A stretch of DNA of 64,000 nt from assembly GCA_963781885.1 (NCBI GenBank), contig CAWAHW010000007.1:128001-192000 (forward strand). Reading direction: 5' to 3'. Shown piece after piece: positions 1-64,000 of this stretch; the first letter of the stretch is position 1, and the number at the start of each line of letters is the position of its first letter. The DNA comes from an uncultured Spirochaetota bacterium (GTDB lineage: Bacteria; Spirochaetota; Spirochaetia; SZUA-6; Fen-1364). Below the pieces are notes generated by a model. That model was not told where the DNA came from. It searched no databases and worked only from the letters and a program-made list of their open reading frames with translations. A program made the translations under genes and the position numbers.

Positions 1-3
1 GTC

Positions 4-798
4 ATGCGCCACCACACCGCGGCCGAGGTCACCGCCGCTCTGGGGGGCGGCTACGATTCGTTCGCCGTCGTGGATTTGCCGGCCACGAAGAACCGCTACA
101 TGATCGGGACGCACGACGCGGCGCACCGCCAGGAAATCTGGGTCCGGGGCACCGCGAATCTCAAGAACGCGCTCTACGACGTGCGCTACGCGCAGCGGCT
201 GAACCAAAAGCTGGGCATCAAGCTCCATCTCGGGTTCGAAGAGATGGCTCTTGCCGTCTACCATGACATCCTTCCCCGTCTGCACAAGGACTATGACCTC
301 GTGATCTTCGGGCATTCGCTGGGAGCGGCGGAGGCGGTGATCCTGGCAATGCTGCTGGATACCGACGGCTACCGGGTGGCGCAGGTCTATGCCTCGGGCC
401 AGCCACGCGTGACCGACGCCGAAGGAGAGGCCAAGTTCGAGCATCTGCCCATCCTGCGGATCAGCAATCCGGACGACCCGGTGCCATCCCTCCCGCCGCG
501 GGACATCCCTTCGCCGAAGGACCCGTACGTGCATATCGGCAATGTCGTGATTCTCCTGGACGGTCCGTATTACTGCATGCTCGGGGAGGACAGGAGCGAC
601 GAGGCACTGGCCGGGTCCTTCTGGCAGTCCCTGTCCGCCGAGGGCCCCATCCAGCCGGTGCAGGACCACCTGATGCCCGCCTACATCGCAAAAGAGCAGC
701 CAAAGCTTACGGCGGCCATCCAGGTGCCGTACGCCGACCGCGCCGCCTACATGACGCAGAAACCCGCCCGGACGAGGCACGCCGTCAGCGGGGGATAG
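4..798 (+). CDS. Class 3 lipase-like alpha/beta hydrolase (may be 5'-truncated by window edge)
   Basis: VRGT motif, GHSLG nucleophile elbow, GQPRV, DPVP and terminal DH, typical of Lipase_3. Confidence 0.85.
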   Translation: MRHHTAAEVTAALGGGYDSFAVVDLPATKNRYMIGTHDAAHRQEIWVRGTANLKNALYDVRYAQRLNQKLGIKLHLGFEEMALAVYHDILPRLHKDYDLVIFGHSLGAAEAVILAMLLDTDGYRVAQVYASGQPRVTDAEGEAKFEHLPILRISNPDDPVPSLPPRDIPSPKDPYVHIGNVVILLDGPYYCMLGEDRSDEALAGSFWQSLSAEGPIQPVQDHLMPAYIAKEQPKLTAAIQVPYADRAAYMTQKPARTRHAVSGG

Positions 799-805
799 GA
801 ACCGT

Positions 806-2533
806 TCAGCGTCCGCGCCGCGCGAGCCAGCCCCGGAGCTTTTCCGTCGGCCAGGTGTTGATCACGTCATCCGCCGTCAGCCAGGCGCGGCGGGCGATGG
901 CGACGCCGAACGGGAGCATGTCGAGGTCCGCTTCCGCGTGCGCATCGGTGTTGATGCTGAGGGGGATGCCCATCTCCATTGCGCGGCGCGCGTAGACGTC
1001 CTCCAGGTCCAGCCGGAAGGGGCTCGCGTTGATCTCCAGCGCCACACCCGACTCCGCGGCGGCCGACAGGACCGCATCCATGTCCAGGTCCGCCCCCGGC
1101 CTGTCGGGGATCAGGCGCCCCGTGGGGTGCCCGATGATGTCGACGTGCGAGTTGCGCACCGCCTTGAGCAGCCGCTGCGTGACCCTTTCACGCTCCTGGC
1201 CGAGCGACGTGTGCAGCGACGCCAGGACAAGGTCGAGTGAGGCCAGGAACTCGTCGGGATAGTCCAGGCTCCCGTCCGCCTTGATCTCCACCTCGGTGGC
1301 ATGCAGGACCAGGATGCTGTCTCCCAGCTCGCGCTGGATCGCGGCGATCTCCGCTGCCTGCGCGGCGTGACGCTCGATGGTGAGGCCTCCCACCATGCCG
1401 AGGCTCTGCGAGTGGTCGGTAAAGGCGATGACCTTCATGCCGCGCCGGGCAGCGGCCCGCGCCAGCTCGAGCATGGAAAGCTTCCCATCCGACCACGTGG
1501 AGTGCGTCTGGAGATCGGCCCTGATGTCACCGAGCTCGATCAGCTTCGGCAGCTTTCCCGCCCGGGCCGCCTGCACTTCACCACGGTCCTCGCGGAGCTC
1601 GGGTGGTATCAGGGGCAGACCGAGCGCGGCGTAGACCTCCGCCTCCGTCGCGCACAGGATCTCCCCGGAGCCGTCGACTTTCGTGAGCGCGTGCTCGGAG
1701 AGGGAAAGGCCCTTGTCCAGGGCGAGCTCGCGGAGCCGCACGTTGTGGTCCTTCGACCCGGTTGCGTACTGCAGGGCCGTGCCGAACTTCTCCGGCGGGT
1801 GCACCCAGACCTGTGCCCGGACGCCGTCGGCGAACTCGATGCTGGATTTGGTGTCCCCCTTGCCACGAACCTCCATCACTCCGGGGAGGGTCGTGAATGT
1901 CTCCATGACCTGCGCGGACTCCCGCGCCGCGATCAGGATGTCGATGTCCCCCACCGTGGAACGCATGCGTCGAAGGGAGCCCGCCGGCTCGGCTGCCACC
2001 ACGTCGGGCAGCTTCAGAAGCGTCGCGATGATCTGTTGGGCGAGAGGCCATGCCCGCCCGATGGGGACCCGACCCGAGCGCCGGGAAAGCGACTCGATGC
2101 CGCGCAGGATCTGGGCCTCGGACTTCTCCCCCATACCGGGAAGCGTCCTGAGCTTGCCCTCTTTGGCGGCTGCGGCCAGCTCCGGGAGCTTCGTGATGCC
2201 CAGCTCCTTCCAGATCAGCGCGACCTTCTTCGGTCCCAGACCCGCCACCTGGAGCCATTCCGCCAGTCCTGCCGGCACCGCCTCTTCCAGCTTTTCCAGG
2301 AACTGAAGCCTGCCGGTGCGCAGCAGCTCGTCGATCTTTTCCGCGATGGACTTTCCCACGCCGGGGATCTCCCGCAGCTTCTCATCCTTCCAGTACTGGT
2401 TGATATCGCCGGCAAGGGACAGCAGGCTCTCCGCCGCCTTGCGGTAGGCGAGGGTCGTGTAGATCACCTCGCCCTTGATTTCCAGGAGGTTCGCGATCAG
2501 GGTGAATGTCTCCGAAACCTCTCGGTTGTTCAT
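806..2533 (-). CDS. polX: DNA polymerase X family with C-terminal PHP domain
   Basis: HhH motifs (IPGVG, GLGPKK), GSLRR..GDIDIL, TGSKDHN; PHP motifs THSTWSDG, TDH, HPTGR, NTDAH; start taken at MNNREV. Confidence 0.93.
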   Translation of the reverse strand: MNNREVSETFTLIANLLEIKGEVIYTTLAYRKAAESLLSLAGDINQYWKDEKLREIPGVGKSIAEKIDELLRTGRLQFLEKLEEAVPAGLAEWLQVAGLGPKKVALIWKELGITKLPELAAAAKEGKLRTLPGMGEKSEAQILRGIESLSRRSGRVPIGRAWPLAQQIIATLLKLPDVVAAEPAGSLRRMRSTVGDIDILIAARESAQVMETFTTLPGVMEVRGKGDTKSSIEFADGVRAQVWVHPPEKFGTALQYATGSKDHNVRLRELALDKGLSLSEHALTKVDGSGEILCATEAEVYAALGLPLIPPELREDRGEVQAARAGKLPKLIELGDIRADLQTHSTWSDGKLSMLELARAAARRGMKVIAFTDHSQSLGMVGGLTIERHAAQAAEIAAIQRELGDSILVLHATEVEIKADGSLDYPDEFLASLDLVLASLHTSLGQERERVTQRLLKAVRNSHVDIIGHPTGRLIPDRPGADLDMDAVLSAAAESGVALEINASPFRLDLEDVYARRAMEMGIPLSINTDAHAEADLDMLPFGVAIARRAWLTADDVINTWPTEKLRGWLARRGR

Positions 2534-3498
2534 GCGCCCTTCATCCACGGCAGTCTGTCGAGGTCGACATTTCCGCCCGAAAGGATGATCGCCACCTTTT
2601 TGCCTTTCGCCTCGACGCCTCCGTCCAAGAGCACGGCGAGCGGCACGGCGGCGGACGGCTCTATGACCACCTTCATCCGTTCCCAGACCAGGCGCATGGC
2701 GGAGGCGATCGATTCCTCGCCCGTCGTTACGATCCTGTCCACGCAGGCGCGCACGATCGGGAAGGTGTGCGGCCCGAGCGACGTGCGCAGGCCGTCGGCG
2801 ATCGTGCGCGGGTTCCCCGACGGATGAAGCGTGCCCGTCGTGAAGGAGCGGTAGGCATCGTCCGCCGCCGCGGGCTCGGCACCGATGACCTGCGTGCGCG
2901 GCGACACGGCCCGTGCCGCCAGGGCGGTGCCGCTGAGGAGCCCGCCGCCGCCGACCGGCGCCATGATGATGTCCAGGTCGGGCAGATCCTCAAAGACTTC
3001 GAGGGAGGCGGTGCCCTGGCCGGCGATGACGCGCAGGTCATCCGAGGGGTGCACGAACTCCGCGCCCGTTTCGCCGACCACCTCGCTCAGGGTCTTCTCC
3101 CGGTCCCCGGGAGCCTCACCTGCAAAAACAATGCGGGCGCCGTAGCCGCGCACCGCCTCCACCTTCACCCGGGGGGCATCGCGCGGCATCACGATGCACG
3201 CCGCGATCCCGCGGAGCCGGGCGGCAAGGGCCAATGCCTGCGCATGGTTGCCGGACGAGTGCGTGGCGACGCCGCGAGCCGCCGTTGCGTCGTCCAGGGA
3301 ATATACCGCGTTGCAGGCACCTCGGAACTTGAAGGCGCCGACGCGCTGGAGGTTTTCGCATTTGAAGAAGACACGGGCGCCCGTCATCGCGTCGATCGTG
3401 GAGCTCGTGAGGATCGGGGTCCTGTGGGCAAAAGGGCGGATGCGCGCGGCGGCGCGGCGGATGTCGTCGATGCCGACGCGCGGAAGCGGGTCGCTCAT
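2530..3498 (-). CDS. PLP-dependent serine/threonine dehydratase / serine racemase family
   Basis: KCENLQRVGAFKFRG, SSGNHAQ, PVGGGGL, EPSAA, LSGGNVD; start at MSDPLP. Confidence 0.92.
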   Translation of the reverse strand: MSDPLPRVGIDDIRRAAARIRPFAHRTPILTSSTIDAMTGARVFFKCENLQRVGAFKFRGACNAVYSLDDATAARGVATHSSGNHAQALALAARLRGIAACIVMPRDAPRVKVEAVRGYGARIVFAGEAPGDREKTLSEVVGETGAEFVHPSDDLRVIAGQGTASLEVFEDLPDLDIIMAPVGGGGLLSGTALAARAVSPRTQVIGAEPAAADDAYRSFTTGTLHPSGNPRTIADGLRTSLGPHTFPIVRACVDRIVTTGEESIASAMRLVWERMKVVIEPSAAVPLAVLLDGGVEAKGKKVAIILSGGNVDLDRLPWMKGA

Positions 3499-3536
3499 TC
3501 CGGCAGGGTAGCCGGCGGAACTTTCCTGCGCAAGGG

Positions 3537-4826
3537 TCAGGCCTCGACCCGCGGCGGCTCCCTTCTCGGCTCGGGCAGACCCCGCAGCATGAAAAGCGCG
3601 ATGACGGGCCCTGCCATGGCGGCGATGAAAAGCGCCGCGTACGAGCCGGTTGCCTGCAGGATCCAGCCCCCAATGAGGGGCATGACCAGGGAGACCCCGG
3701 TGAGGGTATTGGCAAAGCCGATATAGAGGGGCCGCTCTGGAGCGGGCGCCCACTCGAGCACCCAGTTGAGGAATCCCGCCATGTTGGCGTTTCCCTGCAT
3801 GCCCACGACCACGAACACGAGGGCATACAGGTAGAGCACTGCCCCCGGCACGACCCGCGCCATGAAGGGCGCCGCGATCGCGATCGCGGGGGCGATGAGA
3901 TCCACCCATCCCCAGAGCCGCAATACCGAGCGGGTTCCGCGGCGCTCGCCCATGACGCCCAGCAGGAGCGCGGAGAAGACGCCGCCAACAAGCTGCACCG
4001 ACGTGAAGAAGCCGACGCTCGCCGGTGGGAAGCCGAGGCCTGACAGTCCGTGGATCACATAGAAGGGCGCCGCGATCCCCACGCCGCTGAGCGCGATCCA
4101 CAGCCCCACCGCCTTGCGGAACGGGGGATCGGCCCGGACGACGGCGGCGAGCTTGCGGAAGTAGGCGCCCCAAGGGAGAGGCTTCTGCACCACCGGCAGG
4201 GGCGATTCGCGGACGAACAGGAACGAAAGCAGCGAAATTGCCCAGAAGACCCCGCAGATGCCGAACAGGAGCGCATAGTTGCTCGGCCACGCAATGGCCG
4301 TGGAGGAGAGGACGACGCCGACGATCGCGCCGGCGCCGATGCCGACGACCCCCGGAGCCGTGGTTCCCAGGCTGATGAGCCGGGCCCGCGTCTGCACCGG
4401 CACGCAGCGGCCCAGTATGTCCAGCCACGCCACGCTCGCCACGCCGTCCAGGATGTAGAAGGCGAAATAGAGGATGAAGAACACGACGAGCAGCGCGCCT
4501 GGGCTGCGCGACGCCAGGAGAAGGATGGCCACCGGGATGGCAAGAGCGATGATTCTTCCGACGGTCGAGGGCACGATGACGGCCGCCTTGCGGCGGGTGA
4601 GACCGGCGAGCCGGTTCGCCGCGAAAAGCTGCGGCACAAGCCAGCCCGCCGTGAGCAGCGTCGATGCAAGGCCGATGAGCGGGGTGGAGCTCGTGAGCGT
4701 GGCGATGAAGGACGGGATCATCGTTGTCTGGCCCGCGAAGCTCGCGCCGACCCCGAAAAAGAATAAGTCCCCCGCAAATCCCCAGAAGGTGCGGCGAATG
4801 TCCGTTCCATGCAGGAGCCTGTTCAC
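3537..4826 (-). CDS. MFS transporter
   Basis: About 12 hydrophobic segments; GTG start at 4826 (ORF extension to 4985 runs through the tandem repeat). Confidence 0.85.
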   Translation of the reverse strand: MNRLLHGTDIRRTFWGFAGDLFFFGVGASFAGQTTMIPSFIATLTSSTPLIGLASTLLTAGWLVPQLFAANRLAGLTRRKAAVIVPSTVGRIIALAIPVAILLLASRSPGALLVVFFILYFAFYILDGVASVAWLDILGRCVPVQTRARLISLGTTAPGVVGIGAGAIVGVVLSSTAIAWPSNYALLFGICGVFWAISLLSFLFVRESPLPVVQKPLPWGAYFRKLAAVVRADPPFRKAVGLWIALSGVGIAAPFYVIHGLSGLGFPPASVGFFTSVQLVGGVFSALLLGVMGERRGTRSVLRLWGWVDLIAPAIAIAAPFMARVVPGAVLYLYALVFVVVGMQGNANMAGFLNWVLEWAPAPERPLYIGFANTLTGVSLVMPLIGGWILQATGSYAALFIAAMAGPVIALFMLRGLPEPRREPPRVEA

Positions 4827-4865
4827 GGCGCCAATCTCACGGTTTGTCGCCGAGGTGTCAAGCCA

Positions 4866-5007
4866 GCCACGGTAATCCGTGGCATTCGCCGCCACGGTAA
4901 TCCGTGGCATTCGCCGCCACGGTAATCCGTGGCATTCGCCGCCACGGTAATCCGTGGCATTCGCCGCCACGGTAATCCGTGGCATTCGCCGCCACGGTAA
5001 TCCGTGG
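4866..5007. repeat. 25-bp tandem array (5 copies + partial) of GCCACGGTAATCCGTGGCATTCGCC, each unit a 7-bp hairpin
   Basis: Units at 4866, 4891, 4916, 4941, 4966 and partial 4991-5007; GCCACGG/CCGTGGC are reverse complements; no spacers. Confidence 0.97.
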
Positions 5008-5073
5008 GGGCTGCGCCGCGGAGGCGGGGCAGCGCAGCGAACGCTTGCGACCTGCCGCGGGCGGACGCTATAC

Positions 5074-6375
5074 TTGCCGCATCAGAAGACCTCTGCTGTT
5101 CCTCATCCTCTTTCTCCTGATTGCCGCCTCCATTGCAGCCGTGGCCGTGCTGCCTCTGCCTATCGTCGCCGGCGTCCCGGTCCTGCTCGCCGTGTCTGCC
5201 TTTCTTCTTGGGCGCGAGCCCGTCCGGAAAAGGGCGAAAGGCGGCTCGACGAACAGCGCGACGGCGGTTGCGGGGGGCGAGAGTGTCTGTCAGGCCCTGG
5301 ATAATGTGCCGGCAGGGGTGATCCTGCACCGGGACGGGCGCGTCCTTTTTGCCAATCGACGGATGCGTCTCCTCCTGGGACGGGAGTCCGATTTCATGGA
5401 CGGCACCGCGCTGAACCGGCTCGTGCCGCCCGAGGAGCTCGCCGCGCTGGGCGGTCTCGGAGCGGACTCCGAGCTGCCGCGCGAGCTTACCCTCCTGAAG
5501 GCCGACGGCTCGACTGTCTCGGTCGAGGCGTCGGGCGGGCAGGTGCGGCTTTCGGACGGCAGCGCGGCGATGATCTGCGTGGTCGACGTGAGCGGCCGCC
5601 GGGAGGAGTCCGCGCGGCGCGGCGAGCTCGCGGCGCACACGCGCAAGCTCGAGGAGCAGCTCGAGCATTCCGCGCGGCTCGCCGAGCTCGGAGAGATGGC
5701 AGCGTCCATCTCGCACGAGCTCAACCAGCCCCTCACAGGCATCAGGAACTACGCGCGCAACGCGTATTACATGCTGGACCAGAAGGCCGGCGCCGAGGCG
5801 GACGTGAAGAACAACCTGCGGCTCATCTCCGAGCAGGTGGACCGCGCGGCGAAGATCATCAACCAGATGCGGGAGCTTTCCCGCCGGGCGACAGCGTCTT
5901 CGTGCTCCTGGACCCCAACAGCGTCATCCGGGAGACCGTGGAGTTCCTCCTGCCGCAGATGAAGCTCTCCGAGGTCACCGTCTCACTGGACCTGGACGCC
6001 GGCCTCCCGCAGGTCTGGGGCGACAGAACGCGTCTCGCCCAGGTCTTCCTCAACCTGCTTTCCAACGCGCGCCAGGCCATGATCGACACGCCGTCGCGGC
6101 GCCTGACGATCAGGAGCCGCCGGGACCCTTCCGCGGCCCTCCCCATCGTGGTGGAGGTGAGCGACTCGGGCAAGGGCTTCACCGAAGAACAGGGGCAGAG
6201 GCTTTTCCAGCCCTTCTACACGACGCGTAAGGGCGGCCATGGGCTGGGCCTTTCCATTTCCCGCAGCATCGTTCAGGATCACAAGGGCACGATCGAGGCG
6301 CGCGGCGCGCCGGGGCAGGGTGCGACATTCTGCATCCGGTTTCCCGCCGCGCCCCGCGACGCCGCCAAGGAGTGA
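5074..6375 (+). CDS. Membrane PAS sensor histidine kinase (DctB/NtrB-like), frameshifted near 5886-5888; start uncertain
   Basis: Two TM segments, PAS, H-box SHELNQPL in ORF 4979-5962; N/G1/F/G2 boxes (NLLSNA, DSGKG, GLGL) in ORF 5902-6375; adding one G restores RRGDSVFVLLDP. Confidence 0.85.
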
Positions 6376-6378
6376 CGC

Positions 6379-7800
6379 GTGAGCGTGGAGCACAGGGAGT
6401 CGGGCACGATCGTCGTCATCGACGACGATGAGGCGGCCCGGCATTCCATCGGCCAGATGCTGGGTCTGCGCGGTTGGGCGGTGGAGGTATTCTCCTCCGC
6501 TGAGGCGGCGCTGGCCTGGCCGGGCCTCAACGATGCGATGTGCATCGTGACGGACGTGAAGATGCCCGGCATGGACGGGGAGGAGTTCCTGGCCCACGTG
6601 ACCGCGGCGGCAACAGATCCGCCGGGTGCGTCGGCGACAAATCCGCCGGTGGTGATGCTCACGGGTCACGGCGACATCGCCATGGCCGTGCGCTGCCTGA
6701 AGGCGGGCGCGTTCGATTTTGCCGAGAAGCCGTTCGATGACGCGGTGCTCCTGGCGTACGTCTCCAAGGCCGTGGAGAAGACGCGGCTGGTGCGCGAGAC
6801 GCGGGACCTGCGCCGGCGGCTCACGTTCTGCTCGCCGGAGGAGGACGGGAAGTTCGGCATGGTGGGCACGAGCCGCGCCATCCAGGACGTCTACGCCCAG
6901 GTGGAGGCTGCGGCGCGCACCGATGTGCCCGTGCTCCTCACCGGGGAAACGGGCACGGGCAAGGAGCTCGTGGCGCGGGCGATCCACGGGCAGGGCGCGC
7001 GCGCGCACGGCCCCTTCGTGCCCGTGAACGCCGGGGCGCTTCCCGAGACGATGTTGGAAAGCGAGCTCTTCGGCCACGCGCGCGGCGCCTATACCGGCGC
7101 ATTGGGCGAGCGGGAAGGAAAGCTCGTGACCGCGTCCGGCGGCACGCTCCTTCTGGACGAGATCGAAACGATTTCCCCGCGCGCGCAGGTGCAGCTTCTC
7201 CGCGTCCTGGATGACGGGGTTGTCGAGCCGCTGGGCAGTGACCGTCCGCGCAAGGTGAATATCCGTCTCATCTGCGCCTCAAACGTGGACCTCACGGAGG
7301 AGGTGCGGCGCGGCACTATCCGGGAGGATTTCTACCACCGGATCATGGTGCTCAGCATCCGCGTGCCGCCGCTGCGGGAACGAACCGACGACATCCCGCT
7401 CCTGGTGTCGCACTTCCTGCGCCGCGCCGCCGACCGCAATGGCATCGCAGTGCCCACGATCTCCGAATCCGCGCTTTCAGAAATGATGCGCCACGGCTGG
7501 CCCGGCAATGTCCGCGAGCTTTCAAACGCGGTGGAGCGTCTTGTGATCACCTCCCGAAACGGCGCGGCGGGAAGCTTCACCCCGGACCTCCAGGAGGAAG
7601 GGGAAAGGCTTCTGTCGCTTCCGGCCGGTGCGGGTCGCCTGCGCGAGGAAATGGAAAAGGTCGAGAGGTCGGTCATCGAAGCCGCTCTCCGTGAGCGCAA
7701 AGGTGAGATCAACGCAACCTGGCAGATGCTGGGAATCTCCCGGCGCGCCCTCTACGAGCGGATGCGGCGCTACGGCCTGGACAAGGGAAGCTACCGGTAG
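6379..7800 (+). CDS. Sigma-54-dependent response regulator (REC-AAA+-HTH, DctD/NtrC family)
   Basis: REC (DDD, DVKMP, EKPF), [35 protein letters not shown], Fis-type HTH. Confidence 0.95.
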
Positions 7801-7817
7801 GCCGGCACGAATCCTGA

Positions 7818-7997
7818 CTATCTTCGTTGTGCTTCGGTGAGCTTGCCTTGAAGAGAGGCGACAAAGCTGCTGAAGGCGAGCTCTTCAAGCGGTTCTCTGC
7901 ATGTTCCTCTTGATCCTTTATCAGAAGGGCTTACGATCAAGCAAGCCGCATCGTAAAGCCGCTCTCTTACCAGGCGTGTACAGAAAAGCTCGTATCT
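7818..7997 (-). pseudogene. C-terminal remnant of a PaeR7I/XhoI-like type II restriction endonuclease
   Basis: Manual translation RYELFCTRLVRERLYDAACLIVS...EPLEELAFSSFVASLQG..* resembles the XhoI-family C-terminus as recalled; in-frame stop directly upstream, no start. Confidence 0.7.
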
Positions 7998-8038
7998 TCA
8001 GATCCCTTGGTTTGCGCAAAGGTACCCCTCTCCGAGAA

Positions 8039-9022
8039 TTATAAATGAGTCGTCACGACAGTACCCGTGAACATGTCGGCCGTTTCAGACCGTAAGCGGT
8101 TCGTGGCAAGGCCAAAGTAATGAGGGTCGATTTCGAATCCCATACTGTTCCTGCCTGACTGCGCCGCGGCCAGGTTTGTCGTTGCGGTCCCCATGAAGGG
8201 ATCCAGAACCGTGTCACCAACGAAACTGAACATGCGAACGAGTCGTGTCGCAAGCGGGAGGGGGAACGGGGCGGGGTGATTCTTTGTGGATTCGCCGGGA
8301 ATGTCGTTCCAGATTTGTTGGAACCATTTCTTGTGGTTGGGATCGGAAAGTATGCTGAGCAGTCTTGCGGAACGGGTTGGCTTTCTATAGCCGCCAGCCT
8401 TCCGCAACATGAGGATATACTCGATATCGTTTTTTATCACGCCATTTGGCTCGTAGGGTTTGCCGAGAAATCTTGAATTGCCCTCTATCTCGTAGGTGGC
8501 GTTTGCGATTTTGTGCCAGATGATAGGAGCGAGATTGGAGAAGCCAATCTTGCGGCAGCGTTCTTGTATCGATGAATGAAGGGGCACGCAGGTATGTTCC
8601 CCGTTATTCTTCCTTCTCGACAGGCAGACATCTCCGACGACGCAGATCAATCTTCCCCCGGGGACCAACAGATCGAACATCTGCTGCCACACATTATCCA
8701 ACTGGGCGAGAAAATCATCGTATTCTTCAACATGCCCAAGCTGGCCGGGAACCTCGCGGTACCTCTTGAGCGTCCAATAGGGGGGAGAGGTAACGACCAG
8801 ATGCACGGATTCGCGCGCAATCTTTGGCGCGGCGCGAGCGTCAACGAGGTAGAGATCGTGTGCAGTCGGGATGCGTCGAATGGCGGACTCAATGGCCGAC
8901 ATTGCATGGGAGTCCTTGGCCAGCTGCGGAATCGCGGTATCAAGTTCCTTGATTTGCTGAAGCTCGGCCGGGATATACGGGGAGAGGACATCATCCAATG
9001 TCGGCTGCTGTGTTGTCTCCAT
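8039..9022 (-). CDS. Beta-class N4-cytosine/N6-adenine DNA methyltransferase
   Basis: Catalytic TSPPY precedes HPAPFP and SAM-binding DPFMGTATT; lower GC than flanks. Confidence 0.92.
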   Translation of the reverse strand: METTQQPTLDDVLSPYIPAELQQIKELDTAIPQLAKDSHAMSAIESAIRRIPTAHDLYLVDARAAPKIARESVHLVVTSPPYWTLKRYREVPGQLGHVEEYDDFLAQLDNVWQQMFDLLVPGGRLICVVGDVCLSRRKNNGEHTCVPLHSSIQERCRKIGFSNLAPIIWHKIANATYEIEGNSRFLGKPYEPNGVIKNDIEYILMLRKAGGYRKPTRSARLLSILSDPNHKKWFQQIWNDIPGESTKNHPAPFPLPLATRLVRMFSFVGDTVLDPFMGTATTNLAAAQSGRNSMGFEIDPHYFGLATNRLRSETADMFTGTVVTTHL

Positions 9023-9203
9023 CAGGAAGCACGTCCAGCAAGACGGCCAGATTGCATTATTGCCAAGAGTGCTTTTTCCCGCAGCTTCATGACTATACGT
9101 GGGCGCGACGTGGTGTGCGGCCGCGAACACCTGTTCGGCCTGCAGCCTTCATGAGGACTTCCTGTCGCATGCGCCGACTCTATCATGAAGTCGATCCCTT
9201 TTC

Positions 9204-9556
9204 ATGGGCTCCTTGGATGGCAGGGCAACTTTGCTTTCGGCGCACGAAGGAGCACGGCGCAAGCTCGCGCTCCGCGGCGCTGCGTTGGAGCCGAAGGATT
9301 CAACTTTATCGGTGCTGTTGGCCGACACGTTGAGTGAACGCTTCCACACATGGCCGACGAAGAGTTTTTTCTCCATCTTAATCGCATGAACAGGCTGACG
9401 AGGGCCTTGCGAGCTCCGCTCGATGCCTGGGAAGCGGAGGTGCTGCGCCGCACCCGGGAAAGCTTCGGAGAGGCGATGGTTGCGCACGTTCGATTCCAGC
9501 TCGACAAGGCGTTCATCGAGCTGGTGACGATGATAGACGGGTCAATAGTCAACTGA
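9204..9556 (+). pseudogene. Possible small hypothetical gene split into two overlapping ORFs (9204-9389, 9350-9556)
   Basis: Protein-like helical sequence reads through if the frame shifts near 9348; no recognisable family. Confidence 0.25.
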
Positions 9557-9745
9557 TACTGGGCACGGCTCACACATGGGAGAGTTGTGCACGCGGCGAG
9601 GGCGGGCGACAAGCTTTTTCTGCGTTGGAAAGGCAAGCCGAAGGCGCGCCTTATCTCCATCGCCTGTAATTCTTTCTATTAGATCAAGATGTGCTGCCGG
9701 CATCCAGTTCGCATCCCCCTTGCCTTTTCGAGAAAAAAGTCACGA

Positions 9746-9762
9746 TTGGCATATTACTTGCA
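9746..9762 (+). promoter_or_regulatory. Sigma-54 (-24/-12) promoter of the hydrogenase operon
   Basis: TTGGCATATTACTTGCA has GG and GC at canonical spacing, about 43 bp upstream of the first ATG, in an AT-rich intergenic region. Confidence 0.82.
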
Positions 9763-9804
9763 TCTGATATCCCAGGGGTATCGAGAGAAATCCCGATAGA
9801 CGTG

Positions 9805-10158
9805 ATGAATATCCAGGACCTCGCAAAGCGAATCAATGCCCAGGTTTATTGCCGCGCCGACGCAGACGGGCAGGATCTGCAGACGATCTACGCTGGTGAC
9901 ACGATGAGCGAGCTGATCGCGCACGCCGCGCCCGCTACCCTCCTGGTCACCTCGCTGAACAACAACCAGCTCGTGCGGGTCGCCGAGCTCATGGACGTGC
10001 CCGGCATCTGCATCACGAATGGCGCCGTGCCCACTGCCGACCTGATCGCGCGGGCAGAAGCGGCCGGAACCACGATCCTCGTGTCGCCATTCGGGTATGC
10101 AAAGACGCTCCGGCTCCTGGAAGATACCCTTGCCGGGCGCGGGGCGGCGAAGCGGTGA
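9805..10158 (+). CDS. DRTGG-domain protein
   Basis: YAGDTMSELI..LLVTSLNN..AELMD..ICITNG; typical first gene of hydrogenase-associated regulatory blocks. Confidence 0.8.
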   Translation: MNIQDLAKRINAQVYCRADADGQDLQTIYAGDTMSELIAHAAPATLLVTSLNNNQLVRVAELMDVPGICITNGAVPTADLIARAEAAGTTILVSPFGYAKTLRLLEDTLAGRGAAKR

Positions 10159-11763
10159 TCGCAATGAGCTACAGGATCGCCGGCGGCGATTTCGACACGG
10201 CGGGCATCGCCACGCGGCAGCTCAAGGAGCAGCTGGCAAAGATCGGCGTGAACGGGGCGGTCATGCGCCGCGCGATGATCGCATCGTATGAAGCGGAGAT
10301 GAACGTCGTGATCCACGCCCGCACCGGCACCTTGTGGGCACGGCTGGATGCAGGCAAGCTCGACCTCGAGGTGGCCGATGAGGGGCCGGGCATACCCGAC
10401 GTATCCCTCGCCCTGCGGGAGGGTTGGTCCACGGCTTCCGCGCAGGCGCGCGAGATGGGTTTCGGGGCCGGCATGGGGCTGCCCAACATTAAGAGGAACA
10501 GCGACCTTTTCGAGATCGAGACGCGCGTCGGGCCGGGGAACGCGCGTACGGTCCACCATCCTCCTTGCCGGCGGCGGCATCGCATCCGCGGAAGCCGCCG
10601 AGCCCGCATCCCTGTCCATCTTCTCCACGCGCTGCCGGCGCTGCCTGCGGTGCATCTTCGCCTGCCCGACCGGCGCCCTCCGTGTCCACGACCGGGGACC
10701 CGAGCTCCTGGAGGCGTTGTGCATCGGCTGCACCGCCTGTCTCGGTGAATGCCCTTCCGGCGTGTACGGCATTCCTGTCGACGTGCGAAGCACGGCGGCG
10801 CTGCGCGCGATTCCGCCGAACGCGGTCTGCGTCGTGCCGGCCGGTTTCCTCGCGGGCTTTCCCGTCGATCATGCGCCGTCGCGCGTGCGCGCGGCGCTCT
10901 TGCGAATGGGCTTTTCCGAGGTGCGGCTTCTCGACGAGTGGACCGCCGCTCTCCGCCGGGAGGCGCGCGCGCGTGCGGCCGCGGCAGCCGGGCCTCTTCC
11001 TCTCATCCCGCCATTCTGTCCCGGTGTCGTTGCGCTGGTGGAGAGCAGGTACCCGTCGCTCATTCCTAACCTGGGGCAATGGCTCTCACCCATCGAAGCT
11101 GCGGGAGAGGAGTTCCCGCTGCGGCCCGTCTCCGTCGCGGCATCCTGCCCGGCGCAGCATCGCGCCGCGCGGAGGGAGAGTCTCACGGAGAGGCTCACGG
11201 TGCTTTCTCCGTCCGCGCTGGCGGAGGCGGTACGGAAGCTCCTGCCGCGTGACGCCGAATCACCGCGGCGGGCAGCGGACACCGCCGAACAGGCCGCGCC
11301 CCTGCCGGGTGAAATCGCGGCGACGGGGGCGCGGCACGTGCTGCGCGTCCTTGCTGCCGCGGAGGCAGGGGCGCTGGATGAGGCGACGCTCCTGGAGCTT
11401 TGGTTGTGCGACACGGGCTGCGCCGGCTCTCCGCTTCTTTCCGCGGACCCCTACCTCGCACGGCATCGGCTGGCGGAAGCGTCGCTGCTCCAGGGTGCCG
11501 GCGATGCCGCCGCGGCAGCCGTGCCCCGCGCGCGTGCCTACGCACAACGCGCCGGCACGCGCCTCGATGCGGACATGGACCGCGCCATCGGGAAGCTTGC
11601 GCGCATCGACGCAATCGCGCGCGCGCTCCCCGGCAGGGACTGCGGCGCCTGCGGCGCGCCGTCCTGCGCCGCATTCGCGGAGGACGTCGTCATGGACCGC
11701 GCCGCCCGGGACGGCTGCCCGCACGCCGCGCCCGCGCGCTTTCAGAGGGAGGACGAACGATGA
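10155..11763 (+). CDS. RsbT/RsbW-like Ser/Thr kinase fused to 2x[4Fe-4S] + degenerate [FeFe]-hydrogenase-like + FeS domain; frameshift at ~10530
   Basis: YEAEMNVVIHA, DEGPGI, GFGAGMGLPN; then CxxCxxCxxxCP twice, FCP, SCP, CDTGC, CGACGAPSC; removing one G at 10530-10532 joins the two ORFs. Confidence 0.75.
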
Positions 11764-12116
11764 CGCTTGGCGACATGACGGCCCGGCTGGGACTTGAGAT
11801 TCTCACGCCCGAGCTTGCAGGTGAAGGGACCGACGTGACCCGCGGGCATGCCTCGGATCTCCTGAGCGACGTGCTGGCAAACGCGCCGTCGGGTGGGGTG
11901 CTCGTCACGATACAGGTTCACATGAATGTCGTGGCCGTCGCGCTGCACGCGGGTCTTGCCGCGGTGATCTTTGCGCACGGCATGAGACCCGACGAGGCCG
12001 TCCGGCGGAAGGCCGTGGACGAGGGGCTGCCCCTGCTCGCGAGCATGGATTCGACATTCGAGGTCGCCGGCCGTCTGTACGCCCTGGGCCTCCGGGGAAA
12101 AGGTGACGAGACGTGA
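11760..12116 (+). CDS. DRTGG-like protein
   Basis: GHASDLLSDVL..LVTIQVHMNVVAVA; ATGA overlap with the upstream gene. Confidence 0.82.
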   Translation: MTLGDMTARLGLEILTPELAGEGTDVTRGHASDLLSDVLANAPSGGVLVTIQVHMNVVAVALHAGLAAVIFAHGMRPDEAVRRKAVDEGLPLLASMDSTFEVAGRLYALGLRGKGDET

Positions 12117-12154
12117 CGCACAGATGCCCGCAGTCGGCAAAGGGACGCGCGTGA

Positions 12155-12919
12155 ATGCTGCGCCTGGCCGCCGATCTCCACATCCACACCGTTCTCTCCC
12201 CCTGTGCGTCGCGCGCCATGACGCCGGCGACAATCGTTCGGGAGGCAATGGCACGGGGCGTGGAGGTGATCGCCGTGTGTGACCACAACACGTCGGGCAA
12301 CGTGGCCGCGGTGGCGGCCGCTGCCGCCCGCGCAGGCGGGCCATTCGTCATTGCCGGTATCGAGATCACCACTTCGGAGGAAGTGCACGTGCTGGGATAT
12401 TTCCCTTCGGCGGAGAGCGCCTGCGCGGCAGGCCGTGCGGTCACGGAGCGGCTGCCCCTGTGGCGGCCCTTGACCTCCCGGACGGCCGGGTTGCGCGGCC
12501 CGCGCGAACCTGATCAGCAGATCGTGGACGCGGAGGGGAACGTGACCGGCATCGAGGAGCGGATGCTCGCGGCAGCAAGCCCGTACTCCCTTTCCCAGAC
12601 CGTGGACCTCATCCACCATCATGGGGGCCTTGCAGTGGCCGCGCACATGGATCGCCGGAGCTTCAGCGTGCCCGGGCAGCTCGGCTTCCTGCCGCCCGAC
12701 GTTCCCTTCGACGGCCTGGAGATTTCCGCGGCCGGGGTGAACCGGGGCCGCGCGCGCGATTTCGCCTGCCACGGCATCACGCTCATCAGCTCGTCGGACA
12801 GCCACTTCCCGACCGAGATCGGCACGGGCATCACGGCGCTGGACGTGGAGGACATGAGCTTTGATGAGCTTTCCCTGGCGCTGTGCGGATCGTGCGGAAG
12901 GGGATGCGCCATTGCGTGA
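12155..12919 (+). CDS. PHP-domain phosphoesterase
   Basis: DLHIHTVLSPC, DHN, EEVH, AH, SSDSH. Confidence 0.9.
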   Translation: MLRLAADLHIHTVLSPCASRAMTPATIVREAMARGVEVIAVCDHNTSGNVAAVAAAAARAGGPFVIAGIEITTSEEVHVLGYFPSAESACAAGRAVTERLPLWRPLTSRTAGLRGPREPDQQIVDAEGNVTGIEERMLAAASPYSLSQTVDLIHHHGGLAVAAHMDRRSFSVPGQLGFLPPDVPFDGLEISAAGVNRGRARDFACHGITLISSSDSHFPTEIGTGITALDVEDMSFDELSLALCGSCGRGCAIA

Positions 12920-13457
12920 GATCGCCCTCCACATCCTGGACCTCGTGGAAAACTCCATCCGTGCCGGCGCCGCGGTCATCGAGGTGACGGTGGAGGAAGA
13001 GCCTGACCGCGATCTGCTCGGCATCGCCGTGGAAGACGACGGGCCCGGTCTTCCCGTGCCGGCGGAGCGCGCTGCCGATCCCTTCTTCACGACGAAGGAG
13101 GGGAAGAAGACGGGCCTGGGTCTCAGCATGCTGAAGTTCCGCGCCGAGCAGGTGGGAGGCAGCTTCTGCCTCTCGCGGTCCGCGCTGGGCGGGCTTGCCG
13201 TGCGCGCTTCCATGCCGTTGTCCAACGTCGACAGGAGCCCGCTGGGCGACCTTGCCGCGACGCTCGCATCGGTGGTGTGTACGAACCCGGACGTGGAGCT
13301 GCGGTCGCGCCTGCGCGTCGGCGGCCGGGAGTGGTCGGTGAGCACGGCCGACATCGTGCGCGGCCTGCCCGTCGGGGGGCGCGGCGAGATCGTCGTCGCG
13401 CGGCGCATGAAAGAGCGAATTGCGGAGGGTCTTTCGGCCCTCCATGTTTCGGATTGA
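12912..13457 (+). CDS. Stand-alone HATPase (histidine-kinase-like ATPase)
   Basis: REIALHILDLVENSIRA, DDGPG, DPFFTTK, GLGL; TTG start. Confidence 0.87.
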   Translation: MREIALHILDLVENSIRAGAAVIEVTVEEEPDRDLLGIAVEDDGPGLPVPAERAADPFFTTKEGKKTGLGLSMLKFRAEQVGGSFCLSRSALGGLAVRASMPLSNVDRSPLGDLAATLASVVCTNPDVELRSRLRVGGREWSVSTADIVRGLPVGGRGEIVVARRMKERIAEGLSALHVSD

Positions 13458-13479
13458 TCACGAAGGAAGGGAGAAGGAC

Positions 13480-14130
13480 ATGAACGAACAAGAAGGGCCC
13501 GCCGCCATCGCCTGCGCGTGCGGGGAGAAGGCCACCGAGTCGGAGCTCATGCGGAGACTCGATGAGATCCTCGCCGAGTACCGCGGGAAGCCGGGAGCGC
13601 TCATCCCGGTGCTCCAGCTCGCGCAGGGCATCTTCGGATACCTCCCGGAGAATGTCCTGAAGCACATCGCGCTCACCATGGGCAAGTCCTACAGCGAGGT
13701 GGCGGGAGTCGTGAGCTTCTACGCCTTCTTCTCCACGCATCCGCGCGGCCGTCACGTCGTGCGCGTGTGTCTTGGCACCGCCTGCTACGTGCGCGGCGGC
13801 AAGCAGGTGCTGGAAACGATGCGCAAGGAGCTTGGCGTCGACGTGGGCGAGACGTCGAAGGACGGCATGTTCAGTCTCGAGGTGGCGCGCTGCTTCGGCG
13901 CCTGCGGTCTTGCCCCTGCCATGTGCATCGATGACGAGGTCTACAAGCGCGTGCGGCCGTCGAAGATCCGCGAGATACTCGCCACCTACTACGCGCCGGT
14001 GAAGAAATCTGGCACGCGTGCGCCGGCCGCGGCCAAGCGTGCGGCTGTTGCGGCGAAGCGCCCTGCGGCAAAGCGCCCCGTCGCGAAAAAGCACGCCGCC
14101 ACCAGGAAAGGAGTGAAGGTCCATGGATAA
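13480..14130 (+). CDS. hydC: [FeFe]-hydrogenase NuoE-like [2Fe-2S] subunit with Lys/Ala-rich tail
   Basis: LIPVLQ, VCLGTAC, RCFGACGLAP; RBS GAAGGA. Confidence 0.92.
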   Translation: MNEQEGPAAIACACGEKATESELMRRLDEILAEYRGKPGALIPVLQLAQGIFGYLPENVLKHIALTMGKSYSEVAGVVSFYAFFSTHPRGRHVVRVCLGTACYVRGGKQVLETMRKELGVDVGETSKDGMFSLEVARCFGACGLAPAMCIDDEVYKRVRPSKIREILATYYAPVKKSGTRAPAAAKRAAVAAKRPAAKRPVAKKHAATRKGVKVHG

Positions 14131-14536
14131 GATACGCAGCCTTCAGGACATCCTTGCCATCAAGGAACAGGCGCAGAAGAAAACGGCCCTCCGCGAGGAC
14201 GGGTACACGATGTGCTTCACCGTGCACATGGGGACCTGCGGGATCGCAAGCGGCGCCCGCGAGGTCGTCAACGCTGTTGCGGCGGAGCTCGAGTCCACCG
14301 GCCGCACCGACATCCGGCTCACCACGTCGGGATGCATCGGCGCCTGCGAGCACGAGCCGGTGATGACCGTGGAAAAGCTGGGCGCGCAGCCCGTGCTCTA
14401 CGGCCACCTGGACGCGGCCAAGGCGCGCGAGGTCTTCCGCCAGACGCTGGCAGGGAAGGCCACACCCGCTTACATGGTCTACGTCGGCGCCGCGCCTTCC
14501 GATGCGCACGCGACGAAGAAAGGGGCCCGGCAATGA
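14123..14536 (+). CDS. hydD: Thioredoxin-like [2Fe-2S] ferredoxin subunit (HydD/HndB)
   Basis: MGTCGIASGA, GCIGACEHEP. Confidence 0.85.
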   Translation: MDKIRSLQDILAIKEQAQKKTALREDGYTMCFTVHMGTCGIASGAREVVNAVAAELESTGRTDIRLTTSGCIGACEHEPVMTVEKLGAQPVLYGHLDAAKAREVFRQTLAGKATPAYMVYVGAAPSDAHATKKGARQ

Positions 14537-17500
14537 GAACGACACGGATGCATCTGCTCATGTGCTTCGGCACCGGCTGCGTCTCTTCCGGTGCGGAAAA
14601 GGTGCGGGACGCTCTGGTGAAGGAGCTTGTCGCACGCGGTCTCATGGACGATGTCGCGATCGGCGACTTGAACGACGGCCACGGCGACGGCAACGGCACA
14701 AGCGGGCACGGCGAAGTGGCCGTCGTACGGACCGGCTGCAACGGATTCTGCGCGTGCGGTCCGCTCATGGTCGTCTACCCCGGCGGCTACTTCTACCAGA
14801 AGCTCACGCCGGAGGACATGCCGGAGCTCGTGGATGAGCACGTCCTGAAGGGAAGGCCGGTGGAGCGCCTGATGTTCCATCACCCCGTCACCCAGGCGGT
14901 CATTCCCCACTACGCGGACATTCCCTTCTTCGCCCGGCAGAACCTGCGCGTCCTGCACAACAAGGGCAAGATCTCCGCCACGAGCATCGAGGAGTACATC
15001 GGCCGCGGCGGCTATGTCGCCACGGCGAAGGCGCTTCTGGAGATGACGCCGCAGGGCCTCGTGGACGAAATGAAGAAATCCGGTCTTCGCGGCCGCGGCG
15101 GCGCGGGATTCCCCACCGGCATGAAGTGGGATTTCGCCGCGCGGACGAAATCGGACCAGAAGTACTTCCTCTGCAACGCGGATGAAGGCGACCCCGGCGC
15201 CTTCATGGACAGGAGCGTCCTGGAAAGCGATCCCCATGCCGTGCTGGAAGGCATGATCATCGGCGCCCGGGCAATCGGCGCGAGCCAGGGCTACATCTAC
15301 TGCCGCGCGGAGTACCCGCTTGCAATCGAGCGGCTGAATCTCGCCATCGCCCAGTGCCGGGAGCGCGGGCTCCTGGGCAAGGACATCCTGGGAACCGGTT
15401 TCGATTTCGACATCGAGATCGCGCGCGGCTCCGGCGCCTTTGTCTGCGGCGAGGAGACCGCCCTCATGCGGTCCATCGAGGGAAAGCGCGGCGAGCCGCG
15501 GCCCCGGCCCCCGTTCCCCGCGGTCGCGGGGCTCTGGGAGAAGCCGACGGTCCTCAACAACGTGGAGACCCTGGCGAATGTGCCGCTCATCATCGCCAAC
15601 GGCGCGGACTGGTTCAAGTCGGTGGGAAATGAGAAGAGCCCGGGCACGAAGATCTTTGCCCTCACCGGCAAGGTCAACAATGTGGGCCTCGTCGAGGTGA
15701 ACATGGGCATCCCGCTTGGTGAGATCATCTACGACATCGGCGGCGGCATTCCGAACGGCAAGAAGTTCAAGGCCGCGCAGATCGGCGGCCCGTCGGGCGG
15801 CTGCATCCCCAAGGAGCAGCTCAACGTTCCCGTGGACTACGAATCCATCACCGCGCTGGGGGCCATCATGGGCTCGGGCGGGCTCATCGTGATGGACGAG
15901 GATTCCTGCATGGTGGACATGGCGCGCTTCTTCCTGGAGTTCACGCAGGACGAGTCGTGCGGCAAGTGCACGCCCTGCCGCGTCGGCACGCGGCGGATGC
16001 TGGAGATCCTGGAACGCATCTGCGCGGGCAAGGGGGAAGACGGCGACATCGAGCGCCTGGTGGACCTCGGCAATACGATCAAGGACACCGCGCTCTGCGG
16101 TCTGGGCCAGACGGCGCCCAATCCCGTTCTTTCGTTCATCCGATTCTTCCGCGACGAGTTCGTGGAGCACATCCGGGACAAGAAGTGCCGGGCAGGAGTC
16201 TGCGCCGAGCTCGTGCGCGCCCCCTGTCAGAACGCCTGTCCCGCCGGCGTGGACATCCCGGGCTTCATCAGTCTCACCGGCGAGAAGCGCTACAACGAGG
16301 CGCTCCTCCTGCATCGCGAGCGCAACCCCTTCGTGGCGGTCTGCGCGCGCGTCTGCTTCCACCCCTGCGAGGGCAAGTGCCGCAGGGTCACGCTGGACGA
16401 GCCTCTCTCCGTGCGGGCGGTGAAGAGATTCCTCGCCGACCAGGAGAAGGAGTTCCAGGTCCCCGCGCCCGTCGTGAACGCGGCGAACGCCAAGCGCAAG
16501 ATCGCGGTGATCGGCGCAGGACCCGCGGGCATGTCATGTGCGTACTTCCTTGCCCGCCTGGGCTACAAGCCGACCGTGTACGAAGCGGCCGACAAGCCGG
16601 GCGGCATGCTCCTGCAGGCGATACCCGCCTACCGGTTGCCGCGCGACATCCTTGCCAACGAGATACGCGGCATCGCGGAGCTGGGCGTCACCATCAAGAC
16701 GAAGAAGAAGCTCGGCAGGGACTTCACTCTCTCCTCTCTGAAGGAGATGGGATATGACGCCGTGTTCCTCGCCGTCGGTGCTCCGACAGGCATGGCCCTT
16801 GGCATGAAGGGCGAGGACATGAAGGGCGTCGTGGATGCCCTTGGGTTCCTCCGCGAATACAACCTCACGGGCAAGGCCGCTGTCGGAAAGAACGTCGTGG
16901 TGGTGGGCGGCGGAAACGCCGCGGTGGACGCCGCGCGCACGGCCCTGCGGCTGGGCGCGGAGACCGCGACCGTGGTCTACCGACGCACGCGCGCGGAAAT
17001 GCCGGCCTACGAGGAAGAAGTGGAAGAGGCCGAGCGCGAAGGTGTGAAGTTCGAGTTCCTCGCGGCGCCCCTGGAGCTGGTGGAAAAGGGCGGCAAGGTC
17101 TCCCAGGCGAAGTTCCGCAAGATGGATCTTGGCGACTTCGACCGCACGGGCAGACGCAAGCCCGTTGCCCGTGGTGAGAACGATTTCACCCTGAAAGCGG
17201 ACATGGTGATCGCGGCCATCGGCCAGACGCTGGTGGCCGACGAGCTCTTCGATGGCGTGAGCGTGAAGCTCAACGAGCGGCACTATCTCGCCGCGGATCC
17301 CGTCACGGGGCAGACGTCCGTGGACTGGATCTTCGCCGGCGGTGACGCGGCCACGGGGCCGTCCTCCGTCGTGGAGGCGATAGGCGCGGGCGAAAAGGCC
17401 GCGGTGGGAATCGACAGGTTCCTCACCGGCGCGGTGCACGCGACGTGGCGGACATACAAGATCGCCAATACGTTCTTCGATCCGGAGGCGGATCCCGTGA

Positions 17501-17823
17501 TCGCCAATCGGCCGGAGGTGAAGATGATTCCTCTTGCGAAGCGCGCGGGCACATTCGCCGAGGTGGAGACAACGTGGGCGCGCGCGATCGCGCTGGCGGA
17601 AACGCAGCGCTGCCTGCGCTGCGACTACCGCGAAGAAGCGGCTGTCGGAGCGTCCAACGGCAACGGCACGGCCCAAATGCCACGGAGTACCGTGGCCGCC
17701 GGTGCTTCGCAAATGCCACGGAGTACCGTGGCCGCCGGTGCTTCGCAAATGCCACGGAGTACCGTGGCCGGTGCTTCGCAAATGCCACGGAGTACCGTGG
17801 CCGGTGCCAGGAAAGGAGCGTAA
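14533..17823 (+). CDS. hydB: NuoF-like FMN/NADH subunit fused to a GltD/NfnB-like FAD/NAD(P)H oxidoreductase module
   Basis: GLRGRGGAGFP, CNADEGDPG, GAFVCGEET, ESCGKCTPCR, then PCQNACP, GAGPAG, GGGNAA, FAGGD, RCLRC. Confidence 0.92.
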   Translation: MRTTRMHLLMCFGTGCVSSGAEKVRDALVKELVARGLMDDVAIGDLNDGHGDGNGTSGHGEVAVVRTGCNGFCACGPLMVVYPGGYFYQKLTPEDMPELVDEHVLKGRPVERLMFHHPVTQAVIPHYADIPFFARQNLRVLHNKGKISATSIEEYIGRGGYVATAKALLEMTPQGLVDEMKKSGLRGRGGAGFPTGMKWDFAARTKSDQKYFLCNADEGDPGAFMDRSVLESDPHAVLEGMIIGARAIGASQGYIYCRAEYPLAIERLNLAIAQCRERGLLGKDILGTGFDFDIEIARGSGAFVCGEETALMRSIEGKRGEPRPRPPFPAVAGLWEKPTVLNNVETLANVPLIIANGADWFKSVGNEKSPGTKIFALTGKVNNVGLVEVNMGIPLGEIIYDIGGGIPNGKKFKAAQIGGPSGGCIPKEQLNVPVDYESITALGAIMGSGGLIVMDEDSCMVDMARFFLEFTQDESCGKCTPCRVGTRRMLEILERICAGKGEDGDIERLVDLGNTIKDTALCGLGQTAPNPVLSFIRFFRDEFVEHIRDKKCRAGVCAELVRAPCQNACPAGVDIPGFISLTGEKRYNEALLLHRERNPFVAVCARVCFHPCEGKCRRVTLDEPLSVRAVKRFLADQEKEFQVPAPVVNAANAKRKIAVIGAGPAGMSCAYFLARLGYKPTVYEAADKPGGMLLQAIPAYRLPRDILANEIRGIAELGVTIKTKKKLGRDFTLSSLKEMGYDAVFLAVGAPTGMALGMKGEDMKGVVDALGFLREYNLTGKAAVGKNVVVVGGGNAAVDAARTALRLGAETATVVYRRTRAEMPAYEEEVEEAEREGVKFEFLAAPLELVEKGGKVSQAKFRKMDLGDFDRTGRRKPVARGENDFTLKADMVIAAIGQTLVADELFDGVSVKLNERHYLAADPVTGQTSVDWIFAGGDAATGPSSVVEAIGAGEKAAVGIDRFLTGAVHATWRTYKIANTFFDPEADPVIANRPEVKMIPLAKRAGTFAEVETTWARAIALAETQRCLRCDYREEAAVGASNGNGTAQMPRSTVAAGASQMPRSTVAAGASQMPRSTVAGASQMPRSTVAGARKGA
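17674..17807 (+). repeat. In-frame tandem repeat (36,36,33,29 bp) of CAAATGCCACGGAGTACCGTGGCC(GCC)GGTGCTTCG at the 3' end of hydB
   Basis: Encodes QMPRSTVA(A)GAS x4; each unit holds the GCCACGG-AGTA-CCGTGGC hairpin. Confidence 0.96.
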
Positions 17824-17829
17824 GCAACC

Positions 17830-19599
17830 ATGCAGAACCTGACGATAGACGACAAGAAGATACAGGTGCCGGACGGCACGCCGATCATCGAGGCCGCGCG
17901 GATGGTGGGGGTGAAGATACCCTCCCTCTGCTACCTGAAGAACGTCCAGGCCATCGGAGCCTGCCGGGTGTGCCTCGTGGAAGTGGAAGGAGCCAAGACG
18001 CTGATGGCCTCCTGCTCCACTCCCGCCTGGGAAGGCATGAAGGTGCACACCAATACCGCGCGGGTGCGCGCCGCGCGCAAGACGGTCGTGGAGCTGATCC
18101 TCTCCGACCATGAGGGGGACTGCCAGGTCTGCGACCGCAACGTGGACTGCGAGCTGCAGGCAGTGGCGAGCGACCTGGGCATCCGCAAGGTGACCTACCC
18201 CGGCATGAAGAGCAAGGCGATGACCGACGACAGCACGCCTGCCCTCATCCGCGACACGGCCAAGTGCATCTCCTGCCGCCGCTGCGTGGCTGTCTGCAGC
18301 AACACCCAGGGCGTCGGCGCGATATTCCCGCAGGGGCGGGGGTTCGCTTCCATGGTCGGCCCGGCATTTGCGCAGAACCTCTCCGACGTGGTCTGCGTGC
18401 AGTGCGGGCAGTGCGCCGCGGTGTGTCCCGTCGGGGCGATCAGCGAGCGCGACGAGATCGGCAAGGTATGGGCGGCGCTGGACGACCCGAAGAAGACGGT
18501 CGTCGTCCAGACGGCTCCTGCCATACGCGCCGCCCTTGGCGAGTGCTTCGGCTATGCCCCCGGCACGCTCGTGACGGGCAAGATGGTGACAGCCCTGCGC
18601 CAGATGGGTTTCCACCATGTTTTCGACACGAACTTCACGGCGGACCTCACGATCATGGAGGAAGGCACCGAGCTCCTCACCCGACTCAAGGACGCGCTCG
18701 TGGAAAAGAAGCAGGTGGCCCTGCCGATGTTCACGAGCTGCTCGCCTGGCTGGATCCGCTACGCCGAGCATTTCTGGCCCGAAATACTCCCCAACATCTC
18801 TACCTGCAAGTCACCCCAGCAGATGTTCGGGGCGGTTGCAAAGACCTATTTCGCGGAAAAAATCGGCAAGAAGGCGGAGGACATTTTCGTCGTGTCGGTG
18901 ATGCCGTGCACGGCGAAGAAGTACGAATCGCAGAGGCCCGAGATGCGCGGAAGCGGGGAGCGCGACGTCGACGTGGTGCTCACGACGCGCGAGCTGGGCA
19001 AGATGATCCGGCAGGCGGGCATCGACTTCGGCGCGCTGGCCGACGGCAAAATGGACAGCATCCTCGGCGCCTCCTCGGGCGCGGCGGACATCTTTGCCAA
19101 CACCGGCGGCGTCATGGAGGCGGCGCTGCGCACCGTGTATGAGCTCGTGACGGGCCGGCAGCTTCCCTTCGAGAACCTGCACATCACCCCGATCATGGGC
19201 CTCGCCGGCCTGAAAGAGGCGGCGGTGAAGATCGAGGGCACGGTGCCGGCATGGTCCTTCCTGGAAGGGGTGACCGTGAAGGTTGCCGTGGCGCACGGGC
19301 TGGGCAACGCGCGCATCCTGATAGAAAAGATCAAGGCGGGTGAAAGCTACCACTTCGTCGAAGTCATGACCTGTCCCGGCGGCTGCATCGGCGGCGGCGG
19401 GCAGCCGCGCCTCACGACCGACGACGTGCGCAAGGCGCGCATCGCGGCGATCTACAAGGAGGACGAGGGCAAGCCGATCCGCAAGTCGCACAACAACCCG
19501 GAGGTGAAGGCAATCTACGAGGAGTACCTGAAAAAGCCCCTCGGGGAGAAGTCGCATCACCTCCTGCACACGACCTACACGCCGCGGGAGAGGGTTTAA
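17830..19599 (+). CDS. hydA: Catalytic [FeFe]-hydrogenase, group A (electron-bifurcating A3 context)
   Basis: H-cluster motifs TSCSPGW, MPCTAKKYE, EVMTCPGGCIGGGGQP; N-terminal [2Fe-2S], His-ligated and 2x[4Fe-4S] clusters. Confidence 0.97.
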   Translation: MQNLTIDDKKIQVPDGTPIIEAARMVGVKIPSLCYLKNVQAIGACRVCLVEVEGAKTLMASCSTPAWEGMKVHTNTARVRAARKTVVELILSDHEGDCQVCDRNVDCELQAVASDLGIRKVTYPGMKSKAMTDDSTPALIRDTAKCISCRRCVAVCSNTQGVGAIFPQGRGFASMVGPAFAQNLSDVVCVQCGQCAAVCPVGAISERDEIGKVWAALDDPKKTVVVQTAPAIRAALGECFGYAPGTLVTGKMVTALRQMGFHHVFDTNFTADLTIMEEGTELLTRLKDALVEKKQVALPMFTSCSPGWIRYAEHFWPEILPNISTCKSPQQMFGAVAKTYFAEKIGKKAEDIFVVSVMPCTAKKYESQRPEMRGSGERDVDVVLTTRELGKMIRQAGIDFGALADGKMDSILGASSGAADIFANTGGVMEAALRTVYELVTGRQLPFENLHITPIMGLAGLKEAAVKIEGTVPAWSFLEGVTVKVAVAHGLGNARILIEKIKAGESYHFVEVMTCPGGCIGGGGQPRLTTDDVRKARIAAIYKEDEGKPIRKSHNNPEVKAIYEEYLKKPLGEKSHHLLHTTYTPRERV

Positions 19600-19624
19600 G
19601 GGGCCCGCGGGAGCGGGGTCCAGT

Positions 19625-21757
19625 ATGGGCATCGTCTCGACAATCCCCGAGAAGTGCCGGCGCTGCTACGCGTGCGTCCGTGAATGCCCGGTGAAGGCCA
19701 TCAAGGTCATCGCCGGGCAGGCCACGGTCATTGCGGAGCAATGCATTGCCTGCGGCAACTGCGTGAAGGTCTGTACGCAGAAGGCAAAACGCATCGAGGA
19801 CGCCACCCTGCTCGTGACGCGCATGCTGAAGGAGTGCGAGAACACTTTCGCGTGCATCGCCCCCTCCTTCCCTGTCGCTTTTGCGCAGACCAGCCCGGGC
19901 CGGATCGTGAGCGCGCTGCGCCGCCTGGGCTTCGCGAAGGTCTGGGAGGTCGCCTTCGGTGCGGAGCTGGTGAGCCGGGAGTTCGCGCGCCTGGCGCGCG
20001 AGGCGACGCGCAGCGGCAGGGCGGTGGTGAGCACGCCGTGTCCCGCGATCGTTTCCTACGTCCAGAAGTACATGCCGCGGCTCCAGGGATCGCTCGCGCC
20101 CGTCGTCTCCCCGATGATCGCCACCGCGCGCGCCATGCGGGCACGGCACGGGCCGGATATCCGCGTGGTCTTCATCGGCCCCTGCATCGCAAAGAAGGCG
20201 GAGATCAGGGACCCCTTCGTGGCGGGAGCGGTTGACGCGGTCCTCACGTACGAGGAGCTCCTGGCGATGTTCGACGCTGCCGGTATCGACCCCGCGCAGG
20301 AGCCGGAGTCCGAGCTGGACGGTCCCTCGGCATACCTGGGCAGGACCATTCCCATCTCGGGAGGGCTCCTGCGCGCCGCGGGCTTCGACGTGGACATCTT
20401 GCAGAACCACGTGATGGTCACGGAAGGAAAGGACCGGGTCCTGCCGGCGCTGAAGGAGCTTGCTGACGGCAAGAGCAAGGCGCGCGTCCTGGACGTGCTG
20501 TTCTGCGAGGGCTGCATCAACGGGCCGAAGATGACGAACGCCATGAGCGTTTTTGCGCGCAAGGAGATGCTCACGGATCACATCAACGCGCAGAACAGGG
20601 CGATGGCGAGCCGCGACATCCTGGAGACGCTCGCGGACTTCGAAACGACCGATCTCGGCCGCGGTTTCGCGGAGCAGGCGGTGGTGCTGCCGCAGCCCAC
20701 CGAGGACCAGATCCAGGCCACGCTCCGTCTCATGCGGAAGTACGGACCCGCGGACCAGCTCAACTGCGGCTCCTGCGGCTACCCCTCCTGCCGCGACAAG
20801 GCGGTCGCGGTGTGGCAGGGCTTTGCGGAGCCCAGCATGTGCCTGCCATACCTCGTGGAGGAGCTGGAATCCACGCTAGGGGAGCTCCAGAGGTCGCACC
20901 AGGCGACGCAGGACAAGCTCGTGCAGACCGAGAGGCTCGCCTCCATGGGGCAGATCTCCGCGGGCGTCGCCCACGAGATCAACAATCCCCTGTCGACGAT
21001 CCTCCTGTATTCGCACATGCTCCTGAAGGCGCACCGCGAGGGCGACCCGGAATCGGAGGACATCCAGATGATCGTCTCCGAGGCCACCCGGTGCCGTTCC
21101 ATCATGCGGGGGCTCCTGGACTTCGCGCGGCAGTCGCGCGTGGTAAAGGCGCCGACGGACCTTGGCCAGATCATCCGCGGTCTCACGGACACGATGAACA
21201 TGAAGCTCGCCGACGTACCCGGCGGATTTGTCGCCGACGCCCACGGCAATGGCGCCGGCCCCGGCGCACCCCCGGTCACGGTCCGTGCGGAGATCGATCC
21301 GTCGCTGCCCCTGGTGACCGTGGACGGCGAGCAGATCCGGCAGATGATCGTGAATCTCGTGCAGAACGGCGTGGACGCCGTCGCGCAGCGCGTGAATGCC
21401 GAGAAGTCCACCGGCGACAAATCCGCCGGTCTATGCCCCGTCCCGGGCGAGGTGATCGTCTCCGCCGCGCTTTCCACGGCGCGCGACACGGTGCTCCTGC
21501 GCGTGTCCGACAACGGCGTCGGCATGCCCGACGATGTCGCGAAGAACATCTTCACGCCTTTCTACACGACAAAGCAGCTCGGACAGGGCACGGGCATGGG
21601 GTTGTCCATCGTCTACGGGGTGGTGAAAATGCATGCCGGGGAGATCACGGTGGACAGCGCGGTCGGGAAGGGGACGACGTTCCTCGTGCGGATCCCCCTC
21701 GGCGGGAATGCGAAAGAGGCAAGCCATGAACGCGGAACAGACAATCCTGCTGGTTGA
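19625..21757 (+). CDS. Putative sensory [FeFe]-hydrogenase (group C-like) fused to a histidine kinase
   Basis: 2x[4Fe-4S]; variant H-cluster motifs STPCP, GPCIAKKAE, LFCEGCING; CGSCGYPSC FeS domain; AHEINNPL, NLVQNG, DNGVG, GTGMGL. Confidence 0.88.
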   Translation: MGIVSTIPEKCRRCYACVRECPVKAIKVIAGQATVIAEQCIACGNCVKVCTQKAKRIEDATLLVTRMLKECENTFACIAPSFPVAFAQTSPGRIVSALRRLGFAKVWEVAFGAELVSREFARLAREATRSGRAVVSTPCPAIVSYVQKYMPRLQGSLAPVVSPMIATARAMRARHGPDIRVVFIGPCIAKKAEIRDPFVAGAVDAVLTYEELLAMFDAAGIDPAQEPESELDGPSAYLGRTIPISGGLLRAAGFDVDILQNHVMVTEGKDRVLPALKELADGKSKARVLDVLFCEGCINGPKMTNAMSVFARKEMLTDHINAQNRAMASRDILETLADFETTDLGRGFAEQAVVLPQPTEDQIQATLRLMRKYGPADQLNCGSCGYPSCRDKAVAVWQGFAEPSMCLPYLVEELESTLGELQRSHQATQDKLVQTERLASMGQISAGVAHEINNPLSTILLYSHMLLKAHREGDPESEDIQMIVSEATRCRSIMRGLLDFARQSRVVKAPTDLGQIIRGLTDTMNMKLADVPGGFVADAHGNGAGPGAPPVTVRAEIDPSLPLVTVDGEQIRQMIVNLVQNGVDAVAQRVNAEKSTGDKSAGLCPVPGEVIVSAALSTARDTVLLRVSDNGVGMPDDVAKNIFTPFYTTKQLGQGTGMGLSIVYGVVKMHAGEITVDSAVGKGTTFLVRIPLGGNAKEASHERGTDNPAG

Positions 21758-22121
21758 TGACGACGCGGACTTCGTGGAGATGAACCGGGTCCTGCTCGAA
21801 CAGCACGGGTACACCGTGCGCGTGGCGTACAGCGGCAAGCAATGCCTGGATTCGGTGGCGGCGGGCCGGCCCGACATCATCATCCTGGACATGGTCATGG
21901 AGCATCCCAGCGACGGCTTCGACGTCTCGCGGACGCTGCGCAACTCGGAGCACACGAAATGCATCCCGCTCGTCATGATCACCTCCGCGAACGACAGCAT
22001 CCCCTTCCGCCTCGAGCCGGACCGGACGTGGCTGCCGGTGGACGCGCTGCTGGAAAAGCCCGTGGATCCGCAGCTCCTGCTCGCGGTCGTGGACAAGGTG
22101 CTGAAGGGCGGTGCGGGATGA
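21726..22121 (+). CDS. Single-domain response regulator
   Basis: LVDDD, ILDMVM, ITS, EKP. Confidence 0.88.
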   Translation: MNAEQTILLVDDDADFVEMNRVLLEQHGYTVRVAYSGKQCLDSVAAGRPDIIILDMVMEHPSDGFDVSRTLRNSEHTKCIPLVMITSANDSIPFRLEPDRTWLPVDALLEKPVDPQLLLAVVDKVLKGGAG

Positions 22122-22519
22122 CGCCCCTGATTGCGCTCGTGGACGATGACCGGGATTTCCTGGACCTCGAGCGCCGCATCGTGGAAAGCGGCGGCTACCG
22201 CGCCGCCTGCTACTCCGACCCGCATGCCGCCCTGGCCGCGCTGACGGAGGCCGCGGCGGGCGACCGGCCGGCCCTCCTGATCACGGACCTCATGATGAGC
22301 GCGCTGGACGCCGGATTCAGTCTCGCGCGCGCCGTGAAGGCCGATCCGCGCAGCGCCGGCATCCCCGTCATCATCGTCTCCGCGGTCGCCAGCCAGAAGG
22401 GTTTCGACTTCCATCCCCGGTCGGCCGCCGACCTTGCCTCCATGTCGGCCGACGCCTTTTTCGACAAGCCCGTCTCGCCTCCCACCCTCCTTGCACGGGT
22501 GAAAGAGCTCCTGGGGTGA
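22118..22519 (+). CDS. Single-domain response regulator
   Basis: LVDDD, TDLMM, VSA, DKP. Confidence 0.86.
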   Translation: MTPLIALVDDDRDFLDLERRIVESGGYRAACYSDPHAALAALTEAAAGDRPALLITDLMMSALDAGFSLARAVKADPRSAGIPVIIVSAVASQKGFDFHPRSAADLASMSADAFFDKPVSPPTLLARVKELLG

Positions 22520-24069
22520 GCGACCCGGCGTCGTCCCCCGCTCCCGCGTCCACCCCGCGCCCGGAACCCGTCCGCGCCGCGCGCATCCTCGTTGTCGACG
22601 ACGAGCTGGGCGTCCGCGAGGGATGCCGCAAGATACTTGCCGCGGAGGGGTACGAGGTCCTCACCGCGGGTGACGGCAAGGCGGGGCTCGAGCAGCTCGT
22701 CGAGCGCGGACCATTCTCCGTTCTCCTGGTCGACCTGCAGATGCCCCGCATGTCGGGCCTGGAGCTCATGCAGGAGGCGCTTCTTCGGGACCCCGACATC
22801 GTGCCCATCATCATCACCGCGCACGCCACGCTGGACACCGCCGTGGAGGGCACGCGGCAGGGCGCGTACAGCTACATCCCCAAGCCCTTTACGCCGGACG
22901 AGCTCCTCCTTGCCATCAAGAACGGCCTGGAGAAACGCGCCCTGTTGCGGGAGGCGCGGCGGCTGCGGGAGGAGCGGGAAAAGCGCCTCCTCGAGGTGGC
23001 CTCCGAGCGCTCGCGGAGCAACACGATCATCGCCGCGATGACCGATGGCATCATCGTCATCAACCGCGAGAAGCTCGTCGTCCTGCGCAACAATGCCGCG
23101 GCACGCATCCTCCCCGACTGCGCGCAGCTGCCGCTTCCCTTCCCCTTGAGCGGCATCGCGAGCTCCGACGTGCGGGAGATCGTGAACGTGGTCCTCGATT
23201 CCCCCGGGGGCTTCATGATCCTCTCCCGGCAGATTCCGCTGGGCGCATTCACCTATCTGGTGAACGTGAGCCCCGTGATCGAGCCCGGCGGGGAGACCTC
23301 GGGCGCGGTGGCCGTGTTCAGCGACGTCACCGCGCTCGCCAAGCTCGACACGGCGAAATCGATGTTCGTCTCCCTCGTGGCCCACGAGGTCAAGAGCCCG
23401 CTCGCCGCCACGGAGGGCTGGCTCTCCCTGGTGCTGAGCGGCATGCTGAAACAGGACGCGGCCGAGGAGAAGCGCATGATCGAGCGGGCCCTCGTGCGGG
23501 TGCGCACGTTGCGGGCCCTGGTCAACGAGCTCCTCAGCCTCACGGCGATCCAGACCGGCAATTTCGCGCTCACCCGGGCCTCCGTCAACGTGACGGAGAT
23601 ACTCGCCGATGCCGTGGAAGGGCAGAGGGAGAAGGCCGTGGAGCGCGCCATCAGCCTCGAGCTGTCATCCGCCGATGGGCCCGGCGTGCCGCGGGCCGAC
23701 CTGCCGGCCTTCACCGTCCTTGCCGACCGCGACGCGCTTTCCATGATCTTCGTGAACCTGGTGGAGAACGCGGTGAAGTACACGCGGCCGCACGGTCACG
23801 TCTGGGTCACGGTGGGCCGGGCCGACATGTACGTCGTCGTCTCGGTGCGCGACGACGGCATCGGCATGAGCGCGGAAGACTGCGCGAAGGTGTTCGAGGA
23901 GTTCTACCGCGCGCGCAACGAGCAGACGGCCGCCATTCCCGGGACCGGCCTCGGCCTAAGCCTCGTGAAGCGCCTCACCGAGATGCACGAAGGCACCGTG
24001 AGCGTCGTCTCCGAACCGGGCAGGGGAAGCCAGTTCACGGTGAAGCTTCCCGCGCTCGGCCCCGCGTAA
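22516..24069 (+). CDS. Hybrid REC-PAS-histidine kinase
   Basis: VVDDE, DLQMP, PKPF; AHEVKSPL, NLVENAVKY, DDGIG, GTGLGL. Confidence 0.92.
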   Translation: MSDPASSPAPASTPRPEPVRAARILVVDDELGVREGCRKILAAEGYEVLTAGDGKAGLEQLVERGPFSVLLVDLQMPRMSGLELMQEALLRDPDIVPIIITAHATLDTAVEGTRQGAYSYIPKPFTPDELLLAIKNGLEKRALLREARRLREEREKRLLEVASERSRSNTIIAAMTDGIIVINREKLVVLRNNAAARILPDCAQLPLPFPLSGIASSDVREIVNVVLDSPGGFMILSRQIPLGAFTYLVNVSPVIEPGGETSGAVAVFSDVTALAKLDTAKSMFVSLVAHEVKSPLAATEGWLSLVLSGMLKQDAAEEKRMIERALVRVRTLRALVNELLSLTAIQTGNFALTRASVNVTEILADAVEGQREKAVERAISLELSSADGPGVPRADLPAFTVLADRDALSMIFVNLVENAVKYTRPHGHVWVTVGRADMYVVVSVRDDGIGMSAEDCAKVFEEFYRARNEQTAAIPGTGLGLSLVKRLTEMHEGTVSVVSEPGRGSQFTVKLPALGPA

Positions 24070-24094
24070 CCCCGCCTCTTTCGAGTCTCCCGAG

Positions 24095-24122
24095 TTGCAA
24101 TTGTGCGAATCCCTGTTATAGT
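24095..24122 (+). promoter_or_regulatory. Putative sigma-70 promoter
   Basis: TTGCAA-N16-TATAGT with extended TG, about 30 bp before the ATG at 24152. Confidence 0.5.
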
Positions 24123-24151
24123 AGGGCCTTCCAGGAAAAAGGAGAGGCAAG

Positions 24152-26371
24152 ATGAGAAGGGTCTTCGCGGTGGTGGTCTGCGCGTGTGTCGTCGCCCTGT
24201 CGGGGTGCGGCACATTGGGAACAACCGGCAGCGAGCAGGCGTCGGTGAAAGCCGCGAGCGTCGCGGCGCAGTGGGAGTATTTCCCGGACTGGAAGACGCT
24301 CGGATTGAAGCTCGTCGGCACGCCCCCCCGCGACGTGAGCGGTCCCGTCGAGGTCGGCGTGACGACGGACAAGGACGTCTCGCTCGTCGGATACCTCACG
24401 GACCTGTCCACCGGCAAGGAGCTGCCGCAAGGGAGCTACCCGGTCCACGACGGCGCGACCTGGAGGCTTGCCGCGGAGTTCCCGAAGGCCGGACAGTACA
24501 GCTTCACCCTCTTCGGCAAGCTGAAAAGCACGGCAGGCGACACCTACGCCGCCCTTGCACGCGCGAGCTTCGTCGTCACGGGGGACCCTGCGTCCAACTG
24601 GGCGGTCTTCCCCGGATTCACGGCGCACGGGCTCTCCGTCGTCACGGTGCCCCCGCTCGCCGTCAACGACGAGGCGCAGATCGCGCTGTCCACGGGGGAG
24701 GACCTCGAGTTCGGCTGGATCTTCTACGACAAGACGAACGACAGCTATCCCAGCGGGCAGGTCCGTGCGCAGGTGACCGGATCGCGTGTCTCCTTCACCG
24801 TCTCCTTCCCCGAGACGGCCGACTATTCGCTGCAGCTGGAATGCCGGCCGTCGGGCGCCGATGACAACGCCTGGGAATCGATCGCCATGGCGCGCTTCAA
24901 GGCCACGGTGAGCGCTGCGAACATCAAGGTGCCCGATAACTGGAATGTGACCCCCGGCCTGTTCAAAAGGCTCGGGGTCGCCGTCGTCTCCGCGCCCCCG
25001 CGCGCGGTCACGGACCAGGCGGACATCGTCCTGTCCTCCAAGGTGAAAATGTCCCTCGGCTACAACCTCACCAACCATACCACCGGCAAGGACACCCAGG
25101 TCATGAAGGACGTCGTGGAGATCGACCAGCAGGACCTGGAGCAGCACATCACCCTCTTCTTCCCGGATCCCGGCGAGTACGAGCTGTGGCTCTGGGCAAA
25201 GGCGGAAGGCGACAAGGATGATGCGGTGCTTGCACGCGTGAGCTTCACGGCTACGCCGAGCCCCGCGCCGAAGGTGCCCGACAACTGGGAGGTGGCGCCG
25301 CGCTTCAAGACATACGGCCTGTCCGTGCTCTCCTCATCGCCGCGGGAGACAGGGGAGGAGCTCTCCGTCGTCATCGGCGTGCCCGAGGGCTGGGACGGCT
25401 ACGCCTCCCTCCGCAACAAGGAGGGCACGAGCTCTGTTGGCGCCATGGCGTCCGACATCGTCGGCAAGGAACAGCGGATCTCCGCGGTTTTTCCCAGGAG
25501 CGGTGAATACATCCTGTCCATAAGCGGCAAGCTGGGAACCGAGAAATACTCCCGCACTCTTGCGACGGCGACATTCGTCGTGAAGGTGGATGAAAGCCTG
25601 TCGCCCTACCGGCTGTGGCGCGTCAGCGGGAGCTGGCCGCGCGTGCCCGTGTCCAAGGTGCAGCTCGTGCAGGAGCCCTGGGAGCCGTTCGTCGACTACC
25701 CCAGCTTCGATGAATACCGCACGGGCGTCCTCACCGACGCCCTCACCGTCGCCGCGGCGCAGGGAAACGTCTCCTTCGCCAAGGGCACGACGCTCACATT
25801 CGGGCACGACTACGGCAGCGAGTTCGCGGTTGACGCGTTGTCGGGGAATCTCGCCAAGGATGTGACCATCAAGGCGAACGGCACCACGCTCCTCTTTTCC
25901 GCGGGCTCGCCCTTCGTTGTCGCGGAGAAGCAGGCGGTCGGCCAGCTCATCCGGGACACGAAGATCGTCCTGGAAGGAAACACGCTCCTGGCGCCCAAGG
26001 GCAGCCGCATCTCCTACTGGGAATCGGGGATCTCCGAGATCGTGCCGGCCGGCAAGCCGACGTTGACGGTCGGCGCCAAGGTATACGAGGTGAATGGCGG
26101 CGTGCAGCTCGATGCCGGCGCGAAGGAAGGCTCCCCCCTGACGGTGAAGATCAAGACGGCACGGGACTACACGTTGAAGATCGGCACGAACAACAGCTTC
26201 ATCCTGCCGGCGGGCTCGCTGCTCAGCTTCACGAAGCAGGCGGTGACCGATGTCGTGTTCGCCAAGGATGCGAAGGTGACGCTTGCGGGCGCGGCCGATA
26301 CCGTGACGGCGGGTCAGGGGATCAGGTTCGACGACAAGGGAGTGGCGACAAAATACACCGCCGAGGAATGA
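24152..26371 (+). CDS. Lipoprotein with four tandem ~115-aa Ig-like repeats and a beta-rich C-terminal region
   Basis: Lipobox LSGC; repeats W..P.F...GL.V...FP..G.Y.L...K. Confidence 0.8.
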   Translation: MRRVFAVVVCACVVALSGCGTLGTTGSEQASVKAASVAAQWEYFPDWKTLGLKLVGTPPRDVSGPVEVGVTTDKDVSLVGYLTDLSTGKELPQGSYPVHDGATWRLAAEFPKAGQYSFTLFGKLKSTAGDTYAALARASFVVTGDPASNWAVFPGFTAHGLSVVTVPPLAVNDEAQIALSTGEDLEFGWIFYDKTNDSYPSGQVRAQVTGSRVSFTVSFPETADYSLQLECRPSGADDNAWESIAMARFKATVSAANIKVPDNWNVTPGLFKRLGVAVVSAPPRAVTDQADIVLSSKVKMSLGYNLTNHTTGKDTQVMKDVVEIDQQDLEQHITLFFPDPGEYELWLWAKAEGDKDDAVLARVSFTATPSPAPKVPDNWEVAPRFKTYGLSVLSSSPRETGEELSVVIGVPEGWDGYASLRNKEGTSSVGAMASDIVGKEQRISAVFPRSGEYILSISGKLGTEKYSRTLATATFVVKVDESLSPYRLWRVSGSWPRVPVSKVQLVQEPWEPFVDYPSFDEYRTGVLTDALTVAAAQGNVSFAKGTTLTFGHDYGSEFAVDALSGNLAKDVTIKANGTTLLFSAGSPFVVAEKQAVGQLIRDTKIVLEGNTLLAPKGSRISYWESGISEIVPAGKPTLTVGAKVYEVNGGVQLDAGAKEGSPLTVKIKTARDYTLKIGTNNSFILPAGSLLSFTKQAVTDVVFAKDAKVTLAGAADTVTAGQGIRFDDKGVATKYTAEE

Positions 26372-27135
26372 CGCGACCGGCGCGGCGGAGGGCGCTGCTC
26401 TCCGCCGTCGCCTTCCTGTGCGCCCTCTCCGCCGGCGCCGATGACGCCCGGCAGGGCTTCGGAGACCGCTACGCGGATGCCGTGCACTACGTGGAGTCAC
26501 GCGCCGACGTATGGTGCAGCCGTCTGGGCGGCATGGGCGCCGACGCGCGCGTGCTCGTGCCGGCCGTCTTTCCCGAGATCCTCAAGTACACGTCCTTCCG
26601 CGACGACATCGAGACGCTCGGCCTCGCCGTGCTCTACGTGTCGGGGGGGACGGCGCGGGGCAACTTCTCCATCGGCCGCTTCCAGATGAAGCCGTCGTTC
26701 GTGGAGGCCCTGGAGGCACAGGTCGCACGCCGTCCCGATCTTCCCGCGACGCTCCGCGCCATCACGGGCTTTCCGGCCGGCGCGACGGAGAAGGACAGGC
26801 GCACGATCCGCATCGAGCGCATTCGCAGCGAACAGTGGCAGCTCACGTACCTGGGCGCCTTCTATGCCGTGGTGGCTTCCCGCTTCGACCTGGGCGGTCT
26901 TTCCGTCGAGGATCAGGTCAGGTTCGTGGCCGCGGCCTACAACCGCGGGTTCTGGTATTCCGCGGAGGAGATCCGGCGCGCCGAGGGCTTTCGCATCTTC
27001 CCGCATGGCTCCCGGGGCAGCCCCGGGCCCTACCGGTACACCGACATCGCCGTGGACTTCTTCAAGAGCACCTGGGACGCGATATATGCCGCGCGGGCGG
27101 GCGTCTCCGGCGGCGCCGCGCGCGCACGGCCATAG
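26368..27135 (+). CDS. Secreted lysozyme/lytic-transglycosylase-like protein
   Basis: Signal peptide; FPE, SIGRFQMK and AAYNRG resemble SLT motifs I-III. Confidence 0.55.
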   Translation: MTRPARRRALLSAVAFLCALSAGADDARQGFGDRYADAVHYVESRADVWCSRLGGMGADARVLVPAVFPEILKYTSFRDDIETLGLAVLYVSGGTARGNFSIGRFQMKPSFVEALEAQVARRPDLPATLRAITGFPAGATEKDRRTIRIERIRSEQWQLTYLGAFYAVVASRFDLGGLSVEDQVRFVAAAYNRGFWYSAEEIRRAEGFRIFPHGSRGSPGPYRYTDIAVDFFKSTWDAIYAARAGVSGGAARARP

Positions 27136-27224
27136 CACCCGCGCGCACGCCTCAGCAGTTCTGATATGATGTGCCCCCGTCAAGCTCTAAAAGCCTCCTT
27201 TTTTCTTTAGAACTCCTTCTGAAC

Positions 27225-27430
27225 ATCGAGGCCAACCCGAAGAGATGGAGAAGGGCATAACCGACGATCGACCAGTCTGATATGCGTGGATTGGTTACCG
27301 CAGGCCAATGTGATCGTCAGGAGCTTGCCTCCGTCTCATTACCAGGATCAGACCATAGTCTGCCTGCAGAACCGCTCGAGGATTCTCCGTTCGCCACGAA
27401 CCTTCCCCATCCGTCCCGGTTGCCTCGATT
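27225..27430 (-). ncRNA. Predicted bridge RNA (seekRNA) in the IS110 3' non-coding end
   Basis: Nested stems with two large internal loops; loop segments match the insertion site (27368-27376, 27334-27340) and the circle junction (27275-27284). Confidence 0.8.
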
Positions 27431-27445
27431 GCATACGCAGCCTCC

Positions 27446-28540
27446 TCAAGCCACCCGATCAACCATCGCGCCCCACAGGAACCCCGAGAGCTCTCGCGCC
27501 ACCGCCGTCACCACGGTCTGAGAAGCTTTGCCGCGAAAAAGCAGACGCAGAAATTTCTTGTTTAGCCGCCTGCACGCACGGTTGGCATAGCTGACCAAGG
27601 ATGGAGAAAGACCCTCGCGTCGTTTCATCAACCGAGTGCTACTGGGATGGTAGCTGCGGTATTGCCAGGCGGCCTCCACCAGAAGTTTGCGCAGGTGGGA
27701 ATTACCCGCCTTTGTGATTCCTCCCAAGCGCCTCTTGTTTCCGCTGGATCGCTCGGAGGGCACCAACCCCAAAAACGCCATGAATTGATCCGCACCTGCA
27801 AAGCGCCGAAAGTCCCCGATCTCCGAAACAAGCGACAAGGCGATCAGCGTCTCCACGCCCTTGAACGCCTTCAGCTTGGCTACAGGTTCGGCATAGCTTT
27901 TACCTGCCGCGATCTCTTCGATGCCCGCCTTGATCCGCCGACACTTCTCCTCCAGCTCGTCGACTTGGCAGCGGTACTCGGTGAGAGTCAACTGCTCCAG
28001 CGGATCCTCCAACTCAAGAGCCTGCAACCATGCTCGATGCGGCTGCGTCCATGTGGCTCCTTGTTCATAACGTATCCGCCTCCGCAGAAGAAAACCCAGC
28101 ACGCGCTGCTTGGCCTTGCGCAGATCGGACTTCATGTCCTCCAGCATTCGTAGATAGTCGCGAACCGCTTCGTCTTCCCGCGTGGGTACATGAACGGCAC
28201 TCACATCCCCGCTCCGAAGTGCGCGAGCAAGCATCACAGCGTCCCTTCTATCGGTCTTTATGCGATCTCCCGGACGATGTGGAATCTGAGACGGAGCCAG
28301 CACCGCACACGGCACACCCAGTTCCGTCAATTGTCGATACAGGGAATACCCTAGACATCCCGCCTCGTAGCATGTCACCAGGTCCCCCGCGGACTGGAGC
28401 TTCTTGAAATAGGCCTGGATTACGCTCTTTTCATTGCGAATCACCGTCTCGGCCCTCGGCTTCTGATCGCGCCCGCTCAGGATCGCTATGGCGATCTTTT
28501 CTTTGTCGACGTCCATGCCAACGTAATGTACAATACCCAT
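27446..28540 (-). CDS. IS110 DEDD recombinase/transposase
   Basis: VGMDV, YEAG, KTDRRDA (DEDD RuvC-like); EIGDFRRF, GLVPSERSSG (catalytic Ser region), GITKAGN, AVARELS. Confidence 0.96.
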   Translation of the reverse strand: MGIVHYVGMDVDKEKIAIAILSGRDQKPRAETVIRNEKSVIQAYFKKLQSAGDLVTCYEAGCLGYSLYRQLTELGVPCAVLAPSQIPHRPGDRIKTDRRDAVMLARALRSGDVSAVHVPTREDEAVRDYLRMLEDMKSDLRKAKQRVLGFLLRRRIRYEQGATWTQPHRAWLQALELEDPLEQLTLTEYRCQVDELEEKCRRIKAGIEEIAAGKSYAEPVAKLKAFKGVETLIALSLVSEIGDFRRFAGADQFMAFLGLVPSERSSGNKRRLGGITKAGNSHLRKLLVEAAWQYRSYHPSSTRLMKRREGLSPSLVSYANRACRRLNKKFLRLLFRGKASQTVVTAVARELSGFLWGAMVDRVA

Positions 28541-28646
28541 GACTGCCCCCTTGTGCGTTGTTTGTGGCGTGCCGCATCGAGACGCCAATCTCATGATACG
28601 GCCGATCCACGTTGTAGCAACCACCTGGGGGCACTTCATATTGTCT

Positions 28647-28758
28647 CATTTTGGACCATCCTGAGCTTTGGAAAAGGTATGCACACTTTGAAAACGGCCC
28701 TTTCATCATGGGACAAAATGAGAACTGCATCATTCAGTCACCATGCTGAGAATTGCTG
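28647..28758. repeat. Right part of a ~120-bp inverted-repeat (MITE-like) element interrupted by the IS110; left part at 27153-27162
   Basis: Rejoined empty site GCAGTTCTCATTTTG is the exact reverse complement of CAAAATGAGAACTGC (28714-28728); a third related copy TGAGAATTGCTG at 28747-28758. Confidence 0.75.
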
Positions 28759-28811
28759 GGTCCCGCCTGACTCGGCTTGACCGTGGGCGCGAGGATTGGT
28801 AGCGTCCTTCC

Positions 28812-30272
28812 ATGCGTCGTCTGACCCTATTCAGCCTTGGCGTGCTCCTGCTCGCGAGCCTTGCGGCATGCTCCTACAACTACCGCATCGACATTCAGCC
28901 GCCGGATGCGCGCGTGAGCGCGAACGGCGCGGCCGTCGAAACCGGCAAAAACGTGTCGCTCCACGGCCGCTCGCTCGCCGTCACCGCGCTTCACGACGGG
29001 TATACCGACTTCAGCGGCTCCTATCGCCATCCCTTCTGGTTCGGGGAGAGGAAGATCTCCATCCAGATGGAGAGACGGAGCTACGCCGTCCAGGTTTCCG
29101 TGCTCGGTCCCCCGGTCCCCTATACGCTGGACGCGACGCTTTCGGGAACGACCCCGTTCTCCGGGAGTCTTGCCTACGGGGAGCACCACCTCGTGGTGAC
29201 GGAGCCCGATAAGACGCAGAAGACGATCGATTTCGCCGTGACCGGCCCCGGCCCCTACGTTTTCCGCCCCCAGAGCGCGCCGATCCCCCTCCAGCCCGTC
29301 GGTGTTTTCGACTGCGGCCTCCAGCCCAAGCAGATCCTCTTTTCCCCCGACGACAAGGAGCTTTTCATCCCGCTCCTGAACGGGAAGGGCTTCCAGATCC
29401 TGAACCTTTCCACGCGCACCATGCAGACGGTGGAGGTGGAGAAGTTCGGCAAGGACGTCGGCTTCGTGGAGGACATCATCATCCCCCGCGCGCCGAATGC
29501 GGCGGACAAGGACTATCGGCTGCTCGTGTCGCAGATGACCACCGCGCGGGTGCACGAGTACAAGCTGAAGCCTGACGGCAGCGTGGAATATGTCCGTTCC
29601 TTCAAGACGGGCGGGAATTGGTCCAAGGTCATCGCCTGGCTGCCGCAGCAGGACCTCCTGGCGGTGTCCAACTGGCTCAGCAACGACGTGACCCTCCTGG
29701 ACTACACGACCGCGAATGTCGTGCGAAAGCTCGGCGGTCTGGATGTGCCGCGCGGCATGGCCTTTACGCCGGACGGCAAGTCGCTGGCCGTGGCGTCCTT
29801 CAATGGCGGCTTCATCACCGAGTTCGACACGCAGACCTGGACGCGGACAAGGACGATCCAGCGTCCTGCCGGCGCCGCGCCGCGGCACATCGTCATCACC
29901 CAGGACGGCAAGTACTACTACGTGAGCGACATGGCGCGCGACGAGGTCCTGAAGATCGACCAGGCGACGTTCACCATCGTCCACGCCTACCCGACCCACT
30001 CGAATACCAACAGCATCGATCTGTCATCCGATGGACGGCTGCTCGCTATTTCCTGCCGCGGTCCGAACAATCCCGGCGGCTACGAGCTGAAAAGCCCCTC
30101 GGGAGGCTGGGTCATGATCTACGATACCCGCAACGACACCCTCCTGGCGACCATTGAAGGCGGGCTCCAGCCCACGGGGCTCGACATCAGCAACGATGAC
30201 AAGCTGCTTGCCTTCACCAATTTCCAGGACCCGACCGTGGAGATCTATTCGCTGGAAGGATTGCTGAAGTAG
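28812..30272 (+). CDS. Lipoprotein with PEGA-like domains and YncE/YVTN-type beta-propeller
   Basis: Lipobox LAAC; repeats QPKQILFSPD, PRGMAFTPDG, PRHIVITQDG, QPTGLDIS. Confidence 0.85.
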   Translation: MRRLTLFSLGVLLLASLAACSYNYRIDIQPPDARVSANGAAVETGKNVSLHGRSLAVTALHDGYTDFSGSYRHPFWFGERKISIQMERRSYAVQVSVLGPPVPYTLDATLSGTTPFSGSLAYGEHHLVVTEPDKTQKTIDFAVTGPGPYVFRPQSAPIPLQPVGVFDCGLQPKQILFSPDDKELFIPLLNGKGFQILNLSTRTMQTVEVEKFGKDVGFVEDIIIPRAPNAADKDYRLLVSQMTTARVHEYKLKPDGSVEYVRSFKTGGNWSKVIAWLPQQDLLAVSNWLSNDVTLLDYTTANVVRKLGGLDVPRGMAFTPDGKSLAVASFNGGFITEFDTQTWTRTRTIQRPAGAAPRHIVITQDGKYYYVSDMARDEVLKIDQATFTIVHAYPTHSNTNSIDLSSDGRLLAISCRGPNNPGGYELKSPSGGWVMIYDTRNDTLLATIEGGLQPTGLDISNDDKLLAFTNFQDPTVEIYSLEGLLK

Positions 30273-30324
30273 GACAGGCGTCTTTTCGCGCGACGGCCGC
30301 CCCGCGTCCACGCCCCGTCGGGCT

Positions 30325-30564
30325 CTATCGCCGTCCCCTGCGGAACACCATGAGGATGAGGCCGATGAGCGCCACGGCGCCGCCGCCGACCATCTCGACG
30401 ATCGCCTGCTGCTCCTCGGTGGATCTGCCGGTGAAGAGTTTCTGCAGCGCCCCGCCCAGGGACGCCTTCTGATTGTTGTACGTCACGATGCCGTACGCCA
30501 GCACGGCGGCGCCGACGACGAACAGGATGAGGCCGGCGAGAAGGCGCGAATCGTTGCGTTTCAT
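30325..30564 (-). CDS. Small two-TM membrane protein (DUF3185-like)
   Basis: Two hydrophobic helices around KLFTGRS; RBS GGGAG. Confidence 0.75.
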   Translation of the reverse strand: MKRNDSRLLAGLILFVVGAAVLAYGIVTYNNQKASLGGALQKLFTGRSTEEQQAIVEMVGGGAVALIGLILMVFRRGRR

Positions 30565-30604
30565 TTTCTCCCTTTCAGACTTTCAGCCCGTGGGCCAGGA
30601 TGGC

Positions 30605-30743
30605 GGGCGGCTTCATCACGACGCAGCATACCAGGTGATGCCCATCGATCCAATGGGGGCGCGGCACTGTCCGTGCACCCGCGATTCAGGGCGGCGAAGC
30701 CTCACGCGCACGGCGACCGACGCGCATCATGATGAAGCCGCCC
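30605..30743 (-). ncRNA. Candidate structured RNA or MITE closed by a 20-bp stem
   Basis: 14-bp perfect inverted repeat (30605-30618 / 30730-30743), extending to 20 bp through G-U pairs on the minus strand only; internal hairpins. Confidence 0.45.
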
Positions 30744-30826
30744 TTCCCCCTTTTCCGCCGACACACGCATTGTGTATGCTGGCGCCGGCCTTGGACAAGA
30801 CAGCAACAGAGGAAGGTCAAGCCGCC

Positions 30827-31600
30827 GTGCCTGCCCCCACAGTTTTCACGATCCCGACCGGCCCGGACGCCCACGGCTCCTTCCTGCCTGCCCCGGACGG
30901 GCGTCTCTGTGGCATCTCGCTCCTGCCTGCCGGCGACATGGCGCTTTCCCGGCGCGCCGCGTTTCCCGATCGTGCGCGGTTCCTGGCGGCACTCGGCGTG
31001 CCGGCGGACAGGGTCTTCGCGCTGCGGCAGGTGCATTCCCGCCGGGTCGTCGTTCTTGCCGGCCTGGCACCGCAGGATCTGGAGGCGACCGAAGCGGACG
31101 GCATGCTTTCGGACCGCCAGGACGTGCTCCTCACGGTCACGGTTGCCGACTGCCTTCCCATCGTCCTGGTGGACACGCGCCGCGGCGTCTTCGGCATTGT
31201 GCATTCGGGGTGGAAGGGAACGGGCATTGCGGCGGAGGCGGTGCGCCTCATGCGGGAGAGCTTCGGCACGCGGCCCCCGGATATCGCGGTGACGATCGGA
31301 CCGGGGATCGGCGCGTGCTGCTACCGCGTGCCGGGCGAGCGGGCGGCGCTCTTCGAAGCCGAGCACGGACCGGGCACGGTCGTTTATGGCGCGGATGGAA
31401 CGCCGCGGCTGGACCTGCGTGCCGCGAACGTGGCGCTGTTGGAAAGGGCGGGTGTGGAGAACATCGCCGTTGCCTCTGACTGCACCTGCTGCACGCCGGA
31501 TCTTGCCTCCTTCCGACGCCAGGGAGCGGCGCAATTCACGCTCATGCTCGCCTATGTCGGCGGCGTGGCGATTCCGCGCGCCCCAGCAGGGGGTACATAG
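30827..31600 (+). CDS. pgeF: YfiH/PgeF family (polyphenol-oxidase-like purine nucleoside phosphorylase)
   Basis: QVHS, ADG, ADCLP, HSGWKG, GPGIGACCY, CT, SFRR; GTG start after RBS GAGGAAGG. Confidence 0.9.
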   Translation: MPAPTVFTIPTGPDAHGSFLPAPDGRLCGISLLPAGDMALSRRAAFPDRARFLAALGVPADRVFALRQVHSRRVVVLAGLAPQDLEATEADGMLSDRQDVLLTVTVADCLPIVLVDTRRGVFGIVHSGWKGTGIAAEAVRLMRESFGTRPPDIAVTIGPGIGACCYRVPGERAALFEAEHGPGTVVYGADGTPRLDLRAANVALLERAGVENIAVASDCTCCTPDLASFRRQGAAQFTLMLAYVGGVAIPRAPAGGT

Positions 31601-32551
31601 ATGTTCCAGGTCCGGCGCATGACGGCGGCAGACAAGCCGGCGATGATGGAGATCAGCTCTCTGATCTGGGAGGGACACGATTACCTGCCGTCCGTGTTCG
31701 ACGCATGGGTGGCGGACCGCGAAGGGGAATTCGCCGCCATTCTCCTGGGCGACAGGCTGGTCGGCTGTGGAAAGCTCACGTTCCTCACGCCGGCGGACGC
31801 GTGGCTGGAAGGGCTCCGCAAAGACCCGCGCGTGAAGGAGAAAGGGCTCGCCGTGTTCGTGACGCGCTACTTCCTGGCCCGGCTTGCCGATCGCGGAGGG
31901 CTGGCCTCCGTGCGCTTTTCCACGTACCTGACGAACGCGGCGTCCCGGGACGCCAACGAGCGGCTGGGCTTTTCGGTGCGCGCGCGGCTGTCGCTGAAGG
32001 CCTGGGAAGGCAAGGCCGGGCAGCCCGCGCCTCTAAAAGTCGGGGACGGACCCGGCGTCGGCGCGACCGTGGAGACCGTGAGGGACGCGGCGGCGGTCCT
32101 GGAGTTCTTCGGTCGCCAGGGATACTTCACGGCAATGAGCGGCCTGCTGGTCGACGGCTGGAAGGTGCATCCCTTTTCACCGGCCACGCTCGCCGAGCGC
32201 TACATCGCGGCCGGCCGATGCCGCGGGCTGATCGTGGGCGGAGAGATACGGGCCGCGCTGATCGAATCGCCCGCCTTCGAGACCCGGCGCACCGCGGCAC
32301 GGATCGTTGCCCTGGACAGCGTGGATGACCGGGGTGCGTTCCTCCTGCTGGACGACCAGCGCGCGCGCTTCCTGGCGGCGCTGCCTCCCGGAAACACGCT
32401 GGAGATGGAGTGGATGGTGCCAAGGGTGCCGCGGCTCAAGGAATGGTGCGCGGCATGGGGCCTGGCCAGCTGGGAGCAGGAGGACGACTATTTCGTCTAC
32501 GAGCTGCCCCTGGACCTGCTCCCGAGATTTGCCGCGCGGGAAGGCGCATGA
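31601..32551 (+). CDS. GNAT family acetyltransferase
   Basis: IWEGHDYLP, WLEGLR, N.AS...ERLGF. Confidence 0.8.
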   Translation: MFQVRRMTAADKPAMMEISSLIWEGHDYLPSVFDAWVADREGEFAAILLGDRLVGCGKLTFLTPADAWLEGLRKDPRVKEKGLAVFVTRYFLARLADRGGLASVRFSTYLTNAASRDANERLGFSVRARLSLKAWEGKAGQPAPLKVGDGPGVGATVETVRDAAAVLEFFGRQGYFTAMSGLLVDGWKVHPFSPATLAERYIAAGRCRGLIVGGEIRAALIESPAFETRRTAARIVALDSVDDRGAFLLLDDQRARFLAALPPGNTLEMEWMVPRVPRLKEWCAAWGLASWEQEDDYFVYELPLDLLPRFAAREGA

Positions 32552-32970
32552 GCATGACGTTCCAGAAAAGCATCACGACAGAGACCACCGGCCACGGGAA
32601 CATGAAGGACCTGACGGCGCAGATCGCGGATCTCGTCACCGCATCGGGCATCGCGACGGGGATCGCAAGCGTTTTCGTGGTCGGGAGCACGGCAGCGGTC
32701 GGGGCCATCGAGCTGGAGCCGGGCCTTGCGCACGATCTTCCCGAGCTTTTCGACCGGCTCATTCCGCCCAGCAGGTCGTACGGGCACGAGCGGGCCTGGC
32801 ACGATGGAAATGGGCATTCCCATCTTCAGGCCACGTGGCTGGGTCCGTCGCTCTCCCTGCCCATCCACGACGGAGCGCCCATTCTCGGAACCTGGCAGCA
32901 GATATTCCTGCTTGAATGCGATGTGAAGCCGCGCCGCCGGACCGTCATCATCACGATCGTCGGCGATTGA
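32548..32970 (+). CDS. yjbQ: YjbQ/UPF0047 family protein
   Basis: GSTAA, YGH, NGHSH, LGTWQQI..E.D. Confidence 0.9.
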   Translation: MSMTFQKSITTETTGHGNMKDLTAQIADLVTASGIATGIASVFVVGSTAAVGAIELEPGLAHDLPELFDRLIPPSRSYGHERAWHDGNGHSHLQATWLGPSLSLPIHDGAPILGTWQQIFLLECDVKPRRRTVIITIVGD

Positions 32971-32980
32971 GCACCCCCTG

Positions 32981-33026
32981 TTGAAAAGCGTCACTCCTTG
33001 TGATAAATTAAAACCGACCGGTCGGT
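32981..33026 (+). promoter_or_regulatory. Sigma-70 promoter followed by a palindromic operator
   Basis: TTGAAA-N17-TAAATT with extended TG; perfect 14-bp palindrome ACCGACCGGTCGGT at 33013-33026. Confidence 0.7.
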
Positions 33027-33048
33027 ATTTTATTTACAGGAGAAAAGC

Positions 33049-34023
33049 ATGGGTCCCTTCACGTTGGTGCCTGCGTGGATCGTCGAGGACATGATCGTCA
33101 TCGCGGTCGCCGTTTTCACCGTCATCTTCATCCTCAAGAACGAGAAGCATCCTGCGAGCATCCTCATGGAGATGTTCTGCTTCATCGTGCTCTATGCCGC
33201 CGTCTATGAGAACCTCGCGACCCTCATGGGCTGGTACGGGTACGGGCGCACGCTGTTCATGATCGGGAATGTCCCGCTCGTCGTGCCCCTGGTGGAGTAC
33301 CTGGTGGTGTATTCGGCCCTGCGCGTGCTGGGCACCATGAATGTCCCGACCTGGGTCAAGCCATTCGCCGTCGGAGGGGCAGGGATGCTGTTCGACTTCG
33401 CCCTGGATCCCCTTGCCATCAAACAGGTGTTCGTCACCCTCGAGCGCACCATCGGGCGCTGGACGTGGTACATGGGGCCGCGCGACGTGGGGATCTATGG
33501 CGAGCCCGTCTACAACTTCACCGGGTGGGTCCTGATCTGCGGCTACGCAGCGGCGCTCCTCCTCCTGGGCAGGTACTGGCATCGCCGGTCGGGATACGCG
33601 GGGGCGGTCGGAATCGCCTATCCCTTCGTGACGATGGGCGCGGCGCTCGGGCTCGTCGTGTCGCCCCTCAGCCAGGCGCTTCTCTGGCTGGAACCGATCT
33701 TCCACAAGGGGAGCATCGGCGAATGGATCATGCTCGGGGTGTGGCTCTGCGTCCCGGTGGTCCTGCTTGTCGTGTTCTGGCGCGGAAAGATGAGGGAGAG
33801 ATTCCTCATCGGGAAGAATCTGCCGGTCGTCCTGACCCTCGTCGGGCTGCCGCTCGTGACGGTGATATGGACGCTTGCCGCCGGGCAGCTCGAGATCGTG
33901 TGGATCGAGGCCCTGGCGACCCTGGGGCTGGCGGGCCTGCTCGCCGGGGCGAGCCTGCTGCCCGCCCCGGTCGCGTCGCGGCAGCGGCGGGTCACAGCCC
34001 AAGGAGCGGCGCGAGCTCGCTGA
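33049..34023 (+). CDS. Polytopic membrane protein, CruF/carotenoid-biosynthesis-like family
   Basis: E...G.Y.Y, VP, DFALDP, W.W, GEPVYNFTGW. Confidence 0.7.
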   Translation: MGPFTLVPAWIVEDMIVIAVAVFTVIFILKNEKHPASILMEMFCFIVLYAAVYENLATLMGWYGYGRTLFMIGNVPLVVPLVEYLVVYSALRVLGTMNVPTWVKPFAVGGAGMLFDFALDPLAIKQVFVTLERTIGRWTWYMGPRDVGIYGEPVYNFTGWVLICGYAAALLLLGRYWHRRSGYAGAVGIAYPFVTMGAALGLVVSPLSQALLWLEPIFHKGSIGEWIMLGVWLCVPVVLLVVFWRGKMRERFLIGKNLPVVLTLVGLPLVTVIWTLAAGQLEIVWIEALATLGLAGLLAGASLLPAPVASRQRRVTAQGAARAR

Positions 34024-34615
34024 GGCTCTCTATCGTGTAGTCGGGGACGGCTTTTTTAGCGTTTTCATGCGCCCAGGTGGTTGCGCTCGACACGACGCGG
34101 CCGTTCGTCACGAGCACGGTCGGCGAGCCTGCCGCCCTGCCCGCGGCGATGTCGAACGTGAAATCGCCGACGACCAGCATGTCCGCCGTCTCCACCCCGA
34201 GCCTGCGCGCCGCGTCGATCACCCCGTCGGGGTGCGGCTTCGGCCTTCCCGGGCTTTCCCGGGTGTGGATCACGGTGAAATCCGTCTCCGAGACGGTGCG
34301 GAAGTTCTTGAGCGATTCGCGGATGGAGGCGAGCGTGTTGCGCGTGAGGATGCCGCAGGCGATGCCCCGGTTCCTCAGGAGCGCCACGGTCTCCTCGGCG
34401 CCCGTGTTGGGAGACGACGCGCGGGCCGCTGCCAGCTCGAAGTCGGAAAGGATGCCGTGCGCTCTTTCGCGCTCCTCCTGTCCGGGGAGCGCTTCGATGT
34501 ATTCCAGTATCGTCGCGGTACCGGGACATCCGAGCGCCCGGCGCAGCGCGCCGAAATCGAGGGAATCGGGCCGCGTGAGCGTGCCGTCGAAATCGAAAAG
34601 GACGGCGCGGATCAT
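33992..34615 (-). CDS. HAD-superfamily hydrolase
   Basis: FDFDGTL, TRN, KPHPD, VGDFTFD. Confidence 0.92.
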   Translation of the reverse strand: MIRAVLFDFDGTLTRPDSLDFGALRRALGCPGTATILEYIEALPGQEERERAHGILSDFELAAARASSPNTGAEETVALLRNRGIACGILTRNTLASIRESLKNFRTVSETDFTVIHTRESPGRPKPHPDGVIDAARRLGVETADMLVVGDFTFDIAAGRAAGSPTVLVTNGRVVSSATTWAHENAKKAVPDYTIESLSELAPLLGL

Positions 34616-34746
34616 GGGGTGCCCCCCGCGCGCACCGAGGCCCCGTCGGTCTGCTTCCCCGTCGACGCGTTGGCGGCCTGGGCGCAGACCTTATCGGGGT
34701 GTCCTTCGTTGACGGACTCCGAGGTGAAAAGGAAATCCTTCGGCAT
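34612..34746 (-). pseudogene. metK: 44-aa ORF carrying only the N-terminus of S-adenosylmethionine synthetase
   Basis: MPKDFLFTSESVNEGHPDKVC matches the MetK signature, then diverges; RBS GAGGAG; stop overlaps the HAD ATG. Confidence 0.75.
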
Positions 34747-34827
34747 GGGGTTGGGCTCCTCGTGATGGCGCCGTGAGTGTAGCGCGGATGACTGCCGTGG
34801 GCTATACTCGTGGAAAAGGGGGAGATC

Positions 34828-35496
34828 GTGCGAAAAATAATCGGCATCGCTCTCGTGCTGGCCGCGTTTTCCGCGGCCACGGCATTCGCGTTCAACCCGG
34901 ACGAGCTCAACAAGGTCACGATCCAGAACAACACAGGCACGAAGATCGAGATGATCTTCCTGTCGCCCGGCGACAGCGACTACTGGGGCCCCGACATCAT
35001 CGGCGCGGACTACGTCCTGAAGGATGGCGGCTCCATCGGCTACTATCTCCACTACCCCGATAAATCCTTCAAGTTCGATGTCATGGCCACCGACGACAAA
35101 GGCAACAAATTCGAGCAGCGCGACCTCGTGGTCACGGACGGGGTGGAGCTCACGCTGAAGCTCTCGAAGAAGAACCTCGACGCGGCCGCGCCCGATTTCA
35201 CGCTCGCGACGGTGCACTTCGAGAACAACACCGGCCACGAGCTGCAGTACCTCTTCGTATCGCCCAACGACTCCAAGGCGTGGGGCGTCGACTTGCTCGA
35301 CGAATCGACCACGCTCGCCGACGGCGACACCCACAGCATCGTCGTGCCCATCGGCAAGAACAAGGCGAAGTACAATCTCATGGCCGTGGATGAGAACAAC
35401 GATGAGTATTCCTTCAACCTTACCCTGGACCCCGCCAAGGCGAGCAAAGAGTTCAGCTGGAGCATCGACCCGAGCGATCTGTCCACGGGCAAATGA
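34828..35496 (+). CDS. Secreted protein with two similar ~95-aa domains
   Basis: Signal peptide; duplicated NNTG....F.SP.DS..WG.D....L.DG. Confidence 0.8.
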   Translation: MRKIIGIALVLAAFSAATAFAFNPDELNKVTIQNNTGTKIEMIFLSPGDSDYWGPDIIGADYVLKDGGSIGYYLHYPDKSFKFDVMATDDKGNKFEQRDLVVTDGVELTLKLSKKNLDAAAPDFTLATVHFENNTGHELQYLFVSPNDSKAWGVDLLDESTTLADGDTHSIVVPIGKNKAKYNLMAVDENNDEYSFNLTLDPAKASKEFSWSIDPSDLSTGK

Positions 35497-35547
35497 GCAG
35501 GAACGGGCGGGCCGCGCCGCGCGTCGCCTGCCGGCGCGCCCGCTCTC

Positions 35548-37092
35548 TCATATCCCTTCGAGGAACGCCACGATCTCGGCAATGCGGACCGGCTTCGCGA
35601 TGAACCCGTCGAAGCCTTCCGCGAGGAAGCGCTCGGGGTCGCCCTTCATGGCATAGGCGGTGAGCGCGACAAAGGGCCCGCGCACGCCGCCATCCCGCAG
35701 CCGGCGCATCGCCTCGATGCCGTTCATGCCGGGGAGCTGGATGTCCATGAAGACGATGTCGCAGCTTCCGCCGGCCGCCACGCTGAGGGCCTCTTCTCCC
35801 GTCGCCGCCATGAGCACCGTGCAGCCGAATGCCGCGAGGATGCGCTCCATGAGCGCGCGGTTGGCGGCACTGTCGTCGACCACCAGGGCGGTCTTCCCCG
35901 AGAGGTCCGGGACGTTGTCGCTGGGCACCGGCGCCGCGCCCGGCGCGGGGGAGGCGGCGGGGCCGGCCGTCGGGGCCTGCAGGCCCGGGAACCGCACGGT
36001 GAACCTGCTCCCCGCGCCGGGCGTGCTTTCCACCGCCACGGAGCCGGCGTGCAGCTCGACGAGCCGCTTCACGATGGCGAGCCCCAGCCCCGTGCCCTCG
36101 CCGCTGCGCCCCGCGCGCGACTGGGAGTACGGCTCGAAGATGCGCGGCAGATCGGCCGGCGCGATGCCGATCCCCTCGTCCCACACGGTGATCGTGAGCA
36201 TGCCGCCCTGCGCGGAGGCATCCACCCCGATGCGCTTCTCCCGCGCGGTGAACTTGATCGCATTCGACAGCAGATTGTAGAGGACCTGCTTGAAGCGCAC
36301 CTCGTCGACGTCGACCAAGCCAACGCCATCCGGCAGCTTTGTCTCGATGCGCAGGTGCTTCTTGGCCGCCAGGGAGCGCACGGTCGTGAGGACGCGGCGG
36401 ATGACGAGCAGGGGATCGATGTGCGTCTTCTCCAGCTCCACCTTGCCCGCCTCCACCTTCGACAGGTCGAGCACGTCGTTCACCATGTCCAGGAGGTGCT
36501 CCCCCCCTTCGCGGATCCAGTGCACGTACTCGTGCTGCTTCGCCGTGAGCGTTTCCCCGCCCTGCAGCTCCATGAGCTGGCTGAAGCCCAGGATGGAGTT
36601 CAAGGGAGTGCGCAGCTCGTGGCTCATGTCGGCAAGGAAGCGGCTCTTGGCGCGGTTGGCGGCCTCTGCCGCGGCCGTTGCCTCGCGGAGCAGCTCCTCC
36701 ATCGCCTTGCGCTCGGTGATGTCCTCCTTGACCCCGAGGTAGTGGCTGATATCGCCGTCGGCATCGCGGATGGCGGATATCGCCACGAGCTCCCAGTACA
36801 GGTCGCCGCTCTTCTTGCGGTTGCACAACTCGCCTCGCCATTCGCGGCCCGCGCTGATCGTCCGCCACAGGTCGCGGTATATCTCGGGACCCTGGACACC
36901 TGACTTGAGGATGCGGGGGTTGCGGCCGATCACCTCTTCCCGCGCGTAGCCCGTGAGGAGCGTGAACTTGCCGTTGACGTATTCGATGTTGCCCAGGGGG
37001 TCGGTGATCACGACGGTCGTGGGGCTCTCTTCCACGATGGAGACGAAGATCCGCGGATCCAGCCCCCGCCGTTCCTGCGGGCTGTCGGCCAC
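35548..37092 (-). CDS. Hybrid PAS-histidine kinase-REC
   Basis: NifL-like PAS (NPRILKSG, WRGE), SHELRTPL, NLLSNAIKFT, GTGLGL, MDIQLP. Confidence 0.92.
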   Translation of the reverse strand: MADSPQERRGLDPRIFVSIVEESPTTVVITDPLGNIEYVNGKFTLLTGYAREEVIGRNPRILKSGVQGPEIYRDLWRTISAGREWRGELCNRKKSGDLYWELVAISAIRDADGDISHYLGVKEDITERKAMEELLREATAAAEAANRAKSRFLADMSHELRTPLNSILGFSQLMELQGGETLTAKQHEYVHWIREGGEHLLDMVNDVLDLSKVEAGKVELEKTHIDPLLVIRRVLTTVRSLAAKKHLRIETKLPDGVGLVDVDEVRFKQVLYNLLSNAIKFTAREKRIGVDASAQGGMLTITVWDEGIGIAPADLPRIFEPYSQSRAGRSGEGTGLGLAIVKRLVELHAGSVAVESTPGAGSRFTVRFPGLQAPTAGPAASPAPGAAPVPSDNVPDLSGKTALVVDDSAANRALMERILAAFGCTVLMAATGEEALSVAAGGSCDIVFMDIQLPGMNGIEAMRRLRDGGVRGPFVALTAYAMKGDPERFLAEGFDGFIAKPVRIAEIVAFLEGI

Positions 37093-37096
37093 AGGC

Positions 37097-38089
37097 CTAC
37101 CCGATGTCGATGGGTCCCGCGAGGGCCTCGCAGAGGAGCCGGACCGATGCCTGCACGTCCGCGTAGTCCACCATCTCGGACGGAGAGTGGGCGTAGCGGG
37201 TGGGAATGGAGAGGCAGCCGGAAGGCACCCCGGCCCGCGAGACCTGGATGACGCTTGCATCCGTCGTCCCCATGACGAGCACCTCGCGCTGGCAGGGGAT
37301 GCCGGACGCCTCCGCGGTGCGGAGGAGCCAGTCCTTCACGCCCGGATGGGCGAGCATGCCGCGGTCCTTGATCTTGACCGCCGGTCCCGCGCCAAGCGCC
37401 ACCGCCATGGGGGCGCATTCCGGAGTGTCGCCCGTCAGCGTGATGTCGACGGCCAGCGCGATGTCGGGCTCCACGCTGAAACCCGAGGTCGTCGCGCCGC
37501 GCAGCCCCACCTCCTCCTGGACGGTGAAGACGAAGGACAGGTCGTGCGGCGATTCACCGAGCTCCTTCAGCACCTGCAGCATCACCGCGCAGCCCACGCG
37601 GTCGTCCAGGGCCTTCGCCACGATCCGCGTTCCCCTTTCCTCGCAGGTGCGATGGAAGCAGGCCACGTCGCCGACCCGCACCGGGCAGTCCCCCGGTCCC
37701 GTCGCGCCCACGTCGATGTAGAACTTGTCCATGCCGGGGACCCTGCTTGCATCGTCGGTCTTTTCAACGCCGATCGCGCCGATCGTCCCGTCGGCAAACC
37801 GCACGCGGCCGCCGAGCAGCGGCAGGAGCTGCACGCCGCCCACGTTGCCGAAGCGCAGGAATCCGCGCGTGTCGACGTGCGTGACCACGATGCCGATCTC
37901 GTCCATGTGGGCGGCGAGCATCAGGCGGCGGCCCCCGGCCTTTCCCGTGCGGTGCACGATGAGATTGCCCATCGCGTCAACGCGCTTCTCCACGCCCATG
38001 GGCAGCTCGGCGAGTATCGCCTCGCGCACCGCGGTCTCGTACCCCGAGGGCCCGAAGCATTCCGTGAGCTTCTTGATGAGGTCTTTCAT
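37097..38089 (-). CDS. M42 family aminopeptidase
   Basis: AHMDE, KALDDR, QEEVGLRGA, GTTDA, RYAHS. Confidence 0.93.
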   Translation of the reverse strand: MKDLIKKLTECFGPSGYETAVREAILAELPMGVEKRVDAMGNLIVHRTGKAGGRRLMLAAHMDEIGIVVTHVDTRGFLRFGNVGGVQLLPLLGGRVRFADGTIGAIGVEKTDDASRVPGMDKFYIDVGATGPGDCPVRVGDVACFHRTCEERGTRIVAKALDDRVGCAVMLQVLKELGESPHDLSFVFTVQEEVGLRGATTSGFSVEPDIALAVDITLTGDTPECAPMAVALGAGPAVKIKDRGMLAHPGVKDWLLRTAEASGIPCQREVLVMGTTDASVIQVSRAGVPSGCLSIPTRYAHSPSEMVDYADVQASVRLLCEALAGPIDIG

Positions 38090-38099
38090 TATCAACTCC

Positions 38100-39140
38100 T
38101 CAGGAGGACAGGGCCGCGGGCAGGCCCGGAAGAGCTTCGCGGACGAGCGCGAGCGCCGCATCGAAATCGCGCAGGTCCATGATGGCGGCGGGCGAATGGA
38201 TGTAGCGGGCGGGCACGGCAATGGTGATGCTGGGGATGCCCGCACGCGACTTGTGGATGACGCCCGCGTCCGTGCCGCCGATGTTCGGCTGCTTGAACTG
38301 GTGGGGGATGCCGCCGCGCCGCGCGGCGGAGCCGAAAAGCTCGACCAGACGCGGGTCGGCGATGAAGCTCGTGTCGCGGATGGTGATGGCGGCGCCGCCG
38401 CCCAGCCGCGTGGAAGGGCTCACGTCCAGGGGCGTGGGGACTTCATTCGCGCCCGTGCACTCCAGCACCACGGCGGCGTCGGGGCTTTCCGCATATGCTG
38501 CCACCTTCGCGCCCCGCAACCCCACCTCTTCCTGGACCGTGAAAGCCGTCGAGAGCTCGAAGGGGAAACGCTCCTTGAGGAGCTCGACAAGAAGCGCACA
38601 GCCGACCCTGTCGTCGAGGGCCTTTCCCTGCACGGTTCTCCAGGCGGAGCCTTCTCCCGCAAGACTGCGGAACCGGGTGGCAAAAATCGCCGTGTCTCCC
38701 CGCTGCACGAGCTTCTCCGCCTCCGCCTTGTTCGACGCGCCGATGTCGATGAGAAGCTGCCTGCTCTCCACGACCTTGTTCCGTTCCGCGGCATCCGTGA
38801 GATGCACCGGTTTCATGCCGATCACGCCCGGCACGCGCTTCGCGCCGATGAGCACGGTGCGCGCGGGCAGCACCCGGTCGTCGATGCCGCCAACCTTCGC
38901 GAAGCGCAGGAGGCCCGAATCCTCCGCGAGGGTGATCATGAGCCCGACCTCGTCCATGTGCGCGGCCAGGAGCACGCGCAGCGGCGAGGCACCCGTGCCT
39001 TTCCTGCGCGCGATGAGGTTTCCCACGCCGTCGACCCGGCACGCATCCACACGGCCGCGTATCTCGGGGAGGATGATCGATCGGATCTCCTCCTCACGGC
39101 CCGAGACGCCGTGCCCCTCCGACAGCCTTTCCAGCAGCAT
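38100..39140 (-). CDS. M42 family aminopeptidase
   Basis: AHMDE, KALDDR, QEEVGLRGA, GGTDA, RYIHS. Confidence 0.93.
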   Translation of the reverse strand: MLLERLSEGHGVSGREEEIRSIILPEIRGRVDACRVDGVGNLIARRKGTGASPLRVLLAAHMDEVGLMITLAEDSGLLRFAKVGGIDDRVLPARTVLIGAKRVPGVIGMKPVHLTDAAERNKVVESRQLLIDIGASNKAEAEKLVQRGDTAIFATRFRSLAGEGSAWRTVQGKALDDRVGCALLVELLKERFPFELSTAFTVQEEVGLRGAKVAAYAESPDAAVVLECTGANEVPTPLDVSPSTRLGGGAAITIRDTSFIADPRLVELFGSAARRGGIPHQFKQPNIGGTDAGVIHKSRAGIPSITIAVPARYIHSPAAIMDLRDFDAALALVREALPGLPAALSS

Positions 39141-39142
39141 CT

Positions 39143-40249
39143 TTAGTCCTCCTGCGCCGAAGAGGCAGGCGCCTCTTCGGCCAGAGCGTCACGAACCACG
39201 AGCGTCCCGGCGAAATCCAGGGGGAGCCGGCAGATGAACTCTGCCAGCAGCCGGCCGGTCCGCTCGACGTCGCGCAGGCAGACCGTCTCGATCGGGGTGT
39301 GCATGGAGCGCAGAGGGATGCTGAGGAGGCCGCAGGGGATGCCCGACCTGCTCACCTGGATGCCCCACGCATCGGTGCCGCTCGGACCGGGGAGCGGCTC
39401 GATCTGGTAGGCGAGCTCGAGCGCCTTCGCCGCGCGCACGAGGCCATCGTGGATCAGCGGGTGGAAGTTGGGGCCCACCGCGACGGCCGGTCCCCCGTCC
39501 ATGACGACGGTCTCCGCGGCGGAAAGCCCGGGCTGCGCGCCGAACGTGACGTCGACGGCGATTGCCGCCGTGGGATCGATGCCGTAGGCGCCCGTCACGG
39601 CGCCCGCCATCGTGCTCTCTTCCTGCACCGTTGCCACCGCATACACGTCCCACGCATGGGTGCGCCGCGCGAGCTCCTCCAGGCAGAGCACCATGGCAGC
39701 GACAGAGGCGCGGTCATCCATGGACTTGCACGCTGCGTAGCCGTGTGCAAGGTCGGACCAGCGCGGGGCAAGGGTCACGATGTCGCCGACGCGCACGAGC
39801 GACTCCACCTCCGCGGGAGGCAGCCCGACGTCGACAAACAGCTTGTCCAGGGGAACCGGCTTCTCCCTCTCGGAAGGCGCGGTGAAGTGCGGGGGCACGC
39901 TCACGACGAGGCCCGCGAGCTCGCGGCGTCCATGGACCGCGACCTCCTGGCCGAACAGCACGCGCGGGTCGAATCCGCCGATCTCCGTGACACGGAGAAA
40001 GCCTTTCTCACGACCGGTGACCACGAGGGCGATTTCGTCCATGTGCGCCGCGATCATGAGCGACGGCCGTGCGGCGCCGTCCGCCGCGCCCGTCCCGCGC
40101 CGCAGCGCCACGCAGTTTCCCAGGCGGTCGACGCGCACGTCGTGGGAGTGGGCGCGGAGCAGGTTGCCCACGATTTCGCGGACCTCCGCCTCATAGCCCG
40201 ACGGCCCACGAGCCTCGGCGAGCTGCCGCAGGAGGGTGGCGGTTTCCAT
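39143..40249 (-). CDS. M42 family aminopeptidase
   Basis: AHMDE, KSMDDR, QEES, GTDA, RSMHT. Confidence 0.9.
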   Translation of the reverse strand: METATLLRQLAEARGPSGYEAEVREIVGNLLRAHSHDVRVDRLGNCVALRRGTGAADGAARPSLMIAAHMDEIALVVTGREKGFLRVTEIGGFDPRVLFGQEVAVHGRRELAGLVVSVPPHFTAPSEREKPVPLDKLFVDVGLPPAEVESLVRVGDIVTLAPRWSDLAHGYAACKSMDDRASVAAMVLCLEELARRTHAWDVYAVATVQEESTMAGAVTGAYGIDPTAAIAVDVTFGAQPGLSAAETVVMDGGPAVAVGPNFHPLIHDGLVRAAKALELAYQIEPLPGPSGTDAWGIQVSRSGIPCGLLSIPLRSMHTPIETVCLRDVERTGRLLAEFICRLPLDFAGTLVVRDALAEEAPASSAQED

Positions 40250-40306
40250 GACGGCAACAATAGCAGGGGGTGCGCCTGTTGGTAAAGAACCGGGCGCCGC
40301 GGAGGA

Positions 40307-41417
40307 TCAGCCGGAGAGCCGCTCGTAAATGGCGGCGAACTCCTCCGCGACCGTGGAGAAAACGGCGAGGATGCGCGGGTCGAAGTGGGAGGGCATCGTG
40401 CGGCCGTCGCCTTTCGTGATGATGGCGACGCTATCGGCGTGGGTAACCGCAGGCTTGTAGCGGCGCGGCGAGCGCAGCGCGTCGTAGACGTCGGCGACGG
40501 ACATGATCTGCGCGGCTAGCGGGATGTCGTCCCCCGCGAGCCCCCGTGGGTAGCCGCTGCCGTCGCGCCGCTCGTGGTGCGCGTGCGCGATCTCCGCGCC
40601 CATGCTGATGAAGCCGTTGCGCGGGTAGTTCTCCTGCACGCCGTGGAGCGTGCGCGCGCCGATGGTCGTGTGCGTCTTCATGATCTCGAACTCTTCAGGG
40701 GTGTGACGGTCCGGGCTTCAGGAGGATGAGATCCGAGATGCCCACCTTTCCAATGTCGTGCAGGGGCGCCGCGTTGTACAGGTCGCGCACGAAGGGCTCG
40801 GTGATCCTGCCCTGGAACGCGGGCTCGTCGCGGAGAGCGTTTCCCAGCGCGAGGCAGTATTCACGGACGCGCCAGATGTGCGTCCCCGTTTCGTCGTCAC
40901 GGGACTCGGCGAGCTTCACCATGGCGAAGATGGTCGCCAGCTGCGACTCGGAGATCTCCTTCACCTTCTCGTTCACGAGCTGCTCGAGGTAGCGGTTGTA
41001 GCGTTCCAGCTCCGCCTGGGCGCGGCGCAGCTTCAGGTGCGTCTCCACGCGCGCCTCCACCTCCTCGATCTGGAACGGCTTCGTGATGTAGTCCACGCCG
41101 CCGCGTTGGAAGGCCTTCACCTTGCCCTCCATCTCCGTGAGGGCGCTGAGGAAGATCACGGGCACGTCGCGCAGCCGGGCATCCTCCTTCATGAGCCGGC
41201 AGACCTCGAAGCCGTCCATCTCGGGCATGCTGATGTCCAGGAGCACGAGGTCCGGGGGATCGCTCGCCGCGGCCTTCAGCGCGAGCCTGCCGGACGGCAC
41301 GGGACGCACGCGGTAGCCGCGCTCGCCGAGCATGCGCGCGAGAAGCGTGAGGTTCGCAGGCGTGTCGTCCACGACGAGGATGTTGCCCCGCGTGGGGGCG
41401 GCAGGTGTGTCGGCCAA
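40307..41417 (-). CDS. REC + HD-GYP cyclic-di-GMP phosphodiesterase (RpfG-like), frameshifted at ~40700
   Basis: REC; HDIGK in ORF 40695-41480; [11 protein letters not shown] in ORF 40307-40681. Confidence 0.87.
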
Positions 41418-41517
41418 GGCTCTACCCGCCGGCGAGCATACCCTGCCGACGGCGCCGCTGTCAAAGATGGCGGGCGGCACTTGCCACGCCGCTGTCGGAG
41501 ACGCAGTATCGGCCTAT

Positions 41518-42006
41518 ATGAAACGCACAATCATCATCGTCGTGATCCTGTTCGTGTTCTCCGGTTCTGCGGCCTTTGCCGCCGAGGCGCCGTGCCCGTG
41601 GAGCTTTCAGTCCGAGTTCGATCTCTACCTGTCGCTGAAAGCCGGTGCCGAGTACCGGTTCTCCGACCACTTCGGGATACGCGGCACGCTTGGGGCGTGC
41701 GTCATCTCCCCCACCCAGTTCTCCTGGACGCTCGCGGGTGTCGACCACTTCCTCGGCCCCGCGAGCAGGTTCCAGTTGGATCTCCATCTCGGCCTCATTG
41801 AGGACATCATCGATGTCCTGGGCCCGCTCCCCTCCACCTACCTGGTTCCCGGCGCCTGTCTTTCTTTCGGCTACCTGTCGCCCTCCGGCCACGGAATTGC
41901 GATACGCGTCGGGGCCGGGGTCACCATCGGCTACGACCTGGGCGCATGGCAGAAGCCGGGTTTCCTGCCCGACCTCGCCCTGGAATACAGCTGGCGCCCA
42001 CGGTAA
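41518..42006 (+). CDS. Hypothetical secreted, possibly small beta-barrel, protein
   Basis: Signal peptide, alternating beta-strand pattern, terminal LEYSW. Confidence 0.65.
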   Translation: MKRTIIIVVILFVFSGSAAFAAEAPCPWSFQSEFDLYLSLKAGAEYRFSDHFGIRGTLGACVISPTQFSWTLAGVDHFLGPASRFQLDLHLGLIEDIIDVLGPLPSTYLVPGACLSFGYLSPSGHGIAIRVGAGVTIGYDLGAWQKPGFLPDLALEYSWRPR

Positions 42007-42027
42007 ACGGGCGGACCCTCCGCAGCC

Positions 42028-42327
42028 CCGCGAATGCCACGGATTACAAATGCCGCGGAACTGCGCGGAGTACCGTGCAAGGTACCGCGGCCGGTGTGGC
42101 CGCGAATGCCACGGACTACAAATGCCGCGGAACTGCGCGGAGTACCGTGCAAGGTACCGCGGCCGGTGTGGCCGCGAATGCCACGGATTACAAATGCCGC
42201 GGAACTGCGTGGAGTACCGTGCAAGGTACCGCGGCCGGTGTGGCCGCGATTGCCACGGATTACAAATGCCGCGGAACTGCGTGGAGTACCGTGCAAGGTA
42301 CCGCGGCCGGTGTGGCCGCGATTGCCA
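42028..42327. repeat. 72-bp tandem array (4 copies + 12 bp) built from three nested hairpins
   Basis: Unit CCGCGAATGCCACGGATTACAAATGCCGCGGAACTGCGCGGAGTACCGTGCAAGGTACCGCGGCCGGTGTGG at 42028, 42100, 42172, 42244 with 1-2 substitutions. Confidence 0.97.
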
Positions 42328-42359
42328 GATCGGTGACCGGCTGATACCATGGCGGCATC

Positions 42360-44915
42360 ATGAGTGACACGGCGCAGGCTTTGGCGGCGAAAAACCGCGT
42401 GCCCCGGTTCACGATGTTAGGCGTCGTTCTGGTCTGCATCGTGCTGTACTACTTCCTCACCTCTTTCCTGTTCGTCTTCGTCTGGGCGCGCAGCATCCCG
42501 ACGGAGTTCTTCATGAGCCACCTGGCGCAGGGTGGCGCGGCGGCCTCTTCCATGCGGACCTCCGAGCTGTCGCAGAACTTTTTCCTTTTTACCCTGCGCG
42601 CGCCGCCCGCGGTCCACACCTGGGTGACGTTTCTGCGGATCTTTTCCATCGTGTGCGTGCTGTCCATCCTGCTCATGCATGCGCCGCTCCGCGGCATGCT
42701 CACCCTGCGCCGCCACGGCCGTTCCGTGCCCGACATGCTCGTGGAGAAATGCGAAAAGCTCGCGCTGCGCTCCGCGAGGAGCACGGCGGGTCTTTTCTTC
42801 ACCGCGGCCGCGGCCGACGTGGCGATCCAGATCGTCAAGATGCTCGCCAGCGACGGAAACATCTCCGCCGGCGCCCCGCGGAGCGTCCCCTTCCTCATCG
42901 TCGTGGCGCTGCTGGTGACATTTTTCATCTACTTCTGGCAGAACCACCGCATCACGGGCACGTACTCCCCGTTCGTCTTTACGCGCGCCGGTTTCGTCCA
43001 GGCGCAGCCGCGCCTGGGGCGCAAGAGCATCCGGTCCCAGATGTGGCTCTCCAAGGTCATCACGGCGCTCCTTCCGATGATCATCGTGCTGCTCTACCTC
43101 CTTGCGTTCGTGTCGCGGACGGATATCCACGCGCTTCCCCCTGATCAGAGGCAGCTTCTCCTGGGGAATTTCGCGAGCGTCTACGCCGCGGTGGACAAGG
43201 CAGGCGACATTCCCGCCAAGGCGGTCTTCATCGCGCCGTACCTGACGGTGGTGGACACCTTCCTCTTCATCGGCGGCGTGAGCGCCGCCTTCGTCATCTC
43301 ACTCGTGCTTCTCCTTCTGATCGCGCAATGGTCGACCCTCTCCATTGTCGTGCCGCTCCAAGAGCTGCAGAAGAACGTGATGAAGACCGCGCAAGGGGAC
43401 TTCACGCACGTCACGCCGGTGCGCGACACCGACGAAATTGGCGAGCTCACGGAGAACTTCAACTCCATGCTCGCGAGTCTCCGGGAGTCGGACAGGTTTC
43501 GCATCGAAAAGGAGGCCGCGGAAAAGGCGAATCTCGCCAAGAGCGCCTTCCTGGCCAACATGAGTCACGAGCTGCGCACGCCGCTGAATGCCATCCTCGG
43601 TTTCTCCCAGCTCCTTTCGCGCGGGGAGAACCTCGACCAGGACCAGCGCGACAACATAGGGACCATCACGCAGAGCGGGACGCACCTGCTTGCCCTCATC
43701 AACGACATCCTGGACATGTCGAAGATCGAGGCGGGCCGCGCGGAGCTCAACGCGCATGCCTTCGATCTGCGCGAGATGCTCACCTCCCTGGAGGCGATGT
43801 TCTCCCTGAAGGCGCGGGAAAAGGGGCTCGCCCTGATCTTCGACGTCGCCCCCGATGTGCCGCCGTACGTCGTGAGCGATGAGGGGAAGCTGCGCCAGGT
43901 GATCGTGAACCTCGTGGGCAACGCGGTGAAGTTCACCACCACCGGAGGGGCCACGCTGCGGGTACGCGCGCGGCCCGAGCCGGGAAACGACGTGCGGCTT
44001 TTCTTCGAGGTGGAGGACACGGGGGTGGGCATCGCCCCGGAAGAGATCGCGAACCTCTTCGAGCCGTTCGTGCAGACGAAAAGCGGATCCGAGGCCCAGG
44101 AAGGGACGGGCCTGGGGCTTCCCATCAGCCGTAAATACGTCTCGCTCATGGGGGGCAAGGTCACCGCGAAAAGCGAACCCGGCAAGGGAAGCATCTTCAG
44201 CTTCGACGTGCGGGTGGGTCCGGCGGATCCCAGCCAGGTGAGCGCGCCGAAATCGCGGAGGAGGGTGATCGGGGCGGCGCCCGGCCAACAGCGCTTCAGG
44301 ATCCTCATCGCGGAGGACCGGGATTCCAACCGTACGCTCCTCATGAAGATGCTGGAGCCGCTCGGTCTGGACGTGAAGGGCGTGCGCAACGGGGCGGAGT
44401 GCGTCGCGACGTGGGAGTCGTGGGAGCCGCATCTGATCTGGATGGACATGCGCATGCCCGTGATGGACGGCTACGAGGCGACACGGCGCATCAAGGCGAC
44501 GGCGCGGGGCCAGGCCACCGTCATCATCGCCATCACGGCGAGCGCGTTTGAGAGCGACCGCAGGCTCATCCTCACGGAGGGCTGCGACGACTTCGTGCGC
44601 AAGCCTTTCATCGAGGACGAGATCTACGAGAAGCTGGAGAAGCACCTGGGGCTGCGCCTCCTCGTTGCCGAGGAATCCGCGGCCGCGGGCGGCGAGGCCG
44701 CGCCCGGCGCGTCTCTTGCGGCGGAGGACGTCGCGACGCTCCCCGCCGAATGGCGCGACGCGTTCCGCAAGGCGACTGCCGACGCGGACTACGCGCGGCT
44801 TCTGTCGATGCTGGGCGAGATCGGCACGCAGCACCCCGCTGTCGCCCGGGCGCTCGGACAGCTCGTGGAGTCATTCCAGTATGAGAAGATTCTCGCGGCG
44901 CTCGGCGCGGTGTGA
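42360..44915 (+). CDS. Multi-TM HAMP hybrid histidine kinase with REC domain
   Basis: About 6 TM, HAMP (DEIGEL..FN.M), SHELRTPL, NAVKFT, GTGLGL, MDMRMP. Confidence 0.92.
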   Translation: MSDTAQALAAKNRVPRFTMLGVVLVCIVLYYFLTSFLFVFVWARSIPTEFFMSHLAQGGAAASSMRTSELSQNFFLFTLRAPPAVHTWVTFLRIFSIVCVLSILLMHAPLRGMLTLRRHGRSVPDMLVEKCEKLALRSARSTAGLFFTAAAADVAIQIVKMLASDGNISAGAPRSVPFLIVVALLVTFFIYFWQNHRITGTYSPFVFTRAGFVQAQPRLGRKSIRSQMWLSKVITALLPMIIVLLYLLAFVSRTDIHALPPDQRQLLLGNFASVYAAVDKAGDIPAKAVFIAPYLTVVDTFLFIGGVSAAFVISLVLLLLIAQWSTLSIVVPLQELQKNVMKTAQGDFTHVTPVRDTDEIGELTENFNSMLASLRESDRFRIEKEAAEKANLAKSAFLANMSHELRTPLNAILGFSQLLSRGENLDQDQRDNIGTITQSGTHLLALINDILDMSKIEAGRAELNAHAFDLREMLTSLEAMFSLKAREKGLALIFDVAPDVPPYVVSDEGKLRQVIVNLVGNAVKFTTTGGATLRVRARPEPGNDVRLFFEVEDTGVGIAPEEIANLFEPFVQTKSGSEAQEGTGLGLPISRKYVSLMGGKVTAKSEPGKGSIFSFDVRVGPADPSQVSAPKSRRRVIGAAPGQQRFRILIAEDRDSNRTLLMKMLEPLGLDVKGVRNGAECVATWESWEPHLIWMDMRMPVMDGYEATRRIKATARGQATVIIAITASAFESDRRLILTEGCDDFVRKPFIEDEIYEKLEKHLGLRLLVAEESAAAGGEAAPGASLAAEDVATLPAEWRDAFRKATADADYARLLSMLGEIGTQHPAVARALGQLVESFQYEKILAALGAV

Positions 44916-44962
44916 CAGAAGCGGCGCTGTTATCGGCATGCCGCCTATGATACTATTCCGGC

Positions 44963-45340
44963 ATGTCGACGAGCGAGTCCGAACTCGCCCAGATGCGCAG
45001 AAACCTGGAGGAAAAAGCGGCGCGGCGCGCGCAGGCGCTCCAGGAACGCCTTGGCGAAGCACGGCGTGATTTCACGAACATCGTGGGACACATCGTGGAG
45101 ACGTATCGACCGGTGCGCATCCGCCAGTGGGGTTCCCTTGTCGATGGAGCCCACTTCCAGGAATGGTCCGACATCGATATCGCCGTGGAGGGTATCACGT
45201 CCGCCGAGGTTTTTTTTGCAATCCTCCGCGACGCGGAGGCCATGAGCAGGTTCGCCGTGGATCTGGTGCAGATGGAAACGATCCATCCCGCATTCGCCGA
45301 ATCCATCCGGGAACGCGGCAGGATTGTCTATGAGCGATAG
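44963..45340 (+). CDS. Minimal nucleotidyltransferase (MntA-like antitoxin)
   Basis: WGS..SDIDIAVEG, VDLV, I..RG. Confidence 0.85.
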   Translation: MSTSESELAQMRRNLEEKAARRAQALQERLGEARRDFTNIVGHIVETYRPVRIRQWGSLVDGAHFQEWSDIDIAVEGITSAEVFFAILRDAEAMSRFAVDLVQMETIHPAFAESIRERGRIVYER

Positions 45341-45815
45341 TACGGCGATACTCGTCGGCGAGATTCAAAGGGTCTCTTCCGTCCTGTTGGACGTCGACGC
45401 ACGATTGGAGACTTTTCGCGGCAAGGAACTCGCCCTTCTCGGCCGAACAAACGTCACCGCGGTGTTCGTCGCCCAGGTGCTGGACAACTACTGCACGGCG
45501 CTTGAGACTCTGTTCCTGCGCATCTCTCAGTTCTTCGAGAACAATCTCGTGGCCGATCGCTGGCATGCCGACCTTCTGGACAAGATGATGCTCCACGTTC
45601 CCGATGTCCGGGAACGGGTCCTGTCAGACGAATGCGGTCGCCTGTTGCAGGAGCTGCTCCGTTTCAGGCATTTCAAGCGATACTACTACGAGCTGGATTT
45701 CGATTGGCTCAAGCTTGACTACCTGCTTTCCGTGTACGAGCGCGCAAAACCATTGGTGCAGCGTGATCTCCTGGCATTCTCTGATTTCCTTGGGAGGCTG
45801 GCAAACACCAACTGA
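45330..45815 (+). CDS. HEPN-domain (HepT-like) toxin
   Basis: Y..LE..F.RI, WH..LL..M, FRHFKRYYY; overlaps the MNT gene. Confidence 0.82.
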   Translation: MSDSTAILVGEIQRVSSVLLDVDARLETFRGKELALLGRTNVTAVFVAQVLDNYCTALETLFLRISQFFENNLVADRWHADLLDKMMLHVPDVRERVLSDECGRLLQELLRFRHFKRYYYELDFDWLKLDYLLSVYERAKPLVQRDLLAFSDFLGRLANTN

Positions 45816-46048
45816 TAATGCTTTGCGAGGATGTCGGGACCGCTTTTCTTATTCCGTGTCGCCAACAGTCGTTCAGGGGATCAAGTCGGGCAAGCGGAAG
45901 AACATCCAGTACAAAACACCGAAAGCGCGAAAGCGCTGACGCTCGCCCTGGCCTATCAAATTGAGTTCAAAAGGAGGCATGCGGCAAAAACGTGAGGGGG
46001 CTCCTGTGCCGTCATGCCATTTGGTCTCTGTACTCCTTTTCCCGGTCG

Positions 46049-46744
46049 CTATTTCACCTTGATGAAGTAGTTGACCGTCACGCTCTTGGACCTGGTTTCG
46101 GAACCGACGCGGGCCGCCACCAGTGACATTCCGGCGCCGTTCGACCAAGGCCCGTTCACCGTGGTGACCATCCCCACATGGGGCGGATCATTTGTGATGG
46201 CCGTCCAGGTCCCGGTCAAGCCGAAATAGCTTCCGCCGGTTGGGGCATAGGGGCTGGGGGCAGGGATTCCGTGGCCGGCGGACGTGTCATCCAGCCAGTT
46301 GTGCATATGGTCCTGCAATTGGTCGGCTTCATAAGTCCCGATGGCGCTCTCGCCAGCCGGATCCTGTTTGCCGTCGCTGCGTCCATTGTTCTTGCCTCGC
46401 AGGAAGACGCCCCTGAGGTCGGGCAGGGTGGATTGCCCAGTAGCGGTCTGGTAGGTGCTCGGGGCGGCGCTGCCGTCAGCAATGAGCCACAGGCCTGCGC
46501 CGCACTGGGCGTCCATCTGAGCCTGGGTCAGGGTCGAAGCGATGATCGTGCCGATTGGCACGGCATTGTCAGCGGCTTGGGCTTGCAGCGCGTTGATGGC
46601 GGTCACAAGAGTAGTGAGATAGGTGTCCATTGCGCTCGCGTTGATAGCGCTGTTAGCCGTGAAGGTCGGGGCTGAAACCGCCTGGGCCCCGAGCGAGGCT
46701 GTCATTCCTAACACTGCAATAAAAACAATGGCTGATCGCTTCAT
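46049..46744 (-). CDS. Signal-peptide protein with a phage tail-collar-like domain
   Basis: PIGTII, WLIADG, LPDLRGVFLRG, QDHMH, ETR....VNYFIK. Confidence 0.8.
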   Translation of the reverse strand: MKRSAIVFIAVLGMTASLGAQAVSAPTFTANSAINASAMDTYLTTLVTAINALQAQAADNAVPIGTIIASTLTQAQMDAQCGAGLWLIADGSAAPSTYQTATGQSTLPDLRGVFLRGKNNGRSDGKQDPAGESAIGTYEADQLQDHMHNWLDDTSAGHGIPAPSPYAPTGGSYFGLTGTWTAITNDPPHVGMVTTVNGPWSNGAGMSLVAARVGSETRSKSVTVNYFIKVK

Positions 46745-46819
46745 GCTACCCCCCGCTTTTCCAACTGATTGATGAACTCATTCATTTTGTTTGCCATAGT
46801 CTCCTCCTGTATTGTGCCC

Positions 46820-48274
46820 TTATTGCCAGGTGGCTTGGTCCCAGTTCGACGAGTCCCACTTTCCTGGTCCGCAGATATTGAACACGCCGCTCAGGATCGT
46901 GGAATCCTGCCAGTTTGCTTGATGTGCGATTGCCGTGATTGTCAGACTTCTGCTGGTACCTTGATCTCCTAACGCAGCAGATATCGCCCCGGTGTAAGTC
47001 GCTCCCGAAACGTCAGGAGGTGATGCCAGTGAGCCCGTCGTGGACGTGGAATAGGTCATGGTTGCTGTGCCGCCGCCGCCGTTTGCGCAGGCCAGCGTCA
47101 CGGTCTGTGCCGCCGCATAATATGTCGCCAGGGGCTGGACACCACTAAAAGTCGGCGTCGACAATTGGAATGTGTAGGGCACTGATGTCGTGAGGGGGGA
47201 CTGGCTCGTACCTGTCCCGACAAAGGCTACAGCCTTAAGCGTGACGCTACCGGACGGCAAAGCACAATAGAAGTTGCTGCCGTTCGTAATCAGGTAGGTT
47301 TTTCCTGGCGCACTGGCAATTGGATACGGCGGAGTAGGCGTTGCAGTCAGGAGCACCGGACTGGATGTCGGGTCCGGAGCAGTCGTGCCGTCAATGGTAA
47401 ACGCGATTGCCGCGTTTGTGGTGGTTGAGGAAATGCTGAAGATGGGCTGCGGAGTCACCGCAGAGAGAAAGAGAGGGCCACCGTTGACCGTTATGCTGGG
47501 CGCAGCCGGTAGCGATGTGGAGAAGTTTGCGGTCACTATGCTTGAATTGGTCATTCCTGTGACGACAGCCATCGCCCGAATCATACCGGTCCCGGCGCTT
47601 AAGAAATTGAATGCAAAGGGGGATGTGTACTTGGTAGTCGTTGCACCGACTGCGCCAACAGAAGGCGCGGAACCATCAACAGTATAGTAAATCGTTGCGC
47701 TCGGGTTGGAGCATGTGATTGTGACAGTGGTAATTCCGCTCGGAATGCACTGATTGTTGCCGCCGCTAAAAGCCGGCATGGGCGCCGAATCGATGCCAAT
47801 GCCCGTGAGGTTGAAGGAGAAAGTCGAGGCGGACACGTCGTTCGTGGCGAAGACGGCACTGGCGGCTTTGGCCCCGCTCACATCGGGTTTGAATGCAATG
47901 GTAAACGTGGCGCTGGCCGATGGCGCCAGGTTGGCGGGCGGCGGGGCCTTGTATGAAAAGCAGCCCGCATTGGCGCCCGCACACGTGCTTGAAGATATCG
48001 TAAGGGCAACCTTGCCGGTATTCTTTACCGTGAAGCTGGTAGTCGCCGCGGGATCACTGACGCCAACGGTTCCGAAATCGTATGAACCGCCATTCGCAAT
48101 GGCCGTGGAAGTGGCGTCGACGACGGTGACTTCGATCTTCGATGAAGCGGCAACCTGTCCCATTGTCCTGACAGCTTGCGTCAACGGGTTTGGGCACGAT
48201 ACCAAAACAGCAAGGAGAATAAGAACTACCGCTCTGCCGATGTGCCACGCGCTCAGGCGTTTGATTTCTCGCAT
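46820..48274 (-). CDS. Lipoprotein with choice-of-anchor-D/ASH-like and chitobiase/Fn3-associated Ig domains
   Basis: Lipobox LVSC; YDFG..F.VKN.G..L.I; IYYTVDGSAP repeats; C-terminal WDSSNWDQATWQ. Confidence 0.8.
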   Translation of the reverse strand: MREIKRLSAWHIGRAVVLILLAVLVSCPNPLTQAVRTMGQVAASSKIEVTVVDATSTAIANGGSYDFGTVGVSDPAATTSFTVKNTGKVALTISSSTCAGANAGCFSYKAPPPANLAPSASATFTIAFKPDVSGAKAASAVFATNDVSASTFSFNLTGIGIDSAPMPAFSGGNNQCIPSGITTVTITCSNPSATIYYTVDGSAPSVGAVGATTTKYTSPFAFNFLSAGTGMIRAMAVVTGMTNSSIVTANFSTSLPAAPSITVNGGPLFLSAVTPQPIFSISSTTTNAAIAFTIDGTTAPDPTSSPVLLTATPTPPYPIASAPGKTYLITNGSNFYCALPSGSVTLKAVAFVGTGTSQSPLTTSVPYTFQLSTPTFSGVQPLATYYAAAQTVTLACANGGGGTATMTYSTSTTGSLASPPDVSGATYTGAISAALGDQGTSRSLTITAIAHQANWQDSTILSGVFNICGPGKWDSSNWDQATWQ

Positions 48275-48292
48275 TTTTGGTTTTCCTTGCAG

Positions 48293-50366
48293 TTAGAACC
48301 ACACCACGCTGCCGCTGTCCACCTCGGCGGCCCTTGTTCCGGAAGTTCCCGCCTGGGCAAGCTCGGCATATTTATCCGCCGCCTGGGGGTCGATCTGGCG
48401 GACCTTGTTCAGGGCGGATGCAGCGTCATCTTTCTTCCCCAGAGCGGCAGCGGCTCTCGCGATATTGACATAAAGCCCCGCGTTGTCGGTCACCTGCTTC
48501 GCGGCTTCCTGGTAATATGCAAAGGCGCCCGCCGGATCGGACTTGACCATCGCGATGTTGCCGAGATTCACCAGCGCGGAGACCGATCCCGCCTTGGCTG
48601 CGCCCTGCAGATCTCGCAGTGCATCGTCGTAGCGGCCATATTTTGCATACAGCACGCCCCGCTTGTTCAGGGCATTGCCGACCGCGGGGCCGTTGACCGG
48701 CAAAGCGCCCATTTCCGCGATCCGCGCGCCAAGCTCGGCGTCCACTGCCTTTGAAAGCTCCGTTTCAAACGCTGCTCCGACCTTGTCGCTCGGCGGCAGC
48801 GCAACGCTCGTGCCGTCAGCGGGCAGGCCCATCGGCGCATAGGTCTTCCAGGAGTCATGCATGGGGTAGAAGGCGGCGGCCTGCCGGGACGAGGCGTCGC
48901 GCCACTCCTCGGCGCCTTTCTTCCAGATGTCGATGAAACCCGAATCGCGCATCGTCGTTTCGATGGGCACCCAGAACCTTGTCGCCCTGGAAGATGAGAT
49001 CATTCTGATCCATCGCCCGCGCCATCGCCTCGTCGCGCGAGATACCGAGGTCAATGGCGATAAGGATGTGACCAGGTATGGTGATGAAGGCCGTCTCGAC
49101 ACCGGCGGCCTCGAGGCAGGAGGCGTACAGCACCGACAGGTCGGCGCAGTCGCCTGCGCGGAAGGTAAGGGTCTGCCGGGGGAACTTGAGAGAGTCGACG
49201 GCGTCAGGATCGAGGACCGTCTGCTCGAAGGGGCGGGTGGTGCTCAGCATGTAGCCTATGCCGTAGGTCCCGAGGCCCTCATGAACCGCAATCGCGGTCT
49301 GGAGGTTTTTCGGAAGCTCGGGGTTGCGCTTGCTCTTCACCGTGGCCATGAAGTTCCCGGCCAGGTCGAGGACCCAGGGGTCCCTGCTCGAAACAAAGGC
49401 GGCCGCCTTGCGATCGTCGCTCCATGTGAGAGCGTTTCGGTCATAGACGACGACAGTCACGCTGCGGCTCTGGGAAATATCGACGTTATACTCCAACGAG
49501 ACTTCGCCGGTCACTTTGGTGGCTTCGGTGATGTCGAGGATGCGGTCATTAAAAAGGGCGTAGAGCGGCACTTCGATGGAGTTGCCCGGCTCCAGCCTGG
49601 CGATGGTTGCGCACTCCTTGGGAGCGTCCATGTACTGCTTGATGATGAAGCTGACCCGGACGTTACTGGCAGTCATCTTGCTCGTATTTGAGATCTTCGC
49701 CGTGCCGACGGGGTTCTGGTCGTAGAAGGAGCGCAGGACCGGGAAAACGCTCTTCATGCTGATGGAAAGCAGGTCGAGAAGTCGAGGCTTTTCCGCCTGG
49801 GCGGGTGCAGGGAACGAATAGTTGAGACCGACGACCCCGCCGACTCCGCCGTACATCCCCATTTTATAGAGAGCTGCAATGTCCAGCCGGGCGCCAAGGC
49901 TGGGGCTCAGTTTGTATCCCAGTCCCAGCCCGGCCTGGGCGACGGCGTATGCCGCGCTCTGGCCTGAAGAAAGGATGCCGAAAGCTCCACCGACATCCAG
50001 AAAGCCACGGAAAGAGAGGCCCCCTCCGATGTCGAGGCCGCTGCTTGCTCCCGCCAGGAGAAGAATCTCGTTTATGGAGCCCGCTACATCAAAGCCATTG
50101 TAGGGCAGGAATCCTGCGTAGTTATACCCGGCCCCCAGGCGGAGCGCGAGGGGAAAGGACAAAGGAAGGGCATATTCCGCGGTCAACTCCCCGCCCCATG
50201 CAGTGGAGAAGAGCTCAGAGTCCGTGCCATCGACTGCGATAAGTGGAAGGGCAACTGAGGGAGAGACGGTTATCGACCATGGTGATCTGGGTTGAGCGGG
50301 AGTCTGGGCCGATAGAGCGCCGACTGCCGCCAGTGCGATCGCAACTGTCCAAAATATTCGTTTCAC
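48293..50366 (-). CDS. Outer-membrane beta-barrel-like + transglutaminase-like + TPR protein, frameshifted at ~48975
   Basis: Signal peptide, amphipathic strands, GDCADLS..GHI; removing one base restores KVWVPIETT and the TPR C-terminus (ORF 48293-49102). Confidence 0.75.
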
Positions 50367-50700
50367 ATAAACCTCCGCCAACGACAACATGGAAGGCGCG
50401 CGGGCGATAGTGCCGGAATGACCGCGCCGGAACCGACTTGTACGATAAATGTGCCCCCCGTTGCCGTCCCCATCCACGCCACGACACATTCTCCTTATCA
50501 CGCAATTGGTCATGAGGCCCGAGCGCGCAGCACTTAAGTCGGGAGGTAAATGCGTTTGGAAGGCTGTAGCGGTCTCAGCCCTTTTGGATTATATCATATT
50601 CGGCCCGTTGTAAAAAGTACTCAGTCCTTCAATACGTACCCATCGGGTGGCGGTCTACGACGAGCGGGACCACCTGTCTCACGCCGAATTGGAGTCTCTT

Positions 50701-53700
50701 CTACGGTTCTTCGTTCTCCGTCGACAGTTCCGCCTGCTTCAAGACAAGTTGCGTCGCATCTTCGGAAAGGTCAGGCGGGTAACCATACCGCGCCAGGAGT
50801 CGCCGCACCTGCCGACGCAGGTCTGCGCGAACCGATTCGCGCTGCGACCAATCCAGCTTGGGCAGTTTCTTCACCATCTCTGCCAGTTCGCGCGCCATCA
50901 GGCGCAACGTGTCATTCTCCATGACTTTGCGGGCCGACTCGTTGTCCGCAATAGCATCGTAGAACGCCGTCTCCTCGGTGCTGAGGCCAAGCTCCTGACC
51001 GCGGCTTTGCACCTCACGCACCCATTTTGCGAGATCCAGCAACCGCGTGATCATTTCCGCGGTAGTGATGGCCTTGTTCGTATAGCGCATCATTGCATCT
51101 TCAAGGGCCTCGCGGAACTTTCGGCTTTGGACCAGGTTGGTTCGCTCCGCGCTGCGAATCTGGTCCGTCAGCAATTTTCGTAATGTCTCCAGTGCCAGGT
51201 TCTTTTGTTCCAGCGCTGCCACGCGCGAAAGGAAGTCCTCTGAAAAAATGTCGAGCCGGGCGTCTTCAATACCCGCCGCCGCAAAGAGGTCGATTACCTC
51301 CCCCGCCTTCACGGCTCCGCCGACAATTTGCCGGACCGCGGCGTCGATGTCTGCGTTCGCCCTCACAGGGGCGCCCGATTCGCGGTTGTCCGCAAGCCGC
51401 TTGCGAATCATTGCCTGGACGCGCTGAAAGAATGCCAGGTGCGGCGTGATGATTTCCGCTTCAGGGTGCGGCACGACGAGGGCAAAGGCAATCGATAGTT
51501 CCTTGACCATCGATTGGAAGCGCGCCCATCCATCACTCTGCTTGAAAACGTGATCCGCGGCGTCCGCGTAGACTCCCAATACCTTGGCAGGCGCTGCATT
51601 GAGGGCCTGGCTGTAGTGGAATTCGTGGAAGAACGAGCGCAACTTCTCGAATGCGGCGTTCATCACCGGCACCGCGTGGTCCTGGACGCTTTGCACAGCG
51701 TCGCCTCGTCCGCCTGCCTGTGTATACGTTGCGAGGGCGTCGGCTAGTTGGTCCGCCAGGCCGAGCATATCCACAATAAGCCCGCCCGGCTTTTCGCCAT
51801 ACACCCGGTTCACGCGGGCGATGGCTTGCATCAGGCTGTGTCCGGCCAGCGCCTTGTCCAAATACATCGTATGCATCGGGGGGCAATCGAAACCAGTGAG
51901 CCACATGTCGCAGACGATCACGAGCCGAAATTCGCTTTCCGGGTCCTTGTACCGAAGAGCCAGCGCCTTGCGCGCAGCCTTGCTACGAACGTGTTGGAGA
52001 ATCGGCTCCTCGTCGTTTGGGCCGCCGGTGATCACCACCTTCATCACTCCTTTGTCGTCGTCCGAGTGGTGCCACTCTGGTCTTATCCTGCGGATCTCCT
52101 CGTAAAGTCGCGCGGCGATGTCGCGGCTCATCGTCACGACCATCGCCTTGCCTTCCATTGCGGTACGCCGTTTCTCCCAATGCTCCACGACAAAGGCAGC
52201 GGCGCGTTCTATCCTCTCGGGGGCACCAACCAACGCTTCAAGCGGGATGCGCACCGCGTCATCCAGGTCCTCGCCCGAGCTTGACGCCTTGGCCGCCGCG
52301 TGAAGCTCGGCCTCCGCGGCGACAGCCCCCGCTTCGTTCACCGTCAGCTTGATGATCCGAGATTCATAATAGATCGGAACGGTCGCGCCATCGTCCACCG
52401 ATTGTCGGATGTCGTAGATGTCGGCGTATTGCCCGAATACCCGGGGTGTGCTTTTGTCATCGCGATCGAGCGGCGTTCCGGTGAAACCTACGAAGGTGGC
52501 GTTTGGCAGCGCCTCGCGCATCCAGCGGGCACCGCCTTCTCTGAAACCGTACTGGCTGCGGTGCGCTTCATCGGCCATCACTACGATGTTTGCCCGTTCA
52601 CTGATTGTCCCTTGCTCTTCCGCGAATTTGTAGATAGTCGTGAAGATTACTCCGCCTGAAGCGCGGTCCAGCAAGGCCTGGAGATCCTCTCTGCTTTCCG
52701 CCTGCACAGGGTCTTGCCCTAGGAGTGCCCGTCCTCCCGCGAAAGTGCCGAAGAGTTGGTCGTCCAGGTCGTTGCGGTCCGTCACCATAACGATAGTCGG
52801 ATTGGCCAGCGACGGTTCGCGTATCAGTGCCCCCGCGAGCATCAACATCGTGAGAGACTTGCCGGATCCCTGCGTATGCCACACCACCCCGCCTTTCCCG
52901 GCCTGTGTTGTGATGTTCGCACCGGCAGGGGGCTTCAGGGCCGCCAAAACTTTCGACCGGGTCTGACGCACAGCGCGGAACTGGTGATAGCCTGCCACCT
53001 TTTTCACGATGTTCCCGCGCTCATCTTCGTCGAATACGACGCATGACCGCAGGTAGTCGAGCAGCGCGACCGGTTCAAACAGGCCATGCACGAGAGCCTC
53101 CAGCGTCGGCTCACCTCCTGTCGCCGGACGCCAGGGCATGAAGCGTTGCCTCCCACTCGTGATCGAGCCAACCCGCGTCAAGAAGCCATCACTTGCAACG
53201 AGGATCATGTTCGCGACGAACAAGTCCGGCGCATTTCGCGTGTACCGTCCCAATTGATCGATTGCCCTCGCCAAGTCGGCCGCCTGGTCTGTCGGGTCCT
53301 TCAGCTCGATCACAGCCAGCGGCAGGCCGTTCAGGTACACGATCAGATCCGGCCGAATAACCTTGCCATCTGCGGCAGGCACCGTCAGTTGACGAACTAC
53401 GAGGAAATCGTTATTGGCCGGGTTGTCAAAATCCACCAAGCGCGCCTTTCCGCCACGGTTCTCGCCCGTCGCGGCATTGCGGTATTCGACATCAACGCCA
53501 TTTGTCATCAAGCCGTGCATCCAGCGGTTGTTCTCAATCAGCGTTGGATGCGGCGGACGCTGAACTAAACGCACCACTTGTTCAATGGTGTCAGGTGACA
53601 AGTATGGGCTAATACGGCGCATAGACTCCGCCAATCGGTGATGTATGAGAAGGTTCATGTGCGGTTCATTACCGTGGGTTGCTTGCCGGATTTCCACGCC

Positions 53701-53781
53701 ATACTCGACGGCGTAGCCGACCGCCTCAAACCAAGCTGCTCCGGATTCCTCTATCAAATACTCTGTTGGAGCAGTATTCAT
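50701..53781 (-). CDS. hsdR: Type I restriction enzyme R subunit
   Basis: RPD..NGLPL..IELK, HTQGSGKS, DEAHRSQ, FTGTP, LTGFD, QAIARVNR. Confidence 0.96.
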   Translation of the reverse strand: MNTAPTEYLIEESGAAWFEAVGYAVEYGVEIRQATHGNEPHMNLLIHHRLAESMRRISPYLSPDTIEQVVRLVQRPPHPTLIENNRWMHGLMTNGVDVEYRNAATGENRGGKARLVDFDNPANNDFLVVRQLTVPAADGKVIRPDLIVYLNGLPLAVIELKDPTDQAADLARAIDQLGRYTRNAPDLFVANMILVASDGFLTRVGSITSGRQRFMPWRPATGGEPTLEALVHGLFEPVALLDYLRSCVVFDEDERGNIVKKVAGYHQFRAVRQTRSKVLAALKPPAGANITTQAGKGGVVWHTQGSGKSLTMLMLAGALIREPSLANPTIVMVTDRNDLDDQLFGTFAGGRALLGQDPVQAESREDLQALLDRASGGVIFTTIYKFAEEQGTISERANIVVMADEAHRSQYGFREGGARWMREALPNATFVGFTGTPLDRDDKSTPRVFGQYADIYDIRQSVDDGATVPIYYESRIIKLTVNEAGAVAAEAELHAAAKASSSGEDLDDAVRIPLEALVGAPERIERAAAFVVEHWEKRRTAMEGKAMVVTMSRDIAARLYEEIRRIRPEWHHSDDDKGVMKVVITGGPNDEEPILQHVRSKAARKALALRYKDPESEFRLVIVCDMWLTGFDCPPMHTMYLDKALAGHSLMQAIARVNRVYGEKPGGLIVDMLGLADQLADALATYTQAGGRGDAVQSVQDHAVPVMNAAFEKLRSFFHEFHYSQALNAAPAKVLGVYADAADHVFKQSDGWARFQSMVKELSIAFALVVPHPEAEIITPHLAFFQRVQAMIRKRLADNRESGAPVRANADIDAAVRQIVGGAVKAGEVIDLFAAAGIEDARLDIFSEDFLSRVAALEQKNLALETLRKLLTDQIRSAERTNLVQSRKFREALEDAMMRYTNKAITTAEMITRLLDLAKWVREVQSRGQELGLSTEETAFYDAIADNESARKVMENDTLRLMARELAEMVKKLPKLDWSQRESVRADLRRQVRRLLARYGYPPDLSEDATQLVLKQAELSTENEEP

Positions 53782-53990
53782 GGCGTGGCTCCTGCTTGAT
53801 TTGCCTTCTCAATTGTTGCCAACTCGATAGCAGTCTCCCGATAGAGTTCAGGGTCAATAGCATGCAAAACTTCGCTGCTGTGCCGCGCTTTTCCACATAC
53901 CTCGACCATTCCGAATTGGGTGTCTATCAAGCGGTCTTCTTCAATACTTCGAACTGGTCGCGGAGAGGGAGTTCGCTCCGCAAGATTCAT
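53778..53990 (-). CDS. Small hypothetical protein coupled to hsdR
   Basis: RBS AAAGGA; ATGA overlap with the hsdR start. Confidence 0.5.
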   Translation of the reverse strand: MNLAERTPSPRPVRSIEEDRLIDTQFGMVEVCGKARHSSEVLHAIDPELYRETAIELATIEKANQAGATP

Positions 53991-54002
53991 GCGCGGATCC
54001 TT

Positions 54003-54200
54003 TCAGCGCATCGACTCGACGCAAAGCGCTTCCTGGCGGGACTCAAAGGCATCCGAAATATACTTGAGGAAGAGCAGACCAAGGACAACGTGCTTGTATT
54101 CGGCGGCATCCACCGTGCCGCGCAACGTGTCCGCGGCAGCCCAAAGCTTGTCTTCGAATCCTATGCCTGTCTCATCCGTTTCCGGTTTGGCCACGATCAC
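54003..54200 (-). pseudogene. hsdM: Truncated type I methyltransferase (N-terminal ~60 aa only)
   Basis: [33 protein letters not shown], then stop; no hsdS follows. Confidence 0.9.
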
Positions 54201-54304
54201 TCCTCCGAGCTGTTGACAGAGAAATCTCTTTTTCAGTGAAGGTCAAGGAATTTGATGTGCATAGTATAGCAGAGTCGGCTAACAATCGAGCGGCTGGTGT
54301 CCTA

Positions 54305-54667
54305 TTATGCCCGTTCTTTGATGCGCTCATGCGGGATCAGAATCATGCTGCGCGCGAGAAGCAGCTCGCCATGCAGATTTACTGGAACCTGTCGTCGGTC
54401 GGCCATGACCTGCAATTCTTCCCGGGAGAGAAAGAAAAGGCGTTTCGGTGGATCAAGCTCACGCCCAACTGGGAGCGGGATGCAGCCGCGGGCTTCGAGC
54501 CCATCCGCGTCGGCTTCACTTACGATCCACACCTCCGCCGCATCCACAAGGACCCGGCGGAAGCGATGCCAGACTCCATTGCTGAAAGCTCGCTGCCGAT
54601 ACTCCCAGGCCCGAATCAGCGATCGTTCACGCACACGGCGCGCGCGCGCATGCAGCTTCTCATTCAT
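54305..54667 (-). CDS. Hypothetical protein coupled to the upstream nucleotidyltransferase
   Basis: 120 aa from MNEKLH; start overlaps the upstream gene end. Confidence 0.7.
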   Translation of the reverse strand: MNEKLHARARRVRERSLIRAWEYRQRAFSNGVWHRFRRVLVDAAEVWIVSEADADGLEARGCIPLPVGRELDPPKRLFFLSREELQVMADRRQVPVNLHGELLLARSMILIPHERIKERA

Positions 54668-55373
54668 GGATCGGTCCCGCCTTTTCAAGCCGCGCGAGCA
54701 GCTCGGCGACCAGGAGCCGATGAAGGGTCGGATCTGGCATGTTTTGCCGGGGCTCCAGGAGCGAAAGTGTGCTGAGGGCCGAGCGCGCAGAATAGCGGAG
54801 CTCGGGCGAGAGTCCGTGGTAAAGTTTTTCAACCTCGTCGAGATCGCCTGCCCCGGAGACAAGCAGGAGAGCGAGCGCGACCAGCAGGTCGCGGTCGCCT
54901 TTCTCGCCACTCCTGTCGGTGAGAAGCTTTTCCAGCAGCAGGCCAGCCGGGCGTGGCAAAGGAACGGGAATATCGTCAATTGTAAGCGTTTTTCCTGGCT
55001 GAAGCATGGAGAGATGACCGAACACCAGGAGAGGCAGCTCATCATCCTCGAACACGTACGTCTCACCCGCGCGCGTCCTGTCCGCATCCAATCCAATAAA
55101 GTTCACCTCGATAAGATCCGTTCTTTCGGGCAGCCAGACCGAGGGCTCTTCTTTGGAACGTGCAAGTCCTCGAATCTCATGGAGCCGCGCCTTGACGGCA
55201 GCGTGACGATTGACGGGAATCGCGATATCAACGTCCTGGGAGACAACGAGAGAGGATCGCGCGTCAGGCTCCAGCAGATTCGGCACTTCAGAACCCGCGA
55301 TCAAAACTCCCGATTCTCGTAGGATGGGTGCGACTGCACGAAGCGTTCGCAGAAGACGTGTTCTGAAATCCAT
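54660..55373 (-). CDS. Pol-beta-superfamily nucleotidyltransferase (GSU2403/AbiEii-like)
   Basis: LIAGS, SQDVDIAI, LLLEK, K..RD; RBS AAGGA. Confidence 0.7.
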   Translation of the reverse strand: MDFRTRLLRTLRAVAPILRESGVLIAGSEVPNLLEPDARSSLVVSQDVDIAIPVNRHAAVKARLHEIRGLARSKEEPSVWLPERTDLIEVNFIGLDADRTRAGETYVFEDDELPLLVFGHLSMLQPGKTLTIDDIPVPLPRPAGLLLEKLLTDRSGEKGDRDLLVALALLLVSGAGDLDEVEKLYHGLSPELRYSARSALSTLSLLEPRQNMPDPTLHRLLVAELLARLEKAGPIHE

Positions 55374-55422
55374 TCTTTCCTTGGAGTATACGCTCCGTGG
55401 GTGCGCGGCGCAACGGCCTCCC

Positions 55423-56628
55423 TCACTCCCGCGCGCCAGCATCCGCCACTGCGTCTGTGCGCAGCATGTGGGCCGGCACGAGCGCGCGGCCGAAAATCGC
55501 CAGCACGATGATGCCCAAGAGCGGGATGACCGCGTAGCTTGCGAAAAGCGTCGTGAACCCGCGCGCCTCCACGATGAATCCACCCGCCACGCTTGCGAGG
55601 AAGGTTGCCAGACCCACCCCCACGGCGTTGTAGATTGCCATGCCCATGCCCCGGTTTTCTTTTCCCACCTTTGCGTTTATATAGGCCACGGCGGTCGTAT
55701 GGAATGTCCCGAATGTGAAGGCATGCAGGAGCTGCGCCAGCGCCACCACCACGATGGACGGGGCGATGACGAACACGCCGAGGCGCAGCGTAATGGCGGC
55801 CAGGGAAACGATGAGCAGCGTCCGAATCCCAAAGCGCCGCAGGAGCGGACCCGAAAACCAAATCGTCGTGATCTCCGCAAGCGGTCCGATCGCCCAGAGG
55901 AGGCTTACGCCCGACGTCGGGAACGCCGCCTTCAGGTAGAGCGAGAAAAAGGAATAATAGGCACCGAGCGCGAAACGCCCGATGAAGATGACGCCGATCA
56001 CGGCCCAGAACGCGAGGTCGAATCCGGTCCGCCGCGCGCGGGGCGTCGGTTTTGTCGTCATCTGCGCGCCCGTGTCGGCGCGGGACGCGGCGGGCAGCGT
56101 CGCGGATGCGAGGCCGGCGCAGAGACACGAGGCGCCGAAGGCCGCGAGGATGGAAAGTGATGAGTCCCCCGTCACGAGGCCGCCCAGCTGGAGGACGAGG
56201 GAGATGATGATGAAACCGAGGCTCCCGGCCACGCGCAGCCTGCCGTATTGCCGCGCCGGATCGGTGAGCACGCGGCTTACGATGGAATCCAGGAGCGGTA
56301 TCGTCGCGCGATAGGTGAAGCCCATGACGATCACGCACGCGACGTAGAGGGGAAAGAAAGAGGAGAGCTGGAGGGGGATCATCACCGCGGCGGGAACGAG
56401 AAAGCTCGCCGCGAGGATGGCGCGGGAGATGCCGCGCCGATCCGCCCATGCGCCCAGGAGCAGGGGGCCTGCCACGCCGGCGAGCTCGAATATCCCCAGG
56501 AGCAGGCCGATGCGGGACGGGGACAGGCCCCGCGCGCTCAGGTAGAGCTGGAAAAAGGGCGACAGAATGGCATAGGTGATGAAGAGGAAGAAATAGTTCG
56601 CGAACGCCGAGGCGGTGACGCGCCGCAG
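55423..56628 (-). CDS. MFS transporter (PPP/nucleoside:H+ symporter-like); start uncertain
   Basis: WADRRG, YGRLRVAGSLGF, QLLHAFTFG; about 12 TM. Confidence 0.85.
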   Translation of the reverse strand: MRRVTASAFANYFFLFITYAILSPFFQLYLSARGLSPSRIGLLLGIFELAGVAGPLLLGAWADRRGISRAILAASFLVPAAVMIPLQLSSFFPLYVACVIVMGFTYRATIPLLDSIVSRVLTDPARQYGRLRVAGSLGFIIISLVLQLGGLVTGDSSLSILAAFGASCLCAGLASATLPAASRADTGAQMTTKPTPRARRTGFDLAFWAVIGVIFIGRFALGAYYSFFSLYLKAAFPTSGVSLLWAIGPLAEITTIWFSGPLLRRFGIRTLLIVSLAAITLRLGVFVIAPSIVVVALAQLLHAFTFGTFHTTAVAYINAKVGKENRGMGMAIYNAVGVGLATFLASVAGGFIVEARGFTTLFASYAVIPLLGIIVLAIFGRALVPAHMLRTDAVADAGARE

Positions 56629-56638
56629 AAGAGCTTCC

Positions 56639-57607
56639 CTACCGCGCGGCTTTCGAAAGCTCGTCGATGCGGGAAAGCTCCTTGTCGGTGAGCGCGAACG
56701 CCATCGCACCGGCGCTCTGCTCCGCCTGCGCCTTTTTCGTCGCGCCGGGGATGGCGACGATGGTCTCCCCATGGAAGCTCGTCTCCCAGCAGAGGGCGAC
56801 CTGCGCGACGCTCGCGCCATGCGCGCGCCCTATTGCGCGCATCTCGTCGATGAGGGGTGCGCTTTTCGCCCGGCGCGCCGCGGAAAAACCGTTCATCATG
56901 CGCCGCATGGTGGATACCTTTGCCGCCGATGCGGGGTCCTCGTGGAAGCGGCCCGTGAGCACCCCCTGCGCGAGCGGCGACCACGCGATGATCGTCACGC
57001 CCAGCTTCTTGGCGCTCTGTAGTACTCCGTTGCGCTCGATGCTCCTGTCCAGGAGATTGAAACGCATCTGGTTGGAGGCAAGGACGATGCCTTCCGCAGC
57101 AAGGGCGGCATGCGCGAGTGACATACGGCGCGCGGAGAAATTGCTCACCCCCACGGCGCGTATCTTTCCTGCCTTGAGGATCCGCGCCATCGCCTTCATC
57201 TGCGCGGCGGTGGTGGAGACGCTGAAAGGCTGGTGCACCTGGTAGAGGTCGATGGGGAAGGGGCTCAGGCAGGAGAGGCGCGTGTCGATGGTCGTCTCGA
57301 TGGACCGGGCGCTCCGGGGGAAGGGCCACCACTTTGTGGCGACAACCACCTGGCCGGGCCGCATCCCCGCGGCCGTGAGGGCCTTTGCGAGCGTCTGCTC
57401 CGAGGTGCCGCGGCCGTAGAGCTCCGCCGTATCGAACCAGGAGATGCCCCCCTTGAGCGCCGTGTCCACGATGCCGTTGATTGTCTCCTGGTCCACAGCA
57501 TCCCAGACTGCCGACATCCCTTTCGAGCCCTGGGAGAACTGCCAGCACCCCAGTCCGATCGGGGTGATCTCGATATCCGTTTTTCCAAGCCTGCGCTTTT
57601 TCGTCAT
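56639..57607 (-). CDS. Aldo/keto reductase
   Basis: GLGCWQ, FDTAELYG, IDLYQVH, GVSNF, WSPLAQG, AIPG. Confidence 0.94.
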   Translation of the reverse strand: MTKKRRLGKTDIEITPIGLGCWQFSQGSKGMSAVWDAVDQETINGIVDTALKGGISWFDTAELYGRGTSEQTLAKALTAAGMRPGQVVVATKWWPFPRSARSIETTIDTRLSCLSPFPIDLYQVHQPFSVSTTAAQMKAMARILKAGKIRAVGVSNFSARRMSLAHAALAAEGIVLASNQMRFNLLDRSIERNGVLQSAKKLGVTIIAWSPLAQGVLTGRFHEDPASAAKVSTMRRMMNGFSAARRAKSAPLIDEMRAIGRAHGASVAQVALCWETSFHGETIVAIPGATKKAQAEQSAGAMAFALTDKELSRIDELSKAAR

Positions 57608-57616
57608 ATGCCCTCC

Positions 57617-58594
57617 TTAGTCAAGGATACAGGCAGAAAAGTGTCCCGGCGACACCTCGCGCAAAGGAGGCCGCGCCTCCTTGCAGCGTGCAATGGCGAA
57701 GGGGCAGCGGGGATGGAAGTGGCAGCCGGCGGGGGGGTCGATGGCGCTGGGGATCTCACCCTTGGGCAGGTTCTTTTCCCGCCGCGCGCGCGGGTCCGGT
57801 ACCGGTACCGCGGCCAGCAGCGCTTTCGTGTAGGGATGGTGTGCCCGGGAAAAAAGCTCGTCGCGCGTCGCAAGCTCCACGATGCGCCCCAGGTACATCA
57901 CCGCCACCCGGTCGCAGAGGTACTTCGCCGTGGCAAGATCGTGCGTGATGAAAAGGTACGTGAGCCCCATGTCGTCTTTCAGCTGGCGCATGAGCTGGAG
58001 GATGAGGGCCCGCACGGACACGTCCGCCATGGCGATGGGCTCGTCGGCCACGAGGAAATCGGGCCGCGTCACCAGCGCCCGCGCGATCACGACGCGTTGG
58101 CTCTGGCCGCCGGAGAGCTGGTGCGGGTACTTGCGGTAGAGGAAGGCGGCGGGGGTGAGCCCGACCTTCTCCATCAGATCCAGGACCTTGTCGCGCCGGT
58201 CGCGTCCCGCGCCGATGTGGTGGATGGAAAGCGGATGCTCGATGGCCTGACCGACGCTCATGCGCGGGCTCAGGGAGGAGTTGGGGTCCTGGAAGACGAT
58301 CTGCGCGCGCGCCCGGTGATCGGAAAGCTCCCGGGGGGAGAACGTGATGATGTCGCGGCCGCGGTATTCCACGCGCCCCGTTGTCGGCTCGATGAGACGC
58401 AGGAGGAGCCGCCCCGTCGTGGACTTACCCGAGCCGCTTTCGCCGGCGAGTCCCAGGACCTCCCCCTCCTCGATGGAGAAGCTCACGTCGTCCACCGCGT
58501 GCACGCTCTTGCGCCGCCGGGAAAAGGCGTCGAAGATCGTCCCGCGCAGCGGAAAGTTTTTCACCAGGTTGCGCGCAGAGACCAGCGTTGCCAT
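57617..58594 (-). CDS. Peptide ABC transporter ATPase (OppF/DppF-like)
   Basis: GESGSGKS, LSGGQ, ADEP, HPYT, GCHFHPRC. Confidence 0.93.
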   Translation of the reverse strand: MATLVSARNLVKNFPLRGTIFDAFSRRRKSVHAVDDVSFSIEEGEVLGLAGESGSGKSTTGRLLLRLIEPTTGRVEYRGRDIITFSPRELSDHRARAQIVFQDPNSSLSPRMSVGQAIEHPLSIHHIGAGRDRRDKVLDLMEKVGLTPAAFLYRKYPHQLSGGQSQRVVIARALVTRPDFLVADEPIAMADVSVRALILQLMRQLKDDMGLTYLFITHDLATAKYLCDRVAVMYLGRIVELATRDELFSRAHHPYTKALLAAVPVPDPRARREKNLPKGEIPSAIDPPAGCHFHPRCPFAIARCKEARPPLREVSPGHFSACILD

Positions 58595-59583
58595 CAGCTC
58601 TCCCTTTTCCCGTACAGCCAGCAGGCGGCAATATGCGCGGGCGCGTGCTCCTGCAAGGGGGGCGCCTTTTCCCGGCAGATCGGCATCACCTTCGGGCAGC
58701 GCGGCGCAAAGCGGCAGCCTGTCGGAGGGGCGACGAGATCCGGCGGGCTGCCCGGCATCGTCACGAGCTCCTTCTGCTCCACGCGGATGTTCGGCACGCA
58801 GTTGATGAGCCCCTGCGTGTAGGGGTGCAGCGGGTGATCGAATATCTCCTGCGCGCTTGCGATCTCCATGATCCTGCCCGCATACATGACGGCGATCCGG
58901 TCCGCGATCTCCGCGACCAGACCCAGGTTGTGCGTGATGAGGACGATGGAGAGCTTGTACAGCCGGCGCAGCTCCAGGAGCAGCTCGGTGAAACCCGCCT
59001 CCACGATGACGTCGAGGGACGTCGTGGGCTCGTCGGCGATGAGGATGTCGGGGTTCATGATAAGGGCCAGCCCGATCATGATCCTCTGCCGCATGCCGCC
59101 GGAGAGCTGGTGGGGGTATTCCTTCAGCCGCTTCTTCTCGATGCCCAGCACGGCGAGTATCGTCTGGACCGCAGCGAGTGATTTCTCCTTCGTCATCGAG
59201 GAATCGTGAAAGTGGATCGTCTCCATGAAGTGTTTTTCCACGGTGAAGAGGGGATTCAACGAGGTGAGCGGGTTCTGGAAGATCATGGAGATGCTGCGGC
59301 CCCGCATGCCCAGGAGCGACCTTTCGCTCATGGAAAGGATGTCGGTGCCGCGGTACATGATCTTCCCGGCCGTGACCCGGCCGGGGGGACGCTGGAGCTT
59401 CAGGATGGAAAGGCCAAGGGTGGACTTCCCGCATCCCGATTCGCCCACCAGCCCGAGCGCTTCGCCGTCGTCGAGAGTGAAGGAGACGTCGTCCACCGCG
59501 CGGACTACGCCGATGGAGATGGGGTACGCGATGGAAAGGTGCTGGACGTCGAGGATGGTCTTCTGTGCGTCGTCTGCCATCAT
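58594..59583 (-). CDS. Peptide ABC transporter ATPase (OppD/DppD-like)
   Basis: GESGCGKS, LSGGMRQR, ADEPTT, GCRFAPRC. Confidence 0.93.
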   Translation of the reverse strand: MMADDAQKTILDVQHLSIAYPISIGVVRAVDDVSFTLDDGEALGLVGESGCGKSTLGLSILKLQRPPGRVTAGKIMYRGTDILSMSERSLLGMRGRSISMIFQNPLTSLNPLFTVEKHFMETIHFHDSSMTKEKSLAAVQTILAVLGIEKKRLKEYPHQLSGGMRQRIMIGLALIMNPDILIADEPTTSLDVIVEAGFTELLLELRRLYKLSIVLITHNLGLVAEIADRIAVMYAGRIMEIASAQEIFDHPLHPYTQGLINCVPNIRVEQKELVTMPGSPPDLVAPPTGCRFAPRCPKVMPICREKAPPLQEHAPAHIAACWLYGKRES

Positions 59584-60500
59584 CTCTCCAGGAGACGCGG
59601 GTTGAGGATCTCCGCGAGCCCCTCGCCGAGCATCGTGAACCCGAGCGCGAGCAGCATGATCATGAGGCCGGGGAAGGTGATCATCCACCAGACGCCGGAG
59701 GGCAGGAACTTTTTTCCCATGGAAAGGTCCATGCCCCAGTCCGGAATGCCCGCGGGCAGTCCCAATCCGATGTAGGAAAGGGCCGCCTCCGTCATGATGG
59801 CGTCCGCAATGTTCAGGGAGAGAATCACGACCACCGTGGCGATCACGTTCGGGAATATGTAGCGGCCGAGGATGGTGTTGCGCCGCGCCCCGATTGCCCG
59901 CGCCGCCTCCACGTACACCTCCTCCTTGATGGAGAGGGTCTGACCGCGCACGAGACGGAAATAGGTCGGGATGTAGACCACGGCCACCGCCAGGGTGATG
60001 TTGATGACGCCCGGTCCGAGCATGGCGGCGAACGCGATGGCAAGGATGAGGCCGGGGAACGAATAGACCGAATCCATGATGAGCGACAGCACCCGGTCAA
60101 AGATGCCGCCGATAAAACCCGAGAGCAGCCCCAGGGGGATGCCGATGATCGCCGAAAGGAGCGCCGCGGCGATTGCCACGCCGAGGATGGTCTGCGCGCC
60201 GTAGACGACGCGTGCCCAGACATCACGGCTCAGGTTGTCCGTGCCCATGATGTGCTGGGCGCTCGGAGCCGTCATCTGGCCCCCGGCATTCTGGTCGAGT
60301 GGGCTGTAGTGCGCGAAGAGGTGCGGGAAAAGTGTCATCGCCACGATGAGCGCGATGACCAGAAGGCCCGCGATCATGATCCACCACTCGGAGCGGTAGG
60401 TCTTCCGCGAGCGGCCGAACCATCGGAAGAAGGTCGCGATCCACCCGGCCGGGGAAAAGCGGGCGGGTTCGATGGGCGGGCGTTCCGACGGCGTGCTCAT
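59580..60500 (-). CDS. Peptide ABC transporter permease (OppC/DppC-like)
   Basis: GTDNLSRD, EAARAIGA, LSYIGLG. Confidence 0.93.
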   Translation of the reverse strand: MSTPSERPPIEPARFSPAGWIATFFRWFGRSRKTYRSEWWIMIAGLLVIALIVAMTLFPHLFAHYSPLDQNAGGQMTAPSAQHIMGTDNLSRDVWARVVYGAQTILGVAIAAALLSAIIGIPLGLLSGFIGGIFDRVLSLIMDSVYSFPGLILAIAFAAMLGPGVINITLAVAVVYIPTYFRLVRGQTLSIKEEVYVEAARAIGARRNTILGRYIFPNVIATVVVILSLNIADAIMTEAALSYIGLGLPAGIPDWGMDLSMGKKFLPSGVWWMITFPGLMIMLLALGFTMLGEGLAEILNPRLLER

Positions 60501-60501
60501 G

Positions 60502-61519
60502 TCAGTATTTCACCCGCGGGTCGATGGCGGCGTAGAGCAGGTCCACGAGGAGCGACACCGCGCTCACGAAGAGTGTGTAGACGATGATCACCCCCTGGAT
60601 GACCGGATAGTCCCTTAAGTAGATGCGCTCCAGGAGCAGCCGGCCCATGCCGGGCCAGGAGAAGGTGCTCTCCGTGAGGATGGCGCCGGCCAGGAGCAGG
60701 GCGAACTGGAGCCCCAGCATGGTCACGATCGGGATGAGCGCGTTGCGCAGCCCGTGATTATAGACGACGCGCCGCTCGGGAATGCCGCGGGCGCGCGCGG
60801 CCAGGATGTAGTCGCTCTTCAGCACATCGAGCATGTTCGCGCGCGTCAGACGCACGAAGATGCCCGAGAGCACGATGCCCAGCGTCACCGCCGGGAGCAC
60901 CAGGTGCCACATCACGTCGCCGAACGCGGCGAAGCTCCCGATGCGCAGCGTGTCGATGATGTAGAAGCCCGTGTGCGAAAACGTGGAGACGTCGACCCGC
61001 GGGCTCGTCCGTCCCGATACCGGGAAACCAGCTCAGGAACACGCCGAAGATGAGCTGCAGGAGCAGGCCCATCCAGAAAACCGGGATGCAGTAGACCACG
61101 TTTGCATACAAACGGATGCTGAAGTCGCGTCCCGTGCGGCGCCGGCGCGCGGCATAGGCGCCCAGCGGGATGCCGATCCCCAGGCTCACGAGCAGCCCGA
61201 AAACGGTCAGCTCGATCGTGGCGGGGAGCTTGTCCCTGATGGGAGAGATCACCTCTTCATTGTAGATCATCGACTTGCCGAGGTCGAAATGGGCGAGCTG
61301 GCCGAGGAATTCGATGTACTGCCTGCCGATGGGCTTGTTGAGCCCCAGCTCCTGCTTCTTCTGGTCGATGACCCTCTGCGGCGCGTGGCCGCCGAGCATT
61401 GCGCTCACGGGATCGCCCGGCATGACGCGGAGTACCACGAAGATCAGGGTCACCATGATAAACACCATCGGGATGGTGAGGAGGATTCGCGTGAACAGGT
61501 AATTCAGAAGATGACGCAT
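60502..61519 (-). CDS. Peptide ABC transporter permease (OppB/DppB-like), frameshifted at ~61022
   Basis: PGDP, DLGKS, PATIEL; LPAVTL, ARARG, RDYPVIQG; removing one base restores WFPVSGR. Confidence 0.9.
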
Positions 61520-61531
61520 TGTTACCGTGAC

Positions 61532-61569
61532 AAAAAAAGGCCGGAATCCCCGAGAGGAGACCCGGCCTC
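61532..61569 (-). terminator. Hairpin + U-tract between the binding-protein and permease genes
   Basis: Minus strand GAGGCCGGGTCTC...GGGATTCCGGCC-TTTTTTT. Confidence 0.7.
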
Positions 61570-61580
61570 TCAGTCTTTCC

Positions 61581-63128
61581 TTATTTCGTGAAACTCACCT
61601 GATCATAGTTGAAAATCAGGGTTGCGCCAACCTTGATACCGGTCACGTTCTTCTTGGAGAAGATGAACAGGTTGCCCTGGAAAATGGGCACCGTCATGCA
61701 CTCGTCGGTCCACATCTTCTGGATCTTGGCGAAAACCGCATTGCGCGCGGCTTCCGTCGTGGCCGACTGCTCCTGCACGAACAGGTCATCCCATGTCTTG
61801 CTGCTGAAGAAGATTCCCATGCCCTTCGCGCCTTCGGTCTGGGCGAATGGGGAAACGTAGTCGTCCGAGTCGATATAGTCGGGATACCAGCCGAGGAGGA
61901 ACGCCCCCATCTGCTTCTGGTCCCACTGCTGCTTGTACGTGGCCCACTCGGCGGACTTCAGGGTGACCTTCACGAGCGGGGTCAGCTCCATCTGCGCCTT
62001 GAGGACTTCCGCCATGTTCACTTCCGTGTCGCCGTAGTGGCTCGGGGTGTACCAGAGGTCGAAGGCGAAAGGCTTGTCCTTTGTGTAGCCGAGGCCGGTG
62101 AGGATCTTCTCCGCCGCCTTCACATTGCCGTCACCCCACACGGTCTTGAAGTCCTCCGTATGATAGGGCATCCCCTTGGGGACCATGGAGTACAGGGGCG
62201 AGTTCTCCCCGAGGTAGACCTTCTGGTTAATTTCCGGCCTGTTGATGAGGGCGCCCACCGCCTGGCGGAGCGCCTTGTCCTTGAACACGCTCTCCGAGGT
62301 CTCGAACACGAGGTAGCGGATCTGCTGCCCGGGGATCGGGTAGTTGACGAGATTCTTGTTTTTCTGAAGATCGAGAACATCGGAGGGAAGCATGGACTTG
62401 AATGTAACGTCCACCTCACCCTTCTCCAGGGCGAGTCTCATCGTGGTGGCATCCGCGAAGTAGCGGATGATGATCTTCTTGATGTTCGGCTCCTTGCCCC
62501 AGTAGTTCGGGTTGGCCTCGAAGACGGCCTGCTCGTCCCTCTTGAACGAGGTCAGGCGGTACGGCCCGAGCGCGACGATCTCTCCGCCGTTCAGCTCGTC
62601 CACGTCGTTGACGATCTTGTCGGCGGGATAGACGTTCGGATCCATGGGGAAGTACGTGGGCGTGGCCACGAGGGCCGGGAAGTAGGAAACGGGGCCCTTG
62701 AGGTTGAACCTCACCGTGTTGTCATCCACGACATCGACGGAGTTGACGTACTGGGTGACGAGCGCGGCCGGGTCACCATTGAGCTTGATGACGCGGTCGA
62801 TGCTCCACTTCACCGCCTGTGCGTTGAACGCATCGCCGTTGGAGAACTTCACGCCCTTGCGGAGATAGAAAGTGTACACATCGCCCTTGGCGTTCACCGT
62901 GTACTTTGTGGCAAGACCCGGCACGATGGTGCTTGTCCCCGGGGTGTACATCAGCAGACCCTGGCTGACGTTCTGGAAGATCTCCCAGGTGTGCATGTCG
63001 TAGGCGTCTGCCGGGTCCATCTTGGTGACCTTGTCCGTGGTCCCATAGACGAGTGTCGTCTGGGCCCAGGTCGCCGAGACGGAAAAGGCCAGTCCGACGA
63101 TCAGCAGAAGAACGAACAGTCTCTTCAT
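61581..63128 (-). CDS. Peptide ABC transporter substrate-binding protein (family 5)
   Basis: Signal peptide, MDPA, LRKGVKFSNG, GPY, NPNYWG, GW.PDY.D.D. Confidence 0.93.
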   Translation of the reverse strand: MKRLFVLLLIVGLAFSVSATWAQTTLVYGTTDKVTKMDPADAYDMHTWEIFQNVSQGLLMYTPGTSTIVPGLATKYTVNAKGDVYTFYLRKGVKFSNGDAFNAQAVKWSIDRVIKLNGDPAALVTQYVNSVDVVDDNTVRFNLKGPVSYFPALVATPTYFPMDPNVYPADKIVNDVDELNGGEIVALGPYRLTSFKRDEQAVFEANPNYWGKEPNIKKIIIRYFADATTMRLALEKGEVDVTFKSMLPSDVLDLQKNKNLVNYPIPGQQIRYLVFETSESVFKDKALRQAVGALINRPEINQKVYLGENSPLYSMVPKGMPYHTEDFKTVWGDGNVKAAEKILTGLGYTKDKPFAFDLWYTPSHYGDTEVNMAEVLKAQMELTPLVKVTLKSAEWATYKQQWDQKQMGAFLLGWYPDYIDSDDYVSPFAQTEGAKGMGIFFSSKTWDDLFVQEQSATTEAARNAVFAKIQKMWTDECMTVPIFQGNLFIFSKKNVTGIKVGATLIFNYDQVSFTK

Positions 63129-63254
63129 AAACTCTCCTTTCGTGCAAAAATATCATACCAAGATACGGGCCACCGTTGGTGCTGTCAAGGGAGCGGGCTG
63201 TCGGAAGCGCTTGTGGGGGCGGGAATCGCCCGCAAAAAGCGGGTGCGGGCGGGC

Positions 63255-63286
63255 AAAAAAAAGCCCTCCGTCTGCGCGGAGGGCTT
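63255..63286 (-). terminator. Rho-independent terminator of the ferritin gene
   Basis: AAGCCCTCCG/CGGAGGGCTT stem followed by a T-run on the minus strand. Confidence 0.85.
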
Positions 63287-63301
63287 CCGTCCGAAGAGGC
63301 T

Positions 63302-63787
63302 CTACTCCCTCTTGCGGAGCTGGTGATCGAGCTGGAAGATACCGGCGGAATTGACCGGTATCTTTTTCAGGAGATCGAGGATCCGCGACGCGTTCTTCTC
63401 TTCTTCCACCTGCTCGGTGATGAACCACTGGATGAACACCTTTGTCGGGTGATCGTTCACCTTGTCGGCCATGTCGGCGATGCCGTCGATCAGGGCCGTC
63501 ACCTTCTGTTCGTGCTCCAGGCTCTTCTCGAAGACCTCGACTGCCGATGCGAACTCCGCGGGCGGCTGCGCGATGGACTGGAGCACCACCTTCACGCCCC
63601 TGTCGATGAGGAACTCGAACATCTTCTTGCCGTGCTCCTGTTCTTCACCGGCCTGCTTGTACATCCAATGGGCGAACCCCTCGAGATTGATGGATTCAAA
63701 GTACGCGGCCATGGAAAGGTACATGTACGCCGAGTACCATTCGTTCTTGATCTGGTCCTGGATGAGCTTCTCCAGCTGCTTCTCCAC
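63302..63787 (-). CDS. ftnA: Non-heme ferritin
   Basis: EWYSAYMYLSM, EEQEH, HEQKVT, WFITEQVEEE; GTG start after AAGGAGG. Confidence 0.94.
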   Translation of the reverse strand: MEKQLEKLIQDQIKNEWYSAYMYLSMAAYFESINLEGFAHWMYKQAGEEQEHGKKMFEFLIDRGVKVVLQSIAQPPAEFASAVEVFEKSLEHEQKVTALIDGIADMADKVNDHPTKVFIQWFITEQVEEEKNASRILDLLKKIPVNSAGIFQLDHQLRKRE

Positions 63788-63806
63788 GCGATCCTCCTTG
63801 TTCGGT

Positions 63807-64000
63807 CTACCGGATGGAGAGCTTCCGCGCGCTCTCCCACAGTCCGTGTATGTTGCAATACGAAGAGGCCATAATGGTCCCGGGCTTGTCCGTCTTGAAC
63901 GAGCACTGGACGCTCGGGTTGGCGTAGACGGTGCTCGTGTCCGGCCCGTCGGGCGATTCGCCGTGCGCGGTGAAATCGAATCGTCCAACCTGGAAGGGGA
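63807..64000 (-). CDS. Superoxide reductase (neelaredoxin-type), 3' part only
   Basis: Manual translation ...FTAHGES..G.DTSTVY...SYCNIHGLWE..*; not in the ORF track because the start lies outside the window. Confidence 0.85.
   Translation of the reverse strand, partial: PFQVGRFDFTAHGESPDGPDTSTVYANPSVQCSFKTDKPGTIMASSYCNIHGLWESARKLSIR

Follow-up and report, generated by a model that had tools for sequence, protein, structure and literature searches.

An IS1111-type insertion sequence at one fixed position in the end of a MITE, and predicted guide RNA loops that match its target

How does an insertion sequence (IS) come to split one arm of a small inverted-repeat element, and what makes it take that arm rather than the other? 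The question is raised by an intergenic locus of an uncultured Spirochaetota bacterium, studied here within a window of 64,000 nucleotides (the whole stretch of DNA that was analysed). The answer, which we regard as very probable, is that an active or recently active IS1111-type IS is involved, in which a DEDD recombinase and an RNA from a 283-nt region would recognise a 13-nt site at the end of a MITE. The IS has the following parts.

27163..28646, minus strand: IS1111-type insertion sequence (IS110 family), 1484 bp, 57% GC
27446..28540, minus strand: DEDD transposase/recombinase gene (tnp), 364 aa
28627..28639, minus strand: left-end subterminal inverted repeat of the IS, ATGAAGTGCCCCC in tnp orientation
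28640-28646: 7-nt terminal extension outside the left-end repeat, AGACAAT
27166..27178, minus strand: right-end subterminal inverted repeat of the IS, GGGGGCACATCAT in tnp orientation
27163-27165: 3-nt terminal extension outside the right-end repeat, ATC
27163..27445, minus strand: non-coding region downstream of tnp (right end), 283 nt

The extent of the IS can be read from its surroundings. It is preceded by CAGCAGTTCT at 27153-27162, and the interrupted sequence resumes as CATTTTGGACC at 28647. Excising 27163-28646 in silico yields GCAGTTCTCATTTTG, whose reverse complement recurs without a mismatch (15/15) at 28714-28728 (CAAAATGAGAACTGC); for this 15-mer base composition predicts 0.002 occurrences in the whole genome. 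The earlier note on this DNA had claimed this 15-bp inverse, and recomputation bears it out; the extension to 19/21 that it also gave falls to 17/21 in an ungapped register. The 2-nt core is present twice (CT in plus-strand terms, with a third base, T, agreeing by coincidence), and placing the cut point 0-3 nt more to the left is therefore equivalent. Only this core (AG/CT) is repeated at the insertion, with no longer target duplication in 9/9 copies. Those nine comprise seven full copies, one with an internal deletion and one broken by a masked N. The full copies differ from one another at no more than 2 of 1484 nt, and ends and flanks are common to all nine. That the boundaries are independently fixed, as first claimed, holds on several grounds: the same ends in seven full copies, the deleted copy, the N-broken copy and three intact empty targets. 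In the parts covered by contigs of four DNA sequencing runs there were no joints, and accordingly neither an empty allele nor an inversion or circle junction came to light.

The assignment to the IS110 family also stands, on profile matches of the transposase. These are, in Pfam, the N-terminal RuvC-like domain DEDD_Tnp_IS110 (PF01548) at 49.9 bits (cutoff 29) and the C-terminal Transposase_20 (PF02371) at 78.6 bits (cutoff 21.3), and, in NCBIfam, NF033542 ("IS110 family RNA-guided transposase"), whose cutoff of 140 is exceeded with 237 bits. Alignment to the IS621 transposase (8wt6) shows the D/E/D/D positions and the SG motif to be kept, and the translation contains the C-terminal motif GLVPSERSSG. 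The 13-bp subterminal repeats match at 12/13 (ATGAAGTGCCCCC vs ATGATGTGCCCCC), and the non-coding DNA measures 283 nt downstream of tnp against 106 nt upstream. IS1111 members, according to the excerpted text of PMC11187229, have a C-terminal GL-P----S(T)G motif, subterminal repeats of about 11-13 bp with asymmetric extensions of 7 nt on the left and 3 nt on the right, and a long non-coding region 3' of tnp. Judged by these listed features (repeats, extensions, downstream non-coding region and motif), the IS is placed in the IS1111 subgroup.

What did it land in? The interrupted element is a MITE, and its parts lie on both sides of the IS.

27144..27152, plus strand: left copy of the MITE's 9-bp target duplication, degenerate (6/9 vs 28760-28768)
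27153..27162, plus strand: outer 10 bp of the MITE left terminal repeat (CAGCAGTTCT), severed from the rest by the IS
28647..28758, plus strand: remainder of the MITE, 112 bp (122 bp in total, 44% GC)
28714..28728, plus strand: target copy in inverse orientation inside the MITE (CAAAATGAGAACTGC), empty; pairs with the left terminal repeat to give a long hairpin
28747..28758, plus strand: MITE right terminal repeat (TGAGAATTGCTG)

The reverse complement of TGAGAATTGCTG matches the first 12 bases of the MITE (CAGCAGTTCTCA) at 11/12. What had been described as a third related copy at 28747-28758 is therefore real. It is the weaker repeat, yet it is the true right terminal one. Conversely, the perfect 15-bp inverse, which had been taken for the second terminal arm, is an internal repeat; it is 28747-28758 that adjoins the 9-bp duplication.

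The position of the insertion within the MITE is fixed. In 9/9 IS copies the flanks are CAGCAGTTCT and CATTTTG, and the same CT core of the MITE left terminal repeat is used in one orientation. The 13-nt site reads AATG-AG-AACTGCT in tnp orientation (AGCAGTT-CT-CATT on the plus strand). The 12-mer AATGAGAACTGC occurs 17 times in the genome against 0.21 expected. The repeat is thus not unique, nor do the other IS copies sit in unrelated sequence, the outcome that would have told against the first reading: 9/9 copies lie in the repeat, and there are 13 MITEs. The proposal that the IS hits the terminal repeats of a roughly 120-bp AT-rich MITE is right as to a single end-repeat position (9/9), but the left terminal repeat alone is hit. 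Occupancy is not complete, since four intact exact 13-mers are empty, namely three MITE ends and one site outside any MITE.

The next question is how this site might be read. A module with the shape of a target-binding loop can be predicted in the 283-nt region downstream of tnp, together with a second module beside it.

27320..27388, minus strand: predicted target-binding module of a bridge/seekRNA (P0, P1, internal loop, P2, P3 hairpin)
27385-27388/27320-27323 and 27378-27381/27328-27331, minus strand: predicted helices P0 and P1, respectively
27368..27376, minus strand: predicted 5' loop guide AGCGGUUCU, inside the loop 27335-27376
27335..27340, minus strand: predicted 3' loop guide AAUGAG, 6 nt
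27263..27318, minus strand: second conserved stem-loop module, candidate donor-binding, with stem 27312-27318/27263-27269

The core of the region is conserved in relatives whose transposases have 59-67% amino acid identity. RNAalifold recovers P0 and P1, and in P0 a G-C pair is replaced by C-G, a compensatory change; separate folding of the individual sequences gives the same P0-P1-loop-P2-P3 shape in 9/9. Folding the entire right end gives z = -1.7; a consistent fold comes from the conserved module only. Within the loop, the 5' guide can pair at 9/9 positions, one of them a G.T wobble, with the core and right flank (AG-AACTGCT in tnp orientation). The wobble-free perfect complement of the guide, AATGAGAACCGCT, has 0 exact matches in the genome. 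The 3' guide AAUGAG reads like the left flank and core (AATG-AG) and is hence complementary to the bottom strand. The suggestion that the IS is programmed for the repeat has thereby acquired a location, in that the matching bases lie in a predicted bridge/seekRNA-like loop at 27335-27376 of the minus strand. A first k-mer screen had proposed AGTTCT at IS position 1433 (about 27209-27214) as the top-strand guide; it is not conserved in relatives, and 27368-27376 fits better. An Rfam search of 26500-29500 (E <= 1) returned no family matching the IS region, and the single hit, a weak one to a snoRNA at 27083-27141 outside the IS, is at chance level (20.8 bits, where the gathering score is 59).

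The second module may read the donor ends. This suggestion comes from one 10-nt identity: the module contains CAUAUCAGAC (27275-27284), which is identical to the junction formed when right end, core and left end are abutted. In its stem a C-G pair is replaced by U-A, again a compensatory change. The donor-side match shows no covariation because the ends are the same in all relatives. The guide RNA would presumably be transcribed and bound by the recombinase.

The target side does covary. Ten relatives were compared for pairing between loop and flank, one of which (L008) is cut off. The 5' loop position pairs 9/9 with its own, different flank in L002, L003, L004, L005 and L007, which with the window gives 9/9 in six sequences and four targets; L006, with a fifth target, pairs at 8/9. 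The 3' loop matches left flank and core over 4-6 nt, more poorly in L003 and L006, and reads ATTAG, TAGAG or ATGAG in relatives, each fitting its own left flank. Two of the ten relatives are misfits: in L001 loop and right flank agree at 5/9 positions plus one wobble, and in L009 the loop does not fit the flank at all. Among these related IS, which come from other genomes, the loop bases change together with the target while scaffold and ends stay constant. In the loop, the complement of the top strand lies 5' of the bottom-strand match. The same 5'-to-3' order of the two target matches is given for IS1111 seekRNAs in the excerpts of PMC11187229, and Durrant et al. locate the bridge RNAs of IS1111 in the right end (PMC11208160, in excerpt).

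What if the protein reads the target DNA itself, as sequence or as hairpin, and the non-coding matches are coincidental or serve some other use? The target does belong to a strong hairpin, of which it occupies one arm: when two empty MITE copies were folded as DNA, z was -4.1 and -5.1 for the plus strand, and -3.4 for the minus strand of the first. In addition, two arms identical over 15 bp are used 9 to 0, and a structural determinant beside the paired site is reported for ISPpu10 (bioRxiv 10.64898/2026.03.19.712850, in excerpt). However, loops that vary with their flanks on a constant scaffold with constant ends, pairing 9/9 in six sequences and 8/9 in a seventh, are hard to reconcile with coincidence. 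Experiments have demonstrated guidance by RNA in four IS1111 members (PMC11187229, in excerpt), and a structural gate could add to the RNA rather than replace it. Direct reading by the protein alone is accordingly improbable.

The nature of the host bears on a further alternative. The MITE is present in 13 dispersed copies of 119-122 bp, which fall into two subfamilies; the other 12 are 73-93% identical to the copy in the window. Both flanks can be read for 12 copies, and in 10 of these the 9-bp duplication matches at 8/9 or better. Matches also occur in same-genus genomes (21 in G005 and 11 in G019), at other places, and neither genome has the IS. At the orthologous locus of G005 (86% identity) there is neither MITE nor IS, and the unduplicated site is visible. 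The host sequence is a MITE in the proper sense: it is short and non-coding, has terminal inverted repeats and 9-bp duplications, exists in many copies and varies in presence between genomes.

Its likely autonomous parent, to judge by sequence, is a 1653-bp DDE-type IS of the same genome, of which the MITE would be a non-autonomous relative. There are three copies of this IS, with ends CAGCAATTC...TGG, terminal repeats similar to those of the MITE, 9-bp duplications and a 437-aa ORF. The transposase scores below the curated cutoffs (given in brackets) of PF01609 at 20.0 (23), PF13808 at 20.1 (32.3) and NF033592 at 16.9 bits (115). It is likely to be of the DDE fold class and perhaps IS4/ISAs1-like. 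The 12-mer TTAGAATTGCTG is common to the L003 site and the right end of the parent IS. The idea that the whole clade of IS1111-type relatives targets the ends of this DDE IS family was dropped, there being neither a DDE gene nor an inverted copy of the site beside L001-L007; Pfam found 0 families in the 3 flanking ORFs tested there.

Could IS and MITE have become joined once and then spread as a unit, either moved by the DDE transposase working on the MITE ends or copied between MITEs through gene conversion or homologous recombination? Every occupied MITE is flanked by a 9-bp duplication of its own, which a transposed composite would also show, and a DDE IS with similar terminal repeats exists in three copies. 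Nevertheless, such a history predicts one MITE sequence, whereas near-identical IS copies sit between MITE halves that are 73-93% identical to the window's copy and come from both subfamilies. Furthermore, an end whose terminal repeat is interrupted by the IS 8-10 bp from the tip, as the left one is, should no longer work, and the same intact site is found in empty MITEs. Spread of a ready-made composite is very unlikely. That the IS copies differ by no more than 2/1484 nt while the other 12 MITEs are 73-93% identical to the one in the window, in two subfamilies and each with its own duplication, implies instead that the insertions were independent and recent. Finally, an ordinary, immobile local hairpin (a terminator or regulatory site) would suit a long hairpin between two unrelated plus-strand genes (26368-27135 and 28812-30272), but 13 dispersed copies with 9-bp target duplications, further copies elsewhere in two other genomes and an orthologous G005 locus without the repeat refute this reading, to which we give practically no credence.

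The reading that we prefer, RNA-guided insertion into MITE ends, would run as follows. The MITE would first have inserted between the two genes, making its 9-bp duplication. Later, in a recent burst, the IS would have landed 8-10 bp inside the left end, splitting the terminal repeat. The DEDD recombinase and the RNA from the downstream region would recognise the 13-nt site, and the IS would enter it at the AG/CT core, always the same way round and duplicating nothing beyond the core. Movement would be via a circle, in which the joined ends may rebuild a promoter.

One aspect of this scheme deserves a closer look, namely the choice between the two arms of the MITE. The terminal arm is occupied in 9/13 MITEs and the internal arm in 0/13 (Fisher p = 4.6e-4), although the 15 bp over which the arms are identical include the whole 6-nt left match and 8/9 of the paired bases on the right. 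The expectation that the second arm is also a target, which would make inversion or a second insertion possible, is unsupported: no internal arm is occupied, and there is a mismatch at the ninth guide base. At that base the internal arm has A or G where the terminal arm has T. Perhaps the internal arm is spared because it has A instead of T at guide position 9. A tentative and rather doubtful proposal is that either this position is an all-or-none determinant or a second layer beyond base pairing decides. The candidates for a second layer could be the geometry of the MITE hairpin or the unique DNA just outside its tip, by analogy with the stem-loop gate of ISPpu10. If a second layer is at work, this would be the first hint of a structural gate in the IS1111 group. 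The MITE amounts to a natural specificity experiment, and the MITEs of G019, in which the internal arm has T at guide position 9, would be a ready test substrate.

How does the element compare with known systems? It resembles the seekRNA elements of the IS1111 group (ISEc11, ISKpn4, ISPst6 and ISPa11; Siddiquee et al. 2024, PMC11187229, in excerpt) in its DEDD transposase with GL-P----SG, 11-13 bp subterminal repeats and 7/3-nt extensions, in the long non-coding region 3' of tnp, and in the use of one site in one orientation. Two short stretches overlapping at the core, with the top-strand complement 5', are a further likeness, the RNA being predicted here. So is natural retargeting between relatives through loop changes alone, as described there for ISEc11 and ISXne4. 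Compared with the members covered by those excerpts, the present element differs in having a MITE end as target and in the length of its transposase (364 aa vs the 330-350 aa quoted for the family). With IS621 and the IS110-group bridge recombinases (Durrant et al. 2024, PMC11208160, in excerpt; 8wt6-8wt9) it shares the recombinase superfamily, the CT core and a second loop for the donor (a candidate here), and in that group, too, repeats (of REP type) are natural targets. Unlike here, the RNA of the IS110 group lies upstream of the gene with the order of target matches reversed, and sequence similarity is low (E = 1e-7). The IS110-family elements ISPpu9 and ISPpu10 of Pseudomonas putida are confined to one repeated intergenic palindromic sequence (PMC12288879, in excerpt), and in ISPpu10 a stem-loop beside the site adds specificity (bioRxiv 10.64898/2026.03.19.712850, in excerpt), a possible parallel to the arm choice described above. 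Their REP-like targets, as excerpted, contrast with the transposon end with target duplications that is hit here.

The present locus belongs among cases in which one element enters the end of another. Partridge and Hall reportedly found in 2003 that the 38-bp terminal repeats of Tn21-family transposons serve as insertion sites for IS4321 and IS5075, of the IS1111 family. The likeness is close: a fixed position within the terminal inverted repeat of another transposon, one orientation and a split repeat. However, the host there is a large plasmid transposon of the Tn3 family, whereas here it is a 120-bp chromosomal MITE of a putatively IS4/ISAs1-like DDE IS, and of the MITE's three related repeat copies only one is used.

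Known repeat targets of some IS110-family members are REP sequences, attC sites and Tn21 ends, and to this list a MITE end can now be added. With a MITE end as target, one mobile element lives on another and disables its end. This is a new, clean example of a known mechanism and does not overturn current understanding. Its value is that sequence alone reveals the site, the core, the IS ends, the predicted guide loops and several relatives retargeted in nature, and that the 9-to-0 arm choice and the tolerated G.T wobble are usable facts for studies of bridge/seekRNA specificity.

Judged from its sequence, the element at 27163-28646 (hereafter the IS) shows all the hallmarks tested for the IS110 family and for the IS1111 subgroup within it. 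Its main parts are as follows.

27446-28540, minus strand: transposase ORF, 364 aa, with the Pfam domains DEDD_Tnp_IS110 and Transposase_20
Left end (gene orientation), AGACAAT-ATGAAGTGCCCCC: 7-nt extension, then 13-bp subterminal inverted repeat
Right end (gene orientation), GGGGGCACATCAT-ATC: 13-bp subterminal inverted repeat, then 3-nt extension

The ORF scores 237 bits against the NCBIfam model NF033542 "IS110 family RNA-guided transposase" (cutoff 140). Its only relatives of solved structure are the IS621 (E = 1e-7) and ISCro4 (E = 1e-6) transposases, and the alignment preserves all four acidic residues together with the SG motif. Siddiquee et al. (PMC11187229) set the IS1111 type apart from the IS110 type by subterminal repeats of 11-13 bp, extensions of 7 and 3 nt, a downstream non-coding region and the motif GL-P----S(T)G. 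All four are present here: the subterminal repeats match each other at 12 of 13 positions, 283 non-coding nt lie downstream of the gene (106 nt upstream), and the transposase carries GLVPSERSSG, which fits the motif.

Read directly on the + strand, CCTCAGCAGTTCT abuts GATATGATGTGCCCCC at one junction and GGGGGCACTTCATATTGTCT abuts CATTTTGGACC at the other. Excising the IS rebuilds GCAGTTCTCATTTTG, and 28714-28728 is its exact reverse complement (15/15), as an earlier note had seen; base composition predicts 0.002 occurrences of this 15-mer per genome. The 19/21 claimed there on extension becomes 17/21 in the ungapped register. The window's own genome (4.64 Mb in 7 contigs, 63% GC, 16,000 bases masked as N genome-wide) holds seven full copies of the IS, one cut by a masked run and one internally deleted. 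The full copies differ pairwise at no more than two of 1484 positions. All nine sit in one orientation between CAGCAGTTCT and CATTTTG, the left flank of the cut copy (contig C4, about 159000-160000) being unreadable because the masked run breaks it, at IS position 265. In the deleted copy (C2:775982-776863), which occupies the same position as the others, the 5' half of the transposase gene is gone together with the left subterminal repeat; the last 5 nt of that end survive, and the right end still has its RNA module. Comparison with relatives gives the repeated core as AG in gene orientation, CT on the + strand.

The host of the IS is a small mobile element (MITE) of 119-122 bp after IS removal, with 44% GC against 63% for the genome.

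MITE ends: CAGCAGTTCTCA... and ...TGAGAATTGCTG

It is present in 13 copies, nine IS-occupied and four empty. The proposal that the IS is aimed at a repeat of such an element holds: 9/9 insertions share their flanks. Identity to the window's copy is 73-93% for the remaining 12, which fall into two subfamilies distinguished by their central part. Direct repeats of 9 bp, matching at 8 or more of 9 positions, border 10 copies out of the 12 that can be read on both sides; the window's own repeat is degenerate (6/9), and in one copy the bordering repeat is longer and its boundary shifted. From the end sequences and these duplications it follows that 28747-28758 is the right terminal repeat. It had been taken for a third copy of the target, and the repeat is real (11/12 against the first 12 bases of the MITE, read in reverse complement), but its role is that of a MITE end. 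Conversely, the perfect 15-bp inverse copy, thought to be the second end arm, is an internal repeat that pairs with the left end as a long hairpin (z = -4.1 and -5.1 when two empty copies were folded as + strand DNA).

A probable DDE element of 1653 bp is the likely autonomous counterpart of the MITE.

C1:278052-279704, C4:220865-222517 and C6:77551-79203: three copies of the 1653-bp IS, with 9-bp duplications

Its ends, CAGCAATTCGCATTATGG... and ...CCATAGTTAGAATTGCTG, resemble those of the MITE, and its 437-aa ORF matches DDE_Tnp_1, DDE_Tnp_1_assoc and an IS4 model weakly, with scores below threshold. The C1 copy immediately adjoins an IS-occupied MITE. Here the same 9 bp (GCTTCTCGG) lie left of the 1653-bp IS, at its junction with the MITE and on the far side of the MITE; therefore the two elements used one site in turn.

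How is the MITE end recognized? One clue comes from nine relatives of the IS (59-67% amino acid identity, except L006 at 45%) from assemblies of Spirochaetota, Pirellulales, Terriglobales, NC10 and Deferrisomatales. They share the IS ends and a conserved stretch of 127-131 nt in the downstream region; Durrant et al. (PMC11208160) locate IS1111 bridge RNAs in the right end. The first half of this module comprises an outer stem P0, a stem P1, a large internal loop, P2 and a P3 hairpin. RNAalifold recovers P0, with a compensatory G-C to C-G change, and P1, and single-sequence folding gives the whole shape in 9/9 sequences. Three segments can be read in the whole module (flanks named in gene orientation).

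27368-27376, AGCGGUUCU: predicted 5' loop guide, complementary to the core and the next 7 right-flank bases
27335-27340, AAUGAG: predicted 3' loop guide, same sense as left flank plus core
27275-27284, CAUAUCAGAC: enclosed by the second stem, identical to the abutted right end, core and left end

The 5' loop pairs with its target at 9/9 positions in the window, including one G.T wobble at position 6, at 9/9 in L002, L003, L004, L005 and L007 and at 8/9 in L006. Across those seven sequences the right flanks differ (AGAACTGCT, AGAATTCCT, AGAATTGCT, AGTTCAGTT, AGGCTCTTA). The 3' loop of relatives reads ATTAG, TAGAG or ATGAG, varying with their own flanks over a match of 4-6 nt. The site is probably read by pairing of the two sides of this predicted RNA loop with both target strands. 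IS1111 seekRNAs are described in PMC11187229 with the same order of matches and the same core overlap, and the paper also offers ISEc11/ISXne4 as a precedent for natural retargeting via the loops alone. The fit is not universal. L009 shows none, the flank of L008 is cut off, and the right flank of L001 pairs at only 5/9 positions plus one wobble. The left flank of L001 does fit its own loop; its right side may have been rearranged later, or the insertion may have been off-target (a half match). No site perfectly complementary to the window guide without wobble occurs in the genome.

The second half of the module is a stem with a compensatory C-G to U-A change. It is the putative donor-side part; the IS ends are invariant among relatives. 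A TTGAC(A/G) hexamer, judged by eye, lies 15-16 nt from the right end in 10/10 sequences and could supply the -35 of a circle-junction promoter, as described for such elements in PMC11187229.

Two observations concern the relatives' targets. L004, L005, L007 and L008 (also L017 and L018) come from assemblies assigned to Terriglobales, Spirochaetota and NC10, yet their modules are near-identical and they share one target, ..ACATAG-AG-TTCAGTTGC... This suggests recent spread of one IS with its target repeat across phyla, or binning errors. The target of the Pirellulales relative (L003:1390-1402 plus right flank) has a 12-mer, TTAGAATTGCTG, in common with the right end of the 1653-bp IS; neither a DDE gene nor an inverted copy was found beside it.

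One aspect that needs explanation is the choice between target copies. The 12-mer AATGAGAACTGC occurs intact 17 times in the genome against 0.21 expected, in 13 internal arms, three empty left ends and one non-MITE site; in the fourth empty MITE the site lacks 1 nt. Removing the IS rebuilds the 13-mer AATGAGAACTGCT in 9/9 insertions. Intact sites within one mismatch of it number 21 (four exact, 13 internal arms with last base A in 12 and G in one, and four others), and 0/21 are occupied. Occupancy is 9/13 for terminal and 0/13 for internal arms (Fisher p = 4.6e-4), so that a second insertion or an inversion via the other arm, as once envisaged, is unsupported by the observations. Over the loop-covered stretch the sole difference between the arms is right-half position 9, which in relatives is paired in 8/8 scorable cases. 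This difference most likely explains the choice of the terminal arm. Alternatively, the choice may come from an effect of context or structure (compare ISPpu10).

In the IS-free congener G019 the last base of most internal arms is T (e.g., loci L041, L044, L053, L055, and L058). This base is guide position 9, so both arms of such copies have the complete 13-mer and would match. Outside the MITEs the window's genome has one exact 13-mer (C4:720262; L015, L066); it carries no IS, and a single-copy DDE_Tnp_1_4 transposase gene (452 bits) follows just downstream.

Among 40 related genomes the MITE occurs in two of the same genus, G005 (21 matches) and G019 (11), and in G015 a single match was weak and partial (48 nt, E = 0.003). 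None of the 40 yielded a near-identical IS, G005 being only 69% complete; four genomes, neither G005 nor G019 among them, have only relatives of the IS, as partial matches of 68-85% identity. The G005 locus orthologous to the window (86% identity) has no MITE, no IS and a single copy of the 9 bp, and the IS lies inside the MITE. On this comparison of loci, the MITE inserted first and the IS afterwards.

The main inference of the earlier note is right, with two details corrected and the mechanism now tied to specific bases. IS4321 and IS5075 reportedly insert at one set place within the terminal repeats of a different transposon, at Tn21 ends, a precedent for the life of the window IS. A narrow full-text literature search found no description of an IS110/IS1111 element aimed at a MITE end. 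The IS is best taken as a further example of a known mechanism.

What the first reader, a model, noticed from the sequence alone, without database searches (positions are those of the whole stretch)
27225..27430. IS110 bridge-RNA-like structure whose guides can be read against both target and donor
Seen: on the minus strand after the transposase stop, nested stems (ATCGAGG/CCTCGAT, GATGGGGAAGG/CCTTCTCCATC) enclose two internal loops. Loop 1 holds AGCGGUUCU (27376-27368), matching the left flank + core AGCAGTTCT at 8/9 with a G-T wobble, and AAUGAGA (27340-27334), the complement of core + right flank TCTCATT. Loop 2 (stem GACGATC/GATCGTC) holds CAUAUCAGAC (27284-27275), complementary to GTCTGATATG. 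That 10-mer is only formed once the two IS ends are joined in a circle. The left-donor guide (ACAUUGG vs ATATTGT) is only partial. Established: this is the target-loop/donor-loop layout of IS110 bridge RNAs (IS621; IS1111 seekRNA). Inference: an intact RNA-guided recombinase with a CT core and readable native specificity, a candidate ortholog for programmable recombination.
Basis: partly seen in the sequence, partly recalled or inferred. Interest (0 to 1): 0.85.

Follow-up and report, generated by a model that had tools for sequence, protein, structure and literature searches.

The report
RNA-guided insertion sequence targeting a small repeat
This is an intact, recently active jumping gene of the known IS110/IS1111 kind that carries its own guide RNA, and the guide reads the end of a small repeated element; it is a good example of a known system, not a new one.

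Summary

The element is a 1,484-bp IS110-family insertion sequence of the IS1111 type, at window 28644-27161. It has 15-nt subterminal inverted repeats, a 364-aa DEDD transposase and a 285-nt 3' non-coding region. That region folds into a two-loop RNA: core 27414-27243, extended stem 27429-27225.

In 19 distinct homologous RNAs, 90.2% of pair cells are paired and 21 of 42 pairs show compensatory changes.

The 5' strand of loop 1 pairs with the AG core plus 7 nt of the right flank. Across 24 distinct guides the score on an element's own flank averages 6.67 of 9, against 4.29 on other elements' flanks (0 of 50,000 permutations as high). The 3' strand of loop 1 matches the left flank plus core. 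Loop 2 matches the IS ends and covaries with them in three divergent relatives.

The genome holds nine insertions. All sit at the same position in the terminal inverted repeat of a ~123-bp MITE-like repeat, and eight have intact transposase genes.

Verdict: a new member of the known seekRNA/bridge-RNA kind. There is no RNA evidence. The "10-mer formed only in the circle" claim is over-read.

The parts
28647..28759 (-). Left ~113 nt of a MITE-like repeat (the target element), up to the core
   Evidence: This stretch recurs without the IS in the own genome and in G005 and G019. The copies differ much more from each other (73-92% identity) than the IS copies do.
28645..28646 (-). Left copy of the AG core (CT on the plus strand)
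   Evidence: AG is the only base pair repeated at both junctions in all homologues.
27163..28644 (-). IS body (1,482 nt; 1,484 with one core copy)
   Evidence: Boundaries come from 8 aligned copies and from unoccupied sites.
28627..28641 (-). Left subterminal inverted repeat (15 nt), 3 nt inside the end
   Evidence: Complementary to 27178-27164 at 14 of 15 positions.
27446..28540 (-). Transposase gene, 364 aa, DEDD RuvC-like N-domain plus Transposase_20 C-domain with a GLxPxxxxSG motif
   Evidence: The gene is intact in all 8 copies that hold it, with 0-1 aa differences.
27225..27429 (-).
27243..27414 (-). Conserved core of the RNA (covariance model R1, 171.6 bits)
27368..27376 (-). Loop 1, 5' strand: guide complementary to the top strand, AG core + 7 nt of the right flank (9 bp, one G-T wobble)
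27343..27366 (-). Distal two-tier hairpin closing loop 1
27334..27340 (-). Loop 1, 3' strand: same sense as the left flank + core, so it pairs with the bottom strand (6 contiguous nt plus one ambiguous A)
27320..27388 (-). Base stem of the target stem-loop (27388-27378 pairs with 27331-27320); nearly invariant in sequence
27262..27319 (-). Donor stem-loop: stem 27319-27312 with 27269-27262, inner hairpin 27302-27285
27303..27311 (-). Loop 2, 5' strand: weak left-end guide (4 bp to the left end, plus a possible 2 bp to the core)
   Evidence: Covaries with the left end in L073 and L016 and next to the core in L159.
27277..27284 (-). Loop 2, 3' strand: 8 nt identical to the right end + core
   Evidence: Covaries with the right end in L073 and L159.
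27164..27178 (-). Right subterminal inverted repeat
27178..27183 (-). Outward-facing -35-like hexamer TTGACG, 17 nt from the right end
   Evidence: TTGAC lies within 24 nt of the end in 15 of 16 distinct elements with a right end, and also in L073. Its role as half of a junction promoter is inferred.
27161..27162 (-). Right copy of the AG core
27153..27160 (-). Last 8 nt of the MITE-like repeat (tip of its terminal inverted repeat)

Best explanation
Window 28644-27161 (minus strand) is an active IS1111-type member of the IS110 family.

Its 3' non-coding region most likely encodes a ~170-205-nt guide RNA (a long seekRNA, also called a bridge RNA). The RNA is probably co-transcribed with the transposase gene.

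[quoted passage not shown] The 3' strand pairs with the bottom strand (about 4 nt to the left + core). [quoted passage not shown]

The DEDD/serine transposase bound to this RNA would then recombine the circularised IS with the target at the AG/CT core. No duplication results beyond the core.

The native target is the tip of the terminal inverted repeat of a ~123-bp MITE-like repeat.

Shown here: the anatomy, the conservation of structure, the covariation of guides with flanks and ends, the unoccupied sites, and multiple identical copies. Inferred: transcription, binding of the RNA by the protein, the circular intermediate and its junction promoter.
For: 1. Protein. Pfam PF02371 (78.8 bits) and PF01548 (50.2 bits). 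NCBIfam 'IS110 family RNA-guided transposase', 237 bits against a cut-off of 140. Weak but specific similarity to the solved IS621 and ISCro4 transposases (E = 1.1e-7 and 9.6e-7).

2. Element. 15-nt subterminal repeats matching at 14 of 15 positions. A 104-nt 5' and a 285-nt 3' non-coding region.

3. Activity. Nine insertions in the genome. Eight carry the transposase gene intact with 0-1 aa differences. Eight hold an RNA region with the same model score, 171.6 bits.

4. Target. All insertions lie at the same position of diverged copies of a repeat. Solo copies in this genome and in two same-genus genomes read straight through the site.

5. Structure. On 19 distinct RNAs, 90.2% of cells are paired against 37.6-46.1% with the 3' partners slid. 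21 of 42 pairs have changes on both sides, and 0 of 500 shuffles reach the covariation score. All 12 pairs of the outer stem covary.

6. Target guides.
- 14 independent elements: 5' guide on own flank 7.29 of 9 against 4.75 on others' flanks, 0 of 50,000 permutations as high.
- 3' guide: 5.08 of 7 against 4.01, 0 of 50,000.
- 24 distinct guides including new lineages: 6.67 against 4.29, 0 of 50,000.
- L030 and L115 differ by one guide base (G to C), and their flanks differ by the complementary base.

7. Donor guides. Where the right end differs from the family norm (L073, L159), the loop-2 3' strand carries the same changes. Where the left end differs (L073, L016), the loop-2 5' strand changes in the complementary way.

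8. Order of guides. The top-strand guide lies 5' of the bottom-strand guide, as reported for IS1111-type seekRNAs (PMC11187229, section 9).
Against: - The match is not universal. The 5' guide scores only 5 of 9 on its own flank in L027 (the same locus in three assemblies), L114, L162 and L163. It scores 4-6 of 9 by Watson-Crick pairs in the Leptospira-like group, where G-U pairs are needed to reach 6-8.
- The permutation tests ignore relatedness of the elements and so overstate significance.
- Alignments A2 and A3 were fitted to the model's structure. The upper distal helix is only 62.8% paired in A2.
- The left-end guide gives only 4 bp, plus 2 bp across a bulge, in this copy.
- Each repeat also holds an inverted internal site that matches the 13 guide-read bases at 12 of 13 in this genome, and it is never used. 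The read-out guides therefore do not fully explain site choice.
- No Rfam family matches the RNA region.
Confidence: 0.88

Rival explanations
1. The RNA guides target choice only. The IS ends are recognised by the protein through the subterminal inverted repeats. The second stem-loop would then be a protein-binding or processing scaffold, and its likeness to the ends has another cause.
For: For IS1111-type elements a short 70-100-nt seekRNA holding only the target matches was sufficient for ISEc11 movement, and the role of the long form was left open (PMC11187229, section 14). The left-end match here is only 4-6 bp. The right-end match is invariant in most homologues, so it is uninformative there.
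Against: In the three lineages where an end differs from the norm, loop 2 differs in step. The 3' strand follows the right end in L073 and L159. The 5' strand follows the left end in L073 and L016. Donor loops were also predicted for IS1111 elements by others (PMC11208160, passage).
Confidence: 0.08
2. The 3' region is an ordinary structured 3' UTR or terminator, and its matches to the flanks are chance or reflect repeated DNA.
For: There is no RNA evidence for a separate small RNA. Each single match is short: 70 and 308 of 20,000 shuffles reach them separately.
Against: Only 1 of 20,000 shuffles has both matches. The guides covary with flanks over 24 distinct guides. The loops, not only the stems, are positionally conserved. 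There is no T-run directly after the outer stem.
Confidence: 0.02
3. The internal copies of the target and end sequences act as DNA, for example as transposase binding sites or pairing partners in single-stranded DNA, and not through an RNA.
For: Sequence matches alone cannot tell RNA from DNA.
Against: The stems keep G-U pairs that would be A-C mismatches on the other strand. For example, U-G occurs in 18 of 19 rows at columns 143/171 and G-U in 6 rows at columns 3/214. That points to a folded transcript of the transposase strand. Homologous systems were shown to use RNA (PMC11187229 abstract).
Confidence: 0.02

Closest known systems
IS1111-family elements with seekRNA (ISEc11, ISKpn4, ISPa11, ISPst6; Siddiquee et al. 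2024, PMC11187229)
   Same: The DEDD transposase with a GLxPxxxxSG motif, the subterminal inverted repeats and the long non-coding region 3' of the gene. [quoted passage not shown] The long RNA form is 145-170 nt, and the core here is 172 nt. (Sections 6, 9 and 14 read.)
   Different: The transposase is 364 aa, against the 330-350 aa quoted for the family. The extension beyond the left repeat is 3 nt (5 with the core). The target is different, the tip of a MITE-like repeat. The host is an uncultured bacterium. Nothing was tested at the bench.
IS621 bridge RNA (IS110 group; Durrant et al. 2024, PMC11208160)
   Same: Two stem-loops in the same order, target loop then donor loop. Each has an 8-9-nt guide on its 5' side and a 4-7-nt guide on its 3' side, all including a CT core (passages). 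Read on the window's plus strand, the guides fit the LTG/RTG/LDG/RDG definitions.
   Different: The RNA lies 3' of the gene, not 5'. Relative to the direction of the gene, the strands read by the two sides of each loop are swapped. The element has long subterminal repeats, and an outer stem encloses both stem-loops. The protein is only distantly related (E = 1.1e-7).
[quoted passage not shown]
   Same: An IS1111-type element whose site lies in the terminal inverted repeat of another mobile element.
   Different: I know this only from the title in a reference list. The host element here is a ~123-bp non-autonomous repeat, not a Tn3-family transposon.
ISPpu9/ISPpu10 of Pseudomonas putida, IS110-family elements inserted into REP sequences
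   Same: Multiple copies, each inside a short repeated palindromic element, with a small RNA gene downstream of the transposase gene. (Only the start of the abstract of PMC12288879 was seen, in the listings.)
   Different: A different host and a different repeat. That paper was not read beyond the listing.
IS110-family element on Leptospira interrogans plasmids (annotated only as 'IS110 family transposase')
   Same: 46.5% aa identity over 97% of the protein. Its 3' region matches model R1 at 83.5 bits. It has the same right-end and loop-2 motif.
   Different: Its 5' guide pairs over only 5-7 positions. I recall that the Leptospira element is named IS1533, but no call confirmed this.

Membership tests
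IS110 family, IS1111 group (insertion sequence) | DEDD RuvC-like N-terminal domain | tested here: met
   PF01548, 50.2 bits against a cut-off of 29. The N-terminal acidic motifs align with the IS621 transposase.
IS110 family, IS1111 group (insertion sequence) | C-terminal Transposase_20 domain with a GL-P----S(T)G motif | tested here: met
   PF02371, 78.8 bits. The translated protein contains GLVPSERSSG. The motif definition is from PMC11187229, section 6.
IS110 family, IS1111 group (insertion sequence) | Subterminal inverted repeats of 7-17 bp | tested here: met
   15 nt matching at 14 of 15 positions, set 3 nt in from each end. The length range is from PMC11208160.
IS110 family, IS1111 group (insertion sequence) | The longer non-coding region lies downstream of the transposase gene | tested here: met
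   285 nt downstream against 104 nt upstream.
IS110 family, IS1111 group (insertion sequence) | Site- and orientation-specific insertion without a target duplication beyond the core | tested here: met
   Nine of nine insertions are at one position and in one orientation in the repeat. Unoccupied sites are contiguous.
IS110 family, IS1111 group (insertion sequence) | Circular intermediate with a promoter formed at the joined ends | not testable with these tools
   A conserved outward -35-like TTGAC lies at the right end. The -10 would lie in the left end; in this copy the best hexamer is weak. Laid contigs showed no joints.
seekRNA / bridge RNA | Conserved structured RNA with two internal loops | tested here: met
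seekRNA / bridge RNA | The two strands of loop 1 pair with opposite strands of the target and overlap at the core | tested here: met
seekRNA / bridge RNA | The strands of loop 2 pair with the two ends of the element | tested here: met
   Right end: 8 nt, covarying in L073 and L159. Left end: 4-6 nt, covarying in L073 and L016. The left-end match is weak in this copy.
seekRNA / bridge RNA | The RNA is made and bound by the transposase, and is needed for movement | not testable with these tools
   No sequencing run on record as RNA holds the stretch.
Rfam families (release 15) | A match to any curated RNA family | tested here: not met
   Between 26500 and 29500 there is only a chance-level hit outside the RNA, at E = 0.67. 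I did not check whether Rfam holds any bridge-RNA family at all.

The most novel reading that the evidence does not exclude
This IS lives on one particular end of a MITE. Each copy of the repeat offers up to three near-identical 13-mers: the right tip, an inverted internal copy matching at 12 of 13 in this genome, and the left tip matching at 10-12 of 13. Nine of nine insertions still use only the right tip, and nine of the thirteen repeat copies in the genome are already occupied. This would mean that site choice depends on something beyond the 13 bases read by the two loop-1 guides. Candidates are the distal-most guide base, bases outside the guides, or the DNA context of a transposon tip. 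It would also mean that an RNA-guided IS can saturate and disable a MITE family.
Probability: 0.3. Interest if true: 0.5.

Novelty: new member of a known kind. Interest (0 to 1): 0.35.

Why it matters
RNA-guided IS110/IS1111 recombinases are being developed as programmable tools for inserting DNA. This element adds a naturally validated example:
- eight intact copies;
- one RNA sequence;
- a known native target with unoccupied sites still present;
- a set of about 24 natural guide variants whose flanks show which positions are read.

It also gives in-silico support, from three divergent lineages, that the second loop of the long IS1111-type RNA reads the element's own ends. The seekRNA paper left the role of the long form open (PMC11187229, section 14).

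None of this changes the known picture. It is a well-characterised instance that could serve as an orthologue for testing.

Tried and rejected
- Rfam at a permissive threshold found nothing in the RNA.
- Sequencing runs: no listed holder is on record as RNA. The contigs of four DNA runs, laid on 26800-29000, gave no joints, so they show neither a circle junction nor an unoccupied allele.
- The metagenome pattern scan listed 80 loci. Only 8 were family members (L047, L052, L071, L073, L100, L106, L114, L115), and L071 and L106 are the same locus as L027. The rest were chance matches to the 18-nt pattern.
- MAFFT misaligned the distal hairpin and the outer stem by one column between subgroups. 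I therefore realigned with a covariance model, which leans towards the structure I gave it.
- Handshake guide: I asked whether the bases after the core in the loop-1 3' strand read the first bases of the IS. They fit in WIN, L027-L029, L100 and L016 but not in the L030 group, L033, L035, L047, L114, L073 or L015. I dropped the idea.
- Junction promoter: the -35 is conserved, but the -10 of this copy is poor. The joined sequence is not in any source I could scan, so this stays an inference.
- Two of my scripts had errors that I corrected. One search used a right-flank window shifted by two bases (redone). mis-registered the right ends (redone). In one search the right end of L159 is still registered one to two bases off, so its score of 8 of 9 refers to the flank just after the core.
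- One search printed an IS length of 1,483 from coordinates one base short. The correct span, 28644-27161, is 1,484.
- Supplementary files of the two main papers were not seen. Supplementary Table 5 of PMC11208160 and the ISfinder-based target logos of PMC11187229 may already include relatives of this element.
- I made only two literature searches, so I do not claim that this element is undescribed.

Full report
**What is at the coordinates**

On the minus strand, an ORF at 28540-27446 encodes a 364-aa protein. It carries the two Pfam domains of IS110-family transposases (PF01548 and PF02371). It passes NCBI's model 'IS110 family RNA-guided transposase' at 237 bits against a cut-off of 140. 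Its only relatives with solved structures are the IS621 and ISCro4 transposases, and these are distant (E = 1.1e-7 and 9.6e-7).

The 251 nt after the stop codon fold to -94.7 kcal/mol, z = -2.66.

**Borders of the element**

The genome of the window holds nine copies. Seven are complete. One is cut by withheld bases but keeps the whole gene. One has an internal deletion.

Aligning their junctions with thirteen more distant relatives fixes the ends. The body runs from 28644 to 27163. A dinucleotide AG (CT on the plus strand) stands at both junctions, at 28646-28645 and 27162-27161. Fifteen-nt inverted repeats lie 3 nt inside each end, at 28641-27627 on the left and 27178-27164 on the right; they match at 14 of 15 positions. 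The left repeat is 28641-28627.

The non-coding region is 104 nt before the gene and 285 nt after it. These are the features by which the literature separates the IS1111 group from the IS110 group (PMC11187229, section 6; PMC11208160, passage).

**The target**

The sequence next to the IS is not unique DNA. About 113 nt on the left and 8 nt on the right together form a ~123-bp repeat.
- Its terminal inverted repeats are about 12 nt long, and it is flanked by direct repeats of its own, about 9-12 bp.
- The genome has 13 copies: nine with the IS and four without.
- Two genomes of the same genus have at least eight solo copies each and no IS.
- The repeat copies are 73-92% alike, while the transposase genes differ by at most one residue. 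The insertions are therefore independent and recent.
- In solo copies the left flank, one AG and the right flank are contiguous, as expected for unoccupied sites.

The site lies in the tip of the right terminal repeat. Each repeat also holds an inverted internal copy of the 13 guide-read bases, matching at 12 of 13 in this genome. The left tip holds a poorer one. Neither is used.

**The RNA**

I collected homologous 3' regions from four sources: a protein-guided scan of genomes, same-genus genomes, a pattern scan of metagenomes and a model-guided scan of 151 genomes of the phylum (9 genomes with a match).

RNAalifold on 17 sequences recovered the base stem of the first stem-loop, the stem of the second and its inner hairpin. 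Folding each sequence on its own showed an outer stem of about 12 bp and a two-tier distal hairpin in nearly all. These stems are built from quite different sequences in different lineages.

After realignment to a covariance model:
- 90.2% of 753 pair cells are standard pairs, against 37.6-46.1% when the partners are slid by 1-3 columns;
- 21 of 42 pairs have changes on both sides;
- none of 500 shuffles reaches the covariation score.

Frequent G-U pairs indicate that the folded strand is the transposase strand. The alignment was fitted to my structure, which favours it. The upper distal helix is only 62.8% paired.

**Loop 1 reads the target**

In the window the 5' strand (27376-27368) is complementary to the AG core plus 7 nt of the right flank, with one G-T wobble. 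The 3' strand (27340-27335) is identical to the last 4 nt of the left flank plus the core, so it pairs with the other DNA strand. Both matches together occur in 1 of 20,000 shuffles of the RNA.

| Guide | Set | Score on own flank | Score on others' flanks | Permutations as high |
|---|---|---|---|---|
| 5' guide | 14 independent elements | 7.29 of 9 | 4.75 | 0 of 50,000 |
| 5' guide | 24 distinct guides | 6.67 of 9 | 4.29 | 0 of 50,000 |
| 3' guide | 12 elements | 5.08 of 7 | 4.01 | 0 of 50,000 |

The clearest single cases:
- L028, L029, L030 and L115 score 9 of 9.
- L030 and L115 differ by one complementary change in guide and flank.
- In a Leptospira-like genus, four guide variants in different species go with four flank variants.

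The misses:
- L027, L114, L162 and L163 score 5 of 9.
- L033, L016 and L073 score 6 of 9.
- The Leptospira-like group scores 4-6 of 9 without G-U pairs.

Kinship among the elements inflates the permutation result.

The order of the guides, with the top-strand guide 5', is the one reported for IS1111-type seekRNAs. It is the reverse of the IS110 type when read along the gene.

**Loop 2 reads the ends**

The 3' strand (27284-27277) is identical to the last 6 nt of the IS plus the core. Most relatives have the same end and the same loop sequence, which proves nothing.
- In L073 three positions of the right end differ, and the loop carries the same three changes.
- In the Azospirillum element L159 both differ again, in step.
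- On the 5' strand, most elements can pair only 4 nt with the left end.
- In L073 a T-to-G change in the left end is matched by an A-to-C change in the loop.
- In L016 a different left end is matched over 6 nt.

Its reality is supported.

Nine of the ten bases are present at the integrated junction, and the last two are not conserved.

**How it most likely works**

By analogy with ISEc11 and IS621, the element excises as a circle. The joined ends bring a conserved -35 (27183-27178) next to a -10 in the left end, and this drives the gene and the RNA. The RNA is bound and perhaps trimmed by the transposase. The complex pairs with both strands of the target and of the joined ends and exchanges strands at the core. 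All these steps are inferred (PMC11187229, passages and section 14; PMC11208160, passages). No RNA data were available.

**Comparison and novelty**

The element meets every defining feature of the IS1111 group and of seekRNA/bridge RNA that sequence alone can test. It is a new member of a known kind.
- Its closest annotated relative in the plasmid collection is a Leptospira interrogans 'IS110 family transposase', at 46.5% identity.
- The 3' region of that element also matches the RNA model.
- The RNA family is found in environmental genomes of several phyla by record title.
- By the same titles, and by identical match statistics between same-genus genomes and named records, the window's genome appears to be an uncultured member of the Spirochaetota. 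This is an inference.

What is mildly new:
- the target, the tip of a MITE-like repeat;
- the near-saturation of that repeat family;
- the unused near-identical sites;
- the natural covariation that supports a donor-reading second loop in an IS1111-type RNA.

Noticed in passing
window 28759-28647 and 27160-27153; solo copies e.g. L010:1494-1616, and in L013, L014, L017, L018, L023, L024: A ~123-bp MITE-like repeat with terminal inverted repeats of about 12 nt and an internal inverted copy of its own tip. It is flanked by direct repeats of about 9-12 bp. There are 13 copies in this genome, and at least 8 listed in each of two same-genus genomes that lack the IS. I did not look for its autonomous parent.
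   Followed up: partly
L009 (G000:C2:775865-776873): One IS copy has lost about 600 nt, from 3 nt inside its left end to the middle of the transposase gene. The junction shares a single base. It looks like an ordinary deletion, not recombination at the AG core. Its RNA region is intact.
   Followed up: partly
L164-L168, L170-L171, L173, L174, L177, L178, L182, L183 (genus g34): A Leptospira-like genus carries up to 18 copies per genome of a related element. Its 5' guide differs between species (four variants), and the flanks differ in step. The flanks look like a palindromic repeat.
   Followed up: partly
L027, L071, L106 (one locus in three assemblies): The right flank of this element fits its 5' guide at only 5 of 9 positions, although the left flank fits the 3' guide. 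This may be an off-target insertion or a later change of the flank.
   Followed up: no
L016 and L021 (two copies in G016): The two insertions share only about 7 nt of the right flank and 5 nt of the left flank. This suggests a shorter effective guide in this divergent lineage. Its left end and the 5' strand of loop 2 both differ from the family norm.
   Followed up: partly
L159 (Azospirillum brasilense plasmid, locus 886-2400): A related element sits directly at the end of an IS21-type istB gene. Its annotated transposase ORF overlaps the istB ORF by 38 nt.
   Followed up: no
window 27083-27141, minus strand: A GC-rich stretch (80% G+C) just outside the repeat gives a chance-level Rfam hit to an archaeal sRNA family (E = 0.67). 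It is probably meaningless.
   Followed up: no

Follow-up and report, generated by a model that had tools for sequence, protein, structure and literature searches.

A repeat of about 25 bases appears to be confined to one group of uncultured soil and peat spirochaetes, where it appears to copy itself into its own hairpin tips and upstream of promoters. The tandem array at 42028..42327 of the window (the whole stretch of 64,000 nucleotides analyzed here) belongs, in our reading, to a family of very small, tagged palindromes that is specific to the genus and behaves as non-autonomous mobile DNA, REP-like but self-targeting, and we give this reading a probability of roughly 0.7. The family has defined unit ends, one preferred bond at the hairpin tip, exact insertion, composites that spread as units and amplification specific to single loci.

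The focal array consists of nested hairpins

Tandem Repeats Finder (TRF) described 42028-42327 as a repeat of period 72 with 4.2 copies, 98% matches and a score of 565. The features of the array, of its surroundings and of two further arrays of the same family in the window are the following.

42028..42327, + strand: tandem array of four full 72-bp units and a 12-nt match, CCGCGATTGCCA, at the 3' end (TRF, sequence)
42032-42103, 42104-42175, 42176-42247 and 42248-42319, + strand: the 72-bp units (sequence)
42032-35, 42036-42, 42043-46 and 42047, + strand: 5' half of the outer element, namely tag GAAT, left arm GCCACGG, loop ATTA and right-arm C
42048..42094, + strand: inserted 47-nt double hairpin, AAAT GCCGCGG AAC TGCGCGG AGTA CCGTGCA AGGTA CCGCGGC CGG
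42048-59 and 42082-94, + strand: middle layer in unit 1, left part AAAT GCCGCGG A and right part GTA CCGCGGC CGG
42060..42081, + strand: innermost hairpin of 22 nt, AC TGCGCGG AGTA CCGTGCA AG (sequence)
42095..42103, + strand: 3' half of the outer element, TGTGGC (right arm without its first C) and CGC (sequence)
42322..42350, + strand: promoter-like site of the kinase gene, TTGCCA, 17 nt, TACCAT, with TG preceding
42360..44915, + strand: downstream gene, hybrid sensor histidine kinase with HAMP, HisKA, HATPase_c and Response_reg domains (Pfam)
17674..17803, + strand: second family array, 3.7 copies of the 36-bp unit AAAT GCCACGG AGTA CCGTGGC plus a 14-nt spacer
4866..5007, - strand: third family array, 5.7 identical 25-bp copies of GAAT GCCACGG ATTA CCGTGGC GGC

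An initial annotation of this DNA had parsed the 72-bp unit as three nested hairpins, and direct reading of 42032-42103 agreed with it exactly. The outer element corresponds to the family consensus, broken after TAC, with a C>T change in its right arm that leaves a G-T pair. The relationships proposed between the three arrays also held. When the inner 22 nt are taken out, the middle layer matches the 36-bp unit of 17674-17803 except for A>G and T>C at paired positions (a compensatory A-T to G-C change). When the whole 47-nt piece is taken out, the outer layer matches the 25-bp unit of 4866-5007 in reverse complement, except for one C>T change. In the window, the core palindrome occurs 9 times against 0.01 expected, and the array at 4866..5007 stops 4 nt before a TTGACA on the minus strand.

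The focal array sits between an unassigned 224-aa ORF (stop at 42006) and the gene of the hybrid histidine kinase (start at 42360). The -35 hexamer of the kinase promoter, TTGCCA (42322-42327), falls within the 12-nt stub that closes the array. This terminal "partial unit" is the native promoter edge, and it resembles the 5' end of the 72-bp unit, CCGCGAATGCCA. The four units differ slightly from each other, the inner arm being GCGCGG in units 1-2 and GCGTGG in units 3-4, the outer loop ACTA in unit 2, and GATT being present in unit 4 and in the 3' stub. This ordering of variants along the array fits a stepwise local duplication. Among public runs, none was listed as an RNA run holding the focal DNA.

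A dispersed family restricted to one lineage

The basic unit of the family measures about 25 nt: the tag RAAT precedes a stem of 7 bp, GCCACGG/CCGTGGC, which encloses NNTA as its loop and is followed by a short tail CGS. In G000, the source genome of the window (a MAG of 4.64 Mb in 7 contigs, G+C 63%, completeness 92.55%), the pattern GCC[AG]CGG-N4-CCG[CT]GGC has 138 exact copies, 125 of them with the loop NNTA in one orientation, and RAAT precedes nearly all. When up to 3 substitutions were allowed, RAAT-GCCACGG-NNTA-CCGTGGC-CGS matched 208 copies compared to 1 for the reversed control, with the tag positions AAT kept in 194-196 of the 208. These copies form 75 loci, 36 of which are singles and 39 are arrays of 2-18 copies with periods of 24-36 bp. 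Arrays are purely head-to-tail in 36 out of 39 cases, and each is internally homogeneous, with its own loop and spacer variant.

Of 20 other genomes of the genus, 16 contained the exact tagged pattern. Outside the genus it turned up in 1 of the 4 genomes searched from the same family and in 0 of the 16 that belong to other families, and the reversed control gave 0 everywhere. A scan of one genome per prokaryotic species gave a similar picture, as 78 of 80 among the matches listed were uncultured Spirochaetota MAGs from peat, fen and soil. The genome-wide pattern search that the initial annotation had proposed for its mobile micro-hairpin has thus uncovered a dispersed and lineage-restricted family.

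Rfam gave no covariance-model match on the array (window 41000-43500, E up to 1), and our literature search returned no description of the family, nor of repeats in these spirochaetes. Two other identities were considered and set aside. For a phage or plasmid origin, 2.9 million viral contigs contained 11 exact matches to the palindrome, with the RAAT tag in 0 of the 11, and we took these as chance. A CRISPR array was rejected considering that the spacers are 2-14 nt long and identical within each array, thus not unique.

Units are nested at one bond

To describe nesting we denote as X the tag RAAT, left arm, loop and C (16 nt), and as Y the remaining right arm with CGS (9 nt), so that tandem arrays are (XY)n and nested forms X[XY]Y. 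G000 has 29 left arms with RAAT and a second left arm 0-9 nt downstream. The spacer is 5 nt in 14 of these cases; one of the 14 is spurious and the other 13 appear to be true nests. The spacers of the 13 true nests, which stem from 10 independent loci, are NNTAC in 11 and AGCAC and ACTGC in the remaining two. Spacings other than 5 nt are mostly chance matches without an inner hairpin. A junction one base earlier has 3 matches, none with a hairpin, and one base later has 0. The exact nested pattern was counted 6 times in G000, 6 times in its closest relative G005 and once in G017, with 0 in the control.

No two of the 10 nested loci have the same combination of outer loop, tag, inner loop and inner arm, and the layers each retain their own complementary arms, for example GCCACCG/CGGTGGC within GCCACGG/..TGTGGC. 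This difference between layers, each with its own complementary arms, indicates an inner unit of outside origin rather than a local duplication of half a unit. The tail CGG-YGTGGC-CGC of the focal unit was found at all the other nested loci. With about 200 hairpins spread over less than 1 Mb of non-coding DNA, hits on this bond by random insertion would be extremely rare. The proposal that copies sit inside their own copies at a fixed position by the loop is therefore borne out, the bond being NNTAC^CGTGGC in 10 loci and in one orthologous comparison described below. At C2:1255572, the nested form in G005 and the tandem form in G000 differ by one 9-nt half-unit, so small indels within arrays may create or resolve some of the nested-looking forms.

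The inner two layers are a ready-made subfamily

The inner two layers of the focal unit also exist independently of the outer one. They correspond to a double hairpin with the consensus GCCACGG-AAC-TGCACGG-NGTA-CCGTGCA-AGGTA-CCGTGGC, which, with at most 1 mismatch, has 42 matches spread over 8 of the 21 genomes of the genus, compared to 0 in the control. In a species-wide scan with the composite pattern, all 23 of 23 matching stretches were from MAGs with Spirochaet* names. Double-hairpin units carry the same RAAT tag and a CGC/CGG tail, are 40-47 nt long and form tandem arrays of their own with periods of 47-52 bp. In other composites the innermost layer has the stems TGCACGG, CGCACGG and CACACGG with matching partners. 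The three-layer form was found outside the focal array in only one other place, on G005:C10.

The idea that self-insertion built up the three layers consequently stands in part: the nesting is real, but it does not represent three separate insertions at this place. As the inner two layers are a ready-made subfamily, the focal unit records one insertion of 47 nt and not two successive events. The shape of the double hairpin suggests that this subfamily itself may have arisen by insertion.

One insertion seen between sister species

G005 is the closest relative of G000, with an identity of 84-89% compared to 77-80% for the others. At an orthologous site upstream of a conserved gene, G000, G001 and G017 have the uninterrupted CGG-TGTA-CCGT(G/T)G, whereas G005 reads CACGG TGTAC [AAAT GCCACCG AAC TGCGCGG GGTA CCGCGCA AGGTA CGGTGGC CGG] CGTGGC CGC. 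Because the hairpin is intact in three species and G005 is closest to one of them, G000, the intact form is ancestral and the 47-nt piece was gained in the G005 lineage. It entered at the TAC^C bond without target duplication. At the same site G005 carries an extra simple unit of 26 nt just before the GGAGG of the gene. A clean comparison of an intact with an interrupted hairpin was obtained from this one orthologous pair; other pairs were too diverged or had decayed copies equally readable as deletions, and the sites of G005:C47, C137, C39, C51, C94, C215 and C293 were diverged or decayed when compared to G000.

The focal site in G005 reads CAGCCCCGCGATTGCCAGATCG.. and has no hairpin, while the promoter-like sequence of the kinase gene is kept and the flanks align at 80-87%. 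This site could be the product of a complete deletion of the array, since the empty site contains CCGCGATTGCCA, which is like the 5' end of the unit. Other loci differ as well. At C1:418074 a conserved promoter has no element in G005, G014, G001 and G017, a degenerate composite in G015, and a nested unit followed by four 36-bp units in G000. At C2:903030 G000 is empty and G005 has a composite and a simple unit 4 nt before TTGACA, and at C4:176468 about 150 nt with two units are present in G000 and absent from G005. Many other loci are common to G000 and G005, and often one of the two species has a pristine copy where that of the other is decayed. The differences in presence and absence between species fit mobility. 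Differences in copy number are unreliable, since the assemblies of G005 and most relatives are MAGs from short reads, in which arrays may be collapsed.

Stems are maintained by compensatory changes

Folded as single-stranded DNA, one 72-bp unit has the three-layer nested hairpin as its MFE structure, at -20.8 kcal/mol (z = -2.76, with 2 of 200 shuffles as good). The stems of simple hairpins are Watson-Crick in 1401 of 1456 cells, and their variation is largely compensatory: pair 6 is GC in 168 copies, CG in 24 and TA in 5, pair 4 is AT in 189 and GC in 9, and pair 2 is CG in 198 and TA in 6. A compensated change is also visible in an orthologous copy, between GCCACCG/CGGTGGC and GCCGCCG/CGGCGGC in the comparison of G000 with G005. 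For the double hairpin we aligned 31 distinct sequences from several genomes (alignment A2), in which 96.3% of cells were paired, compared to 23-51% in slid controls. In this alignment 7 of 14 pairs had changed on both sides, a value as high being reached in 0 of 500 shuffles. Selection on pairing, as suggested in the initial annotation, is thus supported in both the simple and the double-hairpin set, where compensatory changes maintain the stems.

We also looked at strand preferences. In the inner stem of composites G-T pairs outnumber A-C pairs (10 versus 0), and simple hairpins show the opposite trend (A-C/C-A 23 versus G-T/T-G 10), so that the two sets contradict each other as to the folding strand. 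As for a replication-strand bias, elements in G000 are oriented 33 times with the G-rich strand and 43 times against it (p = 0.30), with a weak GC skew of at most about 0.03.

Units abut promoters, stop codons and ribosome-binding sites

The genes flanking the loci are arranged as -+ in 16, ++ in 15, +- in 11 and -- in 10 cases, and 24 loci fell "inside" crude ORF calls, some of these at least lying close to an ORF end. The 3' side of the elements is closely apposed to gene signals. In 13 of 75 loci the last hairpin is followed by a TTGAC-like hexamer beginning at +5 or +6, and 3 more loci have one after a Y tail. The reverse-complement stop codon of a convergent ORF is found at +3 to +6 in another count of 13 of 75, exactly at +5 in 10. 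About nine of the remaining loci, counted by eye, run directly into a GGAGG ribosome-binding site. Strict sigma-70 -35/-10 pairs at most 25 nt away accompany 8 of 75 loci on their 3' side and 1 of 75 on their 5' side, compared to 0.7% of random intergenic positions. The focal array, adjoining the -35 box of the kinase gene, is therefore placed like about 16 other loci. For intrinsic terminators, the focal region showed no T-run after family stems, and the terminator scan of this region gave 2 weak minus-strand matches inside units with 0.8 expected.

Search for a mobilizer

The initial annotation had pointed, as a speculation, to an HUH link (IS200/IS605, RAYT). In the searched part of G000 (all but 16 kb of this incomplete genome) there are 5 PF01797 (Y1) genes. 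Four are near-identical copies of an IS200-type element of 577 bp, and the fifth belongs to the same type but is more diverged. In the copy read in detail, the end hairpins are CCACCGCC-TAT-GGCGGTGG and CCACCTCC-TCT-GGAGGTGG, which are unrelated to GCCACGG-NNTA-CCGTGGC. Among 16 Y1 loci examined across the genus, none had a family hairpin within 1.5 kb. Presence of Y1 and presence of repeats did not track each other either, G005, G002 and G010 having repeats and no Y1 match in their incomplete MAGs. This link is therefore not supported, as none of the 16 Y1 loci is connected to the repeats and the IS end hairpins are different. The genes between close pairs of loci were considered as possible mobilizers and included no nuclease or transposase; they encode ZapA, a PfkB kinase, a PilZ protein, a TPR protein, flagellin and CDP-alcohol phosphatidyltransferases, together with two ORFs without a Pfam family.

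Comparison with known small repeats

To our knowledge, the way in which REP-like repeats spread is still debated, and we know of no mechanism proposed for families without a RAYT. REP elements, which occur in Proteobacteria and other phyla, are described as palindromic repeats tagged with GTAG or CGTC, the tetranucleotide lying at one foot of the stem, and some families (of the CGTC type) have no dedicated transposase, while some REPs are found inside small palindromes (PMC3733652). The spirochaete repeats resemble the REP/REPIN-RAYT systems described in PMC3733652 and PMC3116915 in being short, G+C-rich, tagged stem-loops with hundreds of extragenic copies and a lineage-specific distribution, and they likewise occur as singles, dimers and ordered tandem clusters. 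As expected for REPs, they are short, high-copy and mostly extragenic palindromes, the loci being between or at the ends of crude ORF calls. They differ by the tag, which is RAAT and not GTAG or CGTC, by the head-to-tail order of copies (36 of 39 multi-copy loci) instead of the inverted doublets of REPINs, and by the lack of an associated RAYT in the Y1 searches of G000 and the genus. Moreover, unlike REPs, the unit enters its own hairpin tip at one bond, the resulting two- and three-layer hairpins then spread as units, and the 3' side is tightly apposed to -35 boxes and stop codons.

In the IS200/IS605 family, a Y1 HUH transposase moves a single strand by "peel and paste", as for IS608. Like these elements, the spirochaete units show exact insertion without target duplication, beside or within hairpin-forming DNA, a tetranucleotide 5' of the hairpin foot and insertion after a word ending in TAC (TTAC in the focal unit). 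On the contrary, the spirochaete unit is a single hairpin of 18 nt without distinct left and right ends, and only TAC is constant before the junction (A/C/G/T-TAC). Miniature derivatives of a resident element would share its ends, whereas the hairpin matches neither end hairpin (CCACCGCC.. and CCACCTCC..) of the IS200-type copy read in detail.

The small dispersed repeats (SDRs, families SDR1-8) of the cyanobacterial Nostocaceae reportedly also insert into each other. SDRs, which are mentioned in PMC5861425, are mobile repeats of 21-27 nt, found in one lineage and with a preference for a short palindromic site, which makes them similar to the spirochaete units in spite of unrelated sequences and a host from another phylum. 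In the organelle genomes of Volvox carteri, short palindromes with conserved 4-nt loops are likewise described as lying inside each other (PMC2670323, accessible part). Unlike the spirochaete repeats, those are A+T-rich, organellar and present in both orientations, and that part of the same source reports no fixed insertion bond or promoter apposition (PMC2670323).

Origin of the array and alternative explanations

From the layering of the unit, the array would have started as a simple unit located directly upstream of the -35 box of the histidine-kinase gene. A 47-nt member of the double-hairpin subfamily then inserted into the tip of this unit, at the bond between NNTAC and CGTGGC, which is the one used in 10 loci of G000 and by the insertion in G005. 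The resulting 72-bp unit may finally have been multiplied to four copies at the locus, through replication slippage or unequal exchange. The starting point was probably the resemblance over 12 nt between CCGCGAATGCCA (unit 5' end) and CCGCGATTGCCA (promoter edge), which would act as a flanking direct repeat. Movement could be a cut- or copy-and-paste of folded single-stranded DNA by a structure-specific nuclease/ligase, HUH-like in its logic, as the exact insertion, the lack of target duplication and the recognition of the hairpin tip CGG-NNTA-CCG make folded single-strand movement the most likely mode. A more specific version, conceivable but in our opinion doubtful, is that the 25-47-nt units are substrates of a non-RAYT, structure-specific joining activity whose targets are the tip CGG-NNTA-CCG and the upstream edge of a -35-like WTGMCA. 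If true, one joining rule would account for nesting, tandem growth and promoter-proximal landing, WTGMCA being the unit's own 5' end.

An origin without any transposition, in which tandem, nested and half-unit forms come from local slippage, template switching and indels, and the 75 loci were reached long ago or by recombination, has several observations in its favor: arrays are internally homogeneous with their own spacer and loop, variants form a gradient along the focal array, and half-unit tails like CGG-YGTGGC are common, the nested and tandem forms of C2:1255572 differing precisely by a 9-nt half-unit. Slippage, however, would need some microhomology, which the TAC|RAAT junction does not offer, and it does not explain why tag, loop and compensatory arm pairs differ between layers in all 10 nested loci, why G005 has a 47-nt unit of a different subfamily in a hairpin intact in three other species, or why pristine consensus copies occur where the sister species is empty. 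We therefore consider it quite improbable. The hairpins being primarily functional cis-elements, either a protein-binding site or insulator by promoters or an RNA-stabilizing or processing hairpin at gene ends, seems to us unlikely, even if a little less so. The position of the last hairpin, always with its 3' side 4-5 nt from -35 hexamers or convergent stops or right before a Shine-Dalgarno sequence, would suit such a role, as would the high sequence conservation across species, the covariation that keeps the stems and the elements at many orthologous sites common to G000 and G005. Up to 18 identical copies, nested and decayed ones are nevertheless unexpected for regulator sites, all four arrangements of flanking genes are present, these genes are unrelated housekeeping genes, and promoters are unchanged in species without the element. 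In addition, there is no Rfam match on the focal array, and the lack of a T-run after its stems argues against intrinsic terminators there. A cis-element function is compatible with mobility and may explain why copies are retained.

A last possibility, that mis-assembly of a repeat produced the four-copy array or set its copy number, deserves mention because the source genome is a MAG. The single public run that contains this DNA, with 30% of the sampled words, gave Logan contigs that match 41700-41905 and 42470-42625 at 100%, none of which spans the focal array, although one short contig joins inside it. An artefact is very improbable, because the variants of the copies follow an order along the array, the window has two further family arrays and G000 dozens elsewhere, and independent MAGs from other studies carry arrays of 3-5 units and the same composite.

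For the mobile, self-targeting family that we favor, the sharp constraints (a 25-nt unit with defined ends, one bond, exact insertion, composites that become mobile units themselves, and the fixed placement next to -35 boxes and stop codons) make the mechanism testable with oligonucleotides and can guide the search for the enzyme. Arrays growing directly upstream of -35 boxes could alter promoter context and expression in peat and soil spirochaetes. The repeats also account for contig breaks in the short-read MAGs of this spirochaete group.

Promoter-like words and a reading frame at the arrays

We compared the 5' end of the family unit, (A)ATGCCA, with the promoter's -35-like hexamer TTGCCA (42322-42327) and found that they differ by one base; where the focal array has GATT in place of GAAT (units 4-5), the hexamer becomes identical to the promoter's. 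Judging from this resemblance, arrays of the hairpin family could create or shift -35-like words.

The second array of the window is crossed in frame by an ORF ahead of its stop:

14212-17823, ORF for a NuoF-like/pyridine-nucleotide oxidoreductase fusion protein, 1203 residues
17674-17803, 36-bp array

The final Pfam domain of the protein stops at residue 1060 of 1203; the array may be translated and form a tail at the C-terminus; alternatively, the real stop may lie elsewhere or the annotation may be different.

Other repeats and mobile elements

A third insert type of ~45 nt (..CGGCCTTTCGGGC..TCC.TGCC..) splits the family hairpin directly 3' of its left arm, and was found in two genomes, the source genome (G000) and its closest relative (G005), at two different loci:

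G000:C4:176468-176620 (L120:16469-16620)
G005:C271 (L183:~330-400)

We also observed a further small repeat with the core GGCGAGCGAGTGCA, present in 19 copies at ≤1 mismatch and seen at:

G000:C5:151642-151780
G000:C5:24271
G000:C7:556963
G005:C255 (L182:365-449)

Copies of this repeat often lie on either side of a RAAT hairpin, an arrangement that would place the hairpin at the centre of a larger palindromic element of ~85 nt; this ~85-nt block is present in G005 and missing from the orthologous G000 site.

Unrelated to the hairpin family is an A+T-richer dispersed repeat of 114 nt, which looks like a MITE (window 28644-28758, equal to G000:C7:156644-156758; another copy at L120:1219-1332). 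BLAST returned 13 copies or fragments in G000 (74-100% identity) and >20 matches in G005 (83-94%).

Finally, G000 carries a low-G+C, 577-bp IS200-type element encoding a 147-aa Y1 transposase and having end hairpins of its own, in four near-identical copies and one more divergent (C2:1128940, C2:1141082, C4:799806, C6:11014 and C5:309402).
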